The notes under the pieces were generated by a model, which saw only the letters and a list, made by a program, of their open reading frames with translations, was not told where the DNA came from and ran no database searches. Shown piece by piece: positions 1-64,000 of a DNA stretch of 64,000 nucleotides. This DNA is from Nitrospirota bacterium (GTDB lineage: Bacteria > Nitrospirota > UBA9217): NCBI GenBank assembly GCA_043731355.1, contig JAYTJE010000079.1, forward strand, positions 9,483-73,482, in the 5' to 3' direction. Made by a program: the position numbers and the translations under genes. Positions within the stretch are counted from its first letter, which is position 1. Each line of letters starts with the position of its first letter.

Positions 1-416
1 GCTATGCCAACGGCAGCGAAGTGATAAAGGAAGCCGCACACCTTATTGAAAATGCGGTCAAAGCCAAAGGAACTCCTGACGACTTCATCGGGCATGTCGG
101 CGGAGACGACTACGTAGTCATTACGGTCCCCGAGGTGATGCGGGAAGTGGCCGGTGAGATCATCGCCCAGTTCGACAAACGGATCCCCGAGTTCTACGAA
201 CCAGGCGACCGGGAAAAGGGATATATTCACGGTAAGACCAGGCAGGGCGTTGACATGAAATTCCCGCTCATGACCATATCGATCGCCATCGTCACGAATG
301 AGCGGAGAAAACTGGCCAATGCGCTGGAAGCCTCAGAGATCGCCGCGGAACTGAAGGATTATGCCAAGACCATTGCTAAAAGTGTGTATGTCGTCGATAA
401 GAGGAGAAATAATTGA
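1..416 (+). CDS. GGDEF-domain protein, C-terminal fragment (gene starts before the window); degenerate GGDDY in place of GGDEF
   Basis: The reading frame is open from base 3. 'FIGHVGGDDYVVI' followed by '...LMTISIAIVT' matches the GGDEF core 'R-GGDEF-avll ... vTvSiGia'. Confidence 0.5.
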   Translation, partial: YANGSEVIKEAAHLIENAVKAKGTPDDFIGHVGGDDYVVITVPEVMREVAGEIIAQFDKRIPEFYEPGDREKGYIHGKTRQGVDMKFPLMTISIAIVTNERRKLANALEASEIAAELKDYAKTIAKSVYVVDKRRNN

Positions 417-865
417 AAAAGATAGTACTGCTTATTCTGTGTTTTTGCACGGGCCTCGGTGGATGCGTTCGTCCACCGGCCCCGGCAATGCAGCTCTCTG
501 AGCTGCAAAATGCAGAAAACCTGTTCAATCAAAAAAAATACAACGATGCGATGACCGCATATAGAAAACTGCTGGCTGCCTCCCCTGCTCCAGCGCCCTC
601 CGAAGCAGCCAATGCGAGGTATGGCATTGCTTTTATCCTTGCGTACTATGATAACCCTCAGCGGAATTATGCGCAGGCCATTGAGGAACTTGATGAGTTC
701 CTGCGCTTGCATCCTGACAACGCCAGGGTGCGCGATGCTCAGAACTTGCGGTTCCTTCTCAAGGCTTTTATCGAGGTCAAAAAGGACAATGAACATTTGA
801 ATAAGAGCATTGAGCAGTTGAAAAAGCTTGATATCAGGCACGAGGAGCGGCGAGGGGGTAAATAA
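413..865 (+). CDS. Lipoprotein with a TPR-like helical repeat
   Basis: Signal peptide plus lipobox 'LGGC'. The start overlaps the previous stop (ATGA). Confidence 0.5.
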   Translation: MKKIVLLILCFCTGLGGCVRPPAPAMQLSELQNAENLFNQKKYNDAMTAYRKLLAASPAPAPSEAANARYGIAFILAYYDNPQRNYAQAIEELDEFLRLHPDNARVRDAQNLRFLLKAFIEVKKDNEHLNKSIEQLKKLDIRHEERRGGK

Positions 866-1124
866 CGGCCCTTGAACAAGAATGGTTCAGCGAGCAGTTT
901 TGATCGATGCGTGGCCGAAAAATGTAAGCCGCATCCGCCGGAATTTGTTGAGTTTATATCCGGATCATCCGAAAAGCACAGAATGCACAAAATCCGTTTC
1001 TTCTCTGCTGAAAACCATCGTGGAGAAAAGAAAACGAATGAACGTTTGAGTTACAGCATCGAGGAGCTGAGGCGGTTGTATGTGAACATCAGGAGCGGAG
1101 GAAAAAAGCAGGCTTGCTATGGTG

Positions 1125-2027
1125 TCATTGGCTAGTGCGCTTGAGCTGTTGCGATTCTTCTTTGTGCCTTTGAGGCAGCCCCAAGTGATCGTTCGTAGAT
1201 CGTATTATACCATTCTCCCCCAGGTAAAATGAACCATGATAAGGATCATCAGGGATATTGTCGATGACGTGCTTGTCCACAAGGTCTTCGATGCGGTGAG
1301 GCAATTTCCCGAATTTGCGACGATACCGTTCCACACTATTCTCTATATAAAACGTAGCCTCTAATGCACACAGCCGGGTTTTATATTTCCTGATCAGCAC
1401 CTTATCTTCTGTTTTTCCGATCATTTCCTTCATAAAATTGATGGCGTTTTCGGTTCTGTTTTCCCGAGCCGCCAATTTCACCGCCAAGTTCGCAAACAGT
1501 GGTTTGGCTCCAGGCCTGCGCGATGCTTCCATGAGATATTCGCTGGCGGTCTTATTATCCTTTAAAAAATAAAAATGATTGAAGCCCAGATAAAAAAGCA
1601 AATCCGCATCCCATGTTCTATGGCGGCTTCCCTTCACCAGGAGCATGTTCGCTTCCTGGACCATTCCCGCGTCCCAGGTAAGATTGGCATTGCTGAGATA
1701 ATAGGAATCCTCGAAGTAAGGATCCATATCAGTTGAAGCGTTCATAATATCAAAGAACCACTTCCATTCCACCTGCTTAACGCCGGATATTTCTGCTCGT
1801 TCCTGGGTGCCAGCAATGAACATGAGCGCTTTTATGAATAGCACGTCGGAAACAAGACCATCGAACTCGAGTGCCGTTATTTTAAGAACTGGTGTCGGCA
1901 GGACAAATGAGGGTTCGTCTGCCCGGGGAAGCGTACTCCAGGCTCTGGCAGCCTGCTGTGCTGCGACAAAATGAGCAGCAACAAGTACCATTCCAATGAC
2001 AAATATGGTCAGCAACCGATGCATCAC
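1125..2027 (-). CDS. Hypothetical exported protein, translationally coupled to the ABC-2 transporter
   Basis: N-terminal hydrophobic signal. There is a 4-nt overlap with the upstream permease gene. Confidence 0.5.
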   Translation of the reverse strand: MMHRLLTIFVIGMVLVAAHFVAAQQAARAWSTLPRADEPSFVLPTPVLKITALEFDGLVSDVLFIKALMFIAGTQERAEISGVKQVEWKWFFDIMNASTDMDPYFEDSYYLSNANLTWDAGMVQEANMLLVKGSRHRTWDADLLFYLGFNHFYFLKDNKTASEYLMEASRRPGAKPLFANLAVKLAARENRTENAINFMKEMIGKTEDKVLIRKYKTRLCALEATFYIENSVERYRRKFGKLPHRIEDLVDKHVIDNIPDDPYHGSFYLGENGIIRSTNDHLGLPQRHKEESQQLKRTSQ

Positions 2028-2836
2028 GGAAACTCCTTTTTCCGGAATATCATGGCTGCCAGAAGAATAGTCAATGATGTATAAATGACGCTATAAAACA
2101 GTGTCCAGACGATATAGGAGAACGTAACGTCCAGGCCATGTGCTGCCTGTATTTTTATGTCAAAAAGAGAAAGGTTGGGGAAGACATAATAGGCGGTCTG
2201 GACCATTTTTAGCGTGACTGGAGAAACCTCGATGCCTGCGGCCTGCGGCATCTCAACCAGATTTTTAACTTCCTGCGTGGACTGGCCGATGATATAGGCA
2301 AGTATGGTAAACACCAGCGTGATGAAGGACGAGGACGTGAACGATGCAAACAGAAAGCTCAGGGCGGACAAAAGGATCAGCATCAAGGTTGTTCCGCAGA
2401 TCGCAAGACAAACCATATAAAGAGAGATCCGGTTGAACGAATACGGGTAGATCCCTTTGAGTGCGATCAAAGAAAGGACCGTAAGAATAGTCAGCAATAC
2501 CATCATGGCGCTAATCAGAAGAATCATGCCGAAGAACTTACCGTAGATGTATTGGGACCGTGAGAGAGGACGCGACAGGATCATGTAAATGGTTTTTTTC
2601 TCCAGGTCTTTCGCCATCAGATTAATGCCGATGAACAGAACAAAGAGAAGGCCTGCGAACGATACGGTCGACAAGCTGAAGTCGACTGCCACCTTGCCGA
2701 CTTCTATCGGGATAATCTGGGCAAGAAGAAAATTTGCGGACAAGAGCATGAGAGCAAAAAGGGATATTCCGTAAATAGCCCGATTCCTGATCCCTTCTTT
2801 AAATGTTATCACTGCAATCGGCCAGAGACTCAGCAT
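2024..2836 (-). CDS. ABC-2 family transporter permease
   Basis: About six predicted TM helices. It overlaps both the ATPase gene and the downstream gene. Confidence 0.65.
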   Translation of the reverse strand: MLSLWPIAVITFKEGIRNRAIYGISLFALMLLSANFLLAQIIPIEVGKVAVDFSLSTVSFAGLLFVLFIGINLMAKDLEKKTIYMILSRPLSRSQYIYGKFFGMILLISAMMVLLTILTVLSLIALKGIYPYSFNRISLYMVCLAICGTTLMLILLSALSFLFASFTSSSFITLVFTILAYIIGQSTQEVKNLVEMPQAAGIEVSPVTLKMVQTAYYVFPNLSLFDIKIQAAHGLDVTFSYIVWTLFYSVIYTSLTILLAAMIFRKKEFP

Positions 2837-3576
2837 ATTTCGGCGCCTCCCCTGGCATCGTTCACCTCTGCCACGAAGATCTCTTCCAGCGTTTTACCCT
2901 TACCCAAAAGATCGCGAAGACGATCAACGAGCATCAGTCTACCACCGACAATAATGCCGACTCGGTCACAGAACCGTTCTATGTCGCTCAAAATGTGCGA
3001 TGAAAAGAAGACCGTTTTACCTCGTTTTTTGAGATCAATGATGATATCTCCCACCATTTTCCTGCCCATGGGGTCAAGGCCGCTCATCGGCTCATCAAGA
3101 ATGACGACATCGGGGTCGTGGATCAGGGCAAGAGCAAGTCCTACTCGCTGTACCATTCCCTTGGAATAGGTTCTGAGCTTCCTGGTGCTGACGGACCGGA
3201 GATTCACCTTCTCCAGGAGTTCCTCGCTTTTACGGTGTGTCATCTCGGACGACAAGCCCGCGGCAGTGCCGCCAAACCACAGTAGTTCCTTGGCTGAGAG
3301 ATAATCGTATAAATACGGGTTTTCCGGGAGATAACCAATATGCCTGCGTACTTCCTTATCTTTAACGTCCCTGCCCATAACGATCACACTGCCTCTATCA
3401 GGGCGGACGAGATCCATCATGATCTTGATCGTTGTGGATTTACCCGCGCCGTTCGGCCCAAGGAAACCGAAAATTTCTCCTTGCTCAACTGTCAAAGACA
3501 GGTTGCTTACCGCTTTGACTCGTTTAACGCCAATTCCTTCCTTGAATTCTTTTAAAACCTCATGAATTTCGATCAT
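2830..3576 (-). CDS. ABC transporter ATP-binding protein
   Basis: Walker A 'GPNGAGKST', a signature-like 'YSKGMVQRVGLA', and Walker B 'VVILDEP'. Confidence 0.85.
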   Translation of the reverse strand: MIEIHEVLKEFKEGIGVKRVKAVSNLSLTVEQGEIFGFLGPNGAGKSTTIKIMMDLVRPDRGSVIVMGRDVKDKEVRRHIGYLPENPYLYDYLSAKELLWFGGTAAGLSSEMTHRKSEELLEKVNLRSVSTRKLRTYSKGMVQRVGLALALIHDPDVVILDEPMSGLDPMGRKMVGDIIIDLKKRGKTVFFSSHILSDIERFCDRVGIIVGGRLMLVDRLRDLLGKGKTLEEIFVAEVNDARGGAEIC

Positions 3577-3628
3577 GGATTAGACCTCGACTGCGCCCGC
3601 GCAGCCGTACGCAAGACGATCAGCCTTC

Positions 3629-4615
3629 CTATTTTATTTCATGGAGTGCAAGCGATCTTGCACTCTTTAAATTATTAGCCAGCTCTTGATCGTTGGGATA
3701 AAGTACGACCGCTCTCTCGAAAATAGCCACGGCTTTTTCCACTTCCCCGATGCGTGCCAGGAGAATACCGGTATTGTTGAGCAGATACAGGTCAGTGTCC
3801 TTGATCTTCAGACCTTCGGCATAGATTTTGAGTGCTTTACGTGCATTTCCCTGGTCACGAAAAATGTTTCCCAGAGAAAGATATACCTTGACGTTGTCCG
3901 GCTTGTAGTCCAGTGATTTCAGGAAATGATCAATTGCGCTGCTGGTTGCACCCGTTTTTACATAGAGCATGGCCAGATTATTGTGCCCTTCAGGATATTC
4001 CGGATGTATGGCCAGCACCTTGATATACGCAGCCTCGGCTTCTTTGAATTTATTCTGGAGCGTCAGGAGATTGCCGATATTGTTATACGCCTCATAAAAA
4101 TTTGGATTGAGATCTATGGCTTTTTGGAAAGAGATGAGTGCCTGCGTTTGATTGCCAAGCTGGATATGTATCAAGCCAATATTATTATAGCTTTTGAAAT
4201 CCCTGCTGTTTAAGAAAATTGATGTATTAAATTCGTTCAGGGCTTCTGTTGGGTTGCCTAATTCCTTAAGGACTACACCCATATTATAATGGGGCGTGTG
4301 CCAGCCTTTTTTCAAATCAGAAGCTTTTCTAAAATAGAATAAAGATTGTTTGAGATCCCCCTTGAGCTTGAGCGTTGTGCCAATATTGTTGTAGGTACGA
4401 GCTTTAAACGGTGACTTAGAAAGAACATCATTCCACAGGAGGATGTCGTCGTGCCAAGTAATATTGCGGTTATAGGCAATCATCATCAGGAACGTGATGA
4501 TGATTGCGCAGCAGATATATTTGAACATAAAAATAACGGGAGGGATGTTGGCCCGATAATAAAGAGGCCACGGTCTGACCGTGGCCTCTTTTGCAGAATG
4601 AAACACAATAACCAA
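3629..4615 (-). CDS. TPR-repeat protein with an N-terminal membrane anchor
   Basis: Many 34-aa repeats of the 'YNNIG...A...F.KA..L.P' type. The start is uncertain; the internal Met 'MFKYICC' near 4525 is possible. Confidence 0.7.
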   Translation of the reverse strand: MVIVFHSAKEATVRPWPLYYRANIPPVIFMFKYICCAIIITFLMMIAYNRNITWHDDILLWNDVLSKSPFKARTYNNIGTTLKLKGDLKQSLFYFRKASDLKKGWHTPHYNMGVVLKELGNPTEALNEFNTSIFLNSRDFKSYNNIGLIHIQLGNQTQALISFQKAIDLNPNFYEAYNNIGNLLTLQNKFKEAEAAYIKVLAIHPEYPEGHNNLAMLYVKTGATSSAIDHFLKSLDYKPDNVKVYLSLGNIFRDQGNARKALKIYAEGLKIKDTDLYLLNNTGILLARIGEVEKAVAIFERAVVLYPNDQELANNLKSARSLALHEIK

Positions 4616-4629
4616 TTAAACCACAACCA

Positions 4630-5112
4630 CTATATAGCAGTAAAAGTCGTGGGCAGATCTACGCTCGTGGTTGCCGCAGCAACATCCGTGGCAGAAGGTG
4701 TAGTATAATCACCACCAGACCAGTCCCTTGCGACAAACTTGGCCTGGTCTGATTCAAAGCCATATACTTTGTTGCCGGTAACATGGGCAGTTGCTGCCGT
4801 AAAAAAAGCGCCTACAGCGCTTGTTGCGATGGTTGCGGCATAAACGCCCTTCGAAAGCTTTGCACCAGGCAAGGCGCCCATAGTCGCAGGTCCCAAAGTA
4901 ACAGTCTGTGTTGCATAAGCCAGTGTATCGGCAAAAATTGCTTCTTCAGCGGTCACCATATTCCTGATGTCAGACTGAGCAGCTGCGTTGTATCCTTTAA
5001 TACGATATGCAGCGAACTGCGGGATGGCGATTGCGGCCAGGATGGCGATGATCGCCACCACGATAAGGAGTTCGATAAGGGTAAAACCTTTTTTGATAGT
5101 TGTTTTTTTCAT
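4630..5112 (-). CDS. pilA: Type IV pilin (PilA-like major pilin)
   Basis: Class III leader 'MKKTTIKKG|FTLIELLIVVAIIAILAAIAIPQF'. A GGGAGG ribosome-binding site lies 7 nt upstream of the ATG at 5112. Confidence 0.85.
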   Translation of the reverse strand: MKKTTIKKGFTLIELLIVVAIIAILAAIAIPQFAAYRIKGYNAAAQSDIRNMVTAEEAIFADTLAYATQTVTLGPATMGALPGAKLSKGVYAATIATSAVGAFFTAATAHVTGNKVYGFESDQAKFVARDWSGGDYTTPSATDVAAATTSVDLPTTFTAI

Positions 5113-5234
5113 TGTATTTCCTCCCATAAAGTTTTTTTAGTTTTTCTATTTCAACATACTTCCAAAACTGGCTTAAGATCCCTTAATGGGTGTCACCTCC
5201 TTCCAAAGACCTCAAGCTTTTCTGGTCGTGAATA

Positions 5235-5252
5235 ATGCAGGTACTGTGCCAT
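5235..5252 (-). promoter_or_regulatory. Putative sigma-54 (-24/-12) promoter upstream of the pilin gene
   Basis: The minus strand reads TGGCAC-agtac-CTGCA, about 110 nt upstream of the pilA ATG. Confidence 0.45.
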
Positions 5253-5527
5253 AATTTACCATTGCAATATCAGTGGGTTGTGTATGCGGATTACAGATAA
5301 TTGACCTGGATTGTCATATAGTGGTGACAAAAAATGGCATGTTTACGGGAAAGGATGAGAAAAAGGACAGTTATTTTAATATCGTCAGAGAATTTGTAAC
5401 CATTCAGGCACCCAATATCCGATGTCCTCGATAGTTCTCATGGATTCCTCAAGGCATCTTCGTGATTGCTGAACCTGCGCAGGAAGTGTAAGAAAGGTTT
5501 TATCGAACGTTTTTGTTCTGCGGATCT

Positions 5528-5812
5528 TCACTTCCCGGCCTTTCGCTTACCTTTTTTTAGATCCGCGAACAGCCGCTCCGTTTCATACCCGGCGTACAAC
5601 TCGGAAACCATCCCCTCCTTTATGTCCTTCTCCGCGGATAGTTCCAGCTTTTTCCATTTCGGGGTATAAAAGTACGCCTGGGTAGTATCAATCAGGGACA
5701 AGGTTTCCTTATGTTTGACAAAACAGATAAAATCCAAAACTTCTTTTGCCTGCGATGCCGGTAGATTCTTGATCTCCCGGACGATCTCATCTTTTAACGT
5801 AGTTTGGGGCAT
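5528..5812 (-). CDS. Hypothetical small protein (the N-terminus resembles DUF2281 antitoxin-like proteins)
   Basis: 94-aa ORF with 'NLPASQAKEVLDFICFV'. No partner toxin gene is adjacent. Confidence 0.4.
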   Translation of the reverse strand: MPQTTLKDEIVREIKNLPASQAKEVLDFICFVKHKETLSLIDTTQAYFYTPKWKKLELSAEKDIKEGMVSELYAGYETERLFADLKKGKRKAGK

Positions 5813-5935
5813 TTTTTCTCCCTGCCTTTATCTGTACGTGGAGTCATGATTGATCTTTCCGATGTCCTTATGTGCCTATTATAGTTTGAATGAATCCTTG
5901 AGTCAACAACTTCGCGCATCAACATCGCATCTCTA

Positions 5936-6793
5936 TTACTCCGCATAATATTCATTCGCATGATAGGAACTTCGCACGAGCGGTCCTGCTTCGACATGTT
6001 TGAATCCCCGTGACCTTGCTTCTTCGCGGAAAACCGCAAATTCTTCCGGTGAGTAATATTTTTTAACAGGCAGGTGGCTCCTGCCAGGCTGCAGGTATTG
6101 GCCGAGCGTAAGGAGCTGGCAATCAACGTCGCGCAGATCATGCATGACCGATATCACTTCATCCCTGCTCTCCCCCAGGCCGAGCATAAGTCCGGTTTTC
6201 GTTACGACGCCAAGCTGACGGGCCCGAGACAGTAATTCAAGGGAACGGTGGTATAGCGCCTGGGGTCTCACCCGCGAATAGAGGGAAGGAGTGGTTTCCA
6301 GATTGTGATTAAGCACATCCGGTGACGCATTCAGAACGGTTTTGAGCGACTCTGCAGATCCAAGAAAATCCGGAATGAGCACCTCAACGCGGCAGTCTGG
6401 CGACGTTTCGCGTATGGCTTTGATGGTTTCCGCAAAGATTTCGGCGCCGCCGTCGGGAAGATCATCCCTCGTGACTGATGTTATTACCGCATAGTTCAGT
6501 TTGAGTTCTGCTACCGCCCTGGCAACCCGCTCCGGTTCATCCCTGTCTATGTCAGTAGGTATGCCCTTCGGCACATTGCAGAATCGGCAACCCCGGGTAC
6601 ACACGTTTCCAAGAACCATGAAGGTGGCGGTTCCGGCATTCCAGCACTCGTTCTGGTTCGGGCAGGCTGCGCTTTGACAGACCGTGTGCAGTTTGTTCGA
6701 GCGAATAAGTTTCTTGATGTTCCGATACTGTTCGCTCGTTGTAAGGCTGATCTTGAACCACGGGGGTAGTCTTCTCTTGACCTCTGCCGGCAT
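5936..6793 (-). CDS. lipA: Lipoyl synthase
   Basis: Radical-SAM cluster 'CTRGCRFC' and N-terminal cluster 'CQSAACPNQNEC'. Confidence 0.9.
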   Translation of the reverse strand: MPAEVKRRLPPWFKISLTTSEQYRNIKKLIRSNKLHTVCQSAACPNQNECWNAGTATFMVLGNVCTRGCRFCNVPKGIPTDIDRDEPERVARAVAELKLNYAVITSVTRDDLPDGGAEIFAETIKAIRETSPDCRVEVLIPDFLGSAESLKTVLNASPDVLNHNLETTPSLYSRVRPQALYHRSLELLSRARQLGVVTKTGLMLGLGESRDEVISVMHDLRDVDCQLLTLGQYLQPGRSHLPVKKYYSPEEFAVFREEARSRGFKHVEAGPLVRSSYHANEYYAE

Positions 6794-6796
6794 TTC

Positions 6797-9175
6797 TTAT
6801 CCCTTTTTACCGTTTAATGCCGCTTCAATGACCTGGTCTATGGTGTCAACAAATATGAAGTTCATCTCCTTACGCAGCTCTTCAGGCACGTCGTCAAGGT
6901 CGTTCTTGTTCTTTTCCGGCAGGATCACGGTCTTGATCCCCGCTCTTCTTGCGGCGAGCACCTTTTCCTTTAGCCCGCCGATCGGCATCACCTTGCCCCG
7001 CAGCGTTATTTCTCCGGTCATGGCCACGTCGTGTTTTGCAATTCTGCCGGTGAGCATCGACACGATCGCGGTCGTCATGGTGACGCCGGCTGACGGCCCG
7101 TCCTTGGGGATTGCGCCGGCAGGCACATGGATGTGGATGTCCGATTTTTCATAGAAGTCGCGGTTGATCCCGAAGGTTTCCGCCTGTGAACGCACGTAGG
7201 AAAGCGCGGCTTGCGCTGATTCCTTCATGACGTCACCAAGCTGACCCGTGAGCAAAAGCTGTTTATTCCCCGGCATCATCGTTGCTTCGATAAAGAGGAT
7301 GTCCCCTCCTGTCGGCGTCCAGGCTAAGCCGGTAACGACACCGGGCCGGTCTATCATGACTGCGGTTTCAGCAAAAAATTTCGGGTTGCCCAGGTAATCA
7401 TGAAGGCTTTGCACGGTGACCGTGATTGGCGTGGGTTTGCCTTCGGCCACGGCTTTAGCTACCTTGCGACAGACGTTCGCAATTTCCCGCTCCACATTTC
7501 TGACCCCCGCCTCGCGGGTGTAGTCCTTGATAATGCTCCTGAGCGCGTCGTCTTCGATCACGAGCTCTTCTGCGTTCAGCGCATTCGCCCTGATCTCTTT
7601 TGGAATAAGATATTTTATTGCGATGTTCAGCTTCTCCTGCTCGGTGTATCCGGGCAGGCGCAGCATTTCCATCCGGTCCAAGAGCGGCGCCGGGATCGTA
7701 TCGAGCTGGTTCGCCGTGGTTATGAACATTACCTGGGAGAGATCGAAGGGCACATCAAGATAATTGTCGCGAAAATCCTTGTTCTGCTCCGGGTCGAGCA
7801 CTTCAAGAAGCGCCGAGGAAGGATCTCCGCGCCAGTCCGCTCCGACCTTGTCCACTTCGTCGAGCATGATGACCGGGTCCTTGGTTTCCGCCCGTTTGAT
7901 CGCCTGAATAATGCGTCCCGGCATGGCGCCGATATACGTGCGCCGATGTCCCCGGATCTCGGCTTCATCGTGGAGGCCTCCCAGGGACATGCGCATGAAC
8001 TTCCGGTCCAAAGCCCGCGCAATGGACTGGCCCAGAGAGGTTTTACCGACGCCGGGAGGGCCGACAAAGCAGAGGATGGGCTCCCGCATCTTTGCGCCCG
8101 CTTGCGTTCCCCGGTCCTTACCCAGCTTTTTCACCGCAAGGTATTCCAGTATCCGGTCCTTCACTTTCTCCAGATCGTAATGGTCCTCGTCAAGGGTTGC
8201 CCGCGTTTTCGTGATATCTATGGGCGACGATGACGTTTTGCTCCAGGGAAGGCCGGTCATCCATTCGAGGTAGGTCCGAATGACCGAATATTCGGGCGAA
8301 GAGGCGTTGAGCTTTTCCATGCGGCCAAGCTCCCGCTTCGATTCTTTTTCCGCCTCGGGCGTCATCTTCGCTTCTTCGATCTTTTCCCGGAGGCTTTTTA
8401 TCTCGGAGCCGTCGTCGCTCTCCTCGCCGAGTTCCTTGCGAATGGCCGAGAGCTGCTGCCGCAGCAGGTACTCGCGCTCCGCTTTTTGCATCTGGTCCCG
8501 CGCCTGCCCCTGAATTTTTTTCCCCAGTTCAAGCACCTCCACCTCGCGGTTCAAATGCTGCATCAGCTTCGTGAGCTTGTCATGGACCGGGTCGGTTTCA
8601 AGGATTTCCTGCCGCTGCGCCAGGTCCAGCCGTATGTTCGTTGCGATCAGGTAGGCAAGCTGCCGGGGATTGTCGATATTGACGGCAGCGGAGGAAAGTT
8701 CTTCCGGCATGTTCGGCGTGAGCGAAACAAGCTTCTGAAAGGTCTCGGAGAGGCCGCGCATGAGCGCTTCGGTCTCAACGGTTTTGTCGATGACGTCCGG
8801 CAGCGCAACGGCCCTTGCCTTTATATAAGGTTCATTCTGGATGAGACTGAGAATCCTGATGCGTTCGACGCCCTGCACCAGGACCCGGAGCGTTCCATCG
8901 GGGACCTTGACCATCTGCAGAATGAGCGCCATCGTTCCTATCGAATAAACATCGTCAAGGGCTGCGACCTCGATGTCGGCCCTCTTCTGTGACGTAAGGG
9001 CCAGGAGCTTGTCCCCGGCGACCACCTCATGAATGAGCTTGATTGATTTTTCCTTGCCGATGACAAGCGGATAAACAGTGAGAGGGTAGACCACCGTGTC
9101 CTTCAGGGGAAGGAGCGGCAGTTCCTCGGGCACGACCAGCTTCGGTTCCTGTTCGCTGTTTTCCTTAATTTCCAT
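6797..9175 (-). CDS. lon: ATP-dependent Lon protease
   Basis: Walker A 'GPPGVGKTS' and catalytic 'PKDGPSAGVT'. An AGGAG ribosome-binding site lies 8 nt before the ATG at 9175. The longer track ORF running to 9313 is an in-frame upstream extension. Confidence 0.95.
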   Translation of the reverse strand: MEIKENSEQEPKLVVPEELPLLPLKDTVVYPLTVYPLVIGKEKSIKLIHEVVAGDKLLALTSQKRADIEVAALDDVYSIGTMALILQMVKVPDGTLRVLVQGVERIRILSLIQNEPYIKARAVALPDVIDKTVETEALMRGLSETFQKLVSLTPNMPEELSSAAVNIDNPRQLAYLIATNIRLDLAQRQEILETDPVHDKLTKLMQHLNREVEVLELGKKIQGQARDQMQKAEREYLLRQQLSAIRKELGEESDDGSEIKSLREKIEEAKMTPEAEKESKRELGRMEKLNASSPEYSVIRTYLEWMTGLPWSKTSSSPIDITKTRATLDEDHYDLEKVKDRILEYLAVKKLGKDRGTQAGAKMREPILCFVGPPGVGKTSLGQSIARALDRKFMRMSLGGLHDEAEIRGHRRTYIGAMPGRIIQAIKRAETKDPVIMLDEVDKVGADWRGDPSSALLEVLDPEQNKDFRDNYLDVPFDLSQVMFITTANQLDTIPAPLLDRMEMLRLPGYTEQEKLNIAIKYLIPKEIRANALNAEELVIEDDALRSIIKDYTREAGVRNVEREIANVCRKVAKAVAEGKPTPITVTVQSLHDYLGNPKFFAETAVMIDRPGVVTGLAWTPTGGDILFIEATMMPGNKQLLLTGQLGDVMKESAQAALSYVRSQAETFGINRDFYEKSDIHIHVPAGAIPKDGPSAGVTMTTAIVSMLTGRIAKHDVAMTGEITLRGKVMPIGGLKEKVLAARRAGIKTVILPEKNKNDLDDVPEELRKEMNFIFVDTIDQVIEAALNGKKG

Positions 9176-9456
9176 GGATTCGCTCCTGGTTGGTTTTTGT
9201 TGCCGCAAAATTTTTTTTATCAGCTCGCTGAAAGGCGTCACTGTTATTTCCTCTTCCGCAACGCACGCAAGTTCCATGACGACCAGGACCGACAGGAAGC
9301 GCACGAAACGCAACGTAACGTGATTATAGCTCGTTCACTGGTGAAAGAAAAGAACAAATCCTGAAACACCGTCAGTATTAAGGTGATAGAGGGGGGGAAT
9401 ATGGCTGCATGAAGCCATGCAGTAGGAAAACTCACTGACACCGAATATCTTTTTTC

Positions 9457-9485
9457 TTGACATGCCTCCGGCACAGGATTATATT
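9457..9485 (+). promoter_or_regulatory. Near-consensus sigma-70 promoter (TTGACA-17-TATATT) upstream of the fdn operon
   Basis: TTGACA at 9457-9462, a 17-nt spacer, then TATATT at 9480-9485. Confidence 0.4.
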
Positions 9486-9657
9486 TTTATAATAAAGCTA
9501 TTAATAGTTTTAATAATTGTTGCGGAGAATATAAACTATTCTCGTGCATTTCCACTCACTCAGCAAATCCATAGAATATCGCGAACGCGAAATGGTACTG
9601 GCCGCGCGATACCACACAAGCGAACTTCAGGCATTCAATACGAAGGGAGGATGTACA

Positions 9658-12600
9658 ATGGGTGTAACTCGACGGGAGTTCATGAAGGTTACCGGCAGTA
9701 CGGTGTTACTCGGTTCCCTTGGCGTCACAGCCGATCCAGCGAAGGCCTCGGCTGAGGAACTGAGGACCAAGGGCGCCAAAGAGACCAGGACCATCTGTCC
9801 CTATTGCGCCGTGGGCTGCGGCATCATCGTTCAGACGCTGGACGGAAAAGCAGTGAACGCGGAGGGCGACCCGGAGCATCCGATCAATGAGGGCACACTC
9901 TGCCCTAAGGGCGCATCGCTCATGCAATTAGTGAACAATCCGACGCGCGTTCTGAAGCCACGGTACCGCGCACCCGGCGCCGCGGACTGGAAAGAGGTTG
10001 AATGGGACTGGGCGCTTGACCAGATCGCTCTAAAGGTAAAAGACACCCGCGACCGCACGTTCAAACTCACTTCGAAGTCCAAGGTGAAGGAGAAGCAGCC
10101 CGACGGCACGGAGAAAGAGATCGAGAAGGACTTTACGGTCAACCGGACCGACGCCATAGCCCACGTGGGTAGCGCTGCCCTTGACAACGAGGAGTGCTAC
10201 CTGCTCCAGAAAATGCTCCGGTCCTGGGGCCTGGTATATATAGAACACCAGGCGCGCATTTGACACTCCGCAACGGTAGCGGCCCTGGGAGGGTCGTTCG
10301 GGCGCGGTGCAATGACAAACCACTGGATCGATATTAAGAATGCTGATGTTGTTCTCGTAATGGGCTCCAACCCGGCCTCAAACCATCCCATCTCCATGAA
10401 GTGGGTGATGCGGGCGCGGGAAAAAGGCGCCAAACTCATCGTGGTGGACCCCCGGTTCACCCAGACCGCTGCAAAGGCGGACCTCTACGCGCCCATGCGC
10501 TCGGGAACGGACATCGCGTTCCTCGGAGGCATGATCAAGTACATCCTCGACAACAACCTCCACTTCAACGACTACGTTGTCAACTACACCAGCGCCAGCT
10601 ATCTCGTGAACCCTGACTTTAAGGGACCGGGTGAATTGGACGGGGTTTTCTCGGGCTATGACGCGAAGGCGCGCAAGTACGACAAAAAGACCTGGGGCTA
10701 TCAGATGGGCGAGGACGGGAACCCGAAGAAGGACCCGACGCTCAAGGACCCCCACTGCGTGTTCCAGCTCCTGAAGAAGCATTATTCCCGCTACACCCTC
10801 GACAAGGTCTCGTCCATCACCGGAACGCCCAAAGAAACGCTTGAGGCTGTGTATAAACTCTACGCCTCGACCGGCAAACCGAACAAGGCGGGCACCGAGC
10901 TCTATGCCATGGGCTGGACGCAGCACACAGTCGGGACCCAGAACATCCGGGCCATGTGCATCATCCAGCTGTTGCTCGGGAACATCGGCATAGCCGGAGG
11001 TGGTGTCAACGCAATGCGAGGAGAGTCGAATGTGCAGGGCTCCACGGACCACGGCCTTCTGTTTCACCTCCTGCCGGGGTACAATGCCGTGCCGTCCGCC
11101 TCTATCACTGACCTGAACGCCTACATCGAGAAATTCACGCCCAAGACCAAGGACCCGCGCAGCGTCAACTGGTGGGCCAACCGGAACAAGTACATCACCA
11201 GCTATCTGAAGGCCATCTACGGAAAGGCCGCGACCAAAGAAAACGACTTCGGCTACGCCTGGCTCCCGAAGCTTGACGAAGGCCAGAACGGCTCCTGGCT
11301 CATGTTGTTCGATAAGATGCTTAAAGGCCAGTTTGAGGGTTTCTTCGCCTGGGGGCAGAACCCGGCCTGTTCGGGTGCGAATTCAAACAAAACGCGCGCA
11401 GCGCTCGCAAAACTCAAGTGGATGGTGAATGTCAACCTCTTCGACAACGAGACCGGCTCCTTCTGGCGCGGCCCTGGCGTGAATTCCAAGGACATCCAGA
11501 CCGAGGTCTTCCTCCTGCCCTGTGTCTCGTCTATCGAAAAGGAAGGAAGCCTTGCCAATTCCGGACGGCTTACCCAGTGGCGGTACAAGGCGATCGAGCC
11601 GCTTGGTCAGGCCAGGCCTGACGCCGAGATCATGAATGAATTGTTCACGAAGGTCCGTCAGCTTTACCGGAAGGACGGAGGCAAGTTCCCTGCGCCGATC
11701 ATGAACCTCGCCTGGAACTATGGCAGGAATATTAACACTCACGACGTTGCCAAGGAGATCAACGGCTACTACCTCGAGGATGTGTACGACAAGAAGGCCA
11801 CCCCGCCGAAATTGCTCGGGAAGAAGGGCGAACTTTGCGCTTCCTTTGTCCATCTCCAGGCTGACGGCGCCACCTCCTGCGGAAACTGGCTGTACAGCCA
11901 GAGCTATACGCAGAAGGACGGCAAGATCATCAATATGATGGCCCGCCGCGGCAAGGATGATCCCACGGGACTCGGGCTCTATTCCGGGTGGGCGTGGGCA
12001 TGGCCGGTGAACCGGCGCATCATCTACAACCGGGCCTCCGTTGACCTGAAAGGCAAGCCCTGGGACCCGAAGCGGGCGCTGCTCAAGTGGGACGCGAATA
12101 AAATTGACCCTGCGTCAAAGAAGCCGGGTATGTGGGTGGGTGACGTGCCCGACGGCCCGGCGCCGCCCATGGGTGATACGGGCAAGTATCCCTTTATCAT
12201 GATGTCGGACGGCAAGGGCGCTCTTTTTGCCGCGGGTATGAACGACGGACCGCTGCCCGAGCATTATGAGGCGCTGGAGTGCCCGCTTGAGGAAAGTCTG
12301 ATGTCCAAGCAGCGCGTCAACCCGACGATCAAGATCTTTGGTGATAAGGAGGACGCCTTCTACTCCTGCGACACGCGGTATCCCTTTGTGGCGACCACGT
12401 ACCGGGTGACGGAACACTGGCAGACGGGCGTCATGACGCGGCATAATCCCCTGCTGCTCGAGATGCAGCCGCAGCAGTTCGTCGAGCTGAGCCATGAGCT
12501 GGCAACTGAGAAAGGAATATCGGGAGGCGACCGCTTAAAAGTGAAATCCGGCCGGGGCGAGATTTTCGCGGTGGCCGTGGTGACCTCGCGGTTTAAACCC

Positions 12601-12774
12601 TTCAAAATCGGAGGGCAGACCGTCCATCAGGTGGGCCTCCCCTGGTGCTTCGGCTGGCAGTATCCCGAGGGCGGCGGCGGAGACAGCGCAAACCTGCTCA
12701 CACCAACCGTCGGCGACGCCAACACCATGATCCCTGAAACCAAGGCGTTCATGGTGAACGTCGAGAAAGCATAG
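9658..12774 (+). CDS. fdnG: Formate dehydrogenase alpha subunit, a selenoprotein with an in-frame UGA at 10261-10263
   Basis: Tat signal 'RREFMKVTGS'. The E. coli FdnG-like 'IEHQARI-U-HSATVAALGGSFGRGAMTNHW' spans the TGA. Track ORFs 9544-10263 and 10312-12774 are in the same frame. Confidence 0.9.
10278..10298 (+). promoter_or_regulatory. Putative bacterial SECIS hairpin downstream of the Sec UGA
   Basis: AGCGGCCCU-GGG-AGGGUCGUU stem-loop starting 15 nt after the UGA. The fold is hand-derived and low confidence. Confidence 0.3.
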
Positions 12775-12783
12775 GGGGACGAC

Positions 12784-13548
12784 ATGACAACATCCAAGCG
12801 AAAAGCGCTGCTCATATCACCGGAGCTCTGCATCGGCTGCCGGGGCTGCCAGACGGCATGCAAATCATGGAACCAGCTTCCCGGGCAGAACACGAAGAAC
12901 ACGGGGACGATGCAGAATCCGCCCGACATCAACGCCTCCACGTATACGATTATCCGGTTCAGCGAAGTGCCTTCGGACACGAATCCGCTCCGCTGGCTCT
13001 TCGTCAGTCGCCGGTGCATGCATTGCGACGATGCGGGCTGCATGAAGATCTGCCCCGCTCCCGGTGCTCTCTACAAAACCCCGGAAGGAGCGGTGGCGTT
13101 TAATAAGGATAAATGCATCGGTTGCAAACTCTGCGTTGCGGGATGTCCCTTCGATGTGCCCCGGTACGATGCGCAGAATAAAATCGGGAAATGCGACTTG
13201 TGCGCGGGCCGCATTGCCGAAGGGCTTATTCCCGCCTGTGCAAAAACCTGCCCTACGGGCGCGATCAGATTTGGCGACCGTGACGGTCTAATCGCCCTGG
13301 CAAAGAAAGCGGGCTATGCCAAAGTATACGGCGAAACGGATTTAGGCGGGCTCGGTTCGATCTACGCGTTCAAGGACGCGCCGAAAGTCTACGGCATGAA
13401 CGAGGACCCGGCGATCGCTGAAAGCGTCATTTTCTGGAACAACGTGCTCAAGCCCCTTGCGGTCATCGGGCTCGGCGGGGTCGTGGCGGGCGCCTTACTG
13501 CACTATGTTGCAATCGGTCCGCATAAGGACGATGAGGAGGTGAAATAA
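12784..13548 (+). CDS. fdnH: Formate dehydrogenase iron-sulfur (beta) subunit
   Basis: Four CxxCxxCxxxCP ferredoxin motifs and a C-terminal TM anchor. Confidence 0.85.
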   Translation: MTTSKRKALLISPELCIGCRGCQTACKSWNQLPGQNTKNTGTMQNPPDINASTYTIIRFSEVPSDTNPLRWLFVSRRCMHCDDAGCMKICPAPGALYKTPEGAVAFNKDKCIGCKLCVAGCPFDVPRYDAQNKIGKCDLCAGRIAEGLIPACAKTCPTGAIRFGDRDGLIALAKKAGYAKVYGETDLGGLGSIYAFKDAPKVYGMNEDPAIAESVIFWNNVLKPLAVIGLGGVVAGALLHYVAIGPHKDDEEVK

Positions 13549-13549
13549 C

Positions 13550-14158
13550 ATGGGCGAAATGGTGAGAAAAGCAAGTACGGAAGAAATCATCAACCATTGG
13601 ATGCTGGCGATCAGCTGTCTTCTGCTGATTCTCACGGGATACGCCTTCCTGTTCAAACTCCAGCCGATCGGCGCGGTGTTCGGGGGGTTCAACAGCATGA
13701 GGGCGGTGCACAACTGGGCCGGGGTGGTATTCACCGTGTCCCTCTTTGCGACGCTGTTCAACTATCTCCATGAGTCACTGACGTTTGACGCTGACGATTG
13801 GGCATGGATCAGGATGGGCGGCGGATATTTATCAAAAAGTGCGAAGAAAGCTCCGCCGATGGGGAAGTTGAATACCGGCCAGAAATTCTATTACCTCGCG
13901 ATCCTGGCGGCGGGAATTGCGATAGCGGCCTCCGGGTTTGTCATCTGGCTGATGCAGGGGACCAGGACAATCACGCTGGTTTCGCATCTGACGCACAACC
14001 TGGCGTTCATCCTGTTCGTGGTTGCCATTCCCGCCCATGCCTATTTGGGCACCCTGGCCAATCCGGGCACGTTCCGGATCATGGTCTATGGCACGGTGCC
14101 GATCGAGTGGGCCCGGAAGAAGTACCCCAAGTGGATGAAGGAGATCGGAAAACTGTAA
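13550..14158 (+). CDS. fdnI: Formate dehydrogenase cytochrome b (gamma) subunit
   Basis: Four TM helices with conserved His residues. It is the third gene of the operon. Confidence 0.75.
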   Translation: MGEMVRKASTEEIINHWMLAISCLLLILTGYAFLFKLQPIGAVFGGFNSMRAVHNWAGVVFTVSLFATLFNYLHESLTFDADDWAWIRMGGGYLSKSAKKAPPMGKLNTGQKFYYLAILAAGIAIAASGFVIWLMQGTRTITLVSHLTHNLAFILFVVAIPAHAYLGTLANPGTFRIMVYGTVPIEWARKKYPKWMKEIGKL

Positions 14159-14209
14159 CCGTGTCCTCTACCCGTCAAAAGTAATGCTCGATCACAAATA
14201 GCAAGACCA

Positions 14210-14252
14210 AGACCCGCTTTCAGGTCATCCCGAAAGCGGGTCTTATGTTTTT
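14210..14252 (+). terminator. Rho-independent terminator after fdnI
   Basis: AGACCCGCTTTC-9 nt loop-GAAAGCGGGTCT followed by TATGTTTTT. Confidence 0.6.
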
Positions 14253-14288
14253 AATTCCGCATTCCGCAATCCGCATTCCGAAATGTTT

Positions 14289-15155
14289 TTAAGTTCTTCC
14301 CCTCGCCAGCTCATTCAGCCGCTGCACCCGCTCCTCGATGGGAGGATGAGTGCTGAAAAGCTTCATCAGGCCCCCGCCGGTCAGCGGATTCACGATAAAC
14401 ATGTGCGCGGTGGCTGGTTTGGCATCGGTCATCGGTATCATTTGCGACCCCTTTTCAAGCTTCAGGAGCGCGCTTGCCAGCCCTGACGGGCTTCCTGCAA
14501 TGCCGGCGCCGCCCTTGTCCGCCTCGAACTCCCGTGCGCGGGAAATGGCCATCTGCACCATCATGGCCGCTATGGGCGCCACGATCATCATGACGATCGC
14601 CACGATGGGGCTTCCTCCTTCGTCATCATCGCTCCGGTGCCCCCCGCCAAAGATCATGGACCACTGCGCCATCTGGGCGAGCATGCTGATCGCGCCGGCG
14701 ATGGTAGCGACGATCGTGCCGGTAAGCATATCGCGGTGTTTGATATGGGCCAGTTCATGAGCAATGACGCCGGCCAGCTCTTCGCGGGAAAGGATGCGCA
14801 TGATCCCCTGCGTAACAGCCACAACCGCGTGTTCCGGGTTGCGGCCCGTTGCAAAGGCATTGGGCGTTTCATCGGGGATGATATACACGGTCGGCATGGG
14901 CATCCCTGCCTTCTGGACCAGTATGTGCACTATGGCATAGAGCTCAGGCGCTTCAGCTTCGGTAACCGGCTGGGCCTTGTACATCCTGAGAACTATTTTA
15001 TCGCTGAACCAGTACATCCCGACGTTCATTATCGTGGCTATTACAATAGCCATGACCATGCCGCCTCTCCCCCCCAGCGCTCCGCCGATAGCGACGAAGA
15101 GAACGACAAGGAAGGTCATTAAACCAACTGTTTTTACTGTGTTCATAAAATTCAT
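14289..15155 (-). CDS. htpX: Zinc metalloprotease HtpX
   Basis: '[10 protein letters not shown]' (HExxH) and TM helices. A GGAGG ribosome-binding site lies upstream. Alternative starts are at 15146 and 15245. Confidence 0.85.
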
Positions 15156-15326
15156 CAACCTCCGTTGCAATGATAATTTGGCGACTGTTGACAACTTACC
15201 ACAGTAGCCATTCCTCGTCAATACAAAGAAAGTGCTCAGGTGCACCGTTACGCCGCACCGGCCGTCGAAAGGAGCAGAACGGGACTTTTTATTTTTTCCG
15301 GTTCATCGGCACTTGGTGTTTCTTTG

Positions 15327-16220
15327 TTATTTTCCCTTCACCACCAGCACCGCGCTGGTCGCCAGCACGATCACACGCTCGGCCACGCTCCCCATGAGGA
15401 GCTTCTCAAGACCGGTCCGTCCATGGCTTCCTAAAACGATAAGGTCGGCGTTTTTTTCCTTCGCGGTCTCGATAATGGCTTCGGCGGGTTTGCCGCTCAT
15501 GACAAAGGCCTGGACCGCGACGCCTGCTTTCATGGCCGCCTCCTTCACCGCTTTGGCGTTCTTTTCCGACTCTTTCAATTCCTTTTCCGCGACAAGCTCC
15601 CGCTGCCCTATGGCCATTTCGAGGTCCGTGGGAGGCATGAGTTCCGACGGGACCACGGAAAGGACCGTCAGTTTGCTGTTGTTGAGTTTCGCGATGCCGA
15701 TGGCATCCGAGGCCGCCGCGGCGCTGTACCGGGAGCCGTCGGTGGCGATCAGGACGTTTTTAAACTCCAGATGGGCCGCCCGCGGCACCACGAGAACGCT
15801 GCACGGGGAGAGCCCGATCACCCGGGCCGTCGTACTGCCCATCACCAGCCGTTTGATTCCCTTGAGCCCCCGCCTGCCCATGACGATCATGGTGCTTTTG
15901 TTCCTGGCCGCCTCTTCAACGATATATTTGTATGAGTCCTCGCCTTCCCGGACAATGCTTCCGCAGTCTACTCCTTCTTTCCTGGCGCGCGCCTTAACAG
16001 CTTCGAGGTGCTCGCGCGCCGCTTTTTCCTTCTTTTCCATAAGCTGCGGCGCAAGGGACGCGAACTCCGGGTTCGTTTCAATCACTGATATGGCGGACAG
16101 ACTGCTCGAACACCTTTTGGCGAGCTTGATTGCCTCCCGAACAGCGCCTTCGCTGAATTCGGAACCGTCAGTGGAAAGAAAGACCTTTTCTACCTTTGTT
16201 ATGGGACAAATATCAGCCAT
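15327..16220 (-). CDS. Universal stress protein with tandem UspA domains
   Basis: Two Usp repeats, each ending 'VLVV'. An AAGGAGG ribosome-binding site lies 8 nt before the ATG at 16220. Confidence 0.8.
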   Translation of the reverse strand: MADICPITKVEKVFLSTDGSEFSEGAVREAIKLAKRCSSSLSAISVIETNPEFASLAPQLMEKKEKAAREHLEAVKARARKEGVDCGSIVREGEDSYKYIVEEAARNKSTMIVMGRRGLKGIKRLVMGSTTARVIGLSPCSVLVVPRAAHLEFKNVLIATDGSRYSAAAASDAIGIAKLNNSKLTVLSVVPSELMPPTDLEMAIGQRELVAEKELKESEKNAKAVKEAAMKAGVAVQAFVMSGKPAEAIIETAKEKNADLIVLGSHGRTGLEKLLMGSVAERVIVLATSAVLVVKGK

Positions 16221-16425
16221 GCACGTGCCCTCCTTGTATGAGATTAAGATGGTTATTGCCTGTATTGCGTGTAAACATCCCTGCAACAAATCATAGCAGC
16301 CGCGTTTCATATTGCATCAGTTTTAATGATAACTGCTATTATTCTCTCTGTCAACAGGTTATTCTGAATAAAAAAAACAGTTTGACCCGTAACCGTTATC
16401 CTCAAAAAAACAAAATACTTTTCTA

Positions 16426-16454
16426 TTGACAAGGTATGGCCACTTTGTTATATT
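16426..16454 (+). promoter_or_regulatory. Consensus sigma-70 promoter (TTGACA-17-TATATT) for the tRNA-Gly/tRNA-Cys (and possibly dnaE) transcript
   Basis: TTGACA at 16426-16431, a 17-nt spacer, then TATATT at 16449-16454. An A-rich UP-like tract lies upstream. Confidence 0.6.
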
Positions 16455-16482
16455 TGCCGAGTCAAAACGCAGGAAACAAGCT

Positions 16483-16558
16483 GCGGGTGTAGCTCAGCTG
16501 GTAGAGCGCGACCTTGCCAAGGTTGAGGTCACGGGTTCGAGTCCCGCCACCCGCTCCA
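16483..16558 (+). tRNA. tRNA-Gly (anticodon GCC)
   Basis: Hand-folded cloverleaf: 7-bp acceptor stem, anticodon loop TTGCCAA, TTCGAGT T-loop, encoded CCA. Confidence 0.9.
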
Positions 16559-16670
16559 TTTTTTCTATTCAGAGTGCTGAGTTCGGAGTTCGGAGTTTAT
16601 CAGTCACGTCTCGTCACTCTCGACTCCTGTCATCATCCTATCCCCAACTCATAACCGGTAACGTACTCGC

Positions 16671-16745
16671 GGCGGCGTAGCCAAGCGGTAAGGCAAAGGT
16701 CTGCAAAACCTTTATTCATCGGTTCAAATCCGATCGCCGCCTCCA
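16671..16745 (+). tRNA. tRNA-Cys (anticodon GCA)
   Basis: Cloverleaf with anticodon loop CTGCAAA, TTCAAAT T-loop, encoded CCA. Confidence 0.9.
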
Positions 16746-16753
16746 TTATATTT

Positions 16754-19700
16754 ATGCATCATGCCGATTTTGTCCACCTGCACCTCCACACCGAATACAG
16801 CCTGCTCGACGGCGCCAACTCTCTCGATGGATTGATAAAGAAGGCAGTTGAGCTGCATATGCCCGCTGTTGCCGTCACGGACCACGGCAATCTTTTTGCC
16901 GCGCTGGATTTCTACCTCAAGGCCACCAAAGCGGGAATCAAGCCGATCATCGGCTGCGAGCTGTATGTGGCACCCGGCTCCCGCTTCGAAAAATCGGGAA
17001 CCGCAAGCCAGCACGATGAAAGCTTTCACCACCTCATTCTTCTGGCCCGGAACAAGGATGGCTATAAGAACCTCGTTAAGCTCGTTACCAAAGCCTACCT
17101 CGAAGGATTTTACTACAAACCCCGCATCGACAAGGAACTGCTCCGCCAGCACAGCGACGGACTTATCGGCCTGTCGGCCTGTCTCTCGGGCGAGATCCCC
17201 CGGCTCTTGCTCCAGGGGCGTTATGACGATGCCAAAAAAGCGGCGCTGGAATACCTGAGCATTCTCGGAAACGAGAACTTCTATTTTGAGCTTCAGGATA
17301 ACGGCATCCCGGAGCAGGAAGTGGCAAACCGGGAACTGATACGGCTGTCGGCTGATACGGGCATTCCCCTGGTGGCAACGAATGACTGCCACTACCTGAA
17401 CAAGGAAGACCATAAATCGCATGACGCCCTGCTCTGCATCCAGACGGGCAAGACCGTGAAGGACGCGAACCGAATGAGGTTCTCGTCTGATACTTTTTAT
17501 GTTAAGTCTCCCGAGGAAATGAAAAAGTCTTTTGCCCATGTGCCTCAGGCGATTTCGAACACCATCATCATTGCCGAACGCTGCAATCTTGAAATGGAGT
17601 TTGGCAAGTATCACCTGCCCCATTTCCCGGTGCCTGAAGGCGCTACGCGCGAATCGTACATGGCGGAGCTCAGCCGCTCAGGGCTGGAAGAGCGGTTCGG
17701 GGAGATCGAGGCCGTGCGCGGCGCAGGCAGCATCGACCGCGAGGCATATAAAAAGAGGCTGGAATTTGAGATCGAAATGCTCGGCAAAATGGGTTTTGCC
17801 GGGTATTTCCTGATCGTCTGGGATTTTATCCGGTATGCAAAAGAGCACGACATCCCCGTGGGTCCGGGCCGCGGCTCCGCAGCCGGCAGTCTGGTCGCCT
17901 ATTCGCTCCGCATCACCGACCTGGACCCCATACCCTACAATCTTCTGTTCGAACGGTTCCTCAACCCCGAGCGCATCAGCATGCCTGACATCGACGTGGA
18001 CTTCTGCATGGACCGCCGCGAAGAGGTGCTTAAATATGTGACCGAAAAATACGGACAGGACCATGTGACTCAGATCATCACCTACGGCACCATGCTCGCC
18101 AAAGGCGTGCTCCGCGACGTCGGCCGGGTGCTCGACATCCCCTATTCCGAGGTGGACCGGGTCGCCAAGTTAGTGCCGAATACGCTGGGCATCACGCTGG
18201 AAAAAGCCATGGAACAGGAACCGAAGCTGCGGGACCTCAAAAAGGACCCGCGCATGGCGGAGTTGATCGAGATAGCACTCAATCTTGAAGGCCAGGTCAG
18301 ACACGCGTCGAAACACGCCGCGGGCGTCGTGATATCCGAGGAGCCGCTGACCGAGTATCTGCCCCTCTTTAAGACCCCCAAAGATGAGATCATCACCCAG
18401 TTTGACATGAAAGGCGTTGAAAAGATCGGCCTGGTCAAGTTTGACTTTCTCGGTCTGCGCACCCTTACGGTGATCCATAAGGCTGTTGAGACGATCAACC
18501 AGCGGCTGTTCAGAGCGCCCCTTGCCAAGACAGAGCAGTTCGTGATCAGCCGCATCCCCTTTGACGACGCCAAAACCTATGAGCTCCTGTCGCGCGGCGA
18601 GACCTCCGGTATTTTCCAGCTGGAATCCTCGGGTATGACCGACATTGTCGTCAAAATGAAACCTCAGTGCTTTGAGGACTTGATCGCCCTGGTCGCCCTG
18701 TATCGCCCGGGCCCCCTCCAGAGCGGCATGGTGGATGACTTTATCAAACGCAAAAAAGGATCGACCAAGATCACCTATGAACTGCCGGAGCTCGAAGCCA
18801 TCCTGAAAGACACCTATGGGGTCATCGTGTACCAGGAGCAGGTGATGCAGATCGCCCGGACCCTTGCCGGCTACTCCCTCGGCGGCGCGGACCTGCTCCG
18901 GCGCGCCATGGGAAAGAAAGACCCCGAGGTGATGGCCAAGGAAAAGGTGCCGTTTCTGAAGGGCGCCGAGAAGCTGGGAGTGAATCTCAAGAAAGCCGAA
19001 GCCATCTTCGACCTTATGGCGAAGTTCGCCGAGTACGGGTTCAACAAATCCCATAGCGCCGCCTACGCGCTGGTTTCCTACCAGACCGCCTACCTGAAGA
19101 CGCACTATCCGGTTGATTACATGGCCTCCCTGCTCACGAGTGAAGTCCAGGATACGGACAAGGTGGTCAAATATATTTATGCCGTGCGCCAGATGGGCAT
19201 TACAATCCTTCCACCGGACGTCAATCAAAGCATGTGGGACTTTACCGTTGTTGAGGCCCATGACCGGGAAAACGTCGAACCGGGCAGCACGGTCGGCTCG
19301 ATCCGATTTGGTCTTGCGGCGGTCAAGAACGTCGGCACTTCCGCGATCGAAGCCATTGTCGAAGCGAGGCGGACAAAAGGCACGTTCACTTCTCTGGCGG
19401 ATTTCTGCAAGAAGGTGGACCAGCGAAAAGTGAACCGGCGCGTGATGGAAGCGCTTATCATGTGCGGGGCCTTCGACGGTACCGGCAGCCGCCGGGCCCA
19501 GATGTTCGAAGGCCTTGATAGGGTCATTGATCAGGGCGGAAAGCATCAGGAGCAGGAGGCCATCGGCCAGTTCAGCATATTCGGATCCCTGGAAAGCCAG
19601 AACGAAATAGCGCTGCCCAATGTCCCGGAGTGGAAGGAAAGTCAGCTCCTGGCGCATGAAAAGGAAAGCGTCGGGTTCTATATCAGCGGCCACCCCCTTG

Positions 19701-20272
19701 CCGCATTCGAAGCGGACATCAAACGCTATGCCACGGCCACGACTGAAACGATAGAGAACATCCAGGACGGCAAGGAAGTGACGATCTGCGGGATCATTGC
19801 CGGAATGAAGATCAAGGTAACAAAGAAGAGCCAGGAAAAAATGGCGATCCTTGACCTGGAGGACCTTGCCGGGACTGTGGAAGTAGTCGTATTCCCGGAC
19901 CTGTATCGGTCTTCGCAGCATCTGCTTCTGACGGATACCCCGCTTATCGTTGCCGGGACGCTCGATAAGAGCGAACAGGGAAACAAGATCAAAGCCGTGC
20001 GTTTGCATCTTTTGGCCGAGGTAAAAAAACGCGGCACGACCAGAATGGATATCCGCTTCAGCGCAACGGGCCTCACGCAGGACGACCTGCTCAAAGTAAA
20101 GGAAATCCTGCTTCGCTATAACGGCACGGTCCCTGTTTTTCTCCGGCTTCAGAACCCCACGCGCAAGGATTCGCTCATCTCCGTGGGAAAAGAGGTCCGC
20201 GTGAATCCTTCCGAGCAGCTTATCAGCGAGCTCGAGGCCCTGCTGGGGGCTGGCTCGGTTTCACTGGCATAA
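16754..20272 (+). CDS. dnaE: DNA polymerase III alpha subunit
   Basis: PHP domain 'HLHLHTEYSLLDGA' and 'GFNKSHSAAYA'. The gene starts 8 nt after tRNA-Cys. Confidence 0.95.
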   Translation: MHHADFVHLHLHTEYSLLDGANSLDGLIKKAVELHMPAVAVTDHGNLFAALDFYLKATKAGIKPIIGCELYVAPGSRFEKSGTASQHDESFHHLILLARNKDGYKNLVKLVTKAYLEGFYYKPRIDKELLRQHSDGLIGLSACLSGEIPRLLLQGRYDDAKKAALEYLSILGNENFYFELQDNGIPEQEVANRELIRLSADTGIPLVATNDCHYLNKEDHKSHDALLCIQTGKTVKDANRMRFSSDTFYVKSPEEMKKSFAHVPQAISNTIIIAERCNLEMEFGKYHLPHFPVPEGATRESYMAELSRSGLEERFGEIEAVRGAGSIDREAYKKRLEFEIEMLGKMGFAGYFLIVWDFIRYAKEHDIPVGPGRGSAAGSLVAYSLRITDLDPIPYNLLFERFLNPERISMPDIDVDFCMDRREEVLKYVTEKYGQDHVTQIITYGTMLAKGVLRDVGRVLDIPYSEVDRVAKLVPNTLGITLEKAMEQEPKLRDLKKDPRMAELIEIALNLEGQVRHASKHAAGVVISEEPLTEYLPLFKTPKDEIITQFDMKGVEKIGLVKFDFLGLRTLTVIHKAVETINQRLFRAPLAKTEQFVISRIPFDDAKTYELLSRGETSGIFQLESSGMTDIVVKMKPQCFEDLIALVALYRPGPLQSGMVDDFIKRKKGSTKITYELPELEAILKDTYGVIVYQEQVMQIARTLAGYSLGGADLLRRAMGKKDPEVMAKEKVPFLKGAEKLGVNLKKAEAIFDLMAKFAEYGFNKSHSAAYALVSYQTAYLKTHYPVDYMASLLTSEVQDTDKVVKYIYAVRQMGITILPPDVNQSMWDFTVVEAHDRENVEPGSTVGSIRFGLAAVKNVGTSAIEAIVEARRTKGTFTSLADFCKKVDQRKVNRRVMEALIMCGAFDGTGSRRAQMFEGLDRVIDQGGKHQEQEAIGQFSIFGSLESQNEIALPNVPEWKESQLLAHEKESVGFYISGHPLAAFEADIKRYATATTETIENIQDGKEVTICGIIAGMKIKVTKKSQEKMAILDLEDLAGTVEVVVFPDLYRSSQHLLLTDTPLIVAGTLDKSEQGNKIKAVRLHLLAEVKKRGTTRMDIRFSATGLTQDDLLKVKEILLRYNGTVPVFLRLQNPTRKDSLISVGKEVRVNPSEQLISELEALLGAGSVSLA

Positions 20273-20282
20273 GGGAGGTTTC

Positions 20283-20930
20283 ATGAGCAGCATCAACGAA
20301 TATTTTGAGCAGTGTGCCTTGAGCTCGCTTGAAAAGCAGGACAAATTCGAGCGTCTCGTGGGAGAACATTTTGCGGAATTTGATCTCGATGAAGGCGTCC
20401 TCAGGATTAACAATGATCTCGCCCTTCCGTTCCAGGTGCTCGGCGCCCAGTCGGACAATACGCTTACGTGGCTGTGGGCATGGTCCGAGGAGCATGAGGA
20501 AGTTAAACCGGAACAGTGCACAGCGGCAATGACCCTGAAGGAATGGGGAGAGAAAAACGGCGTTGGGGCTTTCCGCATGCCCGCGGTTGATATCGTGCGC
20601 GCCGATGGCATGATGATCTCGCTGATCGCCGCCGAAGTATGCAAAGCGAGCTGCTACTACCGGGACGTCTACGAAGGAGGTGCGGCGTTCGTGCTGCTCT
20701 TCGGCGCCGCTATTGACCGCCAGCCTGCTTTCGAGCTGTCCGGATTCATGCGAGCGTTCAATGATCTTGTCTCACGCTATGACCTGGACCACCGGAACAC
20801 GGTGCTGTCCTATTTCCGGGCCAAGGGGCTTCCCTTTGTCGAGGATGGCGCCATCATCACCGGCAAGCTTGAATCGGGCGAAGAGCTCCGGATGGAATTC
20901 GATCGCAACGGCGGCATTCTGGCGAAGTAA
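20283..20930 (+). CDS. Hypothetical protein
   Basis: 215-aa ORF 10 nt after dnaE, preceded by a GGGAGG ribosome-binding site. Confidence 0.5.
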   Translation: MSSINEYFEQCALSSLEKQDKFERLVGEHFAEFDLDEGVLRINNDLALPFQVLGAQSDNTLTWLWAWSEEHEEVKPEQCTAAMTLKEWGEKNGVGAFRMPAVDIVRADGMMISLIAAEVCKASCYYRDVYEGGAAFVLLFGAAIDRQPAFELSGFMRAFNDLVSRYDLDHRNTVLSYFRAKGLPFVEDGAIITGKLESGEELRMEFDRNGGILAK

Positions 20931-20972
20931 AGACGGGTTTTGCAATGGAGGAGTATCTCTGGTGCTCCGTCT

Positions 20973-22742
20973 TCAGGACGGGGCCTGGGTGGAACTCACT
21001 GTGCGAAGCTTGACAGGATCTCCCGTCTGCGGAAAGTATATTTCAAATGCCGTCCCCTCTCCCTCCCTGCTCCGGACCAGGATATCTCCTTTATGGCTTT
21101 TTACAATGCCATATACCATGGCAAGACCGAGGCCGGTCCCTTTCCCCTCCACTTTCGTGGTAAAGAATGGAACGAAGATCTTGTCCAGCGCCTCGGGGGG
21201 AATGCCGGTTCCCGTGTCTTTGACCGTCAGCACCACATAGTGTCCGGGGTTCGGGCAGGGACAGGCCGCGGTGGCTTCAGCCACTTTTTCCCTGAGGGCA
21301 GTGGTAATGGTAATGGTGCCGCCCTTAGGCATGGCATCCACCGCGTTCATCACGAGGTTCGCGATGACCTGTTCCAGATGGATGCAGTCTCCGTCGAGGG
21401 GCGGCAGGTCCGCGTCGAGCAGCACCTGTACGTTGCAATTCCGGTCGAGCAGCGCCGGGCCGAGCAGCTCAGCGGTGTCCATGACAACAGCGTTTAAATC
21501 CGTCGGGACCAGCATGAGGCTCTTCTTCCGGGCAAAGCTGAGCAGTTTTGACACCATCTGCCCCGCGCGCAAGGCAGCTTCCTCTATGGTCTTGATCCTG
21601 CGTTTCCCGAACTCGTCGGTGACCACATGCCGCCGCAGCACTTCCGTGTGGCCGAGAATGGCGGTAAGCACGTTATTGAAATCATGAGCGATGCCGCCTG
21701 CAAGCACGCCCAGTGACTCCATCTTCTGCGACTGCAGCACCTGCTCCTGCAATTTTATCTTCTCGGTAATGTCCCGGTAAAAGGATTGAATATGAGGAGT
21801 CCCGCCGATGCTGATCGCCCGCGAGCTGACCTCGAGCAGGATTTTGCTTCCATCCTTGCGGTAATGCTCCGCTTCGTAGACAAGGGATTCGTTATTCAGC
21901 ATCTTTCTGAAACGCTCATCGAGTTCACCACGGGCCTTCTCAAGCTCAATGAGCCGGATGCTGGTCCCGAGGACCGCGTCCTGCTGAAAGCCGTGGAGCT
22001 CGCAAAAACGAAGGTTCACATCGGTTATGTTCCCGTTCTGATCGAGCACGGCGATCCCATCGTTGGCATTATCGAAGAAGGCCCGGTATTTCTGCTCTGA
22101 TATTTCCAGTGCCCCCGTTTTTTCAGCGACCTGGTCCTTCAGGCCGCGGGAATACAACTCGAGGGTGCGTTTGTCGTCGGAGAGCTCCGCCCGGAGCTGC
22201 AGTTCCGTGCCGATCAATTGCTGATTGTAATATCTGAGGAGAAGGCCAATGGCAAAGGTGGAGATCAGAAACGCATTATTGCTCACGAACACCCCGCTGG
22301 TGATCTTTTCCGTGAGCATGATCGGCACGAGATAGATACCATAGATGATCCCAACGAGGACGAACGAGAGCGATACACTGAAGGGCACAAAACTGAGACA
22401 GCAGACCGCCAGGACGAGCATGGCGGCATAGTACGGTGAGCTCTGTCCGCCGCTCTGCAGGACAGCGAGTTCGACGGTAAAGGCGCACAAGGCCGTGCCG
22501 ATTATGGCGATGCTGTACTGGTAGGCCTTGTTCTGTTTCAGCCGGTTTAGATAGTAGAGAATGATCAGGACAGCTGATACAGCGAGCCGGTAGGTCATGA
22601 ATCGCTGGAAATTACCGATAGAGATGAAGTAGTCCATGAATTCCAGGACCGGAAAGAGAATGGCGCCTATGATGAGCACCGTGCCAATCCAGTCCTGCGT
22701 CAGTTTTAAGAGGTGCTTCTCCGGTGAAAAGCGCTCGTCCAT
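20973..22742 (-). CDS. Membrane-bound PAS sensor histidine kinase
   Basis: N-terminal polytopic domain, a PAS domain, H-box 'HDFNNVLTAILGHTEVL', and an HATPase 'DTGTGI' motif. Confidence 0.85.
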   Translation of the reverse strand: MDERFSPEKHLLKLTQDWIGTVLIIGAILFPVLEFMDYFISIGNFQRFMTYRLAVSAVLIILYYLNRLKQNKAYQYSIAIIGTALCAFTVELAVLQSGGQSSPYYAAMLVLAVCCLSFVPFSVSLSFVLVGIIYGIYLVPIMLTEKITSGVFVSNNAFLISTFAIGLLLRYYNQQLIGTELQLRAELSDDKRTLELYSRGLKDQVAEKTGALEISEQKYRAFFDNANDGIAVLDQNGNITDVNLRFCELHGFQQDAVLGTSIRLIELEKARGELDERFRKMLNNESLVYEAEHYRKDGSKILLEVSSRAISIGGTPHIQSFYRDITEKIKLQEQVLQSQKMESLGVLAGGIAHDFNNVLTAILGHTEVLRRHVVTDEFGKRRIKTIEEAALRAGQMVSKLLSFARKKSLMLVPTDLNAVVMDTAELLGPALLDRNCNVQVLLDADLPPLDGDCIHLEQVIANLVMNAVDAMPKGGTITITTALREKVAEATAACPCPNPGHYVVLTVKDTGTGIPPEALDKIFVPFFTTKVEGKGTGLGLAMVYGIVKSHKGDILVRSREGEGTAFEIYFPQTGDPVKLRTVSSTQAPS

Positions 22743-22838
22743 GGGAAAGAGTATATCACTGAATTAACGCCAATATATAAACAATTTTAACGCCTTTGAG
22801 CGCCCGGTCTCCGTTGCTCACCTGTCCTCCTTGACAAC

Positions 22839-23687
22839 ATGAGCTCTTCACGGTATTCTGCGATCATTCCATCTATGCTTATTGAGGAGTCACCCGATAT
22901 GCAGCTGCTTGCTACGCTTGAAAGAAAATTCCGCCGTTATGCAGTTCCGAACATGACTGTCTATCTCATCGCCGGCCAAGTCCTGTTTTTTATGTTCGCC
23001 GTGTCAGGCAGGTTCATCCTCGAGCGAGTTGTCCTTATCCCTGAACTGGTCATGGAGGGTGAATGGTGGCGGCTCATCACCTTTTTATTCATTCCTCCGG
23101 TGACGAATCCGATCTTCGCTTTTTTCGCCTGGTATTTGTTCTATCTCATGGGCGGCGCTCTGGAAGGTCATTGGGGCGCTTTCCGGTACAATCTTTTTCT
23201 GCTGGTCGGGTATGTCGTGACCGTTGCCGCATCGTTTCTCATGCCGATGTTCCCGGCAACAAACGTATTCATCGGCGGTTCCGTGTTCCTTGCATTCGCA
23301 TTTCTCTATCCCGACTTTGTTTTATATATTTTATTAATTCTCCCGGTAAAGATCAAATGGCTGGCGCTGCTGACCTGGATCGGCTATGCCTATCAAATTC
23401 TGTTCGGGAGCTGGTCAACACGGCTGTTCGTGCTTGCTTCGATCAGCAACTTTCTTCTGTTCTTCGGCAAGGACATTTACTGGAGGATGAAAACGGGGAA
23501 AAAGATCATGGCCTCGCAGGTCAAGGCATATTCCGGTAAAAAAGAAGCCTTTCATACCTGCGCGGTCTGCGGCATCACCGATCTTTCCCATCCGGCCATG
23601 GAGTTCCGCTATTGCTCCGAGTGCGGCGGACAGGGATACTGCACGGACCATATCTTCCATCACGAACACGTGAACAAAAAACAATAG
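22839..23687 (+). CDS. Rhomboid-like polytopic membrane protein with a C-terminal zinc ribbon
   Basis: Six or seven TM helices and 'EGEWWRLITFLF...GGALEGHWG'. The C-terminus has 'CAVCG...CSECG'. The rhomboid catalytic Ser/His pair is not clear. Confidence 0.45.
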   Translation: MSSSRYSAIIPSMLIEESPDMQLLATLERKFRRYAVPNMTVYLIAGQVLFFMFAVSGRFILERVVLIPELVMEGEWWRLITFLFIPPVTNPIFAFFAWYLFYLMGGALEGHWGAFRYNLFLLVGYVVTVAASFLMPMFPATNVFIGGSVFLAFAFLYPDFVLYILLILPVKIKWLALLTWIGYAYQILFGSWSTRLFVLASISNFLLFFGKDIYWRMKTGKKIMASQVKAYSGKKEAFHTCAVCGITDLSHPAMEFRYCSECGGQGYCTDHIFHHEHVNKKQ

Positions 23688-23743
23688 CGCGGGAGTCTCC
23701 TCCAGCGCCAGAATATGAAAAACCGTATGCAAGCAGCCCGTTG

Positions 23744-24196
23744 CTACTGCACGGTAAATGAGGCTGTTTTGAGCAGCGCACCCTTGCCGTCCAGCACATC
23801 AACCTTCCATTCGCCCTTCATGCCGAAGATGGTTTTATTTGCCCAGGTCCTGAACAGGGGGAACCGCCTTACCGGCAACGTCACCCTTTCCATCTCCATT
23901 TGACCGAGCGTCCATACGACGACCACGGAAGTTTCCTGCGCTGCTCCGCCGAACTCCAGAAAGCAGTAAACCTTTTCCTGACTTTGCGGGAAATGGTCCG
24001 CAACGCCCATTGGTTGGCGGTTGTTCACGGTTGAGCAGATTTCCATACGGGTAAGCGTAAGAACGGGCGCGGTGACAGAGGCTGCTATGGCGTGTGTTGA
24101 AGGAACGACCGTGGCGGTTGGCGTGGTTTGCTGCGCTGAAGCGACTCCTGAAACAACCAGAAACCCCGTGCATAATAAAAATGCAACTCTTCGCAT
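23744..24196 (-). CDS. Secreted DUF2914-like protein
   Basis: Signal peptide followed by a conserved 'VYCFLEF' beta-rich domain. Confidence 0.5.
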   Translation of the reverse strand: MRRVAFLLCTGFLVVSGVASAQQTTPTATVVPSTHAIAASVTAPVLTLTRMEICSTVNNRQPMGVADHFPQSQEKVYCFLEFGGAAQETSVVVVWTLGQMEMERVTLPVRRFPLFRTWANKTIFGMKGEWKVDVLDGKGALLKTASFTVQ

Positions 24197-24330
24197 ATCG
24201 CACCCCCTCAATGCTGAAATGGCAATGCCTGGTCAGTCTGAGTCTGAAAATCGGGAGGAATTCTCCGAGTATGAATCAGGGAAAAAAGTAAAACAGTCTG
24301 AAAGCTCTCTCAGGAAATACCTGGAGTCGA

Positions 24331-25737
24331 TCAGGCTGAATTCTTCACCGGGATTTTGAGCCGCTGTCCGATCCTGAGCAGTTTTCCGCGCCGCAGGTTG
24401 TTCGCTTCCATGATGCGTTCCGTGCTTGTGCGGTAACGGAGCGCCAGAAGCGACAGGGTCTCACCGCGTCTCACGCGATGCACGACATATTCTATCCGCG
24501 GCGGTGACCATTTAGGCATTTTGTCGAGGCTGGCGAGCAGCGCTTCGCCTTTGCCGGGAGGAACGCGCAGCGCATAACTCGTATTCGGTGTCGCATCGCG
24601 CCGCAGTTCCGGGTTCAGTGCGGCGAGATCGCCGGGCTCAATGGCGAGTTTCGCGGCCATGGCGCTTAAGTGGACCGGCCGTTCGATCGTCACTGTTTCG
24701 TAAGGCAGCGGCTGGTCAAGTTCTGTCAGCGAAAAGCCATACTGCGCCGGGTCGTTGATGATGGTCAGCACTGCAAGGAAACGGGGGAAATAGCGGGCCG
24801 TCTCGCGCGGCAGCCGCTCATAGAAGTCCCAGAAATTATCGAGATAATTGACCTTCTGGTTCCGGATAACCCGTGCCACTGATCCTTCCCCGCAATTATA
24901 CGCGGCGAGAACGGTGGCCCAGTCTCCGAACATCTGATGAAGCTCTTTGAAGTAAGCGATGGCCGCTGCCGTGGATTTATCCGGATCGAGCCGTTCGTCG
25001 ATCCATGCATTCCTTTTCAGGCCGAACTTGTATCCGGTGGAAGGGATGAACTGCCAGAGGCCGAAAGCGCGGGAACGGGACAAAGCCCTGAGCTTGAACC
25101 CGCTTTCGATGAGCGGCAGCCAGGACAGCTCTTCGGGCATACCAGCTGCCCGCAAGGCCTGTGCCATTTCGTTGCGATATCTGCCGGAGCGCTTATAGGA
25201 TTCAAGAAAGTACTCACGTTCCACGGTCTGGAAAGACTGGATCTCGCGCTTTACATGATCGTTCATCACCATGGGGATGGCATTATAGCTCCCCTTGACC
25301 GAGGTCTGCCGGGAAGCATACATTTCCATGATCCTTTTGGAGATCATGAACCGGAGGTCTTCTTTTTGCTGGGTGACCTTCTGATTGTTGGGGACCTTTA
25401 AAATGAGCGCATAGGCCTGATCAAGGGATTCGATCGCCTGGTCCATATCGTCGTCTTCCCAGTACTCCTGGGCGGTTTCGGTGAGTTCCAGCGCCGTATC
25501 AAGGAGGCACTGGTCGTCATCCGGCGCAACCGCAACTTTATCTTCAGGCGCAGCCGGCAATGCCTCTGTATGGGCGATATCGATTTTAGCCTCTGCCGAC
25601 TGATGACCGTCCTGTTCCAGGGCGACCAGTGCCGGCGGGCTATCCAAGGCCGCGGTGCCGGGCGACTTTTGGGCTGCGCAGCCGAAGATGCTTATGCAAA
25701 GAGATAGTATTAAGATACGGCGAAAGAGTATATTCAT
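24331..25737 (-). CDS. mltD: Membrane-bound lytic murein transglycosylase D-like (SLT domain plus LysM)
   Basis: Lipoprotein signal, SLT 'GLWQFIPSTG', and C-terminal LysM domains. Confidence 0.8.
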   Translation of the reverse strand: MNILFRRILILSLCISIFGCAAQKSPGTAALDSPPALVALEQDGHQSAEAKIDIAHTEALPAAPEDKVAVAPDDDQCLLDTALELTETAQEYWEDDDMDQAIESLDQAYALILKVPNNQKVTQQKEDLRFMISKRIMEMYASRQTSVKGSYNAIPMVMNDHVKREIQSFQTVEREYFLESYKRSGRYRNEMAQALRAAGMPEELSWLPLIESGFKLRALSRSRAFGLWQFIPSTGYKFGLKRNAWIDERLDPDKSTAAAIAYFKELHQMFGDWATVLAAYNCGEGSVARVIRNQKVNYLDNFWDFYERLPRETARYFPRFLAVLTIINDPAQYGFSLTELDQPLPYETVTIERPVHLSAMAAKLAIEPGDLAALNPELRRDATPNTSYALRVPPGKGEALLASLDKMPKWSPPRIEYVVHRVRRGETLSLLALRYRTSTERIMEANNLRRGKLLRIGQRLKIPVKNSA

Positions 25738-25881
25738 TAGTTAGCGATAGTAAACCATGATGATCGAAAATGCAACCAGTATTTGATCGGGCCTTGATAA
25801 AATACGGGTATTGTCGTATAAAGAATGTAACTGCCAGGGGCGGGAGTATGATCTTATCAAAAAAATGTCAGGGTGGTTGCG

Positions 25882-26496
25882 ATGAAAAGAATTGACTTTC
25901 GTGATCGGTCAGCCGGGTTCATGTTGGTTGTTCTGATAGGCGCAGCTTTCGCGGCCTGTCATGCGCCACTATCCGCCCGCTCCCCCGCTCTTTCCCCCGG
26001 TGACAGCCGGTCGAGGCCGGAGATACGTGCAGTAGAGCTTGAAAAGCGCATTCATTTCCTGATCAATGGAGAACGGAAAAAGCATGGCCTTTCTTCGCTT
26101 GCATGGAATGATACGCTCAGCAGTATTGCGCGTACACACAGCAGTGACATGGCCAAGCGTGCGTATTTCAGCCATGTTTCTCCTGACGGACATGATTTTT
26201 CATATCGGTACAAACAGGATGGATATCAGTGTGAAGTTCGCGGCCCGGGGAATGTTTACTATACCGGCGGGGAAAATATCTTTCAAAATAATCTTTATAA
26301 CCGGGTCATGATCAGCAACGGCGTCAGGCAGTATGACTGGAACTCTGTCGACCGGATCGCCGAGTCGACCGTTGACGGATGGATGAAAAGCCCGGGTCAC
26401 CGGAAAAATATCCTGATGCCCTACTGGGTCAGCGAAGGAATTGGTGTTTCGGTCTCACCTGATGATAAAGTGTATATCACGCAGAATTTCTGCTGA
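25882..26496 (+). CDS. CAP/SCP (YkwD-like) domain secreted protein
   Basis: 'HSSDMAKRAYFSHVSPDG' and 'GGENIF'. The track ORF begins at an upstream GTG at 25873. Confidence 0.7.
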   Translation: MKRIDFRDRSAGFMLVVLIGAAFAACHAPLSARSPALSPGDSRSRPEIRAVELEKRIHFLINGERKKHGLSSLAWNDTLSSIARTHSSDMAKRAYFSHVSPDGHDFSYRYKQDGYQCEVRGPGNVYYTGGENIFQNNLYNRVMISNGVRQYDWNSVDRIAESTVDGWMKSPGHRKNILMPYWVSEGIGVSVSPDDKVYITQNFC

Positions 26497-26561
26497 TACC
26501 CATCAGCAATATTTCGTAAGAAACTTTTCTTCTGCATAGATACTTCTGTCCAAGAATGTAC

Positions 26562-26945
26562 TTATTCCGGAGATTTCGATTGATTACCTTCCTGGAGCAC
26601 TTTGCTCATGACATCTTTTAGCAACCGTTGCAGCTCATTGAACGATATGTCTTCACGTTCCGTTTTCGGATAGAGCGTGAGCATATGCAGCGCTGCCGGT
26701 TTATTCTCGTCAAAGTAAAAGATCAGCCGAAACCCGCCGCTCTTGCCGCGCTGCTGATCAGAGCTTTTCATCCTGACCTTCCATAGCCTGCGCTCAAAGC
26801 CTGGGATAGCAAATGCCTGCACCAAGGGCGCGGCCAGAAACTCCTTGTAGAAACTCTGCAGATCATTTTCGATGTGGCGATATTTGCGGCTGAGACGCTT
26901 GACTTCGTCCTGGAATCACGGACGCTCAACAAGGGCGGGAATCAT
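26562..26945 (-). pseudogene. RelE/ParE-family toxin gene interrupted by an in-frame TGA at codon 10 (26916-26918)
   Basis: The ATG at 26945 overlaps the stop of the upstream ORF (ATGA). Reading through the TGA gives 'FQDEVKRLSRKY...GFERRLWKVRMKSS...GFRLIFYF'. No ATG, GTG or TTG occurs after the TGA until the TTG at 26825. Confidence 0.5.
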
Positions 26946-27373
26946 TTAGCGGCGAACTCGATCTTTTCTACTTCTCCTGCAAGAAATGCCTCGTTTTTGA
27001 GCGCGAATGAAATGGAGTCGAGCTGCTCATCCAGCTCGTCTATGATCGTGTCGATTTTCCCCTTGAAAAGACTGACCGGACGGTAGCCCTTCATGGCGTA
27101 ATAATACAGGGAAAAGATGTCCCGCAGCATGGAGATGGACTTTCTGTCCTTCAGATACGGGAGCGCGGGCAGGATAACGCTCAGGTGCTTCTTGAATATG
27201 AACGGCACGAACTGAGCAAGGATCGCGTAGGCAACAAAAAAGAACGGGGCCGCAAGCAGCCAGGCGACACCCTTTCCAACGGTCTTCGCCGACTGGATCA
27301 TGGCAAAGCTCATGTCCTGCTGTGCCAAGCCCATAAATTGATTGAATGTTGCATTTGCGTTCATCGTGGTCAT
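26942..27373 (-). CDS. Hypothetical membrane protein, translationally coupled to the toxin gene (possible antitoxin-like C-terminus)
   Basis: Two TM helices and an acidic helical C-terminus 'IDELDEQLDSISFALKNEAFLAGE'. Confidence 0.4.
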   Translation of the reverse strand: MTTMNANATFNQFMGLAQQDMSFAMIQSAKTVGKGVAWLLAAPFFFVAYAILAQFVPFIFKKHLSVILPALPYLKDRKSISMLRDIFSLYYYAMKGYRPVSLFKGKIDTIIDELDEQLDSISFALKNEAFLAGEVEKIEFAAK

Positions 27374-27442
27374 GTATTTATCATAGTCAAACAGAGAGAA
27401 GATGTCAAGAAAATCAGTAGTAGTCTCGGAGGTACGCTCCAG

Positions 27443-28282
27443 TTATGCCTTATCAAAATACGCAACGATCGCTTTGCATTTGGGATAGGTTGAACAGCCC
27501 CAAAAAGGTTCATTCGTGTGCGCTCCCTTTTTTGCGACTCTCACAACCATAGGTGCCCCGCAGTCCGGGCACCTTTTACTTTTTTGATTGGAAGCGGGAG
27601 CGGCGCTTACTGCTGATCCGGCCATCTCAGAAGCAACCGGCACATCCACCGTTTTCAGATACTCCATCAACCTGCTGCCGTCAATCGCCTCAATCGCGTT
27701 TTCCTCGGCGAATTTTCTCGCATCAAGCGTAAACGTGCCCGTGGTAACGAAAAAGCTGGAATTGGTATTTGCCTGGGAAGAGATAGCGCCGTAAAAATCC
27801 CGCATCATCGAAAGCGTCACCTGATTCTCTCGATATTTTTTGCACTGCACGTAAGACGCTTTTCCATTCTTCCTGACGATCAAATCTATCCCGCCATCTC
27901 TTAAGCCGCCTGTGACTTCGACGGAGTAACGCTGCTTTTCAAAAAACGTCCCGACAAAATGCTCGAACTCTTTCCAAGACATTTGCTTTAATGACATCAG
28001 AGTTTTCTTGGATTCAAAGAATTCAAGCCGCTGTTTTTTACCGACCTTATTCTTGACGTAACCGATGGCGGAGAAAACGGCTGCAAATGCCGAAAGGCCG
28101 TAACAGAAATATGCGAACATCTTATTGAACCCACTGAACACGGCACCAGCCGGACCGCCTGGGCCATGAGAGAAGGTGAGATAAAACCCGGCACAAAGGA
28201 AAATGACGCTCGCAACAACACCGAGTACGGGATGTTTGAGACTGTTCTCTGCGATATCTTCTAACATGGTTTTCTTTGGCAT
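27443..28282 (-). CDS. Membrane-anchored Mrr-family (PD-(D/E)xK) restriction endonuclease domain protein with a C-terminal topoisomerase-type C4 zinc ribbon
   Basis: Two or three N-terminal TM helices. Mrr catalytic core 'DGGIDLIV...YVQCKKY'. Zinc ribbon 'CPDCGAPMVVRVAKKG...FWGCSTYPKCK'. Confidence 0.75.
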   Translation of the reverse strand: MPKKTMLEDIAENSLKHPVLGVVASVIFLCAGFYLTFSHGPGGPAGAVFSGFNKMFAYFCYGLSAFAAVFSAIGYVKNKVGKKQRLEFFESKKTLMSLKQMSWKEFEHFVGTFFEKQRYSVEVTGGLRDGGIDLIVRKNGKASYVQCKKYRENQVTLSMMRDFYGAISSQANTNSSFFVTTGTFTLDARKFAEENAIEAIDGSRLMEYLKTVDVPVASEMAGSAVSAAPASNQKSKRCPDCGAPMVVRVAKKGAHTNEPFWGCSTYPKCKAIVAYFDKA

Positions 28283-28303
28283 TTCAATCTTCCCTTCTGC
28301 AGA

Positions 28304-30760
28304 TTAGCGACCACAACAGCGTTTATATTTACGACTGCTACCACATGGGCATGTCTCGTTTCTACCGACTTCCTTTTGCGAAGTCTCCTTTAAATGGGTT
28401 GTGATGAAATGCTTTCTCTGTCTTTCCGATTCTTTTTCAATTTCCATTCTATGCGCTTCAGGCACATCGTTTAAGGTCAAATATTCGTGATCAACATCAA
28501 AGAGGCTGTGGTTCTCATCGAAGTACAGATTTAACAGCATTCGCTCGTTATCTCTTGATCTCAACAGAGTAGCCAACACATAATCACGTTTCCAAGCTTC
28601 ATCGTGCGAAGCAATCCCACGTTGCTCACAATAAATGCTTATCGGCAGGCTACCAAACAAGCTAAACGGAATGATGTGACCTTTCTTTTCCTGCCTTGAC
28701 AGAACGTCCTTAATGGAGGCATCGAATTTATTTCGCATGTCGCCAGCCATATCGAGTAAATCACGGGCTATTTTGCAGCGTCCAGGCTTCCCCTTCGCTC
28801 CTAATATTTTGATGATCTCGGACAACTTTGAAGGCAGCGTTTGAGCCGGTTTTTTCGCCTTACCGTCAGCTAGCATTTTGTCATGATAATATTGATCCAA
28901 GTCATCACGATAGCCAACCCAGCGAGGCGCTTCAGACTCATAATAGTCCTCAGCGTAACTGACGTATCTATTATGCTTCAGGTATAAACATAAGTGATCT
29001 AATTCGTCAGTCGCTTTTAAAGCGGGCGATTGAAATGCTCGTTGTCGTTCTTCCAGAAAATGAGTAAAAGCTAAAGGCGAATCAAAGATATCTGCGTAAA
29101 CTCGCAAATCATCCAGTGATACAGGCCAAATTGGAAATCCATATAAATCTGTTCCGATTGGCCGCAGGCTTTCTGCTTGAGCCGCGAGTGTTGTAAACTG
29201 ATCAAGCGTAACACAGCATGCTGTTATATGACGAAACTGTGATTGCCTCAGCTTCGCTATTGGTGTGTGATCCTCATCGTAAACGACAACCTCGTCCTTA
29301 CTTTTCAAGTATTCTGTGAAACGCTTTGCCTGAGTCGCAGGTTTCAATACCAAGTCTTTAATTGAAGACATATAAGCAGGAAAATCGGTTGCTGGCGGCG
29401 AATGTGTAAAAGCGCCGGCCTTGATTTCGACAATCAGCAAGTGATCATCGAATATAATTAATCCGTCGGTCTCACACCAGTTCATCTCACCGTTTTTGCC
29501 AGTGGCCCACTGATGATAGACAGAACGATAAGTTGTGGCGTTCGGCAGCAGTTTTGTAAGAAGTTTAAGAGGTAATTCCTCAGATATTTGTTTCTGTCGA
29601 ATATTCCATTTCTCTTTATACTCAGGCTGTAATCGGATAATTGCGCGTTGCAGAACACGATATATATTATCCATCAAATTCAACAGATCAAAACAGTAGT
29701 ATCGCCCATTAATACGTAGAAACGGACGTACTTGAACGGGCAGAAGCCGAAGCGGCCAACCTGCATATTCACCGGGGCCAAAGAATTTATCATCCTGCCC
29801 TGGTGCCCAGGATAGCTCATTAAGCAGACTGTCAGGAAAGCCGGTTATTTTTTGCACATCATGAAGATCAAATTCGCGCAAACGACCCATAATGGAATCT
29901 AGCCACTCTTGCCAATTATTCTCCCTAACCACCTCACTCATCAGCTCAGGCAAACTCTTTTCCGGATCAGCACCACTATGCAGCTTCTCACGAACTGCAT
30001 TTGTCGATACCTCTTGGAATTGATGAAACTCTTCAGTAACCTTCGGAAGCCCCTCCGAAAGGGTTTTCTGGATCAGCTCCATCCCCATGATAAACTCATC
30101 GCTTGTAATGCCGAACAGATCCTTAAGAACGTCACTGTGCACTGTAAGCAGATCACGCAAATGCGGAATGTGATAGTACGTATATCTATCGCCGCGTACA
30201 TTCGCCCACAACACTTGAGCTTTCACGTAATAGGAATCATACTCAGCATCATATTCTTTTTGCGTCGTCCTCAAATGAGCCGTATGGTAAATATGAAAAG
30301 TCAGTTGCTCTGAGTATAACTTTTTGATCTCCATGAACAGTTCATCCCATGTCTTCTGATCGAAGTCTCCTTTCCGTGATGCATCAGGCGGCGTTGACAC
30401 AACTACACTTTGAATATAATCGATCATTCTCATCGCCATTGAGGTGTCCTGATCAGCTTTGAATGTTGACTTGTTTTCACGAAAAGACTGGAAGAGATTG
30501 AAGAAGCCGCACTGAAGAAGTCGGAGGGGATCAAAAGTCTTAACTAATTCGCGTATCCTGCTTATGCGATTGTCAAAATCAGCGCAGACCTCAGGAAACC
30601 GTTGTGCAGCACGTTCTATGAACTTCTTGTGCTCTTCGTCTGTTGCAAAATTCTTCATCACAGCAAACTTGCCAAATCGCGCTATGCCTATCGGGCCAAA
30701 ACGGTAAACTTCGTCCGGCTTCGTATGTTTCTTCGCCTTTTTGTTCTTCTTCTTTGCCAT
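28304..30760 (-). CDS. Large uncharacterised protein (818 aa) with a central PD-(D/E)xK-like motif and a C-terminal SEC-C metal-binding motif; candidate defence protein
   Basis: Central 'ETDGLIIFDDHLLIVEIKAG' and C-terminal 'CPCGSSRKYKRCCG'. Lys-rich N-terminus. About 40% GC. It sits 6 nt from the RM gene and 21 nt from the Mrr gene. Confidence 0.6.
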   Translation of the reverse strand: MAKKKNKKAKKHTKPDEVYRFGPIGIARFGKFAVMKNFATDEEHKKFIERAAQRFPEVCADFDNRISRIRELVKTFDPLRLLQCGFFNLFQSFRENKSTFKADQDTSMAMRMIDYIQSVVVSTPPDASRKGDFDQKTWDELFMEIKKLYSEQLTFHIYHTAHLRTTQKEYDAEYDSYYVKAQVLWANVRGDRYTYYHIPHLRDLLTVHSDVLKDLFGITSDEFIMGMELIQKTLSEGLPKVTEEFHQFQEVSTNAVREKLHSGADPEKSLPELMSEVVRENNWQEWLDSIMGRLREFDLHDVQKITGFPDSLLNELSWAPGQDDKFFGPGEYAGWPLRLLPVQVRPFLRINGRYYCFDLLNLMDNIYRVLQRAIIRLQPEYKEKWNIRQKQISEELPLKLLTKLLPNATTYRSVYHQWATGKNGEMNWCETDGLIIFDDHLLIVEIKAGAFTHSPPATDFPAYMSSIKDLVLKPATQAKRFTEYLKSKDEVVVYDEDHTPIAKLRQSQFRHITACCVTLDQFTTLAAQAESLRPIGTDLYGFPIWPVSLDDLRVYADIFDSPLAFTHFLEERQRAFQSPALKATDELDHLCLYLKHNRYVSYAEDYYESEAPRWVGYRDDLDQYYHDKMLADGKAKKPAQTLPSKLSEIIKILGAKGKPGRCKIARDLLDMAGDMRNKFDASIKDVLSRQEKKGHIIPFSLFGSLPISIYCEQRGIASHDEAWKRDYVLATLLRSRDNERMLLNLYFDENHSLFDVDHEYLTLNDVPEAHRMEIEKESERQRKHFITTHLKETSQKEVGRNETCPCGSSRKYKRCCGR

Positions 30761-30766
30761 GGCCGG

Positions 30767-33700
30767 TCATGTGCTCTTTATTATCTTCTGCTCCTGATCA
30801 GTCACGCCATACAACTCATACACCAATTGGTCAATCTGCACATCGACGGCATCGATCTGACGCAGAATAGCGGTTTTTTCGTGATCGGTCTTGGTGGCAG
30901 GTAGTTGCTTGTTGAGCGAAAGCATTTGGTCAACGAGGGAAACGATTTTGTCATGACGGATTTTATCGTGAGCCTCGTTGAAGTTTATCGGACGAAACGG
31001 CAACCGCTCTATTGCCTGTTTGTTCACCGCAAAATAGCCGCCACGAAAAGCATTGGTCATTTGACGGATAAAGTTATCCAACAACTTTGAATTCAGCAAG
31101 CCGAGAATATACTTTAGGTCGTGATCTTCTGCATTCTCGAAGCGAAGACCATAGCCACCTGTCGTTATATTCACAAAAAATAGATCATTATCCTCATCAA
31201 GATCGGCCCGAAGACGTGTAGTCATGTAAGGTAAAAGTAATTTTCTGCCAATAAACGTCGCTATGTTTTGACCGCGAGCATAAGCATACCAATCCGGCCG
31301 AGAACTCCAAGTGCCGCGATCACGATCACCGAGAACCTGCTTTATTGATTTGAAATATGCCCATGTGAGAGGATAATCATTCTGTAGTACGTCGGAAGCG
31401 ATAAGCTTGGCTTGGCCGTTTGAATCAACAGAGTAAGGATAAATAATATACAGCTGTGCTGATCTATCTGTGACATAACGCTTAACATGCTCACCCTTGA
31501 CAACCGGTCGCAATATTGCCTGCTCAATTTCTATTGTCTCATTAAGGCCATTTGTTACTTTGCAAATATTGCCCTTCTTTGACTGACGCGTCACCATGTA
31601 TAATTTATCAGCGCTCGTTTTTAGGCCCTGAAAACAGTGTGGCCCAATACTATTCAGTAACGGTAATTCGGACTGCAATCTTGTAAGTAGATTGCCGCCT
31701 GCTCCCACAGCAATTGTCCAGCGTTGCCCACCGTGAGCAAGCTCAATTGGATCAAAATCGAAACTACCGTCATCCAGCATCTGCGATAGCCCTCTGGTTC
31801 CTTCGCTTTTGTATATCGCCCCTAAGTGAGCATAGCGGCAAATCGGGCTATCCTTGCGCTTCTGCAGCAAGAGTAAATTGGTATAAGTACCTGCCCCCTT
31901 AAATATTTGAGCATCTTCAAAATCTACGATATGATCAATGAGATTATTATCTGTAAGCAAGCCGCGCAGACCTTCTCCATAATCTGTCGTAAAGAACTTA
32001 TTGGGAAGAATATATCCGAGCCTTCCCTTATCTTTTAAAAGAGAAACTCCTCTTTCAACAAACAAAACATAAATATCATACGTAGCAGTCGCGGTACGAT
32101 AGTCTTGCGAATAATATTTTCGCATTTCTTCGCCTAATGATTGACTGCGGATATACGGCGGATTCCCTATCACTGCATCGAATCCGCCAGCCTTCGTGAT
32201 CTCGGAAAACTCTTTATCCCAATCAAAGACATTGACTCGATAACGTTCTTCATCATCCAGCATGGTCTGCTGCCGGTAAAAGTCAGGACCAACGAGCGAA
32301 TTGCCGCACTTGATGTTATCGCCAAGGTCGGGCAGCGCCCGTTCGTGGAACATGCGGAGCTGATTCGCAAGGGTCTGGTTGCTCTCGCCTTCGAGCACCT
32401 TCAGGAGCAACGACAGCTTTGTCACTTCCACAGCCTGGGAGTCGATGTCAACGCCGTAGATGTTATTCAGGAGGATACGTTTTTTCTCGGCTGTCGTTAG
32501 ATGCCAATTCGGAGTATTAGGATCAGGCGACGGGCCTTGATAAATTGAGGGCTGTTTGACCTTGGCCCACTTTTCAGGTTCGTTTTCGATATACCATTTT
32601 AAATGCCAGTCGAGAAGATATTGATAGGCGCCGAGAAGGAATGAGCCGGACCCGCAGGCAGGATCGAGGATGCGGAGTTTTGACGCTTCTTTTGGTGTAA
32701 TGCTGTTTCCCCCTTTGACAAAGGGGGATTGAGGGGGATTTACATCTGAGGCTTTAAATCCCCCCTTGCCCCCCTTTTCTAAAGGGGGGTTGAGTAAATT
32801 CCCCACGGTATTCTTGACGATGTAATCAACAATGTACTTCGGCGTGTAATAGACGCCGCCTGCTTTTCTGACCTCGGGCTTCTCCTCCACCTTCGCCTGA
32901 TGTCCTGCCGTGAGGCGAATGACCTTACCGAGGAACTGCTCATACACCTGGCCGAGAATATCAGCAGAGAGGACGGAGAATTCATACGGACTTTCGGGAT
33001 AGTAGAGCCGATTGATGATGTCTTTAAGCGGCTTATCGTCAATGGAGATGTTCGGGGTAAGCTTATCCGGCTCCTCGTGACGTTCCTTTTCCCGCTGGAA
33101 ATGGAACAGACCGGAGTTGTACCGGTCGTCAGCCTGGCTGAAGAGCTGCACAAGCCTTTTATATACGTTCGTGCCATTCAACTGCATCTGGAGCCTGCCG
33201 TATTCCTCAATACCCCGGTCTTCACAGATTCTCAGGAATACGATGCGGTCAATAGTGCGCTGCACCGCGAAATTCAGCTCGCGTGGGGATAGGCCCGTGT
33301 TTCGGATCGCGATGTTCCGCGCAAGGAGGTCGCGCCAGCCTTCGATCTCAGTCAAAAAAGCGTCGTCAACCGTTGCCGTTCCCTTCTTGAGCTTCGAAGA
33401 CTCGGCATACCTATCAAAGGAGCCCTTTTGTACGGACGTTGGTGAAAATATGGAAACGAGTTCGTCCCATTTAGCAGGATAATCTTTATACGTGAAGTAG
33501 AGTATGCGACCGGTGGAGGCCTTGTCGGTCTGGACGGGTTTTATGCGGCAATCGTAGACAGCGAATTCTTCAAAGTCGGTGAGGATGCTGAGCGGCAGTT
33601 TTGCGGACCAGGCATAGCGCCTGAGTTGAAAGGCTGGACTGACATCGTCCTTGAGATTGACTGAGGGCTTTTTCGCTTCAACAAAGAACTTCTTTACGCC

Positions 33701-33952
33701 GCCGATGCGAAAGCAGTAATCCGGGGCCTTGGTTGCGCCTCCGATCTTGATCGCGTCTTCGTGGATCACATCCCGGTATGCTTCGGCATAGCCCGCTTTG
33801 TTGGCCATGTCCCAACCAAGAGCGCCAAGAAACGGGTTGAGAAAATCTTGGCGAAGCTGCGCTTCGTTGTACTGACCGCCCTTGTAATTATCAAGGTTCC
33901 GGTCAAAGCGTTCGATCAGCTCGGCGATTTCATTCGGCAGCCCCATCAGCAC
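30767..33952 (-). CDS. Type IIG (MmeI-like) restriction-modification fusion enzyme: N-terminal PD-(D/E)xK nuclease plus N6-adenine methyltransferase plus target-recognition domain
   Basis: Nuclease 'PDYCFRIGG...FVEAKKP'. Methyltransferase motif I 'DPACGSGSFL' and motif IV 'NPPY'. 1061 aa, AT-rich. Confidence 0.8.
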   Translation of the reverse strand: MLMGLPNEIAELIERFDRNLDNYKGGQYNEAQLRQDFLNPFLGALGWDMANKAGYAEAYRDVIHEDAIKIGGATKAPDYCFRIGGVKKFFVEAKKPSVNLKDDVSPAFQLRRYAWSAKLPLSILTDFEEFAVYDCRIKPVQTDKASTGRILYFTYKDYPAKWDELVSIFSPTSVQKGSFDRYAESSKLKKGTATVDDAFLTEIEGWRDLLARNIAIRNTGLSPRELNFAVQRTIDRIVFLRICEDRGIEEYGRLQMQLNGTNVYKRLVQLFSQADDRYNSGLFHFQREKERHEEPDKLTPNISIDDKPLKDIINRLYYPESPYEFSVLSADILGQVYEQFLGKVIRLTAGHQAKVEEKPEVRKAGGVYYTPKYIVDYIVKNTVGNLLNPPLEKGGKGGFKASDVNPPQSPFVKGGNSITPKEASKLRILDPACGSGSFLLGAYQYLLDWHLKWYIENEPEKWAKVKQPSIYQGPSPDPNTPNWHLTTAEKKRILLNNIYGVDIDSQAVEVTKLSLLLKVLEGESNQTLANQLRMFHERALPDLGDNIKCGNSLVGPDFYRQQTMLDDEERYRVNVFDWDKEFSEITKAGGFDAVIGNPPYIRSQSLGEEMRKYYSQDYRTATATYDIYVLFVERGVSLLKDKGRLGYILPNKFFTTDYGEGLRGLLTDNNLIDHIVDFEDAQIFKGAGTYTNLLLLQKRKDSPICRYAHLGAIYKSEGTRGLSQMLDDGSFDFDPIELAHGGQRWTIAVGAGGNLLTRLQSELPLLNSIGPHCFQGLKTSADKLYMVTRQSKKGNICKVTNGLNETIEIEQAILRPVVKGEHVKRYVTDRSAQLYIIYPYSVDSNGQAKLIASDVLQNDYPLTWAYFKSIKQVLGDRDRGTWSSRPDWYAYARGQNIATFIGRKLLLPYMTTRLRADLDEDNDLFFVNITTGGYGLRFENAEDHDLKYILGLLNSKLLDNFIRQMTNAFRGGYFAVNKQAIERLPFRPINFNEAHDKIRHDKIVSLVDQMLSLNKQLPATKTDHEKTAILRQIDAVDVQIDQLVYELYGVTDQEQKIIKST
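32705..32800. repeat. Cluster of three G/C-rich hairpins (C5-6 ... G5-6 inverted repeats) inserted in-frame in the RM gene
   Basis: CCCCCTTTGACAAAGGGGG, GGGGGATTTA..TAAATCCCCCC and CCCCCCTTTTCTAAAGGGGGG. The insert encodes a KGG-rich peptide between methyltransferase motifs. Confidence 0.6.
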
Positions 33953-34096
33953 TCCACAGTCCTTGGACAGTATTTTTTATTCTCGAAAACACTACTACAA
34001 GTGGCTGGAATTGTCCAGAAAAGAGATGGGTGCTGCCTTGCGGCAGCTCAGAACGACATGTTACCTGGATAAGCCTATGCTCGACTAAAGGGGCAC

Positions 34097-34480
34097 CTAC
34101 CCCTTGCAGGCAATAAAATCTATCTCAATGGCGACATCCCTGGGAAGGCGCGAAACTTCGACCGTGGCGCGCGCCGGAGGATCGACCGGAAAATAACTTC
34201 CATACACCTCGTTCACCGCGGCAAAATCAGACATGTTCTTCAGGTATATCGTCGCCTTCACCATGTCGGACATGGCGCAGCCTGCCGCGGTAATGATGCC
34301 CTTGGCGTTCTCCATGACCAGTTTTGTCTGGGTTTTTATGTCTCCCTGGGCCACCATGCCTGTCTTCGCATCGATCGGTATCTGGCCCGACACAAAGACC
34401 ATGCCGCCGGCCTTCACTGCCTGTGAATAAGAACCGATCGCCTTGGGAGCGCCACCTGTTATAATGATTTCTCGTGCCAA
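34097..34480 (-). CDS. ridA: RidA/YjgF family enamine/imine deaminase
   Basis: 'ITGGAPKAIGSYSQAV...VFVSGQIP'. The start is TTG at 34480, 6 nt after a GGAGG; 34492 and 34495 are alternatives. Confidence 0.85.
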   Translation of the reverse strand: MAREIIITGGAPKAIGSYSQAVKAGGMVFVSGQIPIDAKTGMVAQGDIKTQTKLVMENAKGIITAAGCAMSDMVKATIYLKNMSDFAAVNEVYGSYFPVDPPARATVEVSRLPRDVAIEIDFIACKG

Positions 34481-34609
34481 ATTAGCCTCCATCAATTGTT
34501 TAACATATATCTATAAATCATTGATAAATGACGATTATTATAATATTAAGTAAACTATTACCATAAAAAGCATCTGACACGGAAGGGTCGGATTAACGTC
34601 TGATAAAAG

Positions 34610-34703
34610 CGGATAAATTCCAAAGCAAGACATTCACCTTTTGGGTGGATATTTGGTAAAAGAAATTTCCGCCGTTATCCGTGACTTATCCGATTTTATC
34701 CGT
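34610..34703. promoter_or_regulatory. Array of CGGATAA/TTATCCG heptamers in the rel-ridA intergenic region: three direct copies at 11-bp spacing plus one inverted copy
   Basis: TTATCCG at 34675, 34686 and 34697; CGGATAA at 34610. Confidence 0.4.
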
Positions 34704-34786
34704 GTCCAAATGCCTTTTTCAGGACTATGGGTCATGATTCAGAAAGTTCTGCCCCACTTAAGCATTGCCCTCTGCGAGGTCTGGTC

Positions 34787-36943
34787 CTATCCTGATTTTA
34801 CTCGTTTTACATCTATCACGCCTTTGATGCCTTCGATATTCTTAATGACCTTGTTCAGGTGTTCCACATCCTTGATGGCCAGCGTAAAATTAAGCGTCGC
34901 CCCTTTGTCCTCGTCCGTTATCGCTTCAGCGTGAGTGATATTCGCTTCCAGCGCGCTGATCGACGAAGAAACGCTTGCCAGAAGGCCGGGTTTGTCAATG
35001 GTGCGGACCGTTATCTTTACCGTGTGCGCGGTGGTATGGAAATCGCCCCAGGTAACTTCGACCAAGCGGTCCTTATCGAAGGTCAGCTCCCCCACGTTCG
35101 TACAATCAGTGGTATGCACGGAGACCCCCCTGCCCCGGGTGATGAACCCGACCACCTTGTCGCCCGGAACGGGGTTGCAGCATTTTGACAGGTGGATCAT
35201 CATATTATCCAGGCCGCTGATCCGCATGCCCCCGCTCCCGTCGTCAGCGGGTTTTTCGTGTTTGGGCGGAGGTTTTTTAACCAACGGTTCTTCAAACTGC
35301 TTGTCCGGCGCAAGCCTGTTCGCTACCATCAGGGGAGAAACCTTGCCATAGCCGATGGCCGCAAGCAGGTCGTCGATCGTGTTATGCGACAGCTCGACTG
35401 CCGCCTGGGATAGTTCCTCCGATTTGAGCGCCTTGGCGGGGTTCAACTCGCGCTTGCGAAGCTCCTTTTCGAGCAGCTCCTTGCCAAGCAAAATGCTTCT
35501 CCTGCGTTCTTCGATCTTGAGCCAGGCTTTGATCCTGGTGCGCGCTTTTGAGGTTTTGACGAATTTGAGCCAGTCCCGGCTCGGCGTATGGCCCGCCTGG
35601 GTGGCGACCTCTACCTTGTCCCCATTGCGGAGCTGGTGCTTGAGCGGGACGATCTTGCCGTTTACCTTGCCGCCCACGCAGGCGTGGCCGATGTCCGTAT
35701 GAATGCTATACGCGAAATCGACCGGCGTAGAACCCTGTGGCAGCTCCCTCACATCGCCCCGCGGGGTAAAGACGTAGACCACTTCAGGAAAAAGGTCGCC
35801 TTTGACCGTGTCCATGAACTCTTTCGCGTCAGGAAGGTCCCGCTGCCACTCCATCAGCTGCCGGAGCCAGGCAAACTGCTGTTCCTCACGCTGGCTTACC
35901 GGGGCTTTTTCCTTATACCGCCAGTGTGCGGCAATGCCCTCTTCAGCAAGGCGGTTCATCTCCTCGGTCCGGATCTGGAACTCCACCCGCTCTCCCTTGG
36001 GGCCGATGACCGTGGTATGGAGCGACTGGTAGAGGTTCGACTTGGGTACGCCGATGAAATCCTTGAACCGGCCGGGGACCGGCGTCCAGAGCGAATGGAT
36101 GAGGCCAAGGATGGCGTAGCAATTGGCCTTGGTATCGGTGATGATCCGGATCGCGATCAGGTCATAGACGTCGTCAAAAGCGATCCCCTGTTTCTGCATC
36201 TTCTGATAGATGCTGTAGAAATGCTTGGGCCGGCCTTTCACCTCGCCAGGGTACCCCTGCTCGGCAAGCTGGTCCCGCATGGTCGCCATAAGCTCGTTCA
36301 CATAGGATTCGCGCTCGATCCGGCGCTGCGAGACCTTTTGCAGGACCTCCTGATAGGCTTCGGGGTTGAGATACCTGAACGAAAGGTCTTCGAGCTCGAT
36401 CTTGATCTTGGAGATTCCGAGGCGGTTGGCGAGGGGCGCGTAAATATCGAGCGTTTCCTGAGCAATGCGCCGCTGTTTTTCGGGAGAGAGCGAACTCAGC
36501 GTACGCATGTTGTGGAGCCGGTCGGCCAGCTTGATCAGAATGACCCTGATGTCCTTGGCCATGGCCACGACCATCTTGCGAAAATTATCCGCTTCACGCT
36601 GCTCCCGGCTCTGGAGCTCCATGCGACTCAGCTTGGTCATGCCGTCGACCAGCATGCCGATTTCTTCGCCAAAAACCCCCTTGATCTCCTCCAGGGAGGA
36701 GGTCGTATCCTCGATCGTGTCGTGGAGCAGGCCGGTGGCAACGGTGGCGACGTCGAGTTTGAGGCTGGTGAGAATGGCCGCGACTTCGATGGGATGGATC
36801 AGGTAGGATTCCCCGGAGAGGCGCATCTGCCCTTGATGGGCCTTGGCTGAGAAGATGTAGGCGCGCCTCAGCACGTCCACATCCGCATCGGGATGATAGC
36901 TCTGCATGCGATCTACGATGTCTTCGAGACGAACAACGGACAT
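34787..36943 (-). CDS. rel: Bifunctional (p)ppGpp synthetase/hydrolase (RelA/SpoT homologue)
   Basis: HD domain 'HPIEVAAIL...HDTIEDT', synthetase domain, and TGS and ACT regions. 718 aa. Confidence 0.9.
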   Translation of the reverse strand: MSVVRLEDIVDRMQSYHPDADVDVLRRAYIFSAKAHQGQMRLSGESYLIHPIEVAAILTSLKLDVATVATGLLHDTIEDTTSSLEEIKGVFGEEIGMLVDGMTKLSRMELQSREQREADNFRKMVVAMAKDIRVILIKLADRLHNMRTLSSLSPEKQRRIAQETLDIYAPLANRLGISKIKIELEDLSFRYLNPEAYQEVLQKVSQRRIERESYVNELMATMRDQLAEQGYPGEVKGRPKHFYSIYQKMQKQGIAFDDVYDLIAIRIITDTKANCYAILGLIHSLWTPVPGRFKDFIGVPKSNLYQSLHTTVIGPKGERVEFQIRTEEMNRLAEEGIAAHWRYKEKAPVSQREEQQFAWLRQLMEWQRDLPDAKEFMDTVKGDLFPEVVYVFTPRGDVRELPQGSTPVDFAYSIHTDIGHACVGGKVNGKIVPLKHQLRNGDKVEVATQAGHTPSRDWLKFVKTSKARTRIKAWLKIEERRRSILLGKELLEKELRKRELNPAKALKSEELSQAAVELSHNTIDDLLAAIGYGKVSPLMVANRLAPDKQFEEPLVKKPPPKHEKPADDGSGGMRISGLDNMMIHLSKCCNPVPGDKVVGFITRGRGVSVHTTDCTNVGELTFDKDRLVEVTWGDFHTTAHTVKITVRTIDKPGLLASVSSSISALEANITHAEAITDEDKGATLNFTLAIKDVEHLNKVIKNIEGIKGVIDVKRVKSG

Positions 36944-37026
36944 AGGCTTCCTGAAATTCCTCAGTTAGGAAGGTAAGACGGAAGGAAGGTAAGAAACAGC
37001 GGGTGTATCTGCCTTCTTTCTTAACA

Positions 37027-38808
37027 TCATACCTTCTTACCCTCGGACGAATCTATCTTGACGTCCCTGAGCTCAAGTTCAACAGCAGTTTTACCGTTCC
37101 ATGCATTGATGCGCGGCGTGAAAACAATCGCAACTTTTGAGCCTTCGAGCACGGTCTTGCACGGTCTCCCGCCCCGGCTGAACAGAATCGCGCCGAACGG
37201 GCCGCCCCCCTGCTGTCGGAGCTGAAGCTTCAGGTGGTTGTTCCGCACGGCTCTTGAGGAGAGGACCGTAATCCCGCGGGCGCCCAGACGAGGTTCGGGA
37301 TTTCCCAGGCCAAAGGGCGCCATGCGCTCGAGCTCATGCATAAGTTCCAGGGTCAGCTCATCGAGCGTCACCGCCCCATCCACGGCCAGGGTCCGCACAA
37401 AACCCTGGGGACCCATCTGTTGCAGGACGATCGAACCGAGACGTTCCCGAAGTTCGGGGATCCGGTCCTCGGCAATGGTGAAGCCGGCGGCATATTGGTG
37501 GCCGCCGAAGCCCAGCAGCAGGTCTGAACAGGCGGACAGGCCCTGGAACAGGTCAAACCCAGGGATGCTCCGCGCCGAGCCTTTGCCTATGCCGTCCTTC
37601 ACGGAAATGAGCGCCGCGGGCCGGTAGAATTCTTCCGCGATGCGCGAAGCCACGATCCCGATGACGCCGGGGTGCCAGTCCGTGGAGGCAAGAACGAGCG
37701 CCCCGGTCCTGGTGAGATCCAGCGACGCGCAGAGGCTTCTTGCCGCTTCCCTGATGAGCTCTTCCACGGCCTGGCGCTCCCTGTTTATGTCATCGAGCAT
37801 GGTCGCCAGTTCCCGTGCTTCTTCAGGAGACTCCGTGGTAAGCAGTTTAAATGCGGTATCGGCGCTGCTCAGCCGCCCGCTGGCATTGATCCGGGGGGCA
37901 AGGGAAAACCCAACAGCGCCCACGCCGATCTTCTTTCCCGCAAGACCGGCAACTTCTTTGAGCGCTGCCACGCCCTTTCGCTGCGAGCCGTTGTCCGTTG
38001 ACAGGTCCGCAAGGCCATGTTTCACCAAGATCCGGTTCTCTCCAATGATCGCGCCCACGTCAGCGATCGTACCGAGGGCCACCAGGTCGAGGTATCGCCT
38101 TATCCGTTCGTCCTCCACCGGAGCGTCCAGGATGGCCTGCGCCAGCTTGAACGCCATGCCGACCCCGGTCAGCCCTGCCACGTCTTTTTTGACGCGCTCC
38201 GGCGTTTTTTCAGAGACCAGCCTTGGGTGAAGAACAGCGAATGCATCAGGAAGCACGATAGCCGTGCCGGAAGCGTCGGTTTGCCTGCTAAACTCATGGT
38301 GATCGGTAACGATGAGGTCCAATGCCAGCGAGCGGGCGGTGTTCGCCTGATCAAGAGCGCCGATGCCGCAATCAGCGGTGATGACCAGCGAAACGCCGGC
38401 AGCCTTGAGCGAATTCAGCGCGGGACTATGCAGGCCATAGCCTTCGGTTATGCGGTCAGGGATGTAGGAAATAACATCCGCATTTAGGCTTTTGAGCGCC
38501 AGAAAAAGGAGCGTCGCGCCGGTCACCCCATCGACATCATAGTCGCCATACACCGCGATCTTCTCATGCGCGGAAAGCGCGGCCCGGATCCTGGCTACGG
38601 CTTTTTCCATTCCAATGAATATTTCCGGTCCGGACAGGGCCGCGAGTTCGCAGGAGAGAAAGGCCCGTACGTCAGCGGGGTCCGTCATCCCCCTGCTGGA
38701 CATCAGCCTGGCGATGAGCGGATGGACCCCTGTCTGCCCCGTGAGCGCGGCCGCAGCAGCCGCATCGGATTCCGTAAGGACCCACTTTATCGGGGCAGCG
38801 ACGGTCAA
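37027..38808 (-). CDS. recJ: Single-stranded-DNA-specific exonuclease RecJ
   Basis: DHH motif 'VITDHH' and a DHHA1 domain. The TTG start follows the tatA stop immediately. Confidence 0.9.
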   Translation of the reverse strand: MTVAAPIKWVLTESDAAAAAALTGQTGVHPLIARLMSSRGMTDPADVRAFLSCELAALSGPEIFIGMEKAVARIRAALSAHEKIAVYGDYDVDGVTGATLLFLALKSLNADVISYIPDRITEGYGLHSPALNSLKAAGVSLVITADCGIGALDQANTARSLALDLIVTDHHEFSRQTDASGTAIVLPDAFAVLHPRLVSEKTPERVKKDVAGLTGVGMAFKLAQAILDAPVEDERIRRYLDLVALGTIADVGAIIGENRILVKHGLADLSTDNGSQRKGVAALKEVAGLAGKKIGVGAVGFSLAPRINASGRLSSADTAFKLLTTESPEEARELATMLDDINRERQAVEELIREAARSLCASLDLTRTGALVLASTDWHPGVIGIVASRIAEEFYRPAALISVKDGIGKGSARSIPGFDLFQGLSACSDLLLGFGGHQYAAGFTIAEDRIPELRERLGSIVLQQMGPQGFVRTLAVDGAVTLDELTLELMHELERMAPFGLGNPEPRLGARGITVLSSRAVRNNHLKLQLRQQGGGPFGAILFSRGGRPCKTVLEGSKVAIVFTPRINAWNGKTAVELELRDVKIDSSEGKKV

Positions 38809-38997
38809 TTAACCCTTATTCTCTTTCTTGGCTGCTTCTGAATTGCTGTCCTGCGCAGGCGCGTCGGAAATCCCCTTTTTAAAGCCCTTGATGGCCTTTC
38901 CGAGCCCCTCGCCGAGCTGGGGAAGTCGGTTCGCGCCGAAGATCACGAGCACGATGACCAGGATTACGAGCAGTTCCGGCATTCCGAGTCCAAACAT
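38809..38997 (-). CDS. tatA: Twin-arginine translocase subunit TatA/E
   Basis: '[21 protein letters not shown]' TM helix followed by an amphipathic helix. 62 aa. Confidence 0.85.
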
Positions 38998-39560
38998 GTT
39001 GCCTCCTTGTATTGCTGCGGGGTATTGAGATTGATGAACGATCGCCGCTCCGGATCAAAACGGCTGATTTCTTTTTCAGTAACATAGCGTACGTTCGCGC
39101 GTCCGAAGATGCCCTGCAACCGGCGGTCATCTTCGCGTATCCTTTTCTCTATCACGGGCAGCAGGCCCTTGCTGTACACGGCATGGAGCGGTTCGGCCCG
39201 TCCTTCAAAAGCAGGGACCACCGCATCGTATCCGGGCGCCAGTTCCATCAGGTATGCAAGAAGACCCGCGTTCAGAAATGGCATGTCGCAGGCGACCACA
39301 ATATTATATTCACTCTCGGAAATGGAGAGGCCGGAATATATTCCCGTCAACGGGCCCCGCTGGTCCAGCCTGTCCGTGACGACCCTGGCCTCGTAAGCGA
39401 GGTAGCGCTCCGGTGAATTTGTTACGATAATGATGCGGTGAACAATAGACCCGAACGCCCGCAGAACATGCTCTATGATGGGCGAGCCCGCCACCTCCAG
39501 AAAAGCTTTATCAACGCCCATGCGTTTATTTTCACCACCAGCAAGAATGATACCAGTCAT
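38964..39560 (-). CDS. mobA: Molybdenum cofactor guanylyltransferase
   Basis: '[21 protein letters not shown]'. The gene overlaps tatA by 34 nt. Confidence 0.8.
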
Positions 39561-39759
39561 AATTAAAACTACAGTATTTACAATGAGGTGTCAATAAGGA
39601 ACTTTCTCTCCCATCAGGATGTTATGAAGCCGGCGATGATGTTATTGATTTACGGCCCGCGCGGGCGGGCACTTTAATAATCGGCCGCACACGTTCTCAA
39701 ATTTCTCAAATTTTAATTTTACGTTGACAACGTCAGATCAATTGCCTTATAGTGCGCGC

Positions 39760-40044
39760 ATGAGATGGCAATCTATCATAGTGCTTCTGGCGATAGCTCT
39801 CAGCATTGTTGCGCCGCCCTCGCTGCCTGCCCTGGCAGCCCAGGGGGGGCAAACCGAGATAGGAACCTTTGATGTCTGCCACTCGACAACACCCGCACTG
39901 TCATCGAACGGTGAAATGCCCTGTATCAATGAATGTATGAACCTGCCCCTTCCCCAGGGGACCAGTAATGCTTCCGCAGCGTTAACTCTTCGATTCAAAC
40001 CACTCTGTATCGCCTTTCAAGACGAACGTCCTCCAAAAAGCTAA
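39760..40044 (+). CDS. Small secreted Cys-containing protein, possibly leaderless
   Basis: Signal peptide 'MRWQSIIVLLAIALSIVAPPSLPALAAQ'. TTGACA-17/18-TATAGT ends 6 nt before the ATG. Confidence 0.35.
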   Translation: MRWQSIIVLLAIALSIVAPPSLPALAAQGGQTEIGTFDVCHSTTPALSSNGEMPCINECMNLPLPQGTSNASAALTLRFKPLCIAFQDERPPKS

Positions 40045-40116
40045 GCAGCGCCACCAGACCGAAGATATGAGTATTCCTCCCCGGAATAGGTATGCGCGTG
40101 TCCGCGTATGCCAATA

Positions 40117-40182
40117 AGCTCGGCTCCGCTTCGGCACTATCCGTTATGATTGTGCATTATTTGGTATTTGCGAAGCGGAGCT
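40117..40182 (+). other. Long hairpin (11-bp perfect stem, 37-nt loop) followed by UAUUUUU; terminator or attenuator between the small ORF and the tlpA-like gene
   Basis: GCTCCGCTTCG ... CGAAGCGGAGC, then TATTTTT. Confidence 0.35.
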
Positions 40183-40211
40183 ATTTTTAAAGCTTCTCCG
40201 GTTGCGGTTAG

Positions 40212-40724
40212 TTGTCCCGGCTATGGAGCATCGTGAACAGATTAATTGTCATTGCATTCCTCCTGATAACGATTGCACCTGTTCATGCCTTTTCAGGCCA
40301 GGTCGGCGCAAAGGCACCATCATTCGTACTTGTTGACTCGAACGGAGCGATGATTTCACTGGAGCACTTTAAGGGAAAGGTGGTGTTCCTGGATTTCTGG
40401 GCGCCCTGGTGCATCCCGTGCAGACAGGAGCTGCCGGAGCTCGATGCATTGTATAAGAAATACGGCAGCGATCGCTTTGAAGTCATCGCCGTCAGCATGG
40501 ATCCTTCTGAAAAAAACACAGCGGCGTTTTTACGAAAGTTTCCGTTGAGCGTTCATGTCGTTGTCGATGTTAGGAACGAGGTTTCCGACGCCTATCGCGT
40601 TACCAGTCTGCCGACCGGGTTCATTATCGGAAGAGACGGTGTTATCAAGTACCAGCACAAGGGTTTCCAAAGTGAAGACCGCGTCGTCTATGAAAAAGAG
40701 ATCGACGAATTATTGAAGCAATAA
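40212..40724 (+). CDS. TlpA/ResA-like periplasmic thiol:disulfide oxidoreductase
   Basis: Signal peptide and 'WAPWCIPC' thioredoxin motif. Confidence 0.8.
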   Translation: MSRLWSIVNRLIVIAFLLITIAPVHAFSGQVGAKAPSFVLVDSNGAMISLEHFKGKVVFLDFWAPWCIPCRQELPELDALYKKYGSDRFEVIAVSMDPSEKNTAAFLRKFPLSVHVVVDVRNEVSDAYRVTSLPTGFIIGRDGVIKYQHKGFQSEDRVVYEKEIDELLKQ

Positions 40725-40761
40725 CTGCATTATGAGACAACAATAACCTTAAAAGGAGAAT

Positions 40762-41667
40762 TTGAAAATGATGAAACACAGCTGGAATACAGGGAATGCG
40801 CTCGTTGGTATATTCGCGCTGGTGATGTTGTTCGGGTGCGGTGAAACGACAAAAACTGAGATCGTGACCGTGAAGGAATCTTTGCCTGCAAGCACCTACT
40901 TAGTCGAGTATATCACGGGAATGATGCCTGCGGCTGAGGGCAAGACCGAGTTCACACTTCGCATTGCGAAGCGAAGCGATGGTTCGCTGGTAACAGGACT
41001 TACCTCAACAGGCCTTTCAATAAAGCCAATGATGTATATGATCAAACCGACGGGCGTCGATAGCCATTCAACGCCTGTAGACAGCATCGTGGACAACGGA
41101 GACGGCACATATTCCTGCGCGGTGTACTATCTCATGCCCACGATGAGTGGTTATTGGGAGTTGAAGGTCAATATCGGGTCTGAAGCTGCTGTCTTTTACC
41201 CTTATGTCAATATGGCTATGGGCACCGATACGATCAAAGCAAAATTGTATGGAGCCGATGATGTTGTAAGTTCAATGTCCGGGACACAATACAATAGATA
41301 CTATCTGTTCAGCGATGGTCCGGTCAGTGCTGCAACTTCGACTTTCAGTCTGTTCATCGCCCATGGTGAAGACATGAATATGAATTTCAAACCCGCATAT
41401 GTTGGGGCGACAATGAGCAGTCCAACGGGGTTGGTCACTTCTATGACCGTTACCGCATCTCAGGATACCGCATTTACAATCCCACTTTCCGCCGTGCATA
41501 GTGGAAACGGCCATTGGACCGTGTCAGGCCTGATCGGTCTCATGTCCTCGAAAACGACGACGATCTATGTAAAAATGGCTTTGAACGGACAGGACAAAAC
41601 TATTGACGGCATGGTTTCATCGCCGACGAGTACAAATTACGCTACGTTCTTTGTAACTCCGCAGTAG
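40762..41667 (+). CDS. Lipoprotein with two Met-rich YtkA/FixH-like repeats (putative periplasmic metal binding)
   Basis: Lipobox 'LFGC'. The repeated units are 'FTLRIAKRSDG..PMMYM' and 'FSLFIAHGEDMNMNF'. Confidence 0.45.
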   Translation: MKMMKHSWNTGNALVGIFALVMLFGCGETTKTEIVTVKESLPASTYLVEYITGMMPAAEGKTEFTLRIAKRSDGSLVTGLTSTGLSIKPMMYMIKPTGVDSHSTPVDSIVDNGDGTYSCAVYYLMPTMSGYWELKVNIGSEAAVFYPYVNMAMGTDTIKAKLYGADDVVSSMSGTQYNRYYLFSDGPVSAATSTFSLFIAHGEDMNMNFKPAYVGATMSSPTGLVTSMTVTASQDTAFTIPLSAVHSGNGHWTVSGLIGLMSSKTTTIYVKMALNGQDKTIDGMVSSPTSTNYATFFVTPQ

Positions 41668-41681
41668 CGGAAAAGGGTAAA

Positions 41682-42662
41682 ATGAATAGATATGCGATAA
41701 CGATTACCTGTGCGGCCCTCCTCGCGGGGGCCGCGCTTTTCTCTCCCCTCCCGGCCTACGCCGGATCCTGCTGCGGCGGCGGGGGCGGCGCCGGACTTAT
41801 CCTGCCGAAATTCTATTCGAGCATGCTCGATCTGTCCTTTGAGCTTGAAAAATACAACGGCTACTGGGACCAGCGGGGCGTCCACCGCGCCGATCCCGAG
41901 GGGTCGGACCTGCGGCAATACCGGCTGAACCTGGGTTATGGACAACGCTTGTCCCCTCGCTGGCAGGCGAGCCTTGTCGTGCCGTATATATGGAACAGCA
42001 ATGGTTATTCCGGCTTCTCTTCCCGCACTGACGGCTTGGGCGACACGACCATGAATCTCTGGTACGAAGCGCTGAGCGATGAATCGGCCTGGAAAGTGCG
42101 GGACCTCAAGGATATGGCCCCCTCGGTCATGATCGGCCCGTCGCTGGTAATTCCGACAGGAATTTCTCCCTACGATGACGTAAACAGCAGTTTCGACGTT
42201 ACCGGCCGCGGCTTCTACCGGCTCGACGGGAACGTCATTGTCTCGAAAACCATCCATCCCTGGACCGCATCCCTTTCTCTTGCCTATGGGACCTATTTCG
42301 AGCGAGCGGTCAACCGGGAATACGGCAACTATGTCGAGCCTTACCATAAAGAACTCGGCGACCGGACTTCGGCCGCCTTGTCCCTAAGCTATATCTATTA
42401 CCTCGGGACCGGCGGCGATACGCTCACGGGCACTGCGTCTCTGTCGCAGCTCCGGGAGGCAGATGCGACGATCAACGGCGCAAAAGACACGTCCAGCGGG
42501 TTTAAAAAAGACGCCCTGGGCCTTGCCCTAACATACTCCAGCACCGACAGCGACTGGAGCGTCCGCATGGGCTGGAACCATGCGATCATGTTTGACGGCT
42601 GGGGAGAGAACTTCCCTACTACGGACGTTTACACACTGGGGGTCGGCTATGGGTTCCGTTAA
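41682..42662 (+). CDS. Putative outer-membrane beta-barrel protein
   Basis: Signal peptide, then 'GSCCGGGGGAG', and alternating beta-strand patterning. Confidence 0.5.
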   Translation: MNRYAITITCAALLAGAALFSPLPAYAGSCCGGGGGAGLILPKFYSSMLDLSFELEKYNGYWDQRGVHRADPEGSDLRQYRLNLGYGQRLSPRWQASLVVPYIWNSNGYSGFSSRTDGLGDTTMNLWYEALSDESAWKVRDLKDMAPSVMIGPSLVIPTGISPYDDVNSSFDVTGRGFYRLDGNVIVSKTIHPWTASLSLAYGTYFERAVNREYGNYVEPYHKELGDRTSAALSLSYIYYLGTGGDTLTGTASLSQLREADATINGAKDTSSGFKKDALGLALTYSSTDSDWSVRMGWNHAIMFDGWGENFPTTDVYTLGVGYGFR

Positions 42663-42663
42663 G

Positions 42664-43215
42664 ATGACCAGGATGACACACCTTTGCCTGCTGCTGTTTC
42701 TTCTCTTCGGTTGCGGCGGCACGATGAATGACCTCGCCCCCTCGAACAAGGACAAGCGCCCCGGTGTTCTATGCGGCATTACCGGGCCGGAAGTATGTCA
42801 GGCAGCGCCGGACTTCACACTTTCTGATACTCAGGGAAACATGGTTACCCTTTCCTCTGTCGTGTCTTCCCCCGGCGTCAGGGGCACGGTCATCTATTTC
42901 ACCATGTGGTGCCCGATATGCGATACGCATATGAGCAACATACGGTCTTACATCCTTCCAAACTATCCCGCGGTGCGTTTTTTCATTGTTGATTATGTCT
43001 CAGGCAGCGTTTCCGCGGCGAGGGACGAAGAAGTCAATAACGGTTATTCCGGTTCGGGGTTCACGGTACTCGCCGATACACACCAGACGGTCCTTAACCG
43101 TTTTCATGCCACGATGGGGACAACGATCGTTATCGACTCGAACGGCATTGTCCGTTTGAATGAGGATTTCAAAGACGGTTCACGGCTAAGCTCGGCGTTG
43201 TCCAAGCTGCCCTGA
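42664..43215 (+). CDS. Thioredoxin-fold lipoprotein (CxxC)
   Basis: Lipobox 'LFGC' and 'WCPIC'. The ATG sits 1 nt after the upstream stop. The track ORF starts earlier, at 42580. Confidence 0.6.
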   Translation: MTRMTHLCLLLFLLFGCGGTMNDLAPSNKDKRPGVLCGITGPEVCQAAPDFTLSDTQGNMVTLSSVVSSPGVRGTVIYFTMWCPICDTHMSNIRSYILPNYPAVRFFIVDYVSGSVSAARDEEVNNGYSGSGFTVLADTHQTVLNRFHATMGTTIVIDSNGIVRLNEDFKDGSRLSSALSKLP

Positions 43216-43242
43216 CCGGCAATAAAAATAGAGGAGATAATC

Positions 43243-43716
43243 GTGAAAACGATACAACACTATGCTGGTAGCGTGGTTCTCTTGATAATGATGGTTTTTG
43301 TCGGCATTACCACTCAGGCAGGCGGACCTGACAATGACATTGACCATCACCGTTCATGCGGCAATTGCGGCATGGACCGAAAAGCCTATGGGTTCAGCCG
43401 GATGCTGGTGCAGTATGAGGACGGGACCGTGGTGGGAACCTGCAGCCTGCACTGTGCGGTCATTGAGCTTGATGCGAATCCGGGGAAAACCGTCAAGACT
43501 TTGCTCGTTGCCGACCGCGAAACCCGGACACTGCTGGAGGCTGAAAAAGCGGTATGGGTCATGGGCGGCAAAAAGCGAGGGGTGATGACTGAACAGCCAA
43601 AGTGGGCCTTTCAGTCAAAAGAAGGCGCTGAAGCGTTCATAAAGGTAAATGGCGGAACGAGCTCGACCTGGGCGGAGGCGCTTGCAGCCGCACGGGAGGA
43701 AATAAAACAGCATTGA
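43243..43716 (+). CDS. NosL-like copper-binding protein
   Basis: 'CGNCGMDRKAYGFSRMLV...GTCSLHCAV' resembles the NosL metal site. It has an N-terminal TM helix or signal. Confidence 0.4.
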   Translation: MKTIQHYAGSVVLLIMMVFVGITTQAGGPDNDIDHHRSCGNCGMDRKAYGFSRMLVQYEDGTVVGTCSLHCAVIELDANPGKTVKTLLVADRETRTLLEAEKAVWVMGGKKRGVMTEQPKWAFQSKEGAEAFIKVNGGTSSTWAEALAAAREEIKQH

Positions 43717-43793
43717 CAATAATCGTATTGTGGCAAGAGAGAGGTGAATGGACTTTACTTTCCGTCAACAGCGCGTTATCATGTTAAACAATT

Positions 43794-44252
43794 ATGAGAA
43801 GAATAAAAGCGCATAACCATACCATGAGCGCCCTGCTCATCACCTTACTGTTGGCAAGCCTTGCCGGTTCCGCCTGTGCCAGCCGACATACCTATGCCGC
43901 CCCGGCCATCGTCGGCGCAAACGCCGTCATCGACATATCCTCACTGAAAACAGCAACGCCGTTTTTCCTCACCTATCGCTATCAAGGCAAACAGATCAAC
44001 TTCTTTGTTTTGCGGCTGGACTCCGGCGTTCAATCCTACCTCGACGCCTGCGCAAGCTGCTATCATCACAAGCAGGGATACCGGCCCGGGGACGGCGCGG
44101 TTACGTGCCGATACTGCAATATAAAATTTTCCGTATATAAACTGGAAAAAGGCCTGGGAAGCTGTTACCCGATCAAGCTCAAGGGAAAGACCGAAGCGGG
44201 GAACTACCTGATCTCACGCGCCGCTCTGGAAAACGCCGCTACGCTGTTCTAA
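43794..44252 (+). CDS. DUF2318-like Cys-rich membrane protein
   Basis: 'CASCYHHKQGYRPGDGAVTCRYCNIKF' zinc-ribbon-like motif and a signal or TM segment. Confidence 0.45.
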   Translation: MRRIKAHNHTMSALLITLLLASLAGSACASRHTYAAPAIVGANAVIDISSLKTATPFFLTYRYQGKQINFFVLRLDSGVQSYLDACASCYHHKQGYRPGDGAVTCRYCNIKFSVYKLEKGLGSCYPIKLKGKTEAGNYLISRAALENAATLF

Positions 44253-44263
44253 CACGAAGACCG

Positions 44264-45472
44264 CTATTCATACCTGAGCGCCTGTATCGGGTCCTGCATT
44301 GCCGCCTTCCGCGCGGGATACACGCCGAAGAAGATCCCCACCGCGGCTGAAAAAAAGAACGCCATCAGGATGGACCAGAGCGAAACGCTCGTCGGCAGCA
44401 CATCAACGAATACCGGGATGAGCAGCGCCAGGCCTACGCCGAGCATGATGCCGATGATGCCGCCCGCGCCGGAGAGCGTGATGGCCTCGATCATGAACTG
44501 GGCCAGAATGTCTTTGTTCCTCGCTCCGAGCGCCTTCCGGATGCCGATCTCCCTCGTTCGTTCGCGCACCGAGACCAGCATGATGTTCATGATCCCGATG
44601 CCGCCGACCAGCAGCGATATCCCCGCGATGCCGCCGAGCACGGCGGTCAGCACACCGAGGACCGTATTCATCATTTCCAGCATCGCCCCCTGCGTTTGAA
44701 TGGTGAAATCCTCTTTATGGGCATGCCGTTTTATCAGCACGTCCTTGATCTGGGCAATGGCGCGGTCCACATCTTCCGCCCGCGGCGTTGACGCGATGAG
44801 CTCAAAAAGCGAGTCGGTATCAAAGAGCTCCTGGCCGCTGGTCACGGGAATATACACGATGTCGTCGATATCCATACCCATGCTCGTGCCTTTTTTCCGC
44901 ATGACCCCGACCACCCGATAGCGCGCATCAGAGAGGACCACGACTTTGCCGAGGGCGTTCTCCGTGCCGAAAAGCTCCTCTTTTACCTTGGCGCCGAGAA
45001 CGACGACCTTGGTTTTGGAATCGACATCGCTTTGTGAAATATAACTTCCCGTGTCCACAAAAAGATTGCGGACCCGCTGAAATTCGGGCGTGGTGCCGAT
45101 GATCATGACGTCCCGGCCCATGTTATGATACTTGAGTTTTCCCGTTCCGAACACCAGCGGGACCGCGTCGGTCAGAAGCCAGGCGCGCCGCCTGAGCGCC
45201 TGGGCGTCATCATAGGTCAGCTTGCGCACCGTGCCCGCGGAGGGAGGATGAAAGCCGCCGCTGGTGGAAGTCTTCCCGGGCGTGATGATGAGCAGGTTCG
45301 TTCCGAGGCCGGTCATTTCCCTGGTGATGTAAACCTGCGCCCCTTCGCCGATGGAAATGAGGAGAATAACGGCCATGACCCCGATTATGACCCCGAGCAT
45401 CGTCAGTGCCGACCGGATCTTGTTTGAGAGCAGCGCCTCGAAAGCAACGCGGAACGTTTCAATAAAGTTCAT
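44264..45472 (-). CDS. ABC transporter permease, FtsX/MacB family
   Basis: One TM helix, a large periplasmic domain, then three TM helices. The ATG at 45472 overlaps the ATPase stop (ATGA). Confidence 0.85.
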   Translation of the reverse strand: MNFIETFRVAFEALLSNKIRSALTMLGVIIGVMAVILLISIGEGAQVYITREMTGLGTNLLIITPGKTSTSGGFHPPSAGTVRKLTYDDAQALRRRAWLLTDAVPLVFGTGKLKYHNMGRDVMIIGTTPEFQRVRNLFVDTGSYISQSDVDSKTKVVVLGAKVKEELFGTENALGKVVVLSDARYRVVGVMRKKGTSMGMDIDDIVYIPVTSGQELFDTDSLFELIASTPRAEDVDRAIAQIKDVLIKRHAHKEDFTIQTQGAMLEMMNTVLGVLTAVLGGIAGISLLVGGIGIMNIMLVSVRERTREIGIRKALGARNKDILAQFMIEAITLSGAGGIIGIMLGVGLALLIPVFVDVLPTSVSLWSILMAFFFSAAVGIFFGVYPARKAAMQDPIQALRYE

Positions 45473-46146
45473 GCGCGCACCTGGTCGTCGATGAGCCTTC
45501 CGTCTTTTACCGTAATGGTCCGTTTGCATCGGTCCGCCACGCTCCGGTCATGGGTAACAATGACGATCGTGACCCCTTCCTTGTTCAGCCCGGTCAGGAG
45601 GTCCAGGATCTCCTCGCCGGAACGGCTGTCGAGATTTCCCGTGGGCTCGTCTGCAAGAAGGAGCGGCGGATGATTGACGAGTGCCCGGGCAATTGCGACG
45701 CGCTGCTGTTGTCCTCCCGAAAGTTCCGTGGGTTTGTGGTGCATGCGTTCGGAAAGACCTACCTGCTGAAGCATGGGAATGGCGCGCTCTCTGCGAACCC
45801 GGGCCGGCACACCGCTGTAGATAAGCGGCACCTCCACATTTTTTAACGCGGTAAAACGAGGGAGCAGGTTGAAGGTCTGGAACACGAAGCCGATCTTGAC
45901 GTTCCGGATCGAAGCGAGTTCGTCATCCGTCATGGCGCTGATCTCCCGGTCCTCGAAGCGGTAGGAACCGCTGGTGGGGCGATCCAGGCACCCGAGAATA
46001 TTCATGATCGTTGATTTCCCGGAACCCGAGGGCCCCATGATGGCGATGAGCTCCCCCTGCTGAACGCTTAAGGAAACGTCCGTCAGAACGGTTATATCCA
46101 CCGCGCCCATGCGATAGGTTTTTGTTACCTTAATGAGTTCGATCAT
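45469..46146 (-). CDS. ABC transporter ATP-binding protein (MacB/LolD type)
   Basis: 'GPSGSGKST', 'LSGGQQQRVAIARAL' and 'LLLADEPTGNLD'. Confidence 0.9.
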   Translation of the reverse strand: MIELIKVTKTYRMGAVDITVLTDVSLSVQQGELIAIMGPSGSGKSTIMNILGCLDRPTSGSYRFEDREISAMTDDELASIRNVKIGFVFQTFNLLPRFTALKNVEVPLIYSGVPARVRRERAIPMLQQVGLSERMHHKPTELSGGQQQRVAIARALVNHPPLLLADEPTGNLDSRSGEEILDLLTGLNKEGVTIVIVTHDRSVADRCKRTITVKDGRLIDDQVRA

Positions 46147-46159
46147 GTTTTTAAACCGG

Positions 46160-47254
46160 TTACTCCAAAACCACCTTCACGCCATCGTTCAAGCCTGTTG
46201 CCTCCGGCGTGGTGATCACAAAGTCTCCTGGGGACAGACCTTTGGTCACCTGGGTTGAAACCCAGTTGGTCTCTCCGAGATCAATGGAGACCAGCTTCGC
46301 AACGGCTGTCGCTCCGGGCTTGAGCGCGCTCCCGGTCAAACGGAACACCTGTTTTTTGCCGGCCCGCTCGATGACCGCCTGGGATGGCACGGAAAGAACA
46401 TTGGGAAGCGTCGTGACCAGGATCTCGACATCAGCCGACATTCCCGGCTTGATCTTCGGGTATTTCCTGTCAAAATAGATCCAGACGTCGGCAGTACGGG
46501 TTTCGAGCTTTCCCCCGCTTATGATCGGCGATACCTGCCTGATCGCTCCCGGAAATTGCTCGCCAGGAAAGGCATCGACGGTTGTTGTGACAGGCTGTCC
46601 CAGCCGCAATCTTCCCACATCCACCTCGTCGATGGTGGCGAGAACATAGATCTTATCGGGATTGACCAGCGTTACGATCTGCTTTCCCGGCAATACCAGT
46701 TCCCCCACCTCGGCATACTTTTTCGATATCACTCCGTTAAATGGCGCCCGAATGACCGAATAATCGCCTTTTATCTTGCTATCCTCCGCAGCAGCTTCAT
46801 ACTGTGCTTTTGCGACCTCATAGGCCCTGCGGGCTCCATCGAGGTCCTGCTGGGCGACCATGCCTTTTTCAAACAGGTCCTTCATGCGATTGAGGTTTTT
46901 TTCGGATTCCACAAAGGTGGCCTTGCTCTGCGCCAGCGCATTCCCGGTCTGTACGGATTCCTCCGTCAAATCAAGTTGGGCAATGAGCGCTCCCGCTTTT
47001 ACCACGTCACCCTCTTTGAGCGGGAGCTTGATCACCCTGCCGGTACGCTGCGCCGAGAGCGTAACTTCGGTCTCGGACTTCACCGTTGAGGTCGTTGTTG
47101 CGTTCAGGATAACGCGCAGCTCACCGGGCTTCAGTTCAATGGCTTTTACCGACACTGGTTTCTTCCCGCTGAGGGCGATAAACAGGACAACAACCAACGC
47201 GATGACGCCGGTCCAAAACAGCTTGGTTTTCAGGATGCTTCCTAATTTTGACAT
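46160..47254 (-). CDS. HlyD/MacA-family periplasmic adaptor
   Basis: N-terminal TM helix, lipoyl-like and coiled-coil segments, and a beta-barrel domain. Confidence 0.85.
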   Translation of the reverse strand: MSKLGSILKTKLFWTGVIALVVVLFIALSGKKPVSVKAIELKPGELRVILNATTTSTVKSETEVTLSAQRTGRVIKLPLKEGDVVKAGALIAQLDLTEESVQTGNALAQSKATFVESEKNLNRMKDLFEKGMVAQQDLDGARRAYEVAKAQYEAAAEDSKIKGDYSVIRAPFNGVISKKYAEVGELVLPGKQIVTLVNPDKIYVLATIDEVDVGRLRLGQPVTTTVDAFPGEQFPGAIRQVSPIISGGKLETRTADVWIYFDRKYPKIKPGMSADVEILVTTLPNVLSVPSQAVIERAGKKQVFRLTGSALKPGATAVAKLVSIDLGETNWVSTQVTKGLSPGDFVITTPEATGLNDGVKVVLE

Positions 47255-47265
47255 TTTAGCGACCT

Positions 47266-47712
47266 CTACGATTCATTTGCATGGTACTCAAGGCGTTCTT
47301 TGATGGCCTTCATAAAGCCGCGGGTCAATTCTCCCAGTTTATCGGCAACGACCACCTCCTGGAGAAAGCTGAAGTGTCCGTTCACGTGGCCTTCCAGGTG
47401 GTAGGTGATCTCTGTTTCATCATCGGATATTTTTCTGAAGGTGGTTGTTCCGGTGGTTATGAGGTGTTCATGAGTTGCGGTCCATGCTATTTTCTCATAC
47501 TCGATCAGTTCGTCCGTATGGGCATGCATCTCAACCATTCGCGTGAAAGGGCCAAGCGACATTCTGATGTTCCAGATGGAATCGAGGTCGTTCAGGATCT
47601 CCACGCCCTTGCACCCGGGAAAAAGGCAGCCCACCTCTTTCCGGTCGATCATAAAGGACCATACGCTTCTGATCGGCAGCTTGACGGTAAAAGTGACCTC
47701 TCTCGTCGGCAT
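47266..47712 (-). CDS. SRPBCC (CoxG/polyketide-cyclase-like) protein
   Basis: 148 aa. An AGGAG ribosome-binding site lies 6 nt before the ATG at 47712. It sits inside the efflux operon. Confidence 0.55.
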   Translation of the reverse strand: MPTREVTFTVKLPIRSVWSFMIDRKEVGCLFPGCKGVEILNDLDSIWNIRMSLGPFTRMVEMHAHTDELIEYEKIAWTATHEHLITTGTTTFRKISDDETEITYHLEGHVNGHFSFLQEVVVADKLGELTRGFMKAIKERLEYHANES

Positions 47713-47756
47713 TATATTCTCCTGACACACCGTTCAATAAACCAGCCGTACCCCGT

Positions 47757-47790
47757 ATCTTGAATCTTGAATCTTAAATTTTAAATCTTG
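47757..47790. repeat. About five tandem copies of the heptamer ATCTTGA/ATCTTAA
   Basis: atcttgaatcttgaatcttaaattttaaatcttg, read directly from the sequence. Confidence 0.4.
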
Positions 47791-47792
47791 CT

Positions 47793-49094
47793 TTACGCTT
47801 CTACTCGTCCCATCGCTTTAAAGAACCGTGCCGCGGCAAGCTGGTAATCATAGAGCGCCTGAACGTGGTCGGTCTCGGCATTGACCGAAGCGACCTGTGC
47901 ATCGGTAATTTCGATATAGGCGCCGACGCCGGCGGCGTATCTGCCCTGGGCAAGTTCAAGGCTCTCGCCCGCTTTTTTGAGCAGGGACTCCATCACCGCT
48001 ATCCGGGCCGCCGCGCTTTCGATATCCGCGAAAGCCTGGTTTAATTCTATAAGGACCGATCGTCGAAAGGTCTGGCCCTGCGCCTCGAGAGCGCGCAGGT
48101 CCGCCCGGGCCTCGCCCACCTTCCCTTGCGTGAGCCCTCCCTCGAAAAGCGGCACAGACAGCAGTATGCCGGCATTCCAGTTGTCCTGGGTGTTTATCTG
48201 GATCGTGCCCATACTGGTGCTGCCGCTTGCCCAGTTGTACGAGCCGTGCGCGGAGAGCGTGGGAAAATAGTTCGCTTCTTCCGCACTGATCCTTGCGCGC
48301 GCAGCCTGAATATCAGCGTCGGCTTTCAGCAGCTCAGGACGGTTCTTGAGCGCTTCAGTCATTGCCTGTTCCATCGTGGGAATGGAAACCGGGGCCGAAA
48401 GGACATCCTCGAGCTCCACGTCCCCTCCCGGATCGATGCCCATGGCGTTATAGAGGCCGATCGTCCGGAGCCGGACATTATTCTTCGCATTGATCATGCT
48501 CAGTTTGGCGTTGTTCACTTCCACTTCAACCCTGGTCACTTCGAATCTCGGTTTGGACCCTGAGCGGAAAAAAGCTTCAGCCTGCTTCAGATGGCTCTCC
48601 GCCTGTTCTGAAGTTTTCCGCGACAGGAGCACGAGCTTCCGGGCGGCCAGGAGCGCATAATAAGCCTGCTTCACGTTGAGGACCGTATCCTGTACCACGC
48701 GCTGTTCATCAAATTCAGCCGCTCGCAAAGCCGAGCGCGCCGCGTCACGCGTATTTCCGGTCCTGCCGAAATCATACAGCACCTGGTTGACCGAAAGCGA
48801 GGTCGTGTTGCTCCGGGAGATGCTTTGCACCTGGCCGCCGACCCCATGACTTTCTTCATGGCCGGTGCTGGCGGTTATTCGCGGGAGATAGGGCGACGTA
48901 GCCTGCGTCATGCGCCCCTGACCGGCGTTCACATTCTCCCGTGCGGACGTGATCGCCGGCTGGTTCTTGAGCGCGGTTTCAATGCAGTTCCGGAGCGTAA
49001 GCGTAGTCGGTTCGGCACTCAGAGCTTGAAAGACCGCAAAGAGCTGGATCGCAATCAGACCGCCCAAAAAGCTTTTTATTCCCGGTTTTATCAT
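47793..49094 (-). CDS. TolC-family outer-membrane efflux protein
   Basis: Signal peptide and two OEP repeats. It is the first gene of the tolC-macA-macB operon. Confidence 0.8.
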   Translation of the reverse strand: MIKPGIKSFLGGLIAIQLFAVFQALSAEPTTLTLRNCIETALKNQPAITSARENVNAGQGRMTQATSPYLPRITASTGHEESHGVGGQVQSISRSNTTSLSVNQVLYDFGRTGNTRDAARSALRAAEFDEQRVVQDTVLNVKQAYYALLAARKLVLLSRKTSEQAESHLKQAEAFFRSGSKPRFEVTRVEVEVNNAKLSMINAKNNVRLRTIGLYNAMGIDPGGDVELEDVLSAPVSIPTMEQAMTEALKNRPELLKADADIQAARARISAEEANYFPTLSAHGSYNWASGSTSMGTIQINTQDNWNAGILLSVPLFEGGLTQGKVGEARADLRALEAQGQTFRRSVLIELNQAFADIESAAARIAVMESLLKKAGESLELAQGRYAAGVGAYIEITDAQVASVNAETDHVQALYDYQLAAARFFKAMGRVEA

Positions 49095-49144
49095 CGTTAG
49101 TAACTAAGAAGTCAAATTCCACACAAAATGACAGGAATATTTAC

Positions 49145-49237
49145 CACGAAGAGCACGAAGTTCACGAAGATTAAATACTGAGCTCATTCGTTAAAAAACA
49201 AGAAATTAATTCCTTCGTGCTCATCGTGTCCTTCGTG
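49145..49237. promoter_or_regulatory. Cluster of CACGAAG heptamers upstream of the tolC-like gene: three direct copies at 9-bp pitch plus two inverted copies
   Basis: CACGAAG at 49145, 49154 and 49163; CTTCGTG at 49213 and 49231. The cluster is 50-145 nt upstream of the ATG at 49094. Confidence 0.4.
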
Positions 49238-49268
49238 GTTGCAAGGTTTTGGTCCCGGCTTGTCCGGG

Positions 49269-49853
49269 TTAGGATAACCATTGCGTAAAAAAATTCATGG
49301 CCGCGCCCGATACGATCGGGATGGTAAAGTTATCATTGCCAATGGGGATTAGTTCGACGGCCGCAGCGGTCACGGCGCCTGCAACGATGACCACGGGAGG
49401 GACCCGCACCCCGGCCGCGGGCAGAAGGACCAGCCCAACGAACAATCCCGCCATGATGAAAGCCGCCGAGCCTTCGAGGCTCTTGGCCCCGATCTTGGTC
49501 TTTCCATATCGTTCTCCGATCGTTGTTGCCGCGACATCGCCGAAGGCGAGAAAGCAAATGGCCGCCGACGCAAGGTTCGCGGGAAAAGCGTAGAGGGACA
49601 AGCCTATGCCGAGGATATACGGCGCCGTGCCGGTAAGCTTCTGTTTTTCGTTGTTCCTGATAAAGCTGCCGAATTTTGTATAGACAAATTGGTTTATTGC
49701 AGGCAGTTTCAGCCGTGCAACGTCGAGGACTATGACGATAGTAAATAAAACGGCGTAGGTGAGGAGCGCCTGGTTCCTGCCCAGGACAAAATAAAGAGCA
49801 AGGAGCCCTGTTCCGCCGACAAGGTGATAAAATTTTCTTCCGAGGTGTTTCAT
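49269..49853 (-). CDS. Polytopic membrane protein of the dolichol-kinase / CTP-transferase (DGK1/Sec59-like) family
   Basis: Six TM helices and 'AFGDVAATTIGERYG'. Confidence 0.45.
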   Translation of the reverse strand: MKHLGRKFYHLVGGTGLLALYFVLGRNQALLTYAVLFTIVIVLDVARLKLPAINQFVYTKFGSFIRNNEKQKLTGTAPYILGIGLSLYAFPANLASAAICFLAFGDVAATTIGERYGKTKIGAKSLEGSAAFIMAGLFVGLVLLPAAGVRVPPVVIVAGAVTAAAVELIPIGNDNFTIPIVSGAAMNFFTQWLS

Positions 49854-50929
49854 AAACCTTGCCCCTCCGGGGGAATGCCCGAGCTCGATGAAAGCTCACG
49901 TGAATCTGGCGAAGGAAGCAGGCAGGTAAGCCGGCATTCGGCGTTCTCGTTGCATCGCTCACATTCAAGCTGGATGGTGCTGTGGCCAATTTTGAACTTA
50001 TTCGAAAGGAGCTCCCTGATCTCGTCAAGCAGTTCCCTGCTGCGGCTGACGAGCTGATCATCGATGATCACATGAGCGCTCATGGCATGGACCCCGGAGG
50101 TGATGGTCCATACATGGATGTGGTAGGCTTCACGGACCCCGGCAAGTTTCGCGATCTCGGTTGCCACCGTATCAATATCAATATGTGAGGGCACCGATTC
50201 AAGCAGGATGCTCACCGATTCTTTGACCAGCGCCCAGGCGCCGAAGATGATCACGAAGGATATTAGAATACTGAGGATCGGATCGATCAGGTACCAGCCG
50301 GTCTGGAGAATGATGATGCCTCCGACCACCACCCCGACCGAGGACAAGGCATCACCGATAATATGCAGGTAAGCGCTGCGAATGTTCAGGTTGGCATGGC
50401 TATGCTTGGTCAGGACCATCGCGCCGATGATGTTGGCGACCAGGCCGATGATGGCCACAACGAGCATGAGCGTCCCCTGCACCGGCTGCGGGTGCAGGAT
50501 GCGCAGGTATGCCTCGTAGATGATGTAGAGAGAGAGCAGAACGAGAATAACGCCGTTGATGAAAGCCGCCAGGATCTCGAGCCGGTAGAACCCGAAGGTC
50601 CTCCGGTCGGTGGCCGGCATGGTGGCGAACTTCATGGCGAAGAAGGACAACAGCAGCGCCAGGTTGTCGGTCAGCATATGTCCGGCGTCGGACAAGAGCG
50701 CCAGGCTGTTCGAAAGCAGTCCGCCGACTATTTCGGCGACCATCATCAGGACCGTGATGGCGAGCGCGATAAGCAGTCCCTGTCGTCCTCCGGCAGCCGC
50801 CGGATTCAGGCTGTGGGCGTGGCCATGGCCCTCCTCATGCCCGTGTTCATGATGTTCATGGTCATGCGCTTCATCATGGTCGTGATCATGCTGTTCGTGC
50901 TGCCCGCTCTGTCTCTGGGGGATGGTCAT
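49850..50929 (-). CDS. czcD: Cation diffusion facilitator (CzcD-like) with a His-rich N-terminus
   Basis: 'HDHDHDEAHDHEHHEHGHEEGHGHAHS', six TM helices, and 'LLSDAGHMLTD'. A Cys-rich C-terminal tail is present. Confidence 0.85.
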   Translation of the reverse strand: MTIPQRQSGQHEQHDHDHDEAHDHEHHEHGHEEGHGHAHSLNPAAAGGRQGLLIALAITVLMMVAEIVGGLLSNSLALLSDAGHMLTDNLALLLSFFAMKFATMPATDRRTFGFYRLEILAAFINGVILVLLSLYIIYEAYLRILHPQPVQGTLMLVVAIIGLVANIIGAMVLTKHSHANLNIRSAYLHIIGDALSSVGVVVGGIIILQTGWYLIDPILSILISFVIIFGAWALVKESVSILLESVPSHIDIDTVATEIAKLAGVREAYHIHVWTITSGVHAMSAHVIIDDQLVSRSRELLDEIRELLSNKFKIGHSTIQLECERCNENAECRLTCLLPSPDSRELSSSSGIPPEGQGL

Positions 50930-51035
50930 GGTTTAGCAAGCTCCGATTTCCGCAGATAAAAACTTAGGATTTTCAGGACGAAAGTCTTTTCTTTTACGGA
51001 TTTATCCTGTTATCCTGTCAAAGCATGTATTCGGG

Positions 51036-51854
51036 TCAGGGTTCGCTCCAGAACCTGAGTTCCTTGACCGGTTTCACAGCCCCGAGTTCCGCGGCATATC
51101 CGTAATAGGTCATCAGCCCTTTTTGCTCCTGAGGCCCGAAATCGAAGCTGAAGGAATTCCAGTATTCAAGCAGCATCGGCGCCGGTATTCCGAAACGGCC
51201 GGCGTGTTCCCGCGCCAGCTCCGGAAGATGCGAGAGCCCGTAGGCTTTCGATTCCCGAAGGATAGAATAGAGCGAAGAGAGGTCTTTATCAAGGTTTTTT
51301 TTGTAATTGATCTGCCAGAGGGCGAAAACGAACGGAAGACCGGTGAACTCGTGCCAGAGGCCGCCCAGGTCATATTCGTGGTCAAACCCCGCGACCCGCG
51401 GACGTTTCAGCGCATGATCGCCGATCAGGAGCACGGCGTCGGCCCGGTCATACGGGTTGTCCTTCCCCTGCACAAAGTGCGTATAGTCGGGACTGACGCG
51501 GTTTTTGAGCTCAAGCAATATCCTGAGCAGCACCACCGAGGTCGCCGAAGCGGTGGTCAGTGCAACCGTCTTTCCGTTCAGCTGGTCCAAGGGCAGGCGG
51601 CTCTGGAGAACGATGCTCATGGCGTTGTTCCTGGAGGTAATGGAAAAGCCGGGCATGATCAGATAGCGGCCGGGATGGGAGGCGAATTCGATGGATGATG
51701 ACGGCGATACATCCAGCCCGCCCTCGCTGAGGAGGCGGTTCAATTCCGTTGGAATGCCTTCCACGAGCGTAAAGGGGAATTTGACCTTGCCGGTGAGTAT
51801 CCCGGCATGGACGGGCACGGTGTTCGAATAGACGATATGGCCGAGTTTAAGCAT
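51036..51854 (-). CDS. mqnA: Futalosine-pathway menaquinone biosynthesis protein MqnA/MqnD family
   Basis: 'MLKLGHIVYSNTVP' N-terminus and a periplasmic-binding-protein-like fold. The track ORF extends to 51920. Confidence 0.55.
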   Translation of the reverse strand: MLKLGHIVYSNTVPVHAGILTGKVKFPFTLVEGIPTELNRLLSEGGLDVSPSSSIEFASHPGRYLIMPGFSITSRNNAMSIVLQSRLPLDQLNGKTVALTTASATSVVLLRILLELKNRVSPDYTHFVQGKDNPYDRADAVLLIGDHALKRPRVAGFDHEYDLGGLWHEFTGLPFVFALWQINYKKNLDKDLSSLYSILRESKAYGLSHLPELAREHAGRFGIPAPMLLEYWNSFSFDFGPQEQKGLMTYYGYAAELGAVKPVKELRFWSEP

Positions 51855-51879
51855 AAGATGATGATCGGGCAGAAGAAAA

Positions 51880-54800
51880 CTACCCGGTCTTCTTTTTGGT
51901 AAAGAAATTCTCCACATCATCCACGATCGTGTACACGACCGGGACCACGATCAGCGTGAGCAGCGTGGAAGTTATGAGTCCGCCGATAACGGCAATGGCC
52001 ATGGGGGCGCGGGTCTCCGCGCCTTCTCCGAGCTTTAATGCGGTCGGAAGCATGCCGAAGACCATGGCTGCCGTGGTCATGATGATCGGTCTGAGTCTGA
52101 CCGGTCCGGCCTTGAGCAGCGCTTCTTCACGGGTCATGCCGCGATGCCGGAGGGTGATCGTATAATCGACCAGCAGGATCGCATTCTTGGTCACCAGCCC
52201 CATGAGCATGATCACGCCGATGAGGCTGAAAATCTGTATGCGCTCCCCCGTAAGGAGCAGCAGCCCCATGGCCCCGATAAGGCTTACCGGCAGCGAGAAC
52301 ATGATCGTAAAGGGATGAACAAAGCTCTCGAATTGGGCCGCCAGGATCATGTAAACCATGATGACGGCAATGATCAGCGCAAAAGAAATGTTTTTGAACG
52401 AATCCAGCATCGCATCCGCCATGCCGACATAGCGGGTCGAAATATCCGCTGAAATGTTCTTTGCCACGATCGCGTTCAGCTCGTTCATTGCCTCGCCCAT
52501 GGGTTTGGTCTTGTCCGTGCCGGCAAAGATCGTGGCCGCCCGCTGTCGATTGTAATGCATGATGACCGTGGGACCCTTGCCGGACTGGATCGACGAGACC
52601 TCGTTCAGGCGCACCAGCTCTCCTGTTGAGGAACGGACCAGGAGCGCGTTGATGTCGGTCGGTTTGTCGCGTTCGTTGGCGAACAACCGAGCGGTTATAT
52701 CATAGCGTTCGCCCTCTTTTTCGTCCTTGTACTTTCCGACGATCTCGCCTCCGATCATGGTGTTGACCGTGCCGCCGATGGACGCCGCGCTCACACCGAG
52801 GTTGGCGGCCTTTTCACGATCGATCCTGATGCGCACTTCCGGTTTGCCGATCTCGATCGAGGTGTCGGCATCGACAATGCCGGGAAGCTTCGCGAACTCA
52901 TTCTTAATCGCCAGGGTCCGCTTGTTCAGATCTTCGAGCTCCCGCCCCTGGATCATCAGCTGGATCGGCGTTGAACGCATGCCGCCGCCGACCATGGCGA
53001 TCATCTCCACCGACGACTTAAACTCAGGCTGCGCGGAGAGCTTATCACGGACCTGTTTCATGGAATCGATCTGGATGATATGCCGGTCTTTCCGTTCCTT
53101 CAAGTTGACGTAGATCCTGCTTTTATTGACATCCGGCGTCAGGTCCGAGCCGGTGACATAGAAGGTGCTCGCTATCTCCGGTCTCTGACGAAGCTCTTCG
53201 TCGACCTTTTTCATGACCGAATCGGATCGGTTTAACGCATAGTCTATGGGAGTTTCAAGCCTCACCATATACCGTCCCTGGTCCTCGGCGGGCATGAATT
53301 CCTTGCCCAGTATGACGAAGAAAACCAGGCCAATGATGACACTGGCGGCGGCAAGAGCGATGACCTTCCAGCGGTTTCGCAAGGCCAGGGCAAGGAGCGG
53401 ATTGTACAGGCCGAAAACTGTATCGAACCCCTTTTCCAGGAACATATAGACCTTGCCATGCTTTTTCCGGTAGCTCAGAAAACGCGACGTCATCATGGGC
53501 GTGAGCGTCAGCGAGACAAAGAGCGAAATGAGGACGGCGATCGTCACGGTGATGCCGAACTCGAAGAAGAACTTCCCTACAATGCCCTTCATGAACGCAA
53601 CGGGTATGAAGACGGCAACAATGGACAAGGTGGTTGCCATGACCGCCAACCCGATCTCCGAAGCTCCCTCGCGGGATGCCTGCTCCGGCGCTTCCCCTTC
53701 TTCCATCCTCCGGTAGATATTCTCAAGCACCACGATCGAGTCGTCGATCAGGATGCCGATCGAGAGCGACAGCCCGAGCATGGTCATGATGTTCAGGGTA
53801 AAGCCGAAGGACTGAATGAACGCAAAGGTGGCAATGACCGACGTGGGCAGGGCGACAGCGCTGATCAGGGTGCTTCTGACGCTTCTGAGGAAAACAAAGA
53901 TGATCAGTATGGCCAGGATGGCGCCGAGCCAAAGAGATATCTCCACATCTTCGATGGACCGGCGGATGAATTTGGACTGGTCGAAGGTTATGTCGAGCCG
54001 CATCCCTTCCGGAGGCTTTATCTTTGCAACGGTCGCCTTCACCCGTTCGGCAACCGCAACGGTATTTTCACCGGACTGGCGCTTGACCGACAGGCCGACC
54101 GCGAGCTTGCCGTTGAAACGGGTAAGTGACCGTTCATCTTCAAGCCCGTCCTCGGCCTTTCCGATATCCCGCAGCTTGATCAGGCTGCCGTGGCGATAGG
54201 CGATCACCATGTCGTTGAAGGCCTCAGGCGTTTCGAATTCGCCCTTGGTTTTTACGATATATTCAGTCTGGGAATTTTCGACCCGTCCACCCGGGAGCTC
54301 GCGGTGCTCCCGCCCTAAAGCCGATTTGATATCATCGGCCGTCAGGGAAGCGGCGTTCATTTTTGCGGCGTCGATCCAGATGCGGACCTGACGGTTCCGT
54401 CCGCCGCTGATCGTAACCGACCCCACCCCGGAGATCTTTTCGATGTCGCGTTTGAGGACCTTGTCGGCGTAGTGGGTCAGTTCCTTGATCGTGCGGTCCC
54501 CGGAAACCGCGATCCAGACGATCGGCTGGTCATCGGGGCTTATCTTTTCAATGATCGGCGCATCGGTGTCTTTCGGCAGCCGGTTTCTGACAGCGGCGAC
54601 TTTGTCCCTGACATCCTGGGCCGCCTGTTCCAGATTCCGTTCGAGATAAAACTCCACGGTGACGATGGAGTATTCTTCCATGCTGCGCGACGTGATGGCC
54701 TTGACCCCGCTGATCGTGTTCACCGCTTCTTCCAGAACATCGGTGACGTCGACTTCCATGATCTCGGGGCTTGCGCCCACCAGCTTCGTGGTGATGTTCA

Positions 54801-54933
54801 CCACCGGGAAGTCGATCTTGGGAAAGAGATCGAGCGCGAGGCGCGGGAACGATACGATGCCGAATACGATCAGCGCGACGCCGATCATGGTGACGAAGAC
54901 GGGACGTTTGATCGCTATTTCAGGAAGACGCAT
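51880..54933 (-). CDS. RND efflux transporter (AcrB/CzcA superfamily)
   Basis: Twelve TM helices and two large periplasmic loops. The ATG at 54933 follows a GAGGG ribosome-binding site. Confidence 0.9.
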   Translation of the reverse strand: MRLPEIAIKRPVFVTMIGVALIVFGIVSFPRLALDLFPKIDFPVVNITTKLVGASPEIMEVDVTDVLEEAVNTISGVKAITSRSMEEYSIVTVEFYLERNLEQAAQDVRDKVAAVRNRLPKDTDAPIIEKISPDDQPIVWIAVSGDRTIKELTHYADKVLKRDIEKISGVGSVTISGGRNRQVRIWIDAAKMNAASLTADDIKSALGREHRELPGGRVENSQTEYIVKTKGEFETPEAFNDMVIAYRHGSLIKLRDIGKAEDGLEDERSLTRFNGKLAVGLSVKRQSGENTVAVAERVKATVAKIKPPEGMRLDITFDQSKFIRRSIEDVEISLWLGAILAILIIFVFLRSVRSTLISAVALPTSVIATFAFIQSFGFTLNIMTMLGLSLSIGILIDDSIVVLENIYRRMEEGEAPEQASREGASEIGLAVMATTLSIVAVFIPVAFMKGIVGKFFFEFGITVTIAVLISLFVSLTLTPMMTSRFLSYRKKHGKVYMFLEKGFDTVFGLYNPLLALALRNRWKVIALAAASVIIGLVFFVILGKEFMPAEDQGRYMVRLETPIDYALNRSDSVMKKVDEELRQRPEIASTFYVTGSDLTPDVNKSRIYVNLKERKDRHIIQIDSMKQVRDKLSAQPEFKSSVEMIAMVGGGMRSTPIQLMIQGRELEDLNKRTLAIKNEFAKLPGIVDADTSIEIGKPEVRIRIDREKAANLGVSAASIGGTVNTMIGGEIVGKYKDEKEGERYDITARLFANERDKPTDINALLVRSSTGELVRLNEVSSIQSGKGPTVIMHYNRQRAATIFAGTDKTKPMGEAMNELNAIVAKNISADISTRYVGMADAMLDSFKNISFALIIAVIMVYMILAAQFESFVHPFTIMFSLPVSLIGAMGLLLLTGERIQIFSLIGVIMLMGLVTKNAILLVDYTITLRHRGMTREEALLKAGPVRLRPIIMTTAAMVFGMLPTALKLGEGAETRAPMAIAVIGGLITSTLLTLIVVPVVYTIVDDVENFFTKKKTG

Positions 54934-56254
54934 GAGAGCCCTCGTTCGTGAGTTCCGGTTTGCCGAGCATACCGGTGCTTTTCTTAAGCCGCAGGATGGC
55001 GAGCTCTCGGTCATAGGTGGCGTTCATCAGCTCCAGTTCGGCCATGCTCAGACCTTGTTCCGCATCGATGAGCGACAAACTTGACACCAAACCCTCGGAA
55101 TAAAGTCCTTCAACAGCGGTAAAATTGTCTCTGGCATAGGACATCTGGAGCTTTGCGGCTTCCAGAACGGAAGCCACCGTCTGAAGGCCCACGTATGCGG
55201 CCAGCACGTCCGATTCAATGGATTGGCGAAGAAAGTCCGTGGAAAGCTCCGCCTGGCGCACTTTCGACCGGGCTTCCGACACTTCGGCCTTCATCAGGCC
55301 TCCTTCGAAGAGCGGTATCTGCAGCCGCAGGCCGCCGTAATAGGTTGTAGCATCCATGGGTGTGTTTGGCCGAGAGCCGAGATACTGGAGGCCTGCTTCG
55401 GCATAAAGCTGCGGATAGTGCGCGCCCTTCACGATCGTAACATACTCCGCCGCGATGCTCTTGTTCTGGTTCGATGCGGCATAGTCGTCACGGTTCTTCA
55501 AGGCCGAGGCTTTCAGTTCTTCAAGGCTCGCCGTCTGCTGGTCAAAAGGCCGGGGGTCCGCAAGCACGGCTTCGGGAGGCATCTTGGTGAAAAGGCCCAG
55601 TTTGTCCTTCGCCACCCTGACCCCGTCCTGGGCGCGGATAAGATTGATCTTCGCCTGACTCACCAGCATATTCACCCGGAGGAGCGCTGAACTGTTGGCC
55701 TTGGTGCTGCGGGTCGCCGCAACCCGCTCTGTAACTTTTCTGCTTCGCTCCATGCGTTCAAGAGACTGCTGACTGATGATGACCGATTTCTGGGCCTTGA
55801 GCACGCCGTAATAAGCCTCGGAAACCCTGAGCAGGACATCCTGTTTGGCGCCAGACAGGCCGCTGGCGCTTGCGCCCTTCATTTTTTGCGCGGTGCGCAG
55901 GGCCGCGAAGGTCCTGCCGCCGGTATAGAGCGGCTGGGTCAGGATGAGCGCTGCCCTGAACTGCTCAGTCGGCTGAAAATATGCGCCGCCGGTTGCGGGA
56001 AGCGTCTTGGGAAGCGTGTCGTTGTAGGCCGTATAAGCGGACTGTGCCACAAGGCGCGGGTAAAGATAGGTCCAGGCCTGGTCAATGCGGTCCTCCGACT
56101 GCAGAAGGCCTTCCTCGGCGATCTTCACTAATTCATTCGATTCAAGGGCGGCCTGGTATGCGTCATCGATCGTGTAGACCCTGTCCGCGGCGAAGGCGGT
56201 CATTGCAAGACATATCAGGAATACGGTGATAATGGCGGTTAGTACTTTTTTCAT
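54920..56254 (-). CDS. Outer-membrane efflux protein (TolC/OprM family)
   Basis: Signal peptide and two OEP repeats. Confidence 0.8.
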   Translation of the reverse strand: MKKVLTAIITVFLICLAMTAFAADRVYTIDDAYQAALESNELVKIAEEGLLQSEDRIDQAWTYLYPRLVAQSAYTAYNDTLPKTLPATGGAYFQPTEQFRAALILTQPLYTGGRTFAALRTAQKMKGASASGLSGAKQDVLLRVSEAYYGVLKAQKSVIISQQSLERMERSRKVTERVAATRSTKANSSALLRVNMLVSQAKINLIRAQDGVRVAKDKLGLFTKMPPEAVLADPRPFDQQTASLEELKASALKNRDDYAASNQNKSIAAEYVTIVKGAHYPQLYAEAGLQYLGSRPNTPMDATTYYGGLRLQIPLFEGGLMKAEVSEARSKVRQAELSTDFLRQSIESDVLAAYVGLQTVASVLEAAKLQMSYARDNFTAVEGLYSEGLVSSLSLIDAEQGLSMAELELMNATYDRELAILRLKKSTGMLGKPELTNEGSHASS

Positions 56255-56283
56255 AGAGAGGCATCCTTCCGGGGAGTCAGCGG

Positions 56284-56955
56284 CTATTTTTTACCCGGTA
56301 TCTTCTGTCCCAATCCATCAAAGAAAACCCCGGTCACAAAAGCGGCGAAGTGATCAATAGTCAGGTCCAGCTTCTTTCCGGTAACGTATTCAGCTATGGG
56401 ACGGTTAATGAAGCTCTGGATGACCATGCCGGTCAGGACCGAGATCGCGGTGGTCAAATCGACTTTTTTAAGTTCGCCCTTTTTTATGCCGTGCTTAAGG
56501 ATCTTGGCAAGATGTGCATGGCTGTGATGGAAAAAGTTATCCGCGAGCCACTTGAGGTTCTTGCCGCAGCAGGCGAATTCCATGGAAATGATCCTGCGGA
56601 TTTCCTCGTTGTTCTGCTGGAAGCGGATCATTTCTTCAACATACTTCTGTATCTTTTTACGGGCCGGCGCGTCCGTGGTGAAGAGCTCATGCTCCCAGAT
56701 GCGGTTGAACTCTTCAAAGGAATCGGCCAGAACTGCCCGGTACATCTCGACCTTGTCCGTAAAATGATAGTAGATCATGGCGTTGTTCACGCCCGCGGCT
56801 TCCGCCACCTCACGGACCGTTGCGCCCTCCAGGCCGCGCTGGGCAAAGAGACTGCGTGCAGCGTCAATGATCGACGAGCGTGTGCAGCACGCGGCCTGTT
56901 TTGATGCCGGGCGGCGTCCTGCTGTTTTTCTCTTTGGGGTCGTTTTTGTCGGCAT
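56284..56955 (-). CDS. TetR/AcrR-family transcriptional regulator
   Basis: Helix-turn-helix 'ATVREVAEAAGVNNAMIYYHF'. It is the first gene of the efflux operon. Confidence 0.85.
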   Translation of the reverse strand: MPTKTTPKRKTAGRRPASKQAACCTRSSIIDAARSLFAQRGLEGATVREVAEAAGVNNAMIYYHFTDKVEMYRAVLADSFEEFNRIWEHELFTTDAPARKKIQKYVEEMIRFQQNNEEIRRIISMEFACCGKNLKWLADNFFHHSHAHLAKILKHGIKKGELKKVDLTTAISVLTGMVIQSFINRPIAEYVTGKKLDLTIDHFAAFVTGVFFDGLGQKIPGKK

Positions 56956-57036
56956 GATTCTATTTAACTAACTGCTTAATTAATTGAAGCCGCATGATAC
57001 TGTGGGGAGGGTTTGTTGTCAAGAAAAAATTAGCGG

Positions 57037-57708
57037 TTAGTGTGCAGAAAGATGCATAGCCACAGCGTCAAAGGACCGGTAGCGATAGCCGATGGTCCCG
57101 ATGATCGGAACACCCGAGATTTCCTGTATGACGGCCGGACTGGTGGCCTCTGCGAGTCCCTTTCGCCCCTCTTGCCCGTCATTGATAACGACGCCGGCGA
57201 TAGTGATCCCCCGGTTTCGGAGCGCTTCGATCGTCAGGAGCGTATGGTTGATCGTCCCGAGGCCCGGCCGTGCGACGATCACCACCGGCAGGCCCATTGC
57301 TTCCGCCAGATCGAGGAAAAGATAGCCCTCTGCAAGCGGGACCATGATACCTCCTGCGCCTTCAACGATCATGAACTCGTGACGTTGAGATAGCGTTTTG
57401 AACGATTTGAGGATTTTCTCGGGATCGATCGGCTTCCGTTCAATTGCCGATGCCACAGAAGGCGCAACAGGAGATCTGAAGCGATAGGGATTGACCAGGG
57501 ACAGCGAATCGCGGACCGCGGCTGCGCGGACGAGAGCTGCCGCGTCGCGTGGTATGAGTTTGCCTGAACGCGATCCACAGCCGGTTTCCGCGGGCTTCAT
57601 GACACCTACTGCAACACCTGCTGAACGCAAGGCCTTTGCTATGCCGGTAGCGACATAGGTCTTTCCCACGCCAGTATCGGTCCCGGTGATAAATACGCCT
57701 TTAATCAT
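57037..57708 (-). CDS. bioD: Dethiobiotin synthetase
   Basis: 'GTDTGVGKT' P-loop. 223 aa. Confidence 0.85.
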   Translation of the reverse strand: MIKGVFITGTDTGVGKTYVATGIAKALRSAGVAVGVMKPAETGCGSRSGKLIPRDAAALVRAAAVRDSLSLVNPYRFRSPVAPSVASAIERKPIDPEKILKSFKTLSQRHEFMIVEGAGGIMVPLAEGYLFLDLAEAMGLPVVIVARPGLGTINHTLLTIEALRNRGITIAGVVINDGQEGRKGLAEATSPAVIQEISGVPIIGTIGYRYRSFDAVAMHLSAH

Positions 57709-57812
57709 TTGAGTAAGCCCTTACGTATAACAAATCGAAACCTTTCTCTTGGCGCGCTGCCATTGACGCGTCGCTGTGGTTGGTTGAAAGACACTGTGTC
57801 GGGAGAGATATC

Positions 57813-57840
57813 TTGACAAAAATTCGGCTCCACGTATAAT
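57813..57840 (+). promoter_or_regulatory. Consensus sigma-70 promoter (TTGACA-16-TATAAT) driving the small plus-strand ORF
   Basis: TTGACA at 57813-57818 and TATAAT at 57835-57840. An AAGGAG ribosome-binding site lies 9 nt before the ATG at 57874. Confidence 0.55.
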
Positions 57841-57873
57841 ATTCAAGCATCCATAAAGAAGGAGATTGGAATC

Positions 57874-58179
57874 ATGGAGATTACCGAGAATAAATTAAGA
57901 GAAATCCTTACTGAACAGCGAACTGAATTTCAGCATGTCGTCGGTATCTTTAAGGAAGATCTCGGATCAAAGATCAATCTCATTGCCGAGCAATACCAGG
58001 AAATAAAAACAACTCAAAAGATACAGACCGAAATGATCGGGTCCCTGATGGAGGACGTACAAATTATCAAGTCCGACGTTCAGTTTCTTAAAGTCGAGCT
58101 GAAAAGAAAAGTAGATTACGATGAATTCGACGCTCTCACTAAACGTGTTTCATTGCTCAAAGCAAAAAGCGGAAAATAA
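57874..58179 (+). CDS. Small coiled-coil protein of unknown function (101 aa), AT-rich, antisense to the biotin operon
   Basis: Strong promoter and ribosome-binding site, with a heptad-rich sequence. Confidence 0.5.
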   Translation: MEITENKLREILTEQRTEFQHVVGIFKEDLGSKINLIAEQYQEIKTTQKIQTEMIGSLMEDVQIIKSDVQFLKVELKRKVDYDEFDALTKRVSLLKAKSGK

Positions 58180-58196
58180 ACTCTAATCCGCTCCTG

Positions 58197-58493
58197 TTAT
58201 TGTTCGGGCTCTTCTTTCCCCATCTCTCGCCAGAGACGCAAGGTCTGCCTATCACCCGATTCGGCCAAACCACTTTCCAGCAGAAAGGCGAAAGCGCTGT
58301 CAGCTAAATTTTGCATCAGTTCGAGATACTCGTCCTGAGCAGCTTCGAAGGGCTTCGCGGTCTGTCCTTCTCTGTAGGCTGCGACGCTCAATTGAGGTAA
58401 AGCTAAAACTTCCGGACACCCTTCCAGACAGGGGAAATCACTTCCCTTAAGCGGCAGCTTATCAGTAAGGGTGAGCTTGGTCGTGACCGACAT
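58197..58493 (-). CDS. Hypothetical protein (98 aa) within the biotin cluster
   Basis: ORF only, with no recognisable motifs. It may be overlapped by the antisense transcript from the 57813 promoter. Confidence 0.3.
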   Translation of the reverse strand: MSVTTKLTLTDKLPLKGSDFPCLEGCPEVLALPQLSVAAYREGQTAKPFEAAQDEYLELMQNLADSAFAFLLESGLAESGDRQTLRLWREMGKEEPEQ

Positions 58494-58541
58494 TGCGGGT
58501 TTTCCTGCTGCATTTCATTAGTTCAAATTTTCGCATTCTCA

Positions 58542-58561
58542 CGGCGCGAAGCGCCGCTTTT
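58542..58561 (+). terminator. Short GC hairpin plus a T-tract (possible plus-strand terminator)
   Basis: CGGCGC-GAA-GCGCCG followed by CTTTT. Confidence 0.3.
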
Positions 58562-58668
58562 GGCGAGTCGTCGAGCCGAAGGTTGAACAAGTCATTATAG
58601 GTCCGAAATACAGTAGCATGGATTGTAGAGGTGGTCAATGCATTTACGATAGAAAGGCTGTCCTGAAA

Positions 58669-59409
58669 CTAAATCACCCTGCTGTCCAGATTGAACACCT
58701 GTCCGGATACATTGCGCATGAGCGAAAGGTGGTAGATAAAATCAGCGGTTTCTTGCGGGTCGGAGAACCTGCCGAGCGTATGCTCGCGTAGTATACGATC
58801 GTGTATCGCACCAGATATTGCAATTCCCATATCCGTCGGAAGATAGCCGGGCAGAACAGCGTTCACCTTGATGTTCTGAGCGCCGAGTTCCATTGCGCAG
58901 GACTTTGTCAGGCCGATAAGGCCTGCCTTGGATGCGGAATAGTTCGCCTGCCCTTCCCTGCCTTGCAGCCCAACAATGGACGCAATATTAATGATATGAC
59001 CGCCTGCTTTATTGTTGATGTGCGGCGCCGCTTCCCGGATACAGTGAAATACTCCGGTAAGGTTCGTCTCGACAACCCGGTCCCACTGTTCTTCCGACAT
59101 GCGAAGCAGCAGCCCGTCCTGGGCCACGCCTGCATTGTTCACGAGCACATCAACGGCTCCCCATTGTTTGAGCGTTTGCTCCACCATGGCTGTGACGTCC
59201 TGGGAGACCCGCACATCCGCTTTGATAATGCAGGCCTCGCCCCCCAGGGACCTGATCTCGTCACCGACCGCGTTGGCGGCCCGTTCGTTCTCGCGAAAGG
59301 CCACGACAACGCGGCATCCTGCTCTGCCAAAGGTCAGGGCGATGGCTTTCCCGAGTCCTCGAGAAGCGCCGGTAACGATAATGACCCGCTTGTCAATTGG
59401 CAGGGTCAT
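58669..59409 (-). CDS. SDR-family oxidoreductase (FabG-like 3-oxoacyl-ACP reductase)
   Basis: 'TGASRGLGKAIA' Rossmann motif and catalytic 'YSASKAG'. Confidence 0.85.
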   Translation of the reverse strand: MTLPIDKRVIIVTGASRGLGKAIALTFGRAGCRVVVAFRENERAANAVGDEIRSLGGEACIIKADVRVSQDVTAMVEQTLKQWGAVDVLVNNAGVAQDGLLLRMSEEQWDRVVETNLTGVFHCIREAAPHINNKAGGHIINIASIVGLQGREGQANYSASKAGLIGLTKSCAMELGAQNIKVNAVLPGYLPTDMGIAISGAIHDRILREHTLGRFSDPQETADFIYHLSLMRNVSGQVFNLDSRVI

Positions 59410-60566
59410 CCGGTGAACCCCTTCTGTTTCAGTTCGGCAAAAGCTGCCAGAGCAGCATCTATGTCAGCGGTGGAATGCGCGGCAGTTACCGTTGTCCTGA
59501 TCCGGGCCGCGCCTTCCGCCACGGTCGGCGGCCGTATGGCGGTTGCGAACACTTTGGAATCAAGAAGCGATGAAGAGGCCTGCATCGCTTTTTCAGAGGC
59601 TCCGATCATGATCGGAATGATCGGGGTTTCCGAGTCACGGGTATCGATGCCCATGGTTTTCAAGCCCTGGACGAACCGGGTCCTGTTCACCCAGAGCTTG
59701 TTTCTGCGCTCCGGTTCCTGCTCGACAATGTCGAGTGCCGCGAGAGACGCCGCGCAGACCGCGGGCGGCAAGGCAGTGCTGAAGATAAAACTGCGCGCGC
59801 TGTTCAGCAGGAAATCGATCAGGGTCTTGTCGCCCGAGATATATGCTCCAAAGGAGCCAAGCGCTTTGCCGAGTGTGCCCATCTGGATCGCGACACGGCC
59901 TTTGAGACCGAAATGCTCCACCGTCCCTCGACCTCCGGGACCAAGCACGCCGGTGGCATGGGCATCGTCCACCATCAGCATTGCATCATAGCGCTCGGCA
60001 AGCAGCACCAGGTCCGGCAGCGGGGCAATATCACCGTCCATGCTGAAAACGCCGTCTGTTACGATCAGCCTGCGGCGGGCAGGTGCGCTCTTTTTGAGAA
60101 GCTCTTCAAGATGATCAGCGTCCCGGTGCCGGTAAACATGCACCCGCGCCTTGCTCAGACGGCATCCGTCGATGATGCTGGCGTGATTCAGGCGGTCGCT
60201 CAGGATCACGTCGCCGGTTGTCGCCACGGCCGAAATGACGCCCGTGTTCGCGGCATAGCCTGAATTGAACAGGAGCGCGGCTTCTGTTCCTTTAAATTTC
60301 GCCAAACGTTCTTCCAACTGGCAATGGAGCGGCCCCGTGCCTGAAACGAGCCGGGAGGCGCCTGATCCAAAACCGTATTGCTCCATGGCAGCGGTTGCCG
60401 CCTGTTTTAATGCGGAGTGATTGGCGAGGCCGAGGTAGTCGTTTGAGCACATGAGGAGAACGCGCTGGTCATTGATGATCACATGAGCGCCGTCATCAGG
60501 ATTGGCAATCACAAGCCGTCTGCGAAGACCCTGCTGATCTATGTACGAAAGTTCCGGTTCAAACAT
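59406..60566 (-). CDS. bioF: 8-amino-7-oxononanoate synthase
   Basis: PLP-dependent class-II aminotransferase fold, 'SNDYLGL' and 'FSTAL'. 386 aa. Confidence 0.85.
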   Translation of the reverse strand: MFEPELSYIDQQGLRRRLVIANPDDGAHVIINDQRVLLMCSNDYLGLANHSALKQAATAAMEQYGFGSGASRLVSGTGPLHCQLEERLAKFKGTEAALLFNSGYAANTGVISAVATTGDVILSDRLNHASIIDGCRLSKARVHVYRHRDADHLEELLKKSAPARRRLIVTDGVFSMDGDIAPLPDLVLLAERYDAMLMVDDAHATGVLGPGGRGTVEHFGLKGRVAIQMGTLGKALGSFGAYISGDKTLIDFLLNSARSFIFSTALPPAVCAASLAALDIVEQEPERRNKLWVNRTRFVQGLKTMGIDTRDSETPIIPIMIGASEKAMQASSSLLDSKVFATAIRPPTVAEGAARIRTTVTAAHSTADIDAALAAFAELKQKGFTG

Positions 60567-61392
60567 GCGTATTCACACTCTTACGAATAAAAAGTTCCGG
60601 ATCCATGGACGCTGAACAGATGCCGACCCTGTCAATCAGCACACTCGATTTTTCAAGATAAAGAGTCAAGGCGTCCAGGCCAGGCTGCTCATGGTTCACA
60701 AAAAAAGCCCTTCCACCATGCATGTCGCCCTTTTGTTTCAAAAAAGGAAAACGCACATAGCCAAGGCCCGGCGCGGCAACATACCCGGCACTATAATCAG
60801 GTTCATCGGACCAGCAGAGCTCAGCCACCATTCCCGGCGCATGGGCCACTTTGGTCGCGAGAGCAAGCGCCTCCGTTGTCCGGTGATGGGTAAGCCCCAG
60901 AGCAGTGAGTTGCCGCATCGCGCTTTGCAGGGCTTCCCCGGTCCAATCGAACCGGGAGGCACGGATACCGCGCTCCTGGTCAGGTTCAAGCCGTTCTCCG
61001 GTCTCCGCATCCATGATCATGGCGCCGCGCATGTTCGCGCCCGAAGGTGCTGCGCCTGTGCTGATGAGTTTCAGAGCAACAGCAATGGCCTGGTCTGAAA
61101 CCCCTGCGAGATGAAGGACCCGGGCGGCATACTCCCTTCCGGATCGATGATCGGGTGCTTCCAGGGTTGTAACCTCAAGGCTGGTGAGGTATCCGATCGA
61201 AGCAGGGTCAAGGACATCGACGCTCACGACGATCCGGGCCGGCTCGCATTCCCGGTCCCGCGCCCGTGCAACGAGTTCGCGCACCGTCGCATCGATCCGG
61301 TCGTGTGAAACGATCCGCTCTGCGCCGGAAATATGGCGTTCCCGCAACGAGGCGCGCATACGGATGCTGTACAGGCTGTTCTGGTTGTTCAT
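60559..61392 (-). CDS. bioW: 6-carboxyhexanoate-CoA ligase (pimeloyl-CoA synthetase)
   Basis: 'YSIRMRAS...HISGAERI' and 'EALALATKVAHAPGMVAELCWSDEPDYSAGYVA' track the B. subtilis BioW sequence as I recall it. Confidence 0.8.
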   Translation of the reverse strand: MNNQNSLYSIRMRASLRERHISGAERIVSHDRIDATVRELVARARDRECEPARIVVSVDVLDPASIGYLTSLEVTTLEAPDHRSGREYAARVLHLAGVSDQAIAVALKLISTGAAPSGANMRGAMIMDAETGERLEPDQERGIRASRFDWTGEALQSAMRQLTALGLTHHRTTEALALATKVAHAPGMVAELCWSDEPDYSAGYVAAPGLGYVRFPFLKQKGDMHGGRAFFVNHEQPGLDALTLYLEKSSVLIDRVGICSASMDPELFIRKSVNTHV

Positions 61393-61396
61393 GGGG

Positions 61397-62380
61397 TCAG
61401 GGATGCAGTCCGAGGTCTTTAAGCATTTGCAGATCGTCAGCGGGGTCCAGGCCGGTTGTGGTGAGGTAATTGCCGATCAGAAAACCATCAGCTCCGGCCA
61501 GGAATATAAGCGGATGAAGCGATCGCAAAGCCGTTCCCCTGCCTGCGCAGATGCGTATCTGTTTGGCAGGCAGCAGCAGCCTGAACAAGGCGATAGAAAG
61601 GAGCGCCTCCCTGGGCGTAATGGCCGTGACCTTCTCCATCGGCGTGCCCACGATCGGCATGAGGAAGTTAAGCGGCACGGAATCCACATCAGCCTCCCTG
61701 AGTGCCAGCGCCATTCTGATCCGGTCCTCCATGGTCTCGCCCATGCCGAGTATGCCGCCGCTGCAGAGGGACAGTCCTAACGCGCGCCCCTGCTGGAGGA
61801 GCTCGATCCGTTCGTCAAAGGTATGGCTGGTGCAGATGCGAGGAAAAAACTCGCGTGAGGTCTCGATATTGTGATGGTAGCGGTGCAAACCAGCGCTTTT
61901 CAGATACGCGAGCTGCTGTTTTGACAGTGTGCCGAGCGTGGCGCAGGGTGAAAGGCCGGCATCACGCACCCGTCCGATGCCCAGAGCGATGTTTTTGAGG
62001 TCCTCGTCCGTATCTATCCCGCGGCCGCTTGTGACAATGCAGAAGCGCTTGGCGCCGTTTTTCTTTGCGCTCTCCGCGGCTTTGCCCATCTGGTCAACGG
62101 AGATGAGCGGATAGACCGGAGCGTCCGTGGAATGATGCGATGATTGAGCGCAGAAAGAGCAGTTCTCGCCGCAGGCTCCGGATTTGGCGTTCACAATAGA
62201 ACAGATGTCAACGTCGTCGCCATGAAAGCGTTCGCGCACCCGGGTGGCTGTTGCGAAAAGGTCCGCGAGATCCCCGCTTGAGGCCTGGGAAAGCGTCACC
62301 GCATCATGATAGTCGACGGATTCTGCTTTTAATGCCACGGCTCCCGCACGGGCAAGGGTTTCTTTGAAGGAAGTTTCCAT
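61397..62380 (-). CDS. bioB: Biotin synthase
   Basis: Radical-SAM motif 'CGENCSFCAQS' and the downstream Fe-S Cys residues. Confidence 0.9.
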   Translation of the reverse strand: METSFKETLARAGAVALKAESVDYHDAVTLSQASSGDLADLFATATRVRERFHGDDVDICSIVNAKSGACGENCSFCAQSSHHSTDAPVYPLISVDQMGKAAESAKKNGAKRFCIVTSGRGIDTDEDLKNIALGIGRVRDAGLSPCATLGTLSKQQLAYLKSAGLHRYHHNIETSREFFPRICTSHTFDERIELLQQGRALGLSLCSGGILGMGETMEDRIRMALALREADVDSVPLNFLMPIVGTPMEKVTAITPREALLSIALFRLLLPAKQIRICAGRGTALRSLHPLIFLAGADGFLIGNYLTTTGLDPADDLQMLKDLGLHP

Positions 62381-62408
62381 GGAAGGGTTTTACCTTAATG
62401 AAGGGTCA

Positions 62409-62441
62409 TTGTCAACCGAAATGTGGAAAACAGGTTGACAA
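62409..62441. promoter_or_regulatory. BirA operator (bioO): TTGTCAACC-N15-GGTTGACAA
   Basis: Perfect 9-bp inverted repeat 29 nt upstream of the bioB ATG. It matches the bacterial BirA-box consensus TTGTAAACC-N14/15-GGTTTACAA. Confidence 0.65.
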
Positions 62442-62506
62442 GAGGGAAAGGCAGGAGATAAGGCAGGTGTTTAGGCTGAAGACTGAAGGGTAATACTACT
62501 TCAACT

Positions 62507-63361
62507 TCAGCCTTCAGCCTTCCCACCTTCTACCTGCCTAATATTAATCCCCTGCTTGCAGACCGGCTCTTTATTCGCGATGCGCCGCTTGAGGATGGCA
62601 AGATTGTGCTGATATTTCGTATTGTCAAAGCTCCAGGACGATTTATGCCAGAGGTGAAAAATAATGGCCAGTCCCCGCACGGAGCGCAAACGCTTTCCCT
62701 GATTCAGCGCGCGGATGCCGATATCATTATCTTCGATGGAGCCGTCGAGGAACTCTTCATCACATCCGTTGATGGCGATAAACAGCTCTTTGTACAGGCT
62801 GAAGTTGCATCCCCATACCCCGTCATTGTAGATCCGGTCCCGATGCATTGCCTGCCTGAACCAGGGATTCTTTATCTGGATCGATTCAGCGACCCTGCGC
62901 GACTGTTTTCTGGCGGAGTCCCACAAAAGGCGGAAATTGAAACGGTCCATGACTTTTCCGCGTTCCAGCAGTTTTGCAGTAAGGTGTTCCCCGATCTCGA
63001 CGCGTTTGCCGCTCAAGACCTTATCCGGATCGCTGTAATCGCGGTGGGCTTTGACAAAATGGCGGTGGGCCATGCAGTCGCCGTCAATGAAGATCAGATA
63101 GTCGCCCGTGGCCTGGCGGACCGTTTCATTCAGGATCCGGGGTTTTCTGAAGCCGATATCTTCCTGCCACACGTGCTTGATGGGGAAACGATCTTTGAGC
63201 GAGGCCTGGAGTTCATGCACCATGTCCCTCGTCTCCTGGCCGCTGCCGTCGTCGGCAATCAGCACTTCCGTGGGCAGAACGCTCTGTTTGGCAAGGCTCA
63301 AGAGACAAAGTTTCAGCGCCTTGGGGCGGTTATAGGTCGGTACGATAACAGATATGTTCAT
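62507..63361 (-). CDS. Family-2 glycosyltransferase
   Basis: 'MNISVIVPTYNRP' and 'DDGS' ... 'DGD' motifs. The track ORF starts earlier, at 63439. Confidence 0.8.
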   Translation of the reverse strand: MNISVIVPTYNRPKALKLCLLSLAKQSVLPTEVLIADDGSGQETRDMVHELQASLKDRFPIKHVWQEDIGFRKPRILNETVRQATGDYLIFIDGDCMAHRHFVKAHRDYSDPDKVLSGKRVEIGEHLTAKLLERGKVMDRFNFRLLWDSARKQSRRVAESIQIKNPWFRQAMHRDRIYNDGVWGCNFSLYKELFIAINGCDEEFLDGSIEDNDIGIRALNQGKRLRSVRGLAIIFHLWHKSSWSFDNTKYQHNLAILKRRIANKEPVCKQGINIRQVEGGKAEG

Positions 63362-63544
63362 CAGGGTCTCCCGGTTCACGTGTGCGCTAAAAGCGCATAT
63401 ATCCGCTTCTCCGCTGAACAGCAGGGCCATTTTACCCATAGTATCCGGAAAGTCAAGACGTTTGGATGCCGGAGCAAGAGCGGAAAACGGTTTATTCCAA
63501 CAAAAGCATTTACATTTATAGCCATGCTATCCTATAATCTGCTT

Positions 63545-64000
63545 ATGTACATAATGCGCAATTTATATATACTCGCTTTTCTGGCAATCCTTTCCTGCTC
63601 CAACGCCATCCTCCTTCCCGCGAGCGTTCTTGCAACACCCGACTATGCAAAACAGACGGGTTTTGAATGCGCCACGTGCCATGTCGATGCTGTCGGCGGA
63701 GGGAAGCTCTCGCCAACGGGAGAGCAGTTTCTGTCGGACCTGAAGACAAAGGGCCGCTATCGCCAGTTGACGACCACGCAGCGCACGGTACGGCTTTTCA
63801 TCGGCTATTTCCACCTGCTGGCGGCCATTGTCTGGTTCGGGACCATCATCTACGTCCACGTTCTGCTTAAGCCCGCCTATGCTTCAAAAGGCCTGCCCAA
63901 GGGTGAGCTCCGGCTCGGCATGCTGTCCATGATCGTCATCCTCGTGACCGGTATCCTGCTGACCATTGCGCGCATGCCGAATCTTGATTCCTTTTACACC
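63545..64000 (+). CDS. Putative membrane-bound c-type cytochrome (N-terminal fragment; the ORF runs off the window end)
   Basis: Translation gives a signal peptide, heme motif 'CATCH', and two TM helices. It is absent from the ORF track because it has no stop within the window. Confidence 0.45.
   Translation, partial: MYIMRNLYILAFLAILSCSNAILLPASVLATPDYAKQTGFECATCHVDAVGGGKLSPTGEQFLSDLKTKGRYRQLTTTQRTVRLFIGYFHLLAAIVWFGTIIYVHVLLKPAYASKGLPKGELRLGMLSMIVILVTGILLTIARMPNLDSFYT

Follow-up and report, generated by a model that had tools for sequence, protein, structure and literature searches.

A BirA-controlled bioW-type biotin operon in Nitrospirota with a FabG-like reductase gene between bioF and bioD and, probably, an inserted cargo gene

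Comparison of a 64 kb stretch of DNA from an uncultured Nitrospirota bacterium (the window) with about 50 related loci points to a BirA-controlled operon, bioB-bioW-bioF-(FabG-like SDR)-bioD, that carries an 859 bp insert at a recurrent site between the short-chain dehydrogenase/reductase (SDR) gene and bioD. In what we regard as the probable reading, the small gene found in this insert is incidental cargo. It is neither a member of the operon nor an evolved antisense regulator, and its antisense placement is an accident of insertion. The sequence features described in a first-pass annotation (operator, genes, promoter and small gene) are all present in the window. Those of the operon are as follows.

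62409–62441, no strand: BirA-type operator, a perfect palindrome, TTGTCAACC-N15-GGTTGACAA (pattern match)
61397–62380, minus strand: bioB, biotin synthase (Radical_SAM and BATS domains; TIGR00433, 386 bits, cut-off 225)
60559–61392, minus strand: bioW, 6-carboxyhexanoate (pimelate)-CoA ligase (PF03744, 252 bits, cut-off 25; NF002360, 243 bits, cut-off 226)
59406–60566, minus strand: bioF (TIGR00858, 504 bits, cut-off 426)
58669–59409, minus strand: FabG-like SDR (adh_short; FabG subfamily NF009466, 229 bits, cut-off 222)
58600–58668, minus strand: native spacer after the SDR gene, common to L050 and L052 (homology with both)
57037–57708, minus strand: bioD, dethiobiotin synthase, intact (TIGR00347, 188 bits, cut-off 83)

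The minus-strand order is bioB, bioW, bioF, SDR and then bioD, with 8 nt of overlap between bioF and bioW, 4 nt between bioF and the SDR gene, and a gap of 960 bp from the SDR gene to bioD. By its sequence, bioW is placed in the BioW family above the curated cut-offs, that of TIGR01204 (204 bits, cut-off 194) included. The operator lies 28 nt from the bioB ATG (62380) and was the sole match in the 64 kb even when up to three mismatches were allowed (chance expectation 0.01). It fits the definition of a BirA site as an inverted repeat of TTGTAAACC-like half-sites about 14–16 nt apart. On inspection, the half-site proximal to bioB contains TTGACA (62415–62410, minus strand), and TAAAAC is found 17 nt further on at 62392–62387, 6 nt before the bioB ATG, making this a candidate bioB promoter. 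The proposal of a BioW-type operon behind a BirA-type operator was borne out, and the operator pattern recurs upstream of bioB in seven related loci (L028, L031, L033, L035, L037, L040 and L045) and, with one mismatch, in L022. No birA was found among the suitably sized ORFs scanned in the window.

From the canonical ring-assembly set, BioF, BioD and BioB are encoded in the window and a BioA-like gene is absent. As first noted, no bioA or other class-III aminotransferase gene was detected in the 64 kb by tblastn with E. coli BioA, a probe whose own score on the BioA model is 917 bits, and none was found within 7–10 kb of the operon in about 20 long related loci. The description "lacking bioA" holds for the locus and does not extend to the whole genome, because other bacteria commonly have bioA outside the operon, Pseudomonas with its bioBFHCD operon being an example.

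The position of the SDR gene between bioF and bioD was constant in at least 14 loci, and no BioW-type operon examined from Nitrospirota departed from it. It was adjacent to bioD, with a spacer of 6–81 nt or an ATGA overlap, in L025, L028, L033, L038–L040, L042, L043, L053 and L054, the overlap being found in several relatives. This suggests that bioB-bioW-bioF-SDR-bioD is the ancestral Nitrospirota order and that the SDR has long belonged to the operon, with a role connected to biotin. The protein would be classed as a FabG paralogue and not demonstrably as the housekeeping FabG, because it falls below the equivalog cut-off of TIGR01830 (250.9 bits, cut-off 297.75) and passed only that of NF009466. 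Its nearest solved structures are FabGs. Most likely the SDR carries out a ketoacyl reduction during synthesis of the pimelate moiety activated by BioW; for a milder version, that the SDR supplies pimelate for BioW, we see the chances as about even. The origin of pimelate for BioW is not known in any organism, according to a 2024 review (PMC11089781).

Alternatively, the SDR could replace BioA, catalysing the NAD(P)H-dependent reductive amination of KAPA to DAPA as a second non-homologous BioA replacement after BioU. Its gene lies exactly between those for step 2 (bioF) and step 4 (bioD) and is coupled to both, by the overlap with bioF in the window and the ATGA overlap with bioD in relatives. 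The long loci hold no nearby class-III aminotransferase, and the keto group of KAPA is a normal target of such reductases. However, its sequence and nearest structures mark the SDR as a classical FabG-type ketoreductase, and the product of ketone reduction is an alcohol rather than an amine. Moreover, bioA is often distant from the operon in other bacteria, and in bioBFHCD-type operons such as that of Pseudomonas the pimelate moiety is made by the genes lying between bioF and bioD, a role more in keeping with a FabG paralogue. We consider replacement of BioA improbable and favour the role in making the pimelate moiety.

The features found between the SDR gene and bioD in the window are listed below.

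57741–58599, no strand: window-specific insert, 859 bp (divergence from L050 and L052)
57754–58200, plus strand: autonomous small-gene unit (homology between copies)
57754–57797, plus strand: upstream element U1, part of the small-gene unit
57813–57840, plus strand: promoter TTGACA-16-TATAAT (score 12/12)
57859–57864, plus strand: SD AAGGAG (sequence)
57874–58179, plus strand: 101-aa coiled-coil ORF, ATG at 57874 (ORF and AF2 model)
58185–58506, minus strand: remnant (pseudogene) of a gene for a ~290-aa CxxCxxCC (PF03692) domain protein (alignment to intact homologues)
58541–58591, plus strand: U2, a solo hairpin-containing element (alignment with U1, L004, L006 and L049)

The two closest relatives, L050 (83% identical to the window in SDR and 89% in bioD) and L052 (78% and 86%), both retain the GT2-bioBWF-SDR and bioD-TetR-OEP-RND flanks. 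Homology in the spacer reaches 58600 in L052, and 58651 in L050 with a further match at 58622–58585. The window, L050 and L052 part at one nucleotide (58599/58600), after a common ...TACTGTATTTCGRACC, and the insert begins immediately past the native spacer. Alignment of the window with L052 resumes at 57740, and the two have in common the 32 nt from there to the bioD ATG, a native bioD leader (57709–57740). Unrelated genes are inserted between SDR and bioD in L050 (2.3 kb) and L052 (3.9 kb, including a Y1 transposase gene), and the three inserts have nothing in common. This suggests that, in this clade, the SDR/bioD junction is a hot spot for insertions. It is strictly speaking conceivable that the ancestor had a larger region from which different parts were lost; the lack of any sequence common to the three inserts speaks against it.

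That the junctions are assembly artefacts in a chimeric metagenomic contig would fit an evidently metagenome-assembled source and the sharp drop in GC across the insert. However, an independent Logan contig (L001, SRR22198286) is 100% identical to the window across OMP-TetR-bioD, the small gene and the beginning of the remnant, both flanks of the insert are collinear with L050 and L052, and the exact SDR protein (P0146) is on record from both NCBI and Logan. We find an artefact barely credible.

The insert is a mosaic of three parts, namely the U2 hairpin element, the CxxCxxCC gene remnant and, on the opposite strand, the small-gene unit of about 450 bp. A 98-aa ORF (58197–58493) that had been counted among the genes of the operon exists but lies inside the remnant, and is a dead, internally deleted and 3′-truncated gene fragment. 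The remnant retains the first ~15 codons, is without the ~100-residue Cys-cluster domain and ends after ...EEPEQ, and homologues of the ORF reach ~85 aa further at the C-terminus. The internal deletion was located by alignment to L014, where window positions 58506–58448 correspond to 9262–9320 and 58447–58185 to 9617–9879. A full-length homologue in L015 matched PF03692 (33 bits, cut-off 23), and no Pfam match was found in the 98-aa ORF of the window. Identification of this ORF as a CxxCxxCC or YkgJ-type protein was rejected, as the PF03692 segment and the C-terminal ~85 residues are missing. Intact relatives of the remnant gene lie outside bio operons.

The small gene had been described as AT-rich, self-promoted and antisense to the operon, and this was confirmed. 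GC is 0.39 over the gene versus about 0.59–0.61 over the bio genes, and AAGGAG, a strong SD, precedes the ATG. Its promoter, of the sigma-70 consensus type, is the only perfect TTGACA-N16–18-TATAAT in the 64 kb, with none in 100 shuffles, and the promoters of all 15 copies examined scored at least 10/12. DNA homology between copies is confined to about 57763/57783–58200, comprising the promoter, the ORF and a conserved tail of ~20 nt in which the unit ends. We conclude that this is a genuine, selected protein gene because variable alignment columns are biased to the third codon position (20, 13 and 66 for positions 1, 2 and 3), the AF2 model is confidently helical (helices 5–79 and 82–100, pLDDT 90) and the family, which includes 145 close homologues, has 861 cluster representatives at 50% identity. 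No Pfam, NCBIfam, PHROG, PADLOC, PDB-sequence or fold match to the 101-aa product was found above threshold. Cross-hits to coiled-coil models such as DUF1664 and KxDL all stayed under threshold, and the best E-values were at least 0.88 for PDB sequences and at least 3.9 for Foldseek. The family is a large, unnamed one of small coiled-coil proteins in uncultured bacteria, with a near-consensus promoter in all copies examined and no conserved position. Such a pattern suggests an abundant protein whose gene travels between sites by a route not yet described.

Two alternatives had been offered for the small gene, a recently inserted foreign gene or an antisense modulator, and the first fits the comparative data. 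At least 10 relatives have SDR followed directly by bioD, and the two closest relatives hold other inserts at the identical point. Small-gene copies at 98% and 95% identity sit in unrelated contexts, and one ENA record (ERZ25039513) includes both a bio locus without the 101-aa ORF (L052) and the 95% copy elsewhere (L049). Copies of the family are scattered through Nitrospirota genomes, and in 12 small-gene loci taken from GTDB species-representative genomes no bio gene lay within 8 kb. Synteny with related bio loci, the comparison originally suggested, identifies the small gene as an insertion and not an ordinary operon member.

Other identities for the unit were considered. An IS or MITE was rejected, as a search around the unit and the insert gave no significant terminal inverted repeats or target duplications and the window insert contains no transposase. 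An integron cassette was rejected, as homology ends ~20 nt past the stop codon with no shared palindrome and every copy examined has its own strong promoter.

As an extension compatible with the main reading, the unit may be a mobile cassette that integrates by recombination at U, a hairpin element of ~50 nt, through a mechanism of the att-like or hairpin/Y1-transposase type. Two imperfect direct copies of U bound the insert, U1 and U2 lying 13 and 8 nt, respectively, inside their boundaries. Elsewhere, U elements precede the promoters of the small-gene family (L004, L006 and L049), and a partial U-like sequence is found in L050 at the same boundary. Copies 93% identical in DNA have unrelated flanks, the L052 insert, which occupies this hot spot too, includes the Y1 transposase gene, and the copies in L003 and L006 have RAYT-like genes nearby. 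However, the similarity of U1 to U2 is only ~60%, other copies showed no second U on their downstream side, no recombinase was found in or beside the unit, and a search for attC-like core sites, inverted repeats and target duplications found none. The junction of the unit with the remnant resembles microhomology-mediated illegitimate joining, for which dedicated machinery would be unnecessary. Such a cassette is possible but rather unlikely.

No terminator was found at the small-gene stop codon. A hairpin with a T-tract at 58542–58561, inside U2, had been suggested to end the transcript; the hairpin is real, with a 6 bp GC stem, but only four T follow it and it fails the terminator scan. It is possible that it acts as a weak terminator, and the small-gene transcript would either end there, ~365 nt downstream, or continue into the SDR gene as antisense RNA. 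On the minus strand, the scan detected no strong terminator between the SDR gene and bioD (a weak candidate is at 58428–58411) and, immediately ahead of bioD, no promoter scoring 9/12 or more. Inspection of the native spacer revealed a promoter-like TTGACC (58638–58633) and TACTGT (58615–58610), separated by 17 nt and pointing towards bioD, which at 8/12 is under the scan threshold. A 9/12 site is found on the minus strand inside the small gene (58091–58063) and could drive bioD on its own, as could a promoter of an unrecognised type. Transcription of bioD would be expected to occur by read-through from the BirA-controlled bioB promoter, possibly with an additional contribution from the conserved promoter-like element at 58638–58610. 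Read-through would cross the insert and meet transcription from the small-gene promoter head-on. Judging from this arrangement, transcriptional interference probably lowers bioD output, which would be tolerated because the need for biotin is very small.

It could be argued that a cis-antisense regulator has evolved here, either the small gene or its transcript, and that it tunes bioD, and perhaps SDR too, by convergent transcription and perhaps in response to a signal. The perfect consensus promoter faces the operon, and with no terminator at the stop codon the transcript must overlap that of the operon. In L022, a distant small-gene paralogue lies next to bioB and the BirA operator, possibly a sign that the family is associated with bio loci by more than chance. 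However, this paralogue is upstream of bioB and co-directional with it, not antisense. An antisense unit at the SDR/bioD position was absent from all of the related bio loci compared, including those in which SDR and bioD adjoin or overlap and the closest two with their other inserts, and near-identical copies carry the same promoter into unrelated contexts. The ORF is under protein-level selection, which makes the protein the selected product of the unit. An evolved regulator is, in our view, highly improbable, and the antisense modulator of the first-pass annotation found no support.

On the reading of the small gene as cargo, the "antisense gene inside a vitamin operon" is a passenger and the 98-aa "gene" is debris, and a biotin-function or regulatory annotation is unwarranted for both. 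More interesting than the small gene is the conserved SDR. Across a broad Nitrospirota set, BioW operons keep a FabG paralogue that is embedded in them and translationally coupled, and have no bioA nearby, making the SDR a concrete candidate for a missing biotin step, either as the pimelate source for BioW or, less probably, in the BioA step.

In Bacillus subtilis, ytbQ, a NAD(P)-binding-fold gene, is co-transcribed with the bio operon. That operon is named bioWAFDBI(-ytbQ) (PMC11089781). The window operon shares with it pimelate activation by BioW, BioF, BioD, BioB, a BirA-type inverted repeat over the promoter and an extra NAD(P)-binding-fold gene (SDR in place of ytbQ). It differs in the absence of bioA and bioI, in the order B-W-F-SDR-D and in being interrupted by an insert. 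Unlike the trailing ytbQ, the SDR is of the classical FabG type, embedded and translationally coupled. As in bioBFHCD-type operons, bioA is the sole ring-assembly gene missing from the operon, and the genes between bioF and bioD serve the pimelate moiety, if the favoured role of the SDR is correct; the pimelate genes of the window are bioW and SDR rather than bioC and bioH.

The bio clusters of Desulfovibrio reportedly contain fatty-acid-synthesis-like genes including fabG (work attributed to Rodionov and colleagues, 2004). These clusters are alike in having a FabG-like reductase with a predicted role in the pimelate moiety, and differ in having a whole set (ACP, FabF, FabG and a dehydratase) and no BioW, where the window has a single SDR together with BioW. 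BioU is said to be the non-homologous BioA replacement of cyanobacteria (attributed to Sakaki and colleagues, 2020) and is not known to be an SDR or FabG-type protein. It is a precedent for an NAD(P)-dependent enzyme taking over the KAPA-to-DAPA step in bioA-less genomes; the closest solved relatives of the SDR are FabGs. BioU is also cited as a new pathway enzyme in the 2024 review (PMC11089781).

The small-gene unit resembles phage "morons" and other autonomous promoter-ORF units in being short and AT-rich, with its own strong promoter, variable positions and no mobility genes. Unlike morons, it has no phage context (no PHROG match, and none found in the flanks) and no terminator of its own, and its family is chromosomal and widespread in uncultured bacteria. 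As in convergent-promoter interference systems, its convergent orientation would be expected to interfere with the host transcript.

The bio genes, the operator and the promoter-bearing small gene described in the first-pass annotation are all present in the sequence. The following features, in which the five genes score above the curated Pfam and NCBIfam cut-offs, make up the operon:

57037–57708, minus strand, bioD, after a 960-bp gap from the SDR gene
58669–59409, minus strand, FabG-like short-chain dehydrogenase/reductase (SDR) gene
59406–60566, minus strand, bioF
60559–61392, minus strand, bioW
61397–62380, minus strand, bioB
62409–62441, BirA operator palindrome TTGTCAACC-N15-GGTTGACAA, 28 nt from the bioB ATG

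The bioW and bioF genes overlap by 8 nt, and bioF and the SDR gene by 4 nt. The operator is the single match in the window even with up to three mismatches (chance expectation 0.01), and no second BirA operator was found before bioD at this tolerance. The same pattern lies upstream of bioB in seven related metagenome loci and, with one mismatch, in L022. The −35 box of a putative bioB promoter on the minus strand (TTGACA at 62415–62410, a 17-nt spacer and TAAAAC at 62392–62387) falls within the bioB-proximal operator half-site, where BirA would repress it. Between TAAAAC and the bioB ATG there are only 6 nt, and no Shine-Dalgarno sequence is present (cccttccATG). L022 has this layout too, and translation of bioB may start on a leaderless mRNA. 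Rfam revealed no riboswitch or sRNA in 56900–62700, the sole match being a meaningless sub-threshold miRNA. A long inverted repeat, GGCTGAAGACTGAAGG...CTTCAGCCTTCAGCC (62457–62539), covers the end of the upstream GT2 gene, whose stop is at 62507, together with the spacer that precedes the operator, and is probably the GT2 terminator. Directly past the bioD stop, a promoter-like TTGACA-17-TATCAT (11 of 12 positions; 56994–57022, minus strand) is compatible with the downstream TetR and OEP/RND efflux genes having a promoter of their own, in which case bioD would not be required for their transcription.

A BioW scan identified 29 related metagenome loci, and an SDR search added two further long contigs. 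The order bioB-bioW-bioF-SDR-bioD was found in every sufficiently long locus of the 29 and in both SDR-derived contigs. In L028, L038, L040, L042 and L043 the stop codon of the SDR gene overlaps the start codon of bioD (ATGA), and the spacers in other loci are 6–81 nt, indicating that the SDR gene is an old, translationally coupled member of the operon. A SAM hydroxide adenosyltransferase gene (PF01887/PF20257) was seen one or two genes past bioD in six loci (L025, L033, L038, L040, L053 and L054), in L053 directly after bioD on the same strand. In relatives with an intact operon it is followed by miaB-like genes, and manC-manB lie upstream of bioB; this order is probably the conserved backbone. 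Identity along the operon is mosaic. The window BioW is only 65% identical to those of L050 and L052, compared with 83–90% for BioB and BioF, while L017 is 91% identical in BioB but 72% in BioF. The bioB-bioW gap is 4 nt in the window versus 200–300 nt in L050 and L052, which, with the mosaic identity, suggests recombination or replacement inside the operon.

The closest relatives, L050 and L052, share both flanks with the window (GT2-bioBWF-SDR and bioD-TetR-OEP-RND). Their SDR identities to the window are 83% and 78% and their bioD identities 89% and 86%, respectively. The three sequences are collinear for approximately 70 nt beyond the SDR stop, through TTGACC-N17-TACTGT-ATTTCGRACC, and part at one nucleotide (58599/58600 in the window). 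The window and L052 realign at 57740, 32 nt before the bioD ATG. Between these points the three inserts have nothing in common. The SDR-bioD interval of L050 (2.3 kb) holds a lipoprotein-like gene and a PBP_like_2 gene, and that of L052 (3.9 kb) holds Hexapep, Y1 transposase and hypothetical genes. These alignments identify the SDR/bioD junction as an insertion hot spot, occupied in the window by 859 bp (57741–58599). An independently assembled Logan contig (L001) matches the window at the bioD-small gene-remnant junctions exactly, which argues against a chimeric contig. A single ENA record, ERZ25039513, contains both a bio locus free of the small gene (L052) and, elsewhere, a 95% identical copy of that gene (L049). 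The Y1 transposase gene of L052 (12488–13339) is of the IS200/IS605 or RAYT type, and RAYT-like genes were also observed near small-gene copies in L003 and L006.

Comparison with syntenic bio loci, in which SDR and bioD are adjacent or separated by other inserts while copies of the small gene lie elsewhere, thus bears out one of the two earlier suggestions, that the small gene is an inserted foreign gene and not an ordinary operon member. The insert is built as follows:

57741, start of the insert, followed by 13 nt before U1
57754–57797, U1, first copy of element U
57813–57840, plus strand, promoter TTGACA-16-TATAAT (12 of 12 in the promoter scan)
57859–57864, plus strand, Shine-Dalgarno sequence AAGGAG
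57874–58179, plus strand, 101-codon ORF of the small gene
to 58200, plus strand, end of the small gene's promoter, ORF and tail
58185–58506, reverse orientation, remnant of a CxxCxxCC gene
58541–58591, U2, second copy of element U, followed by 8 nt to the insert end at 58599

U1 and U2, which bracket the insert, are direct but imperfect copies of an element of approximately 50 nt with a GC hairpin. Element U also lies upstream of the promoter in L004, L006 and L049, and a partial U-like sequence is found at the matching boundary in L050. Element U may serve in recombination as a site, or may be a terminator or insulator travelling with the unit formed by U1, promoter, Shine-Dalgarno sequence, ORF and tail. 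A genome-wide REP was also considered for U and rejected, since elsewhere in the window it matches only unrelated coding sequence. Where the tail of the unit meets the remnant, approximately 16 nt belong to both and resemble both parents, a case of microhomology. Neither inverted terminal repeats nor target duplications were found, nor any attC-like site or recombinase, and repeat matches around the insert were short and of chance quality.

The 98-aa ORF on the minus strand, previously listed as an operon gene, is a pseudogene fragment. Its 25 homologues, mostly called at 157–170 aa, run approximately 85 residues past its C-terminus, and reading the loci in all frames gave a parent gene of approximately 290 aa whose N-terminal part is a CxxCxxCC Cys-cluster domain (PF03692; the L015 copy scores 33 bits). 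The window remnant keeps the start and approximately 15 codons (58506–58448, aligning to L014 9262–9320), skips the Cys-cluster domain of approximately 100 residues in frame (58447–58185, aligning to L014 9617–9879), and ends at ...EEPEQ, precisely at the join with the small-gene unit. Beyond the small gene, towards bioD, no C-terminal piece was found in any frame. Intact relatives adjoin toxin-antitoxin, TetR or sigma-factor genes, and none is in a bio operon. In two MAG contigs (L014:9262–10150 and L016:10001–10540) frameshifts split the gene into two or three called ORFs, which accounts for the inconsistent lengths of the database homologues; these frameshifts are likely long-read assembly errors or further pseudogenes.

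The small gene has a GC content of 0.39, versus approximately 0.6 in the bio genes, and its promoter is the sole perfect TTGACA-N16–18-TATAAT in the 64 kb (none in 100 shuffles). All 145 close homologues are from Nitrospirota or unnamed metagenome contigs. A profile search gave 861 cluster representatives at 50% identity (E≤1e-3), with one named member from Candidatus Paceibacterota. Across seven DNA copies, variation falls in the third position of 66 of the 101 codons, compared with 20 for the first and 13 for the second, indicating purifying selection on the protein. In 12 loci from GTDB species-representative genomes, bio genes were absent within 8 kb of the small gene and each locus had different neighbours. 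Copies with 98% identity (L046/L047) and 95% identity (L049, P0005) are also in unrelated contexts. DNA similarity between copies (93% to L046) is restricted to 57783–58200, a stretch that takes in 30–50 nt or so before the −35 box as well as the promoter and ORF and 20 nt of tail. Promoters matching at least 10 of 12 positions were present in all 15 copies examined, including distant paralogues with unalignable promoter DNA, so strong private promoters characterise the family. Taken together, these patterns mark the 101-aa gene as a real, autonomous protein gene unlinked to biotin. No tRNA genes were found beside its copies as integration sites, and an apparent tRNA-like end in L046 could not be confirmed. 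The family is associated with a bio locus a second time, independently, in the close relative L022 (5330–5780; bioB 89% and GT2 90% identical to the window). There, a 52% identical paralogue with its own TTGACA-17-TAAAAT promoter occupies a different position, flanked by the GT2 gene and the BirA operator, and is oriented differently, in the same direction as bioB.

The AlphaFold model (pLDDT 90) consists of a long helix (5–79) and a short helix (82–100). In family alignments A2 and A5, members (87–190 aa) differ chiefly by gain or loss of mid-helix SHTE(M/T)L-like heptads between conserved ends, MEITENKLKEIL..QR.E(F/Y)Q at the N-terminus and IIK.D..F.K..LK.KVDYDEF..L.KRV..LE.K at the C-terminus, and the family looks like a variable-length rod. 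Nothing specific to its function was found in Pfam, NCBIfam, PHROGs, PADLOC or a PDB profile search, or by Foldseek with the confident model. Our best guess is that the protein forms an abundant coiled-coil oligomer in the cytoplasm.

With the insert in place, bioD would no longer have its coupled start and would have to be reached by read-through, possibly aided by a promoter-like element at 58638–58610 common to L050 and L052. On the minus strand the insert contains a single weak terminator-like site (58428–58411). Polymerases from the 12/12 promoter would run in the opposite direction for at least approximately 700 nt, and the resulting collisions and antisense pairing should lower bioD expression. 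No terminator is present at the stop codon of the small gene; if its transcript ends at all, it would do so at the weak U2 hairpin. This hairpin (58542–58561), proposed earlier as a terminator, does exist as a 6-bp GC stem, but only four T follow and it fails the terminator scan. The other earlier suggestion, that the small gene is an antisense modulator, is unsupported. Because the SDR-insert-bioD arrangement was found in no relative, we infer that the effects on bioD are a tolerated side-effect and not a regulatory design.

As a regulatory curiosity the locus is ordinary, and the remaining interest lies in an unnamed, strongly promoted coiled-coil family without a conserved genomic position and in the conserved SDR. 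The SDR, a classical FabG-type reductase, passes the FabG subfamily model but scores under the FabG equivalog cut-off, and has FabGs and a 3R-hydroxyacyl-CoA dehydrogenase as its nearest solved structures. It has more than 100 homologues at 61–83% identity, and all with inspected context are in a bioB-bioW-bioF-SDR-bioD operon. The source of pimelate for BioW is unknown in any organism (2024 review, PMC11089781), and our search of the literature on an SDR in BioW-type operons or on Nitrospirota bioW returned nothing relevant.

The earlier observation that the operon lacks bioA holds locally and across the operon family, not demonstrably genome-wide. A tblastn search detected no BioA-like gene in the window or any of 53 loci; its probe, an E. 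coli BioA sequence, is valid because it scores 917 bits on the BioA equivalog model. Neither bioA nor birA was found among window ORFs of suitable size, which are instead SLT/LysM, MacB, OEP, TPR, M48 peptidase, Usp, HlyD and cation efflux genes, and related BioW-type loci have no bioA in the operon or its 7–10-kb flanks. In other bacteria bioA is often encoded outside the operon, and we consider it very improbable that the SDR replaces BioA. We favour a role in which the SDR would help to make the pimelate that BioW activates, by analogy with bioBFHCD-type operons, where synthesis of the pimelate moiety is the task of the genes between bioF and bioD.
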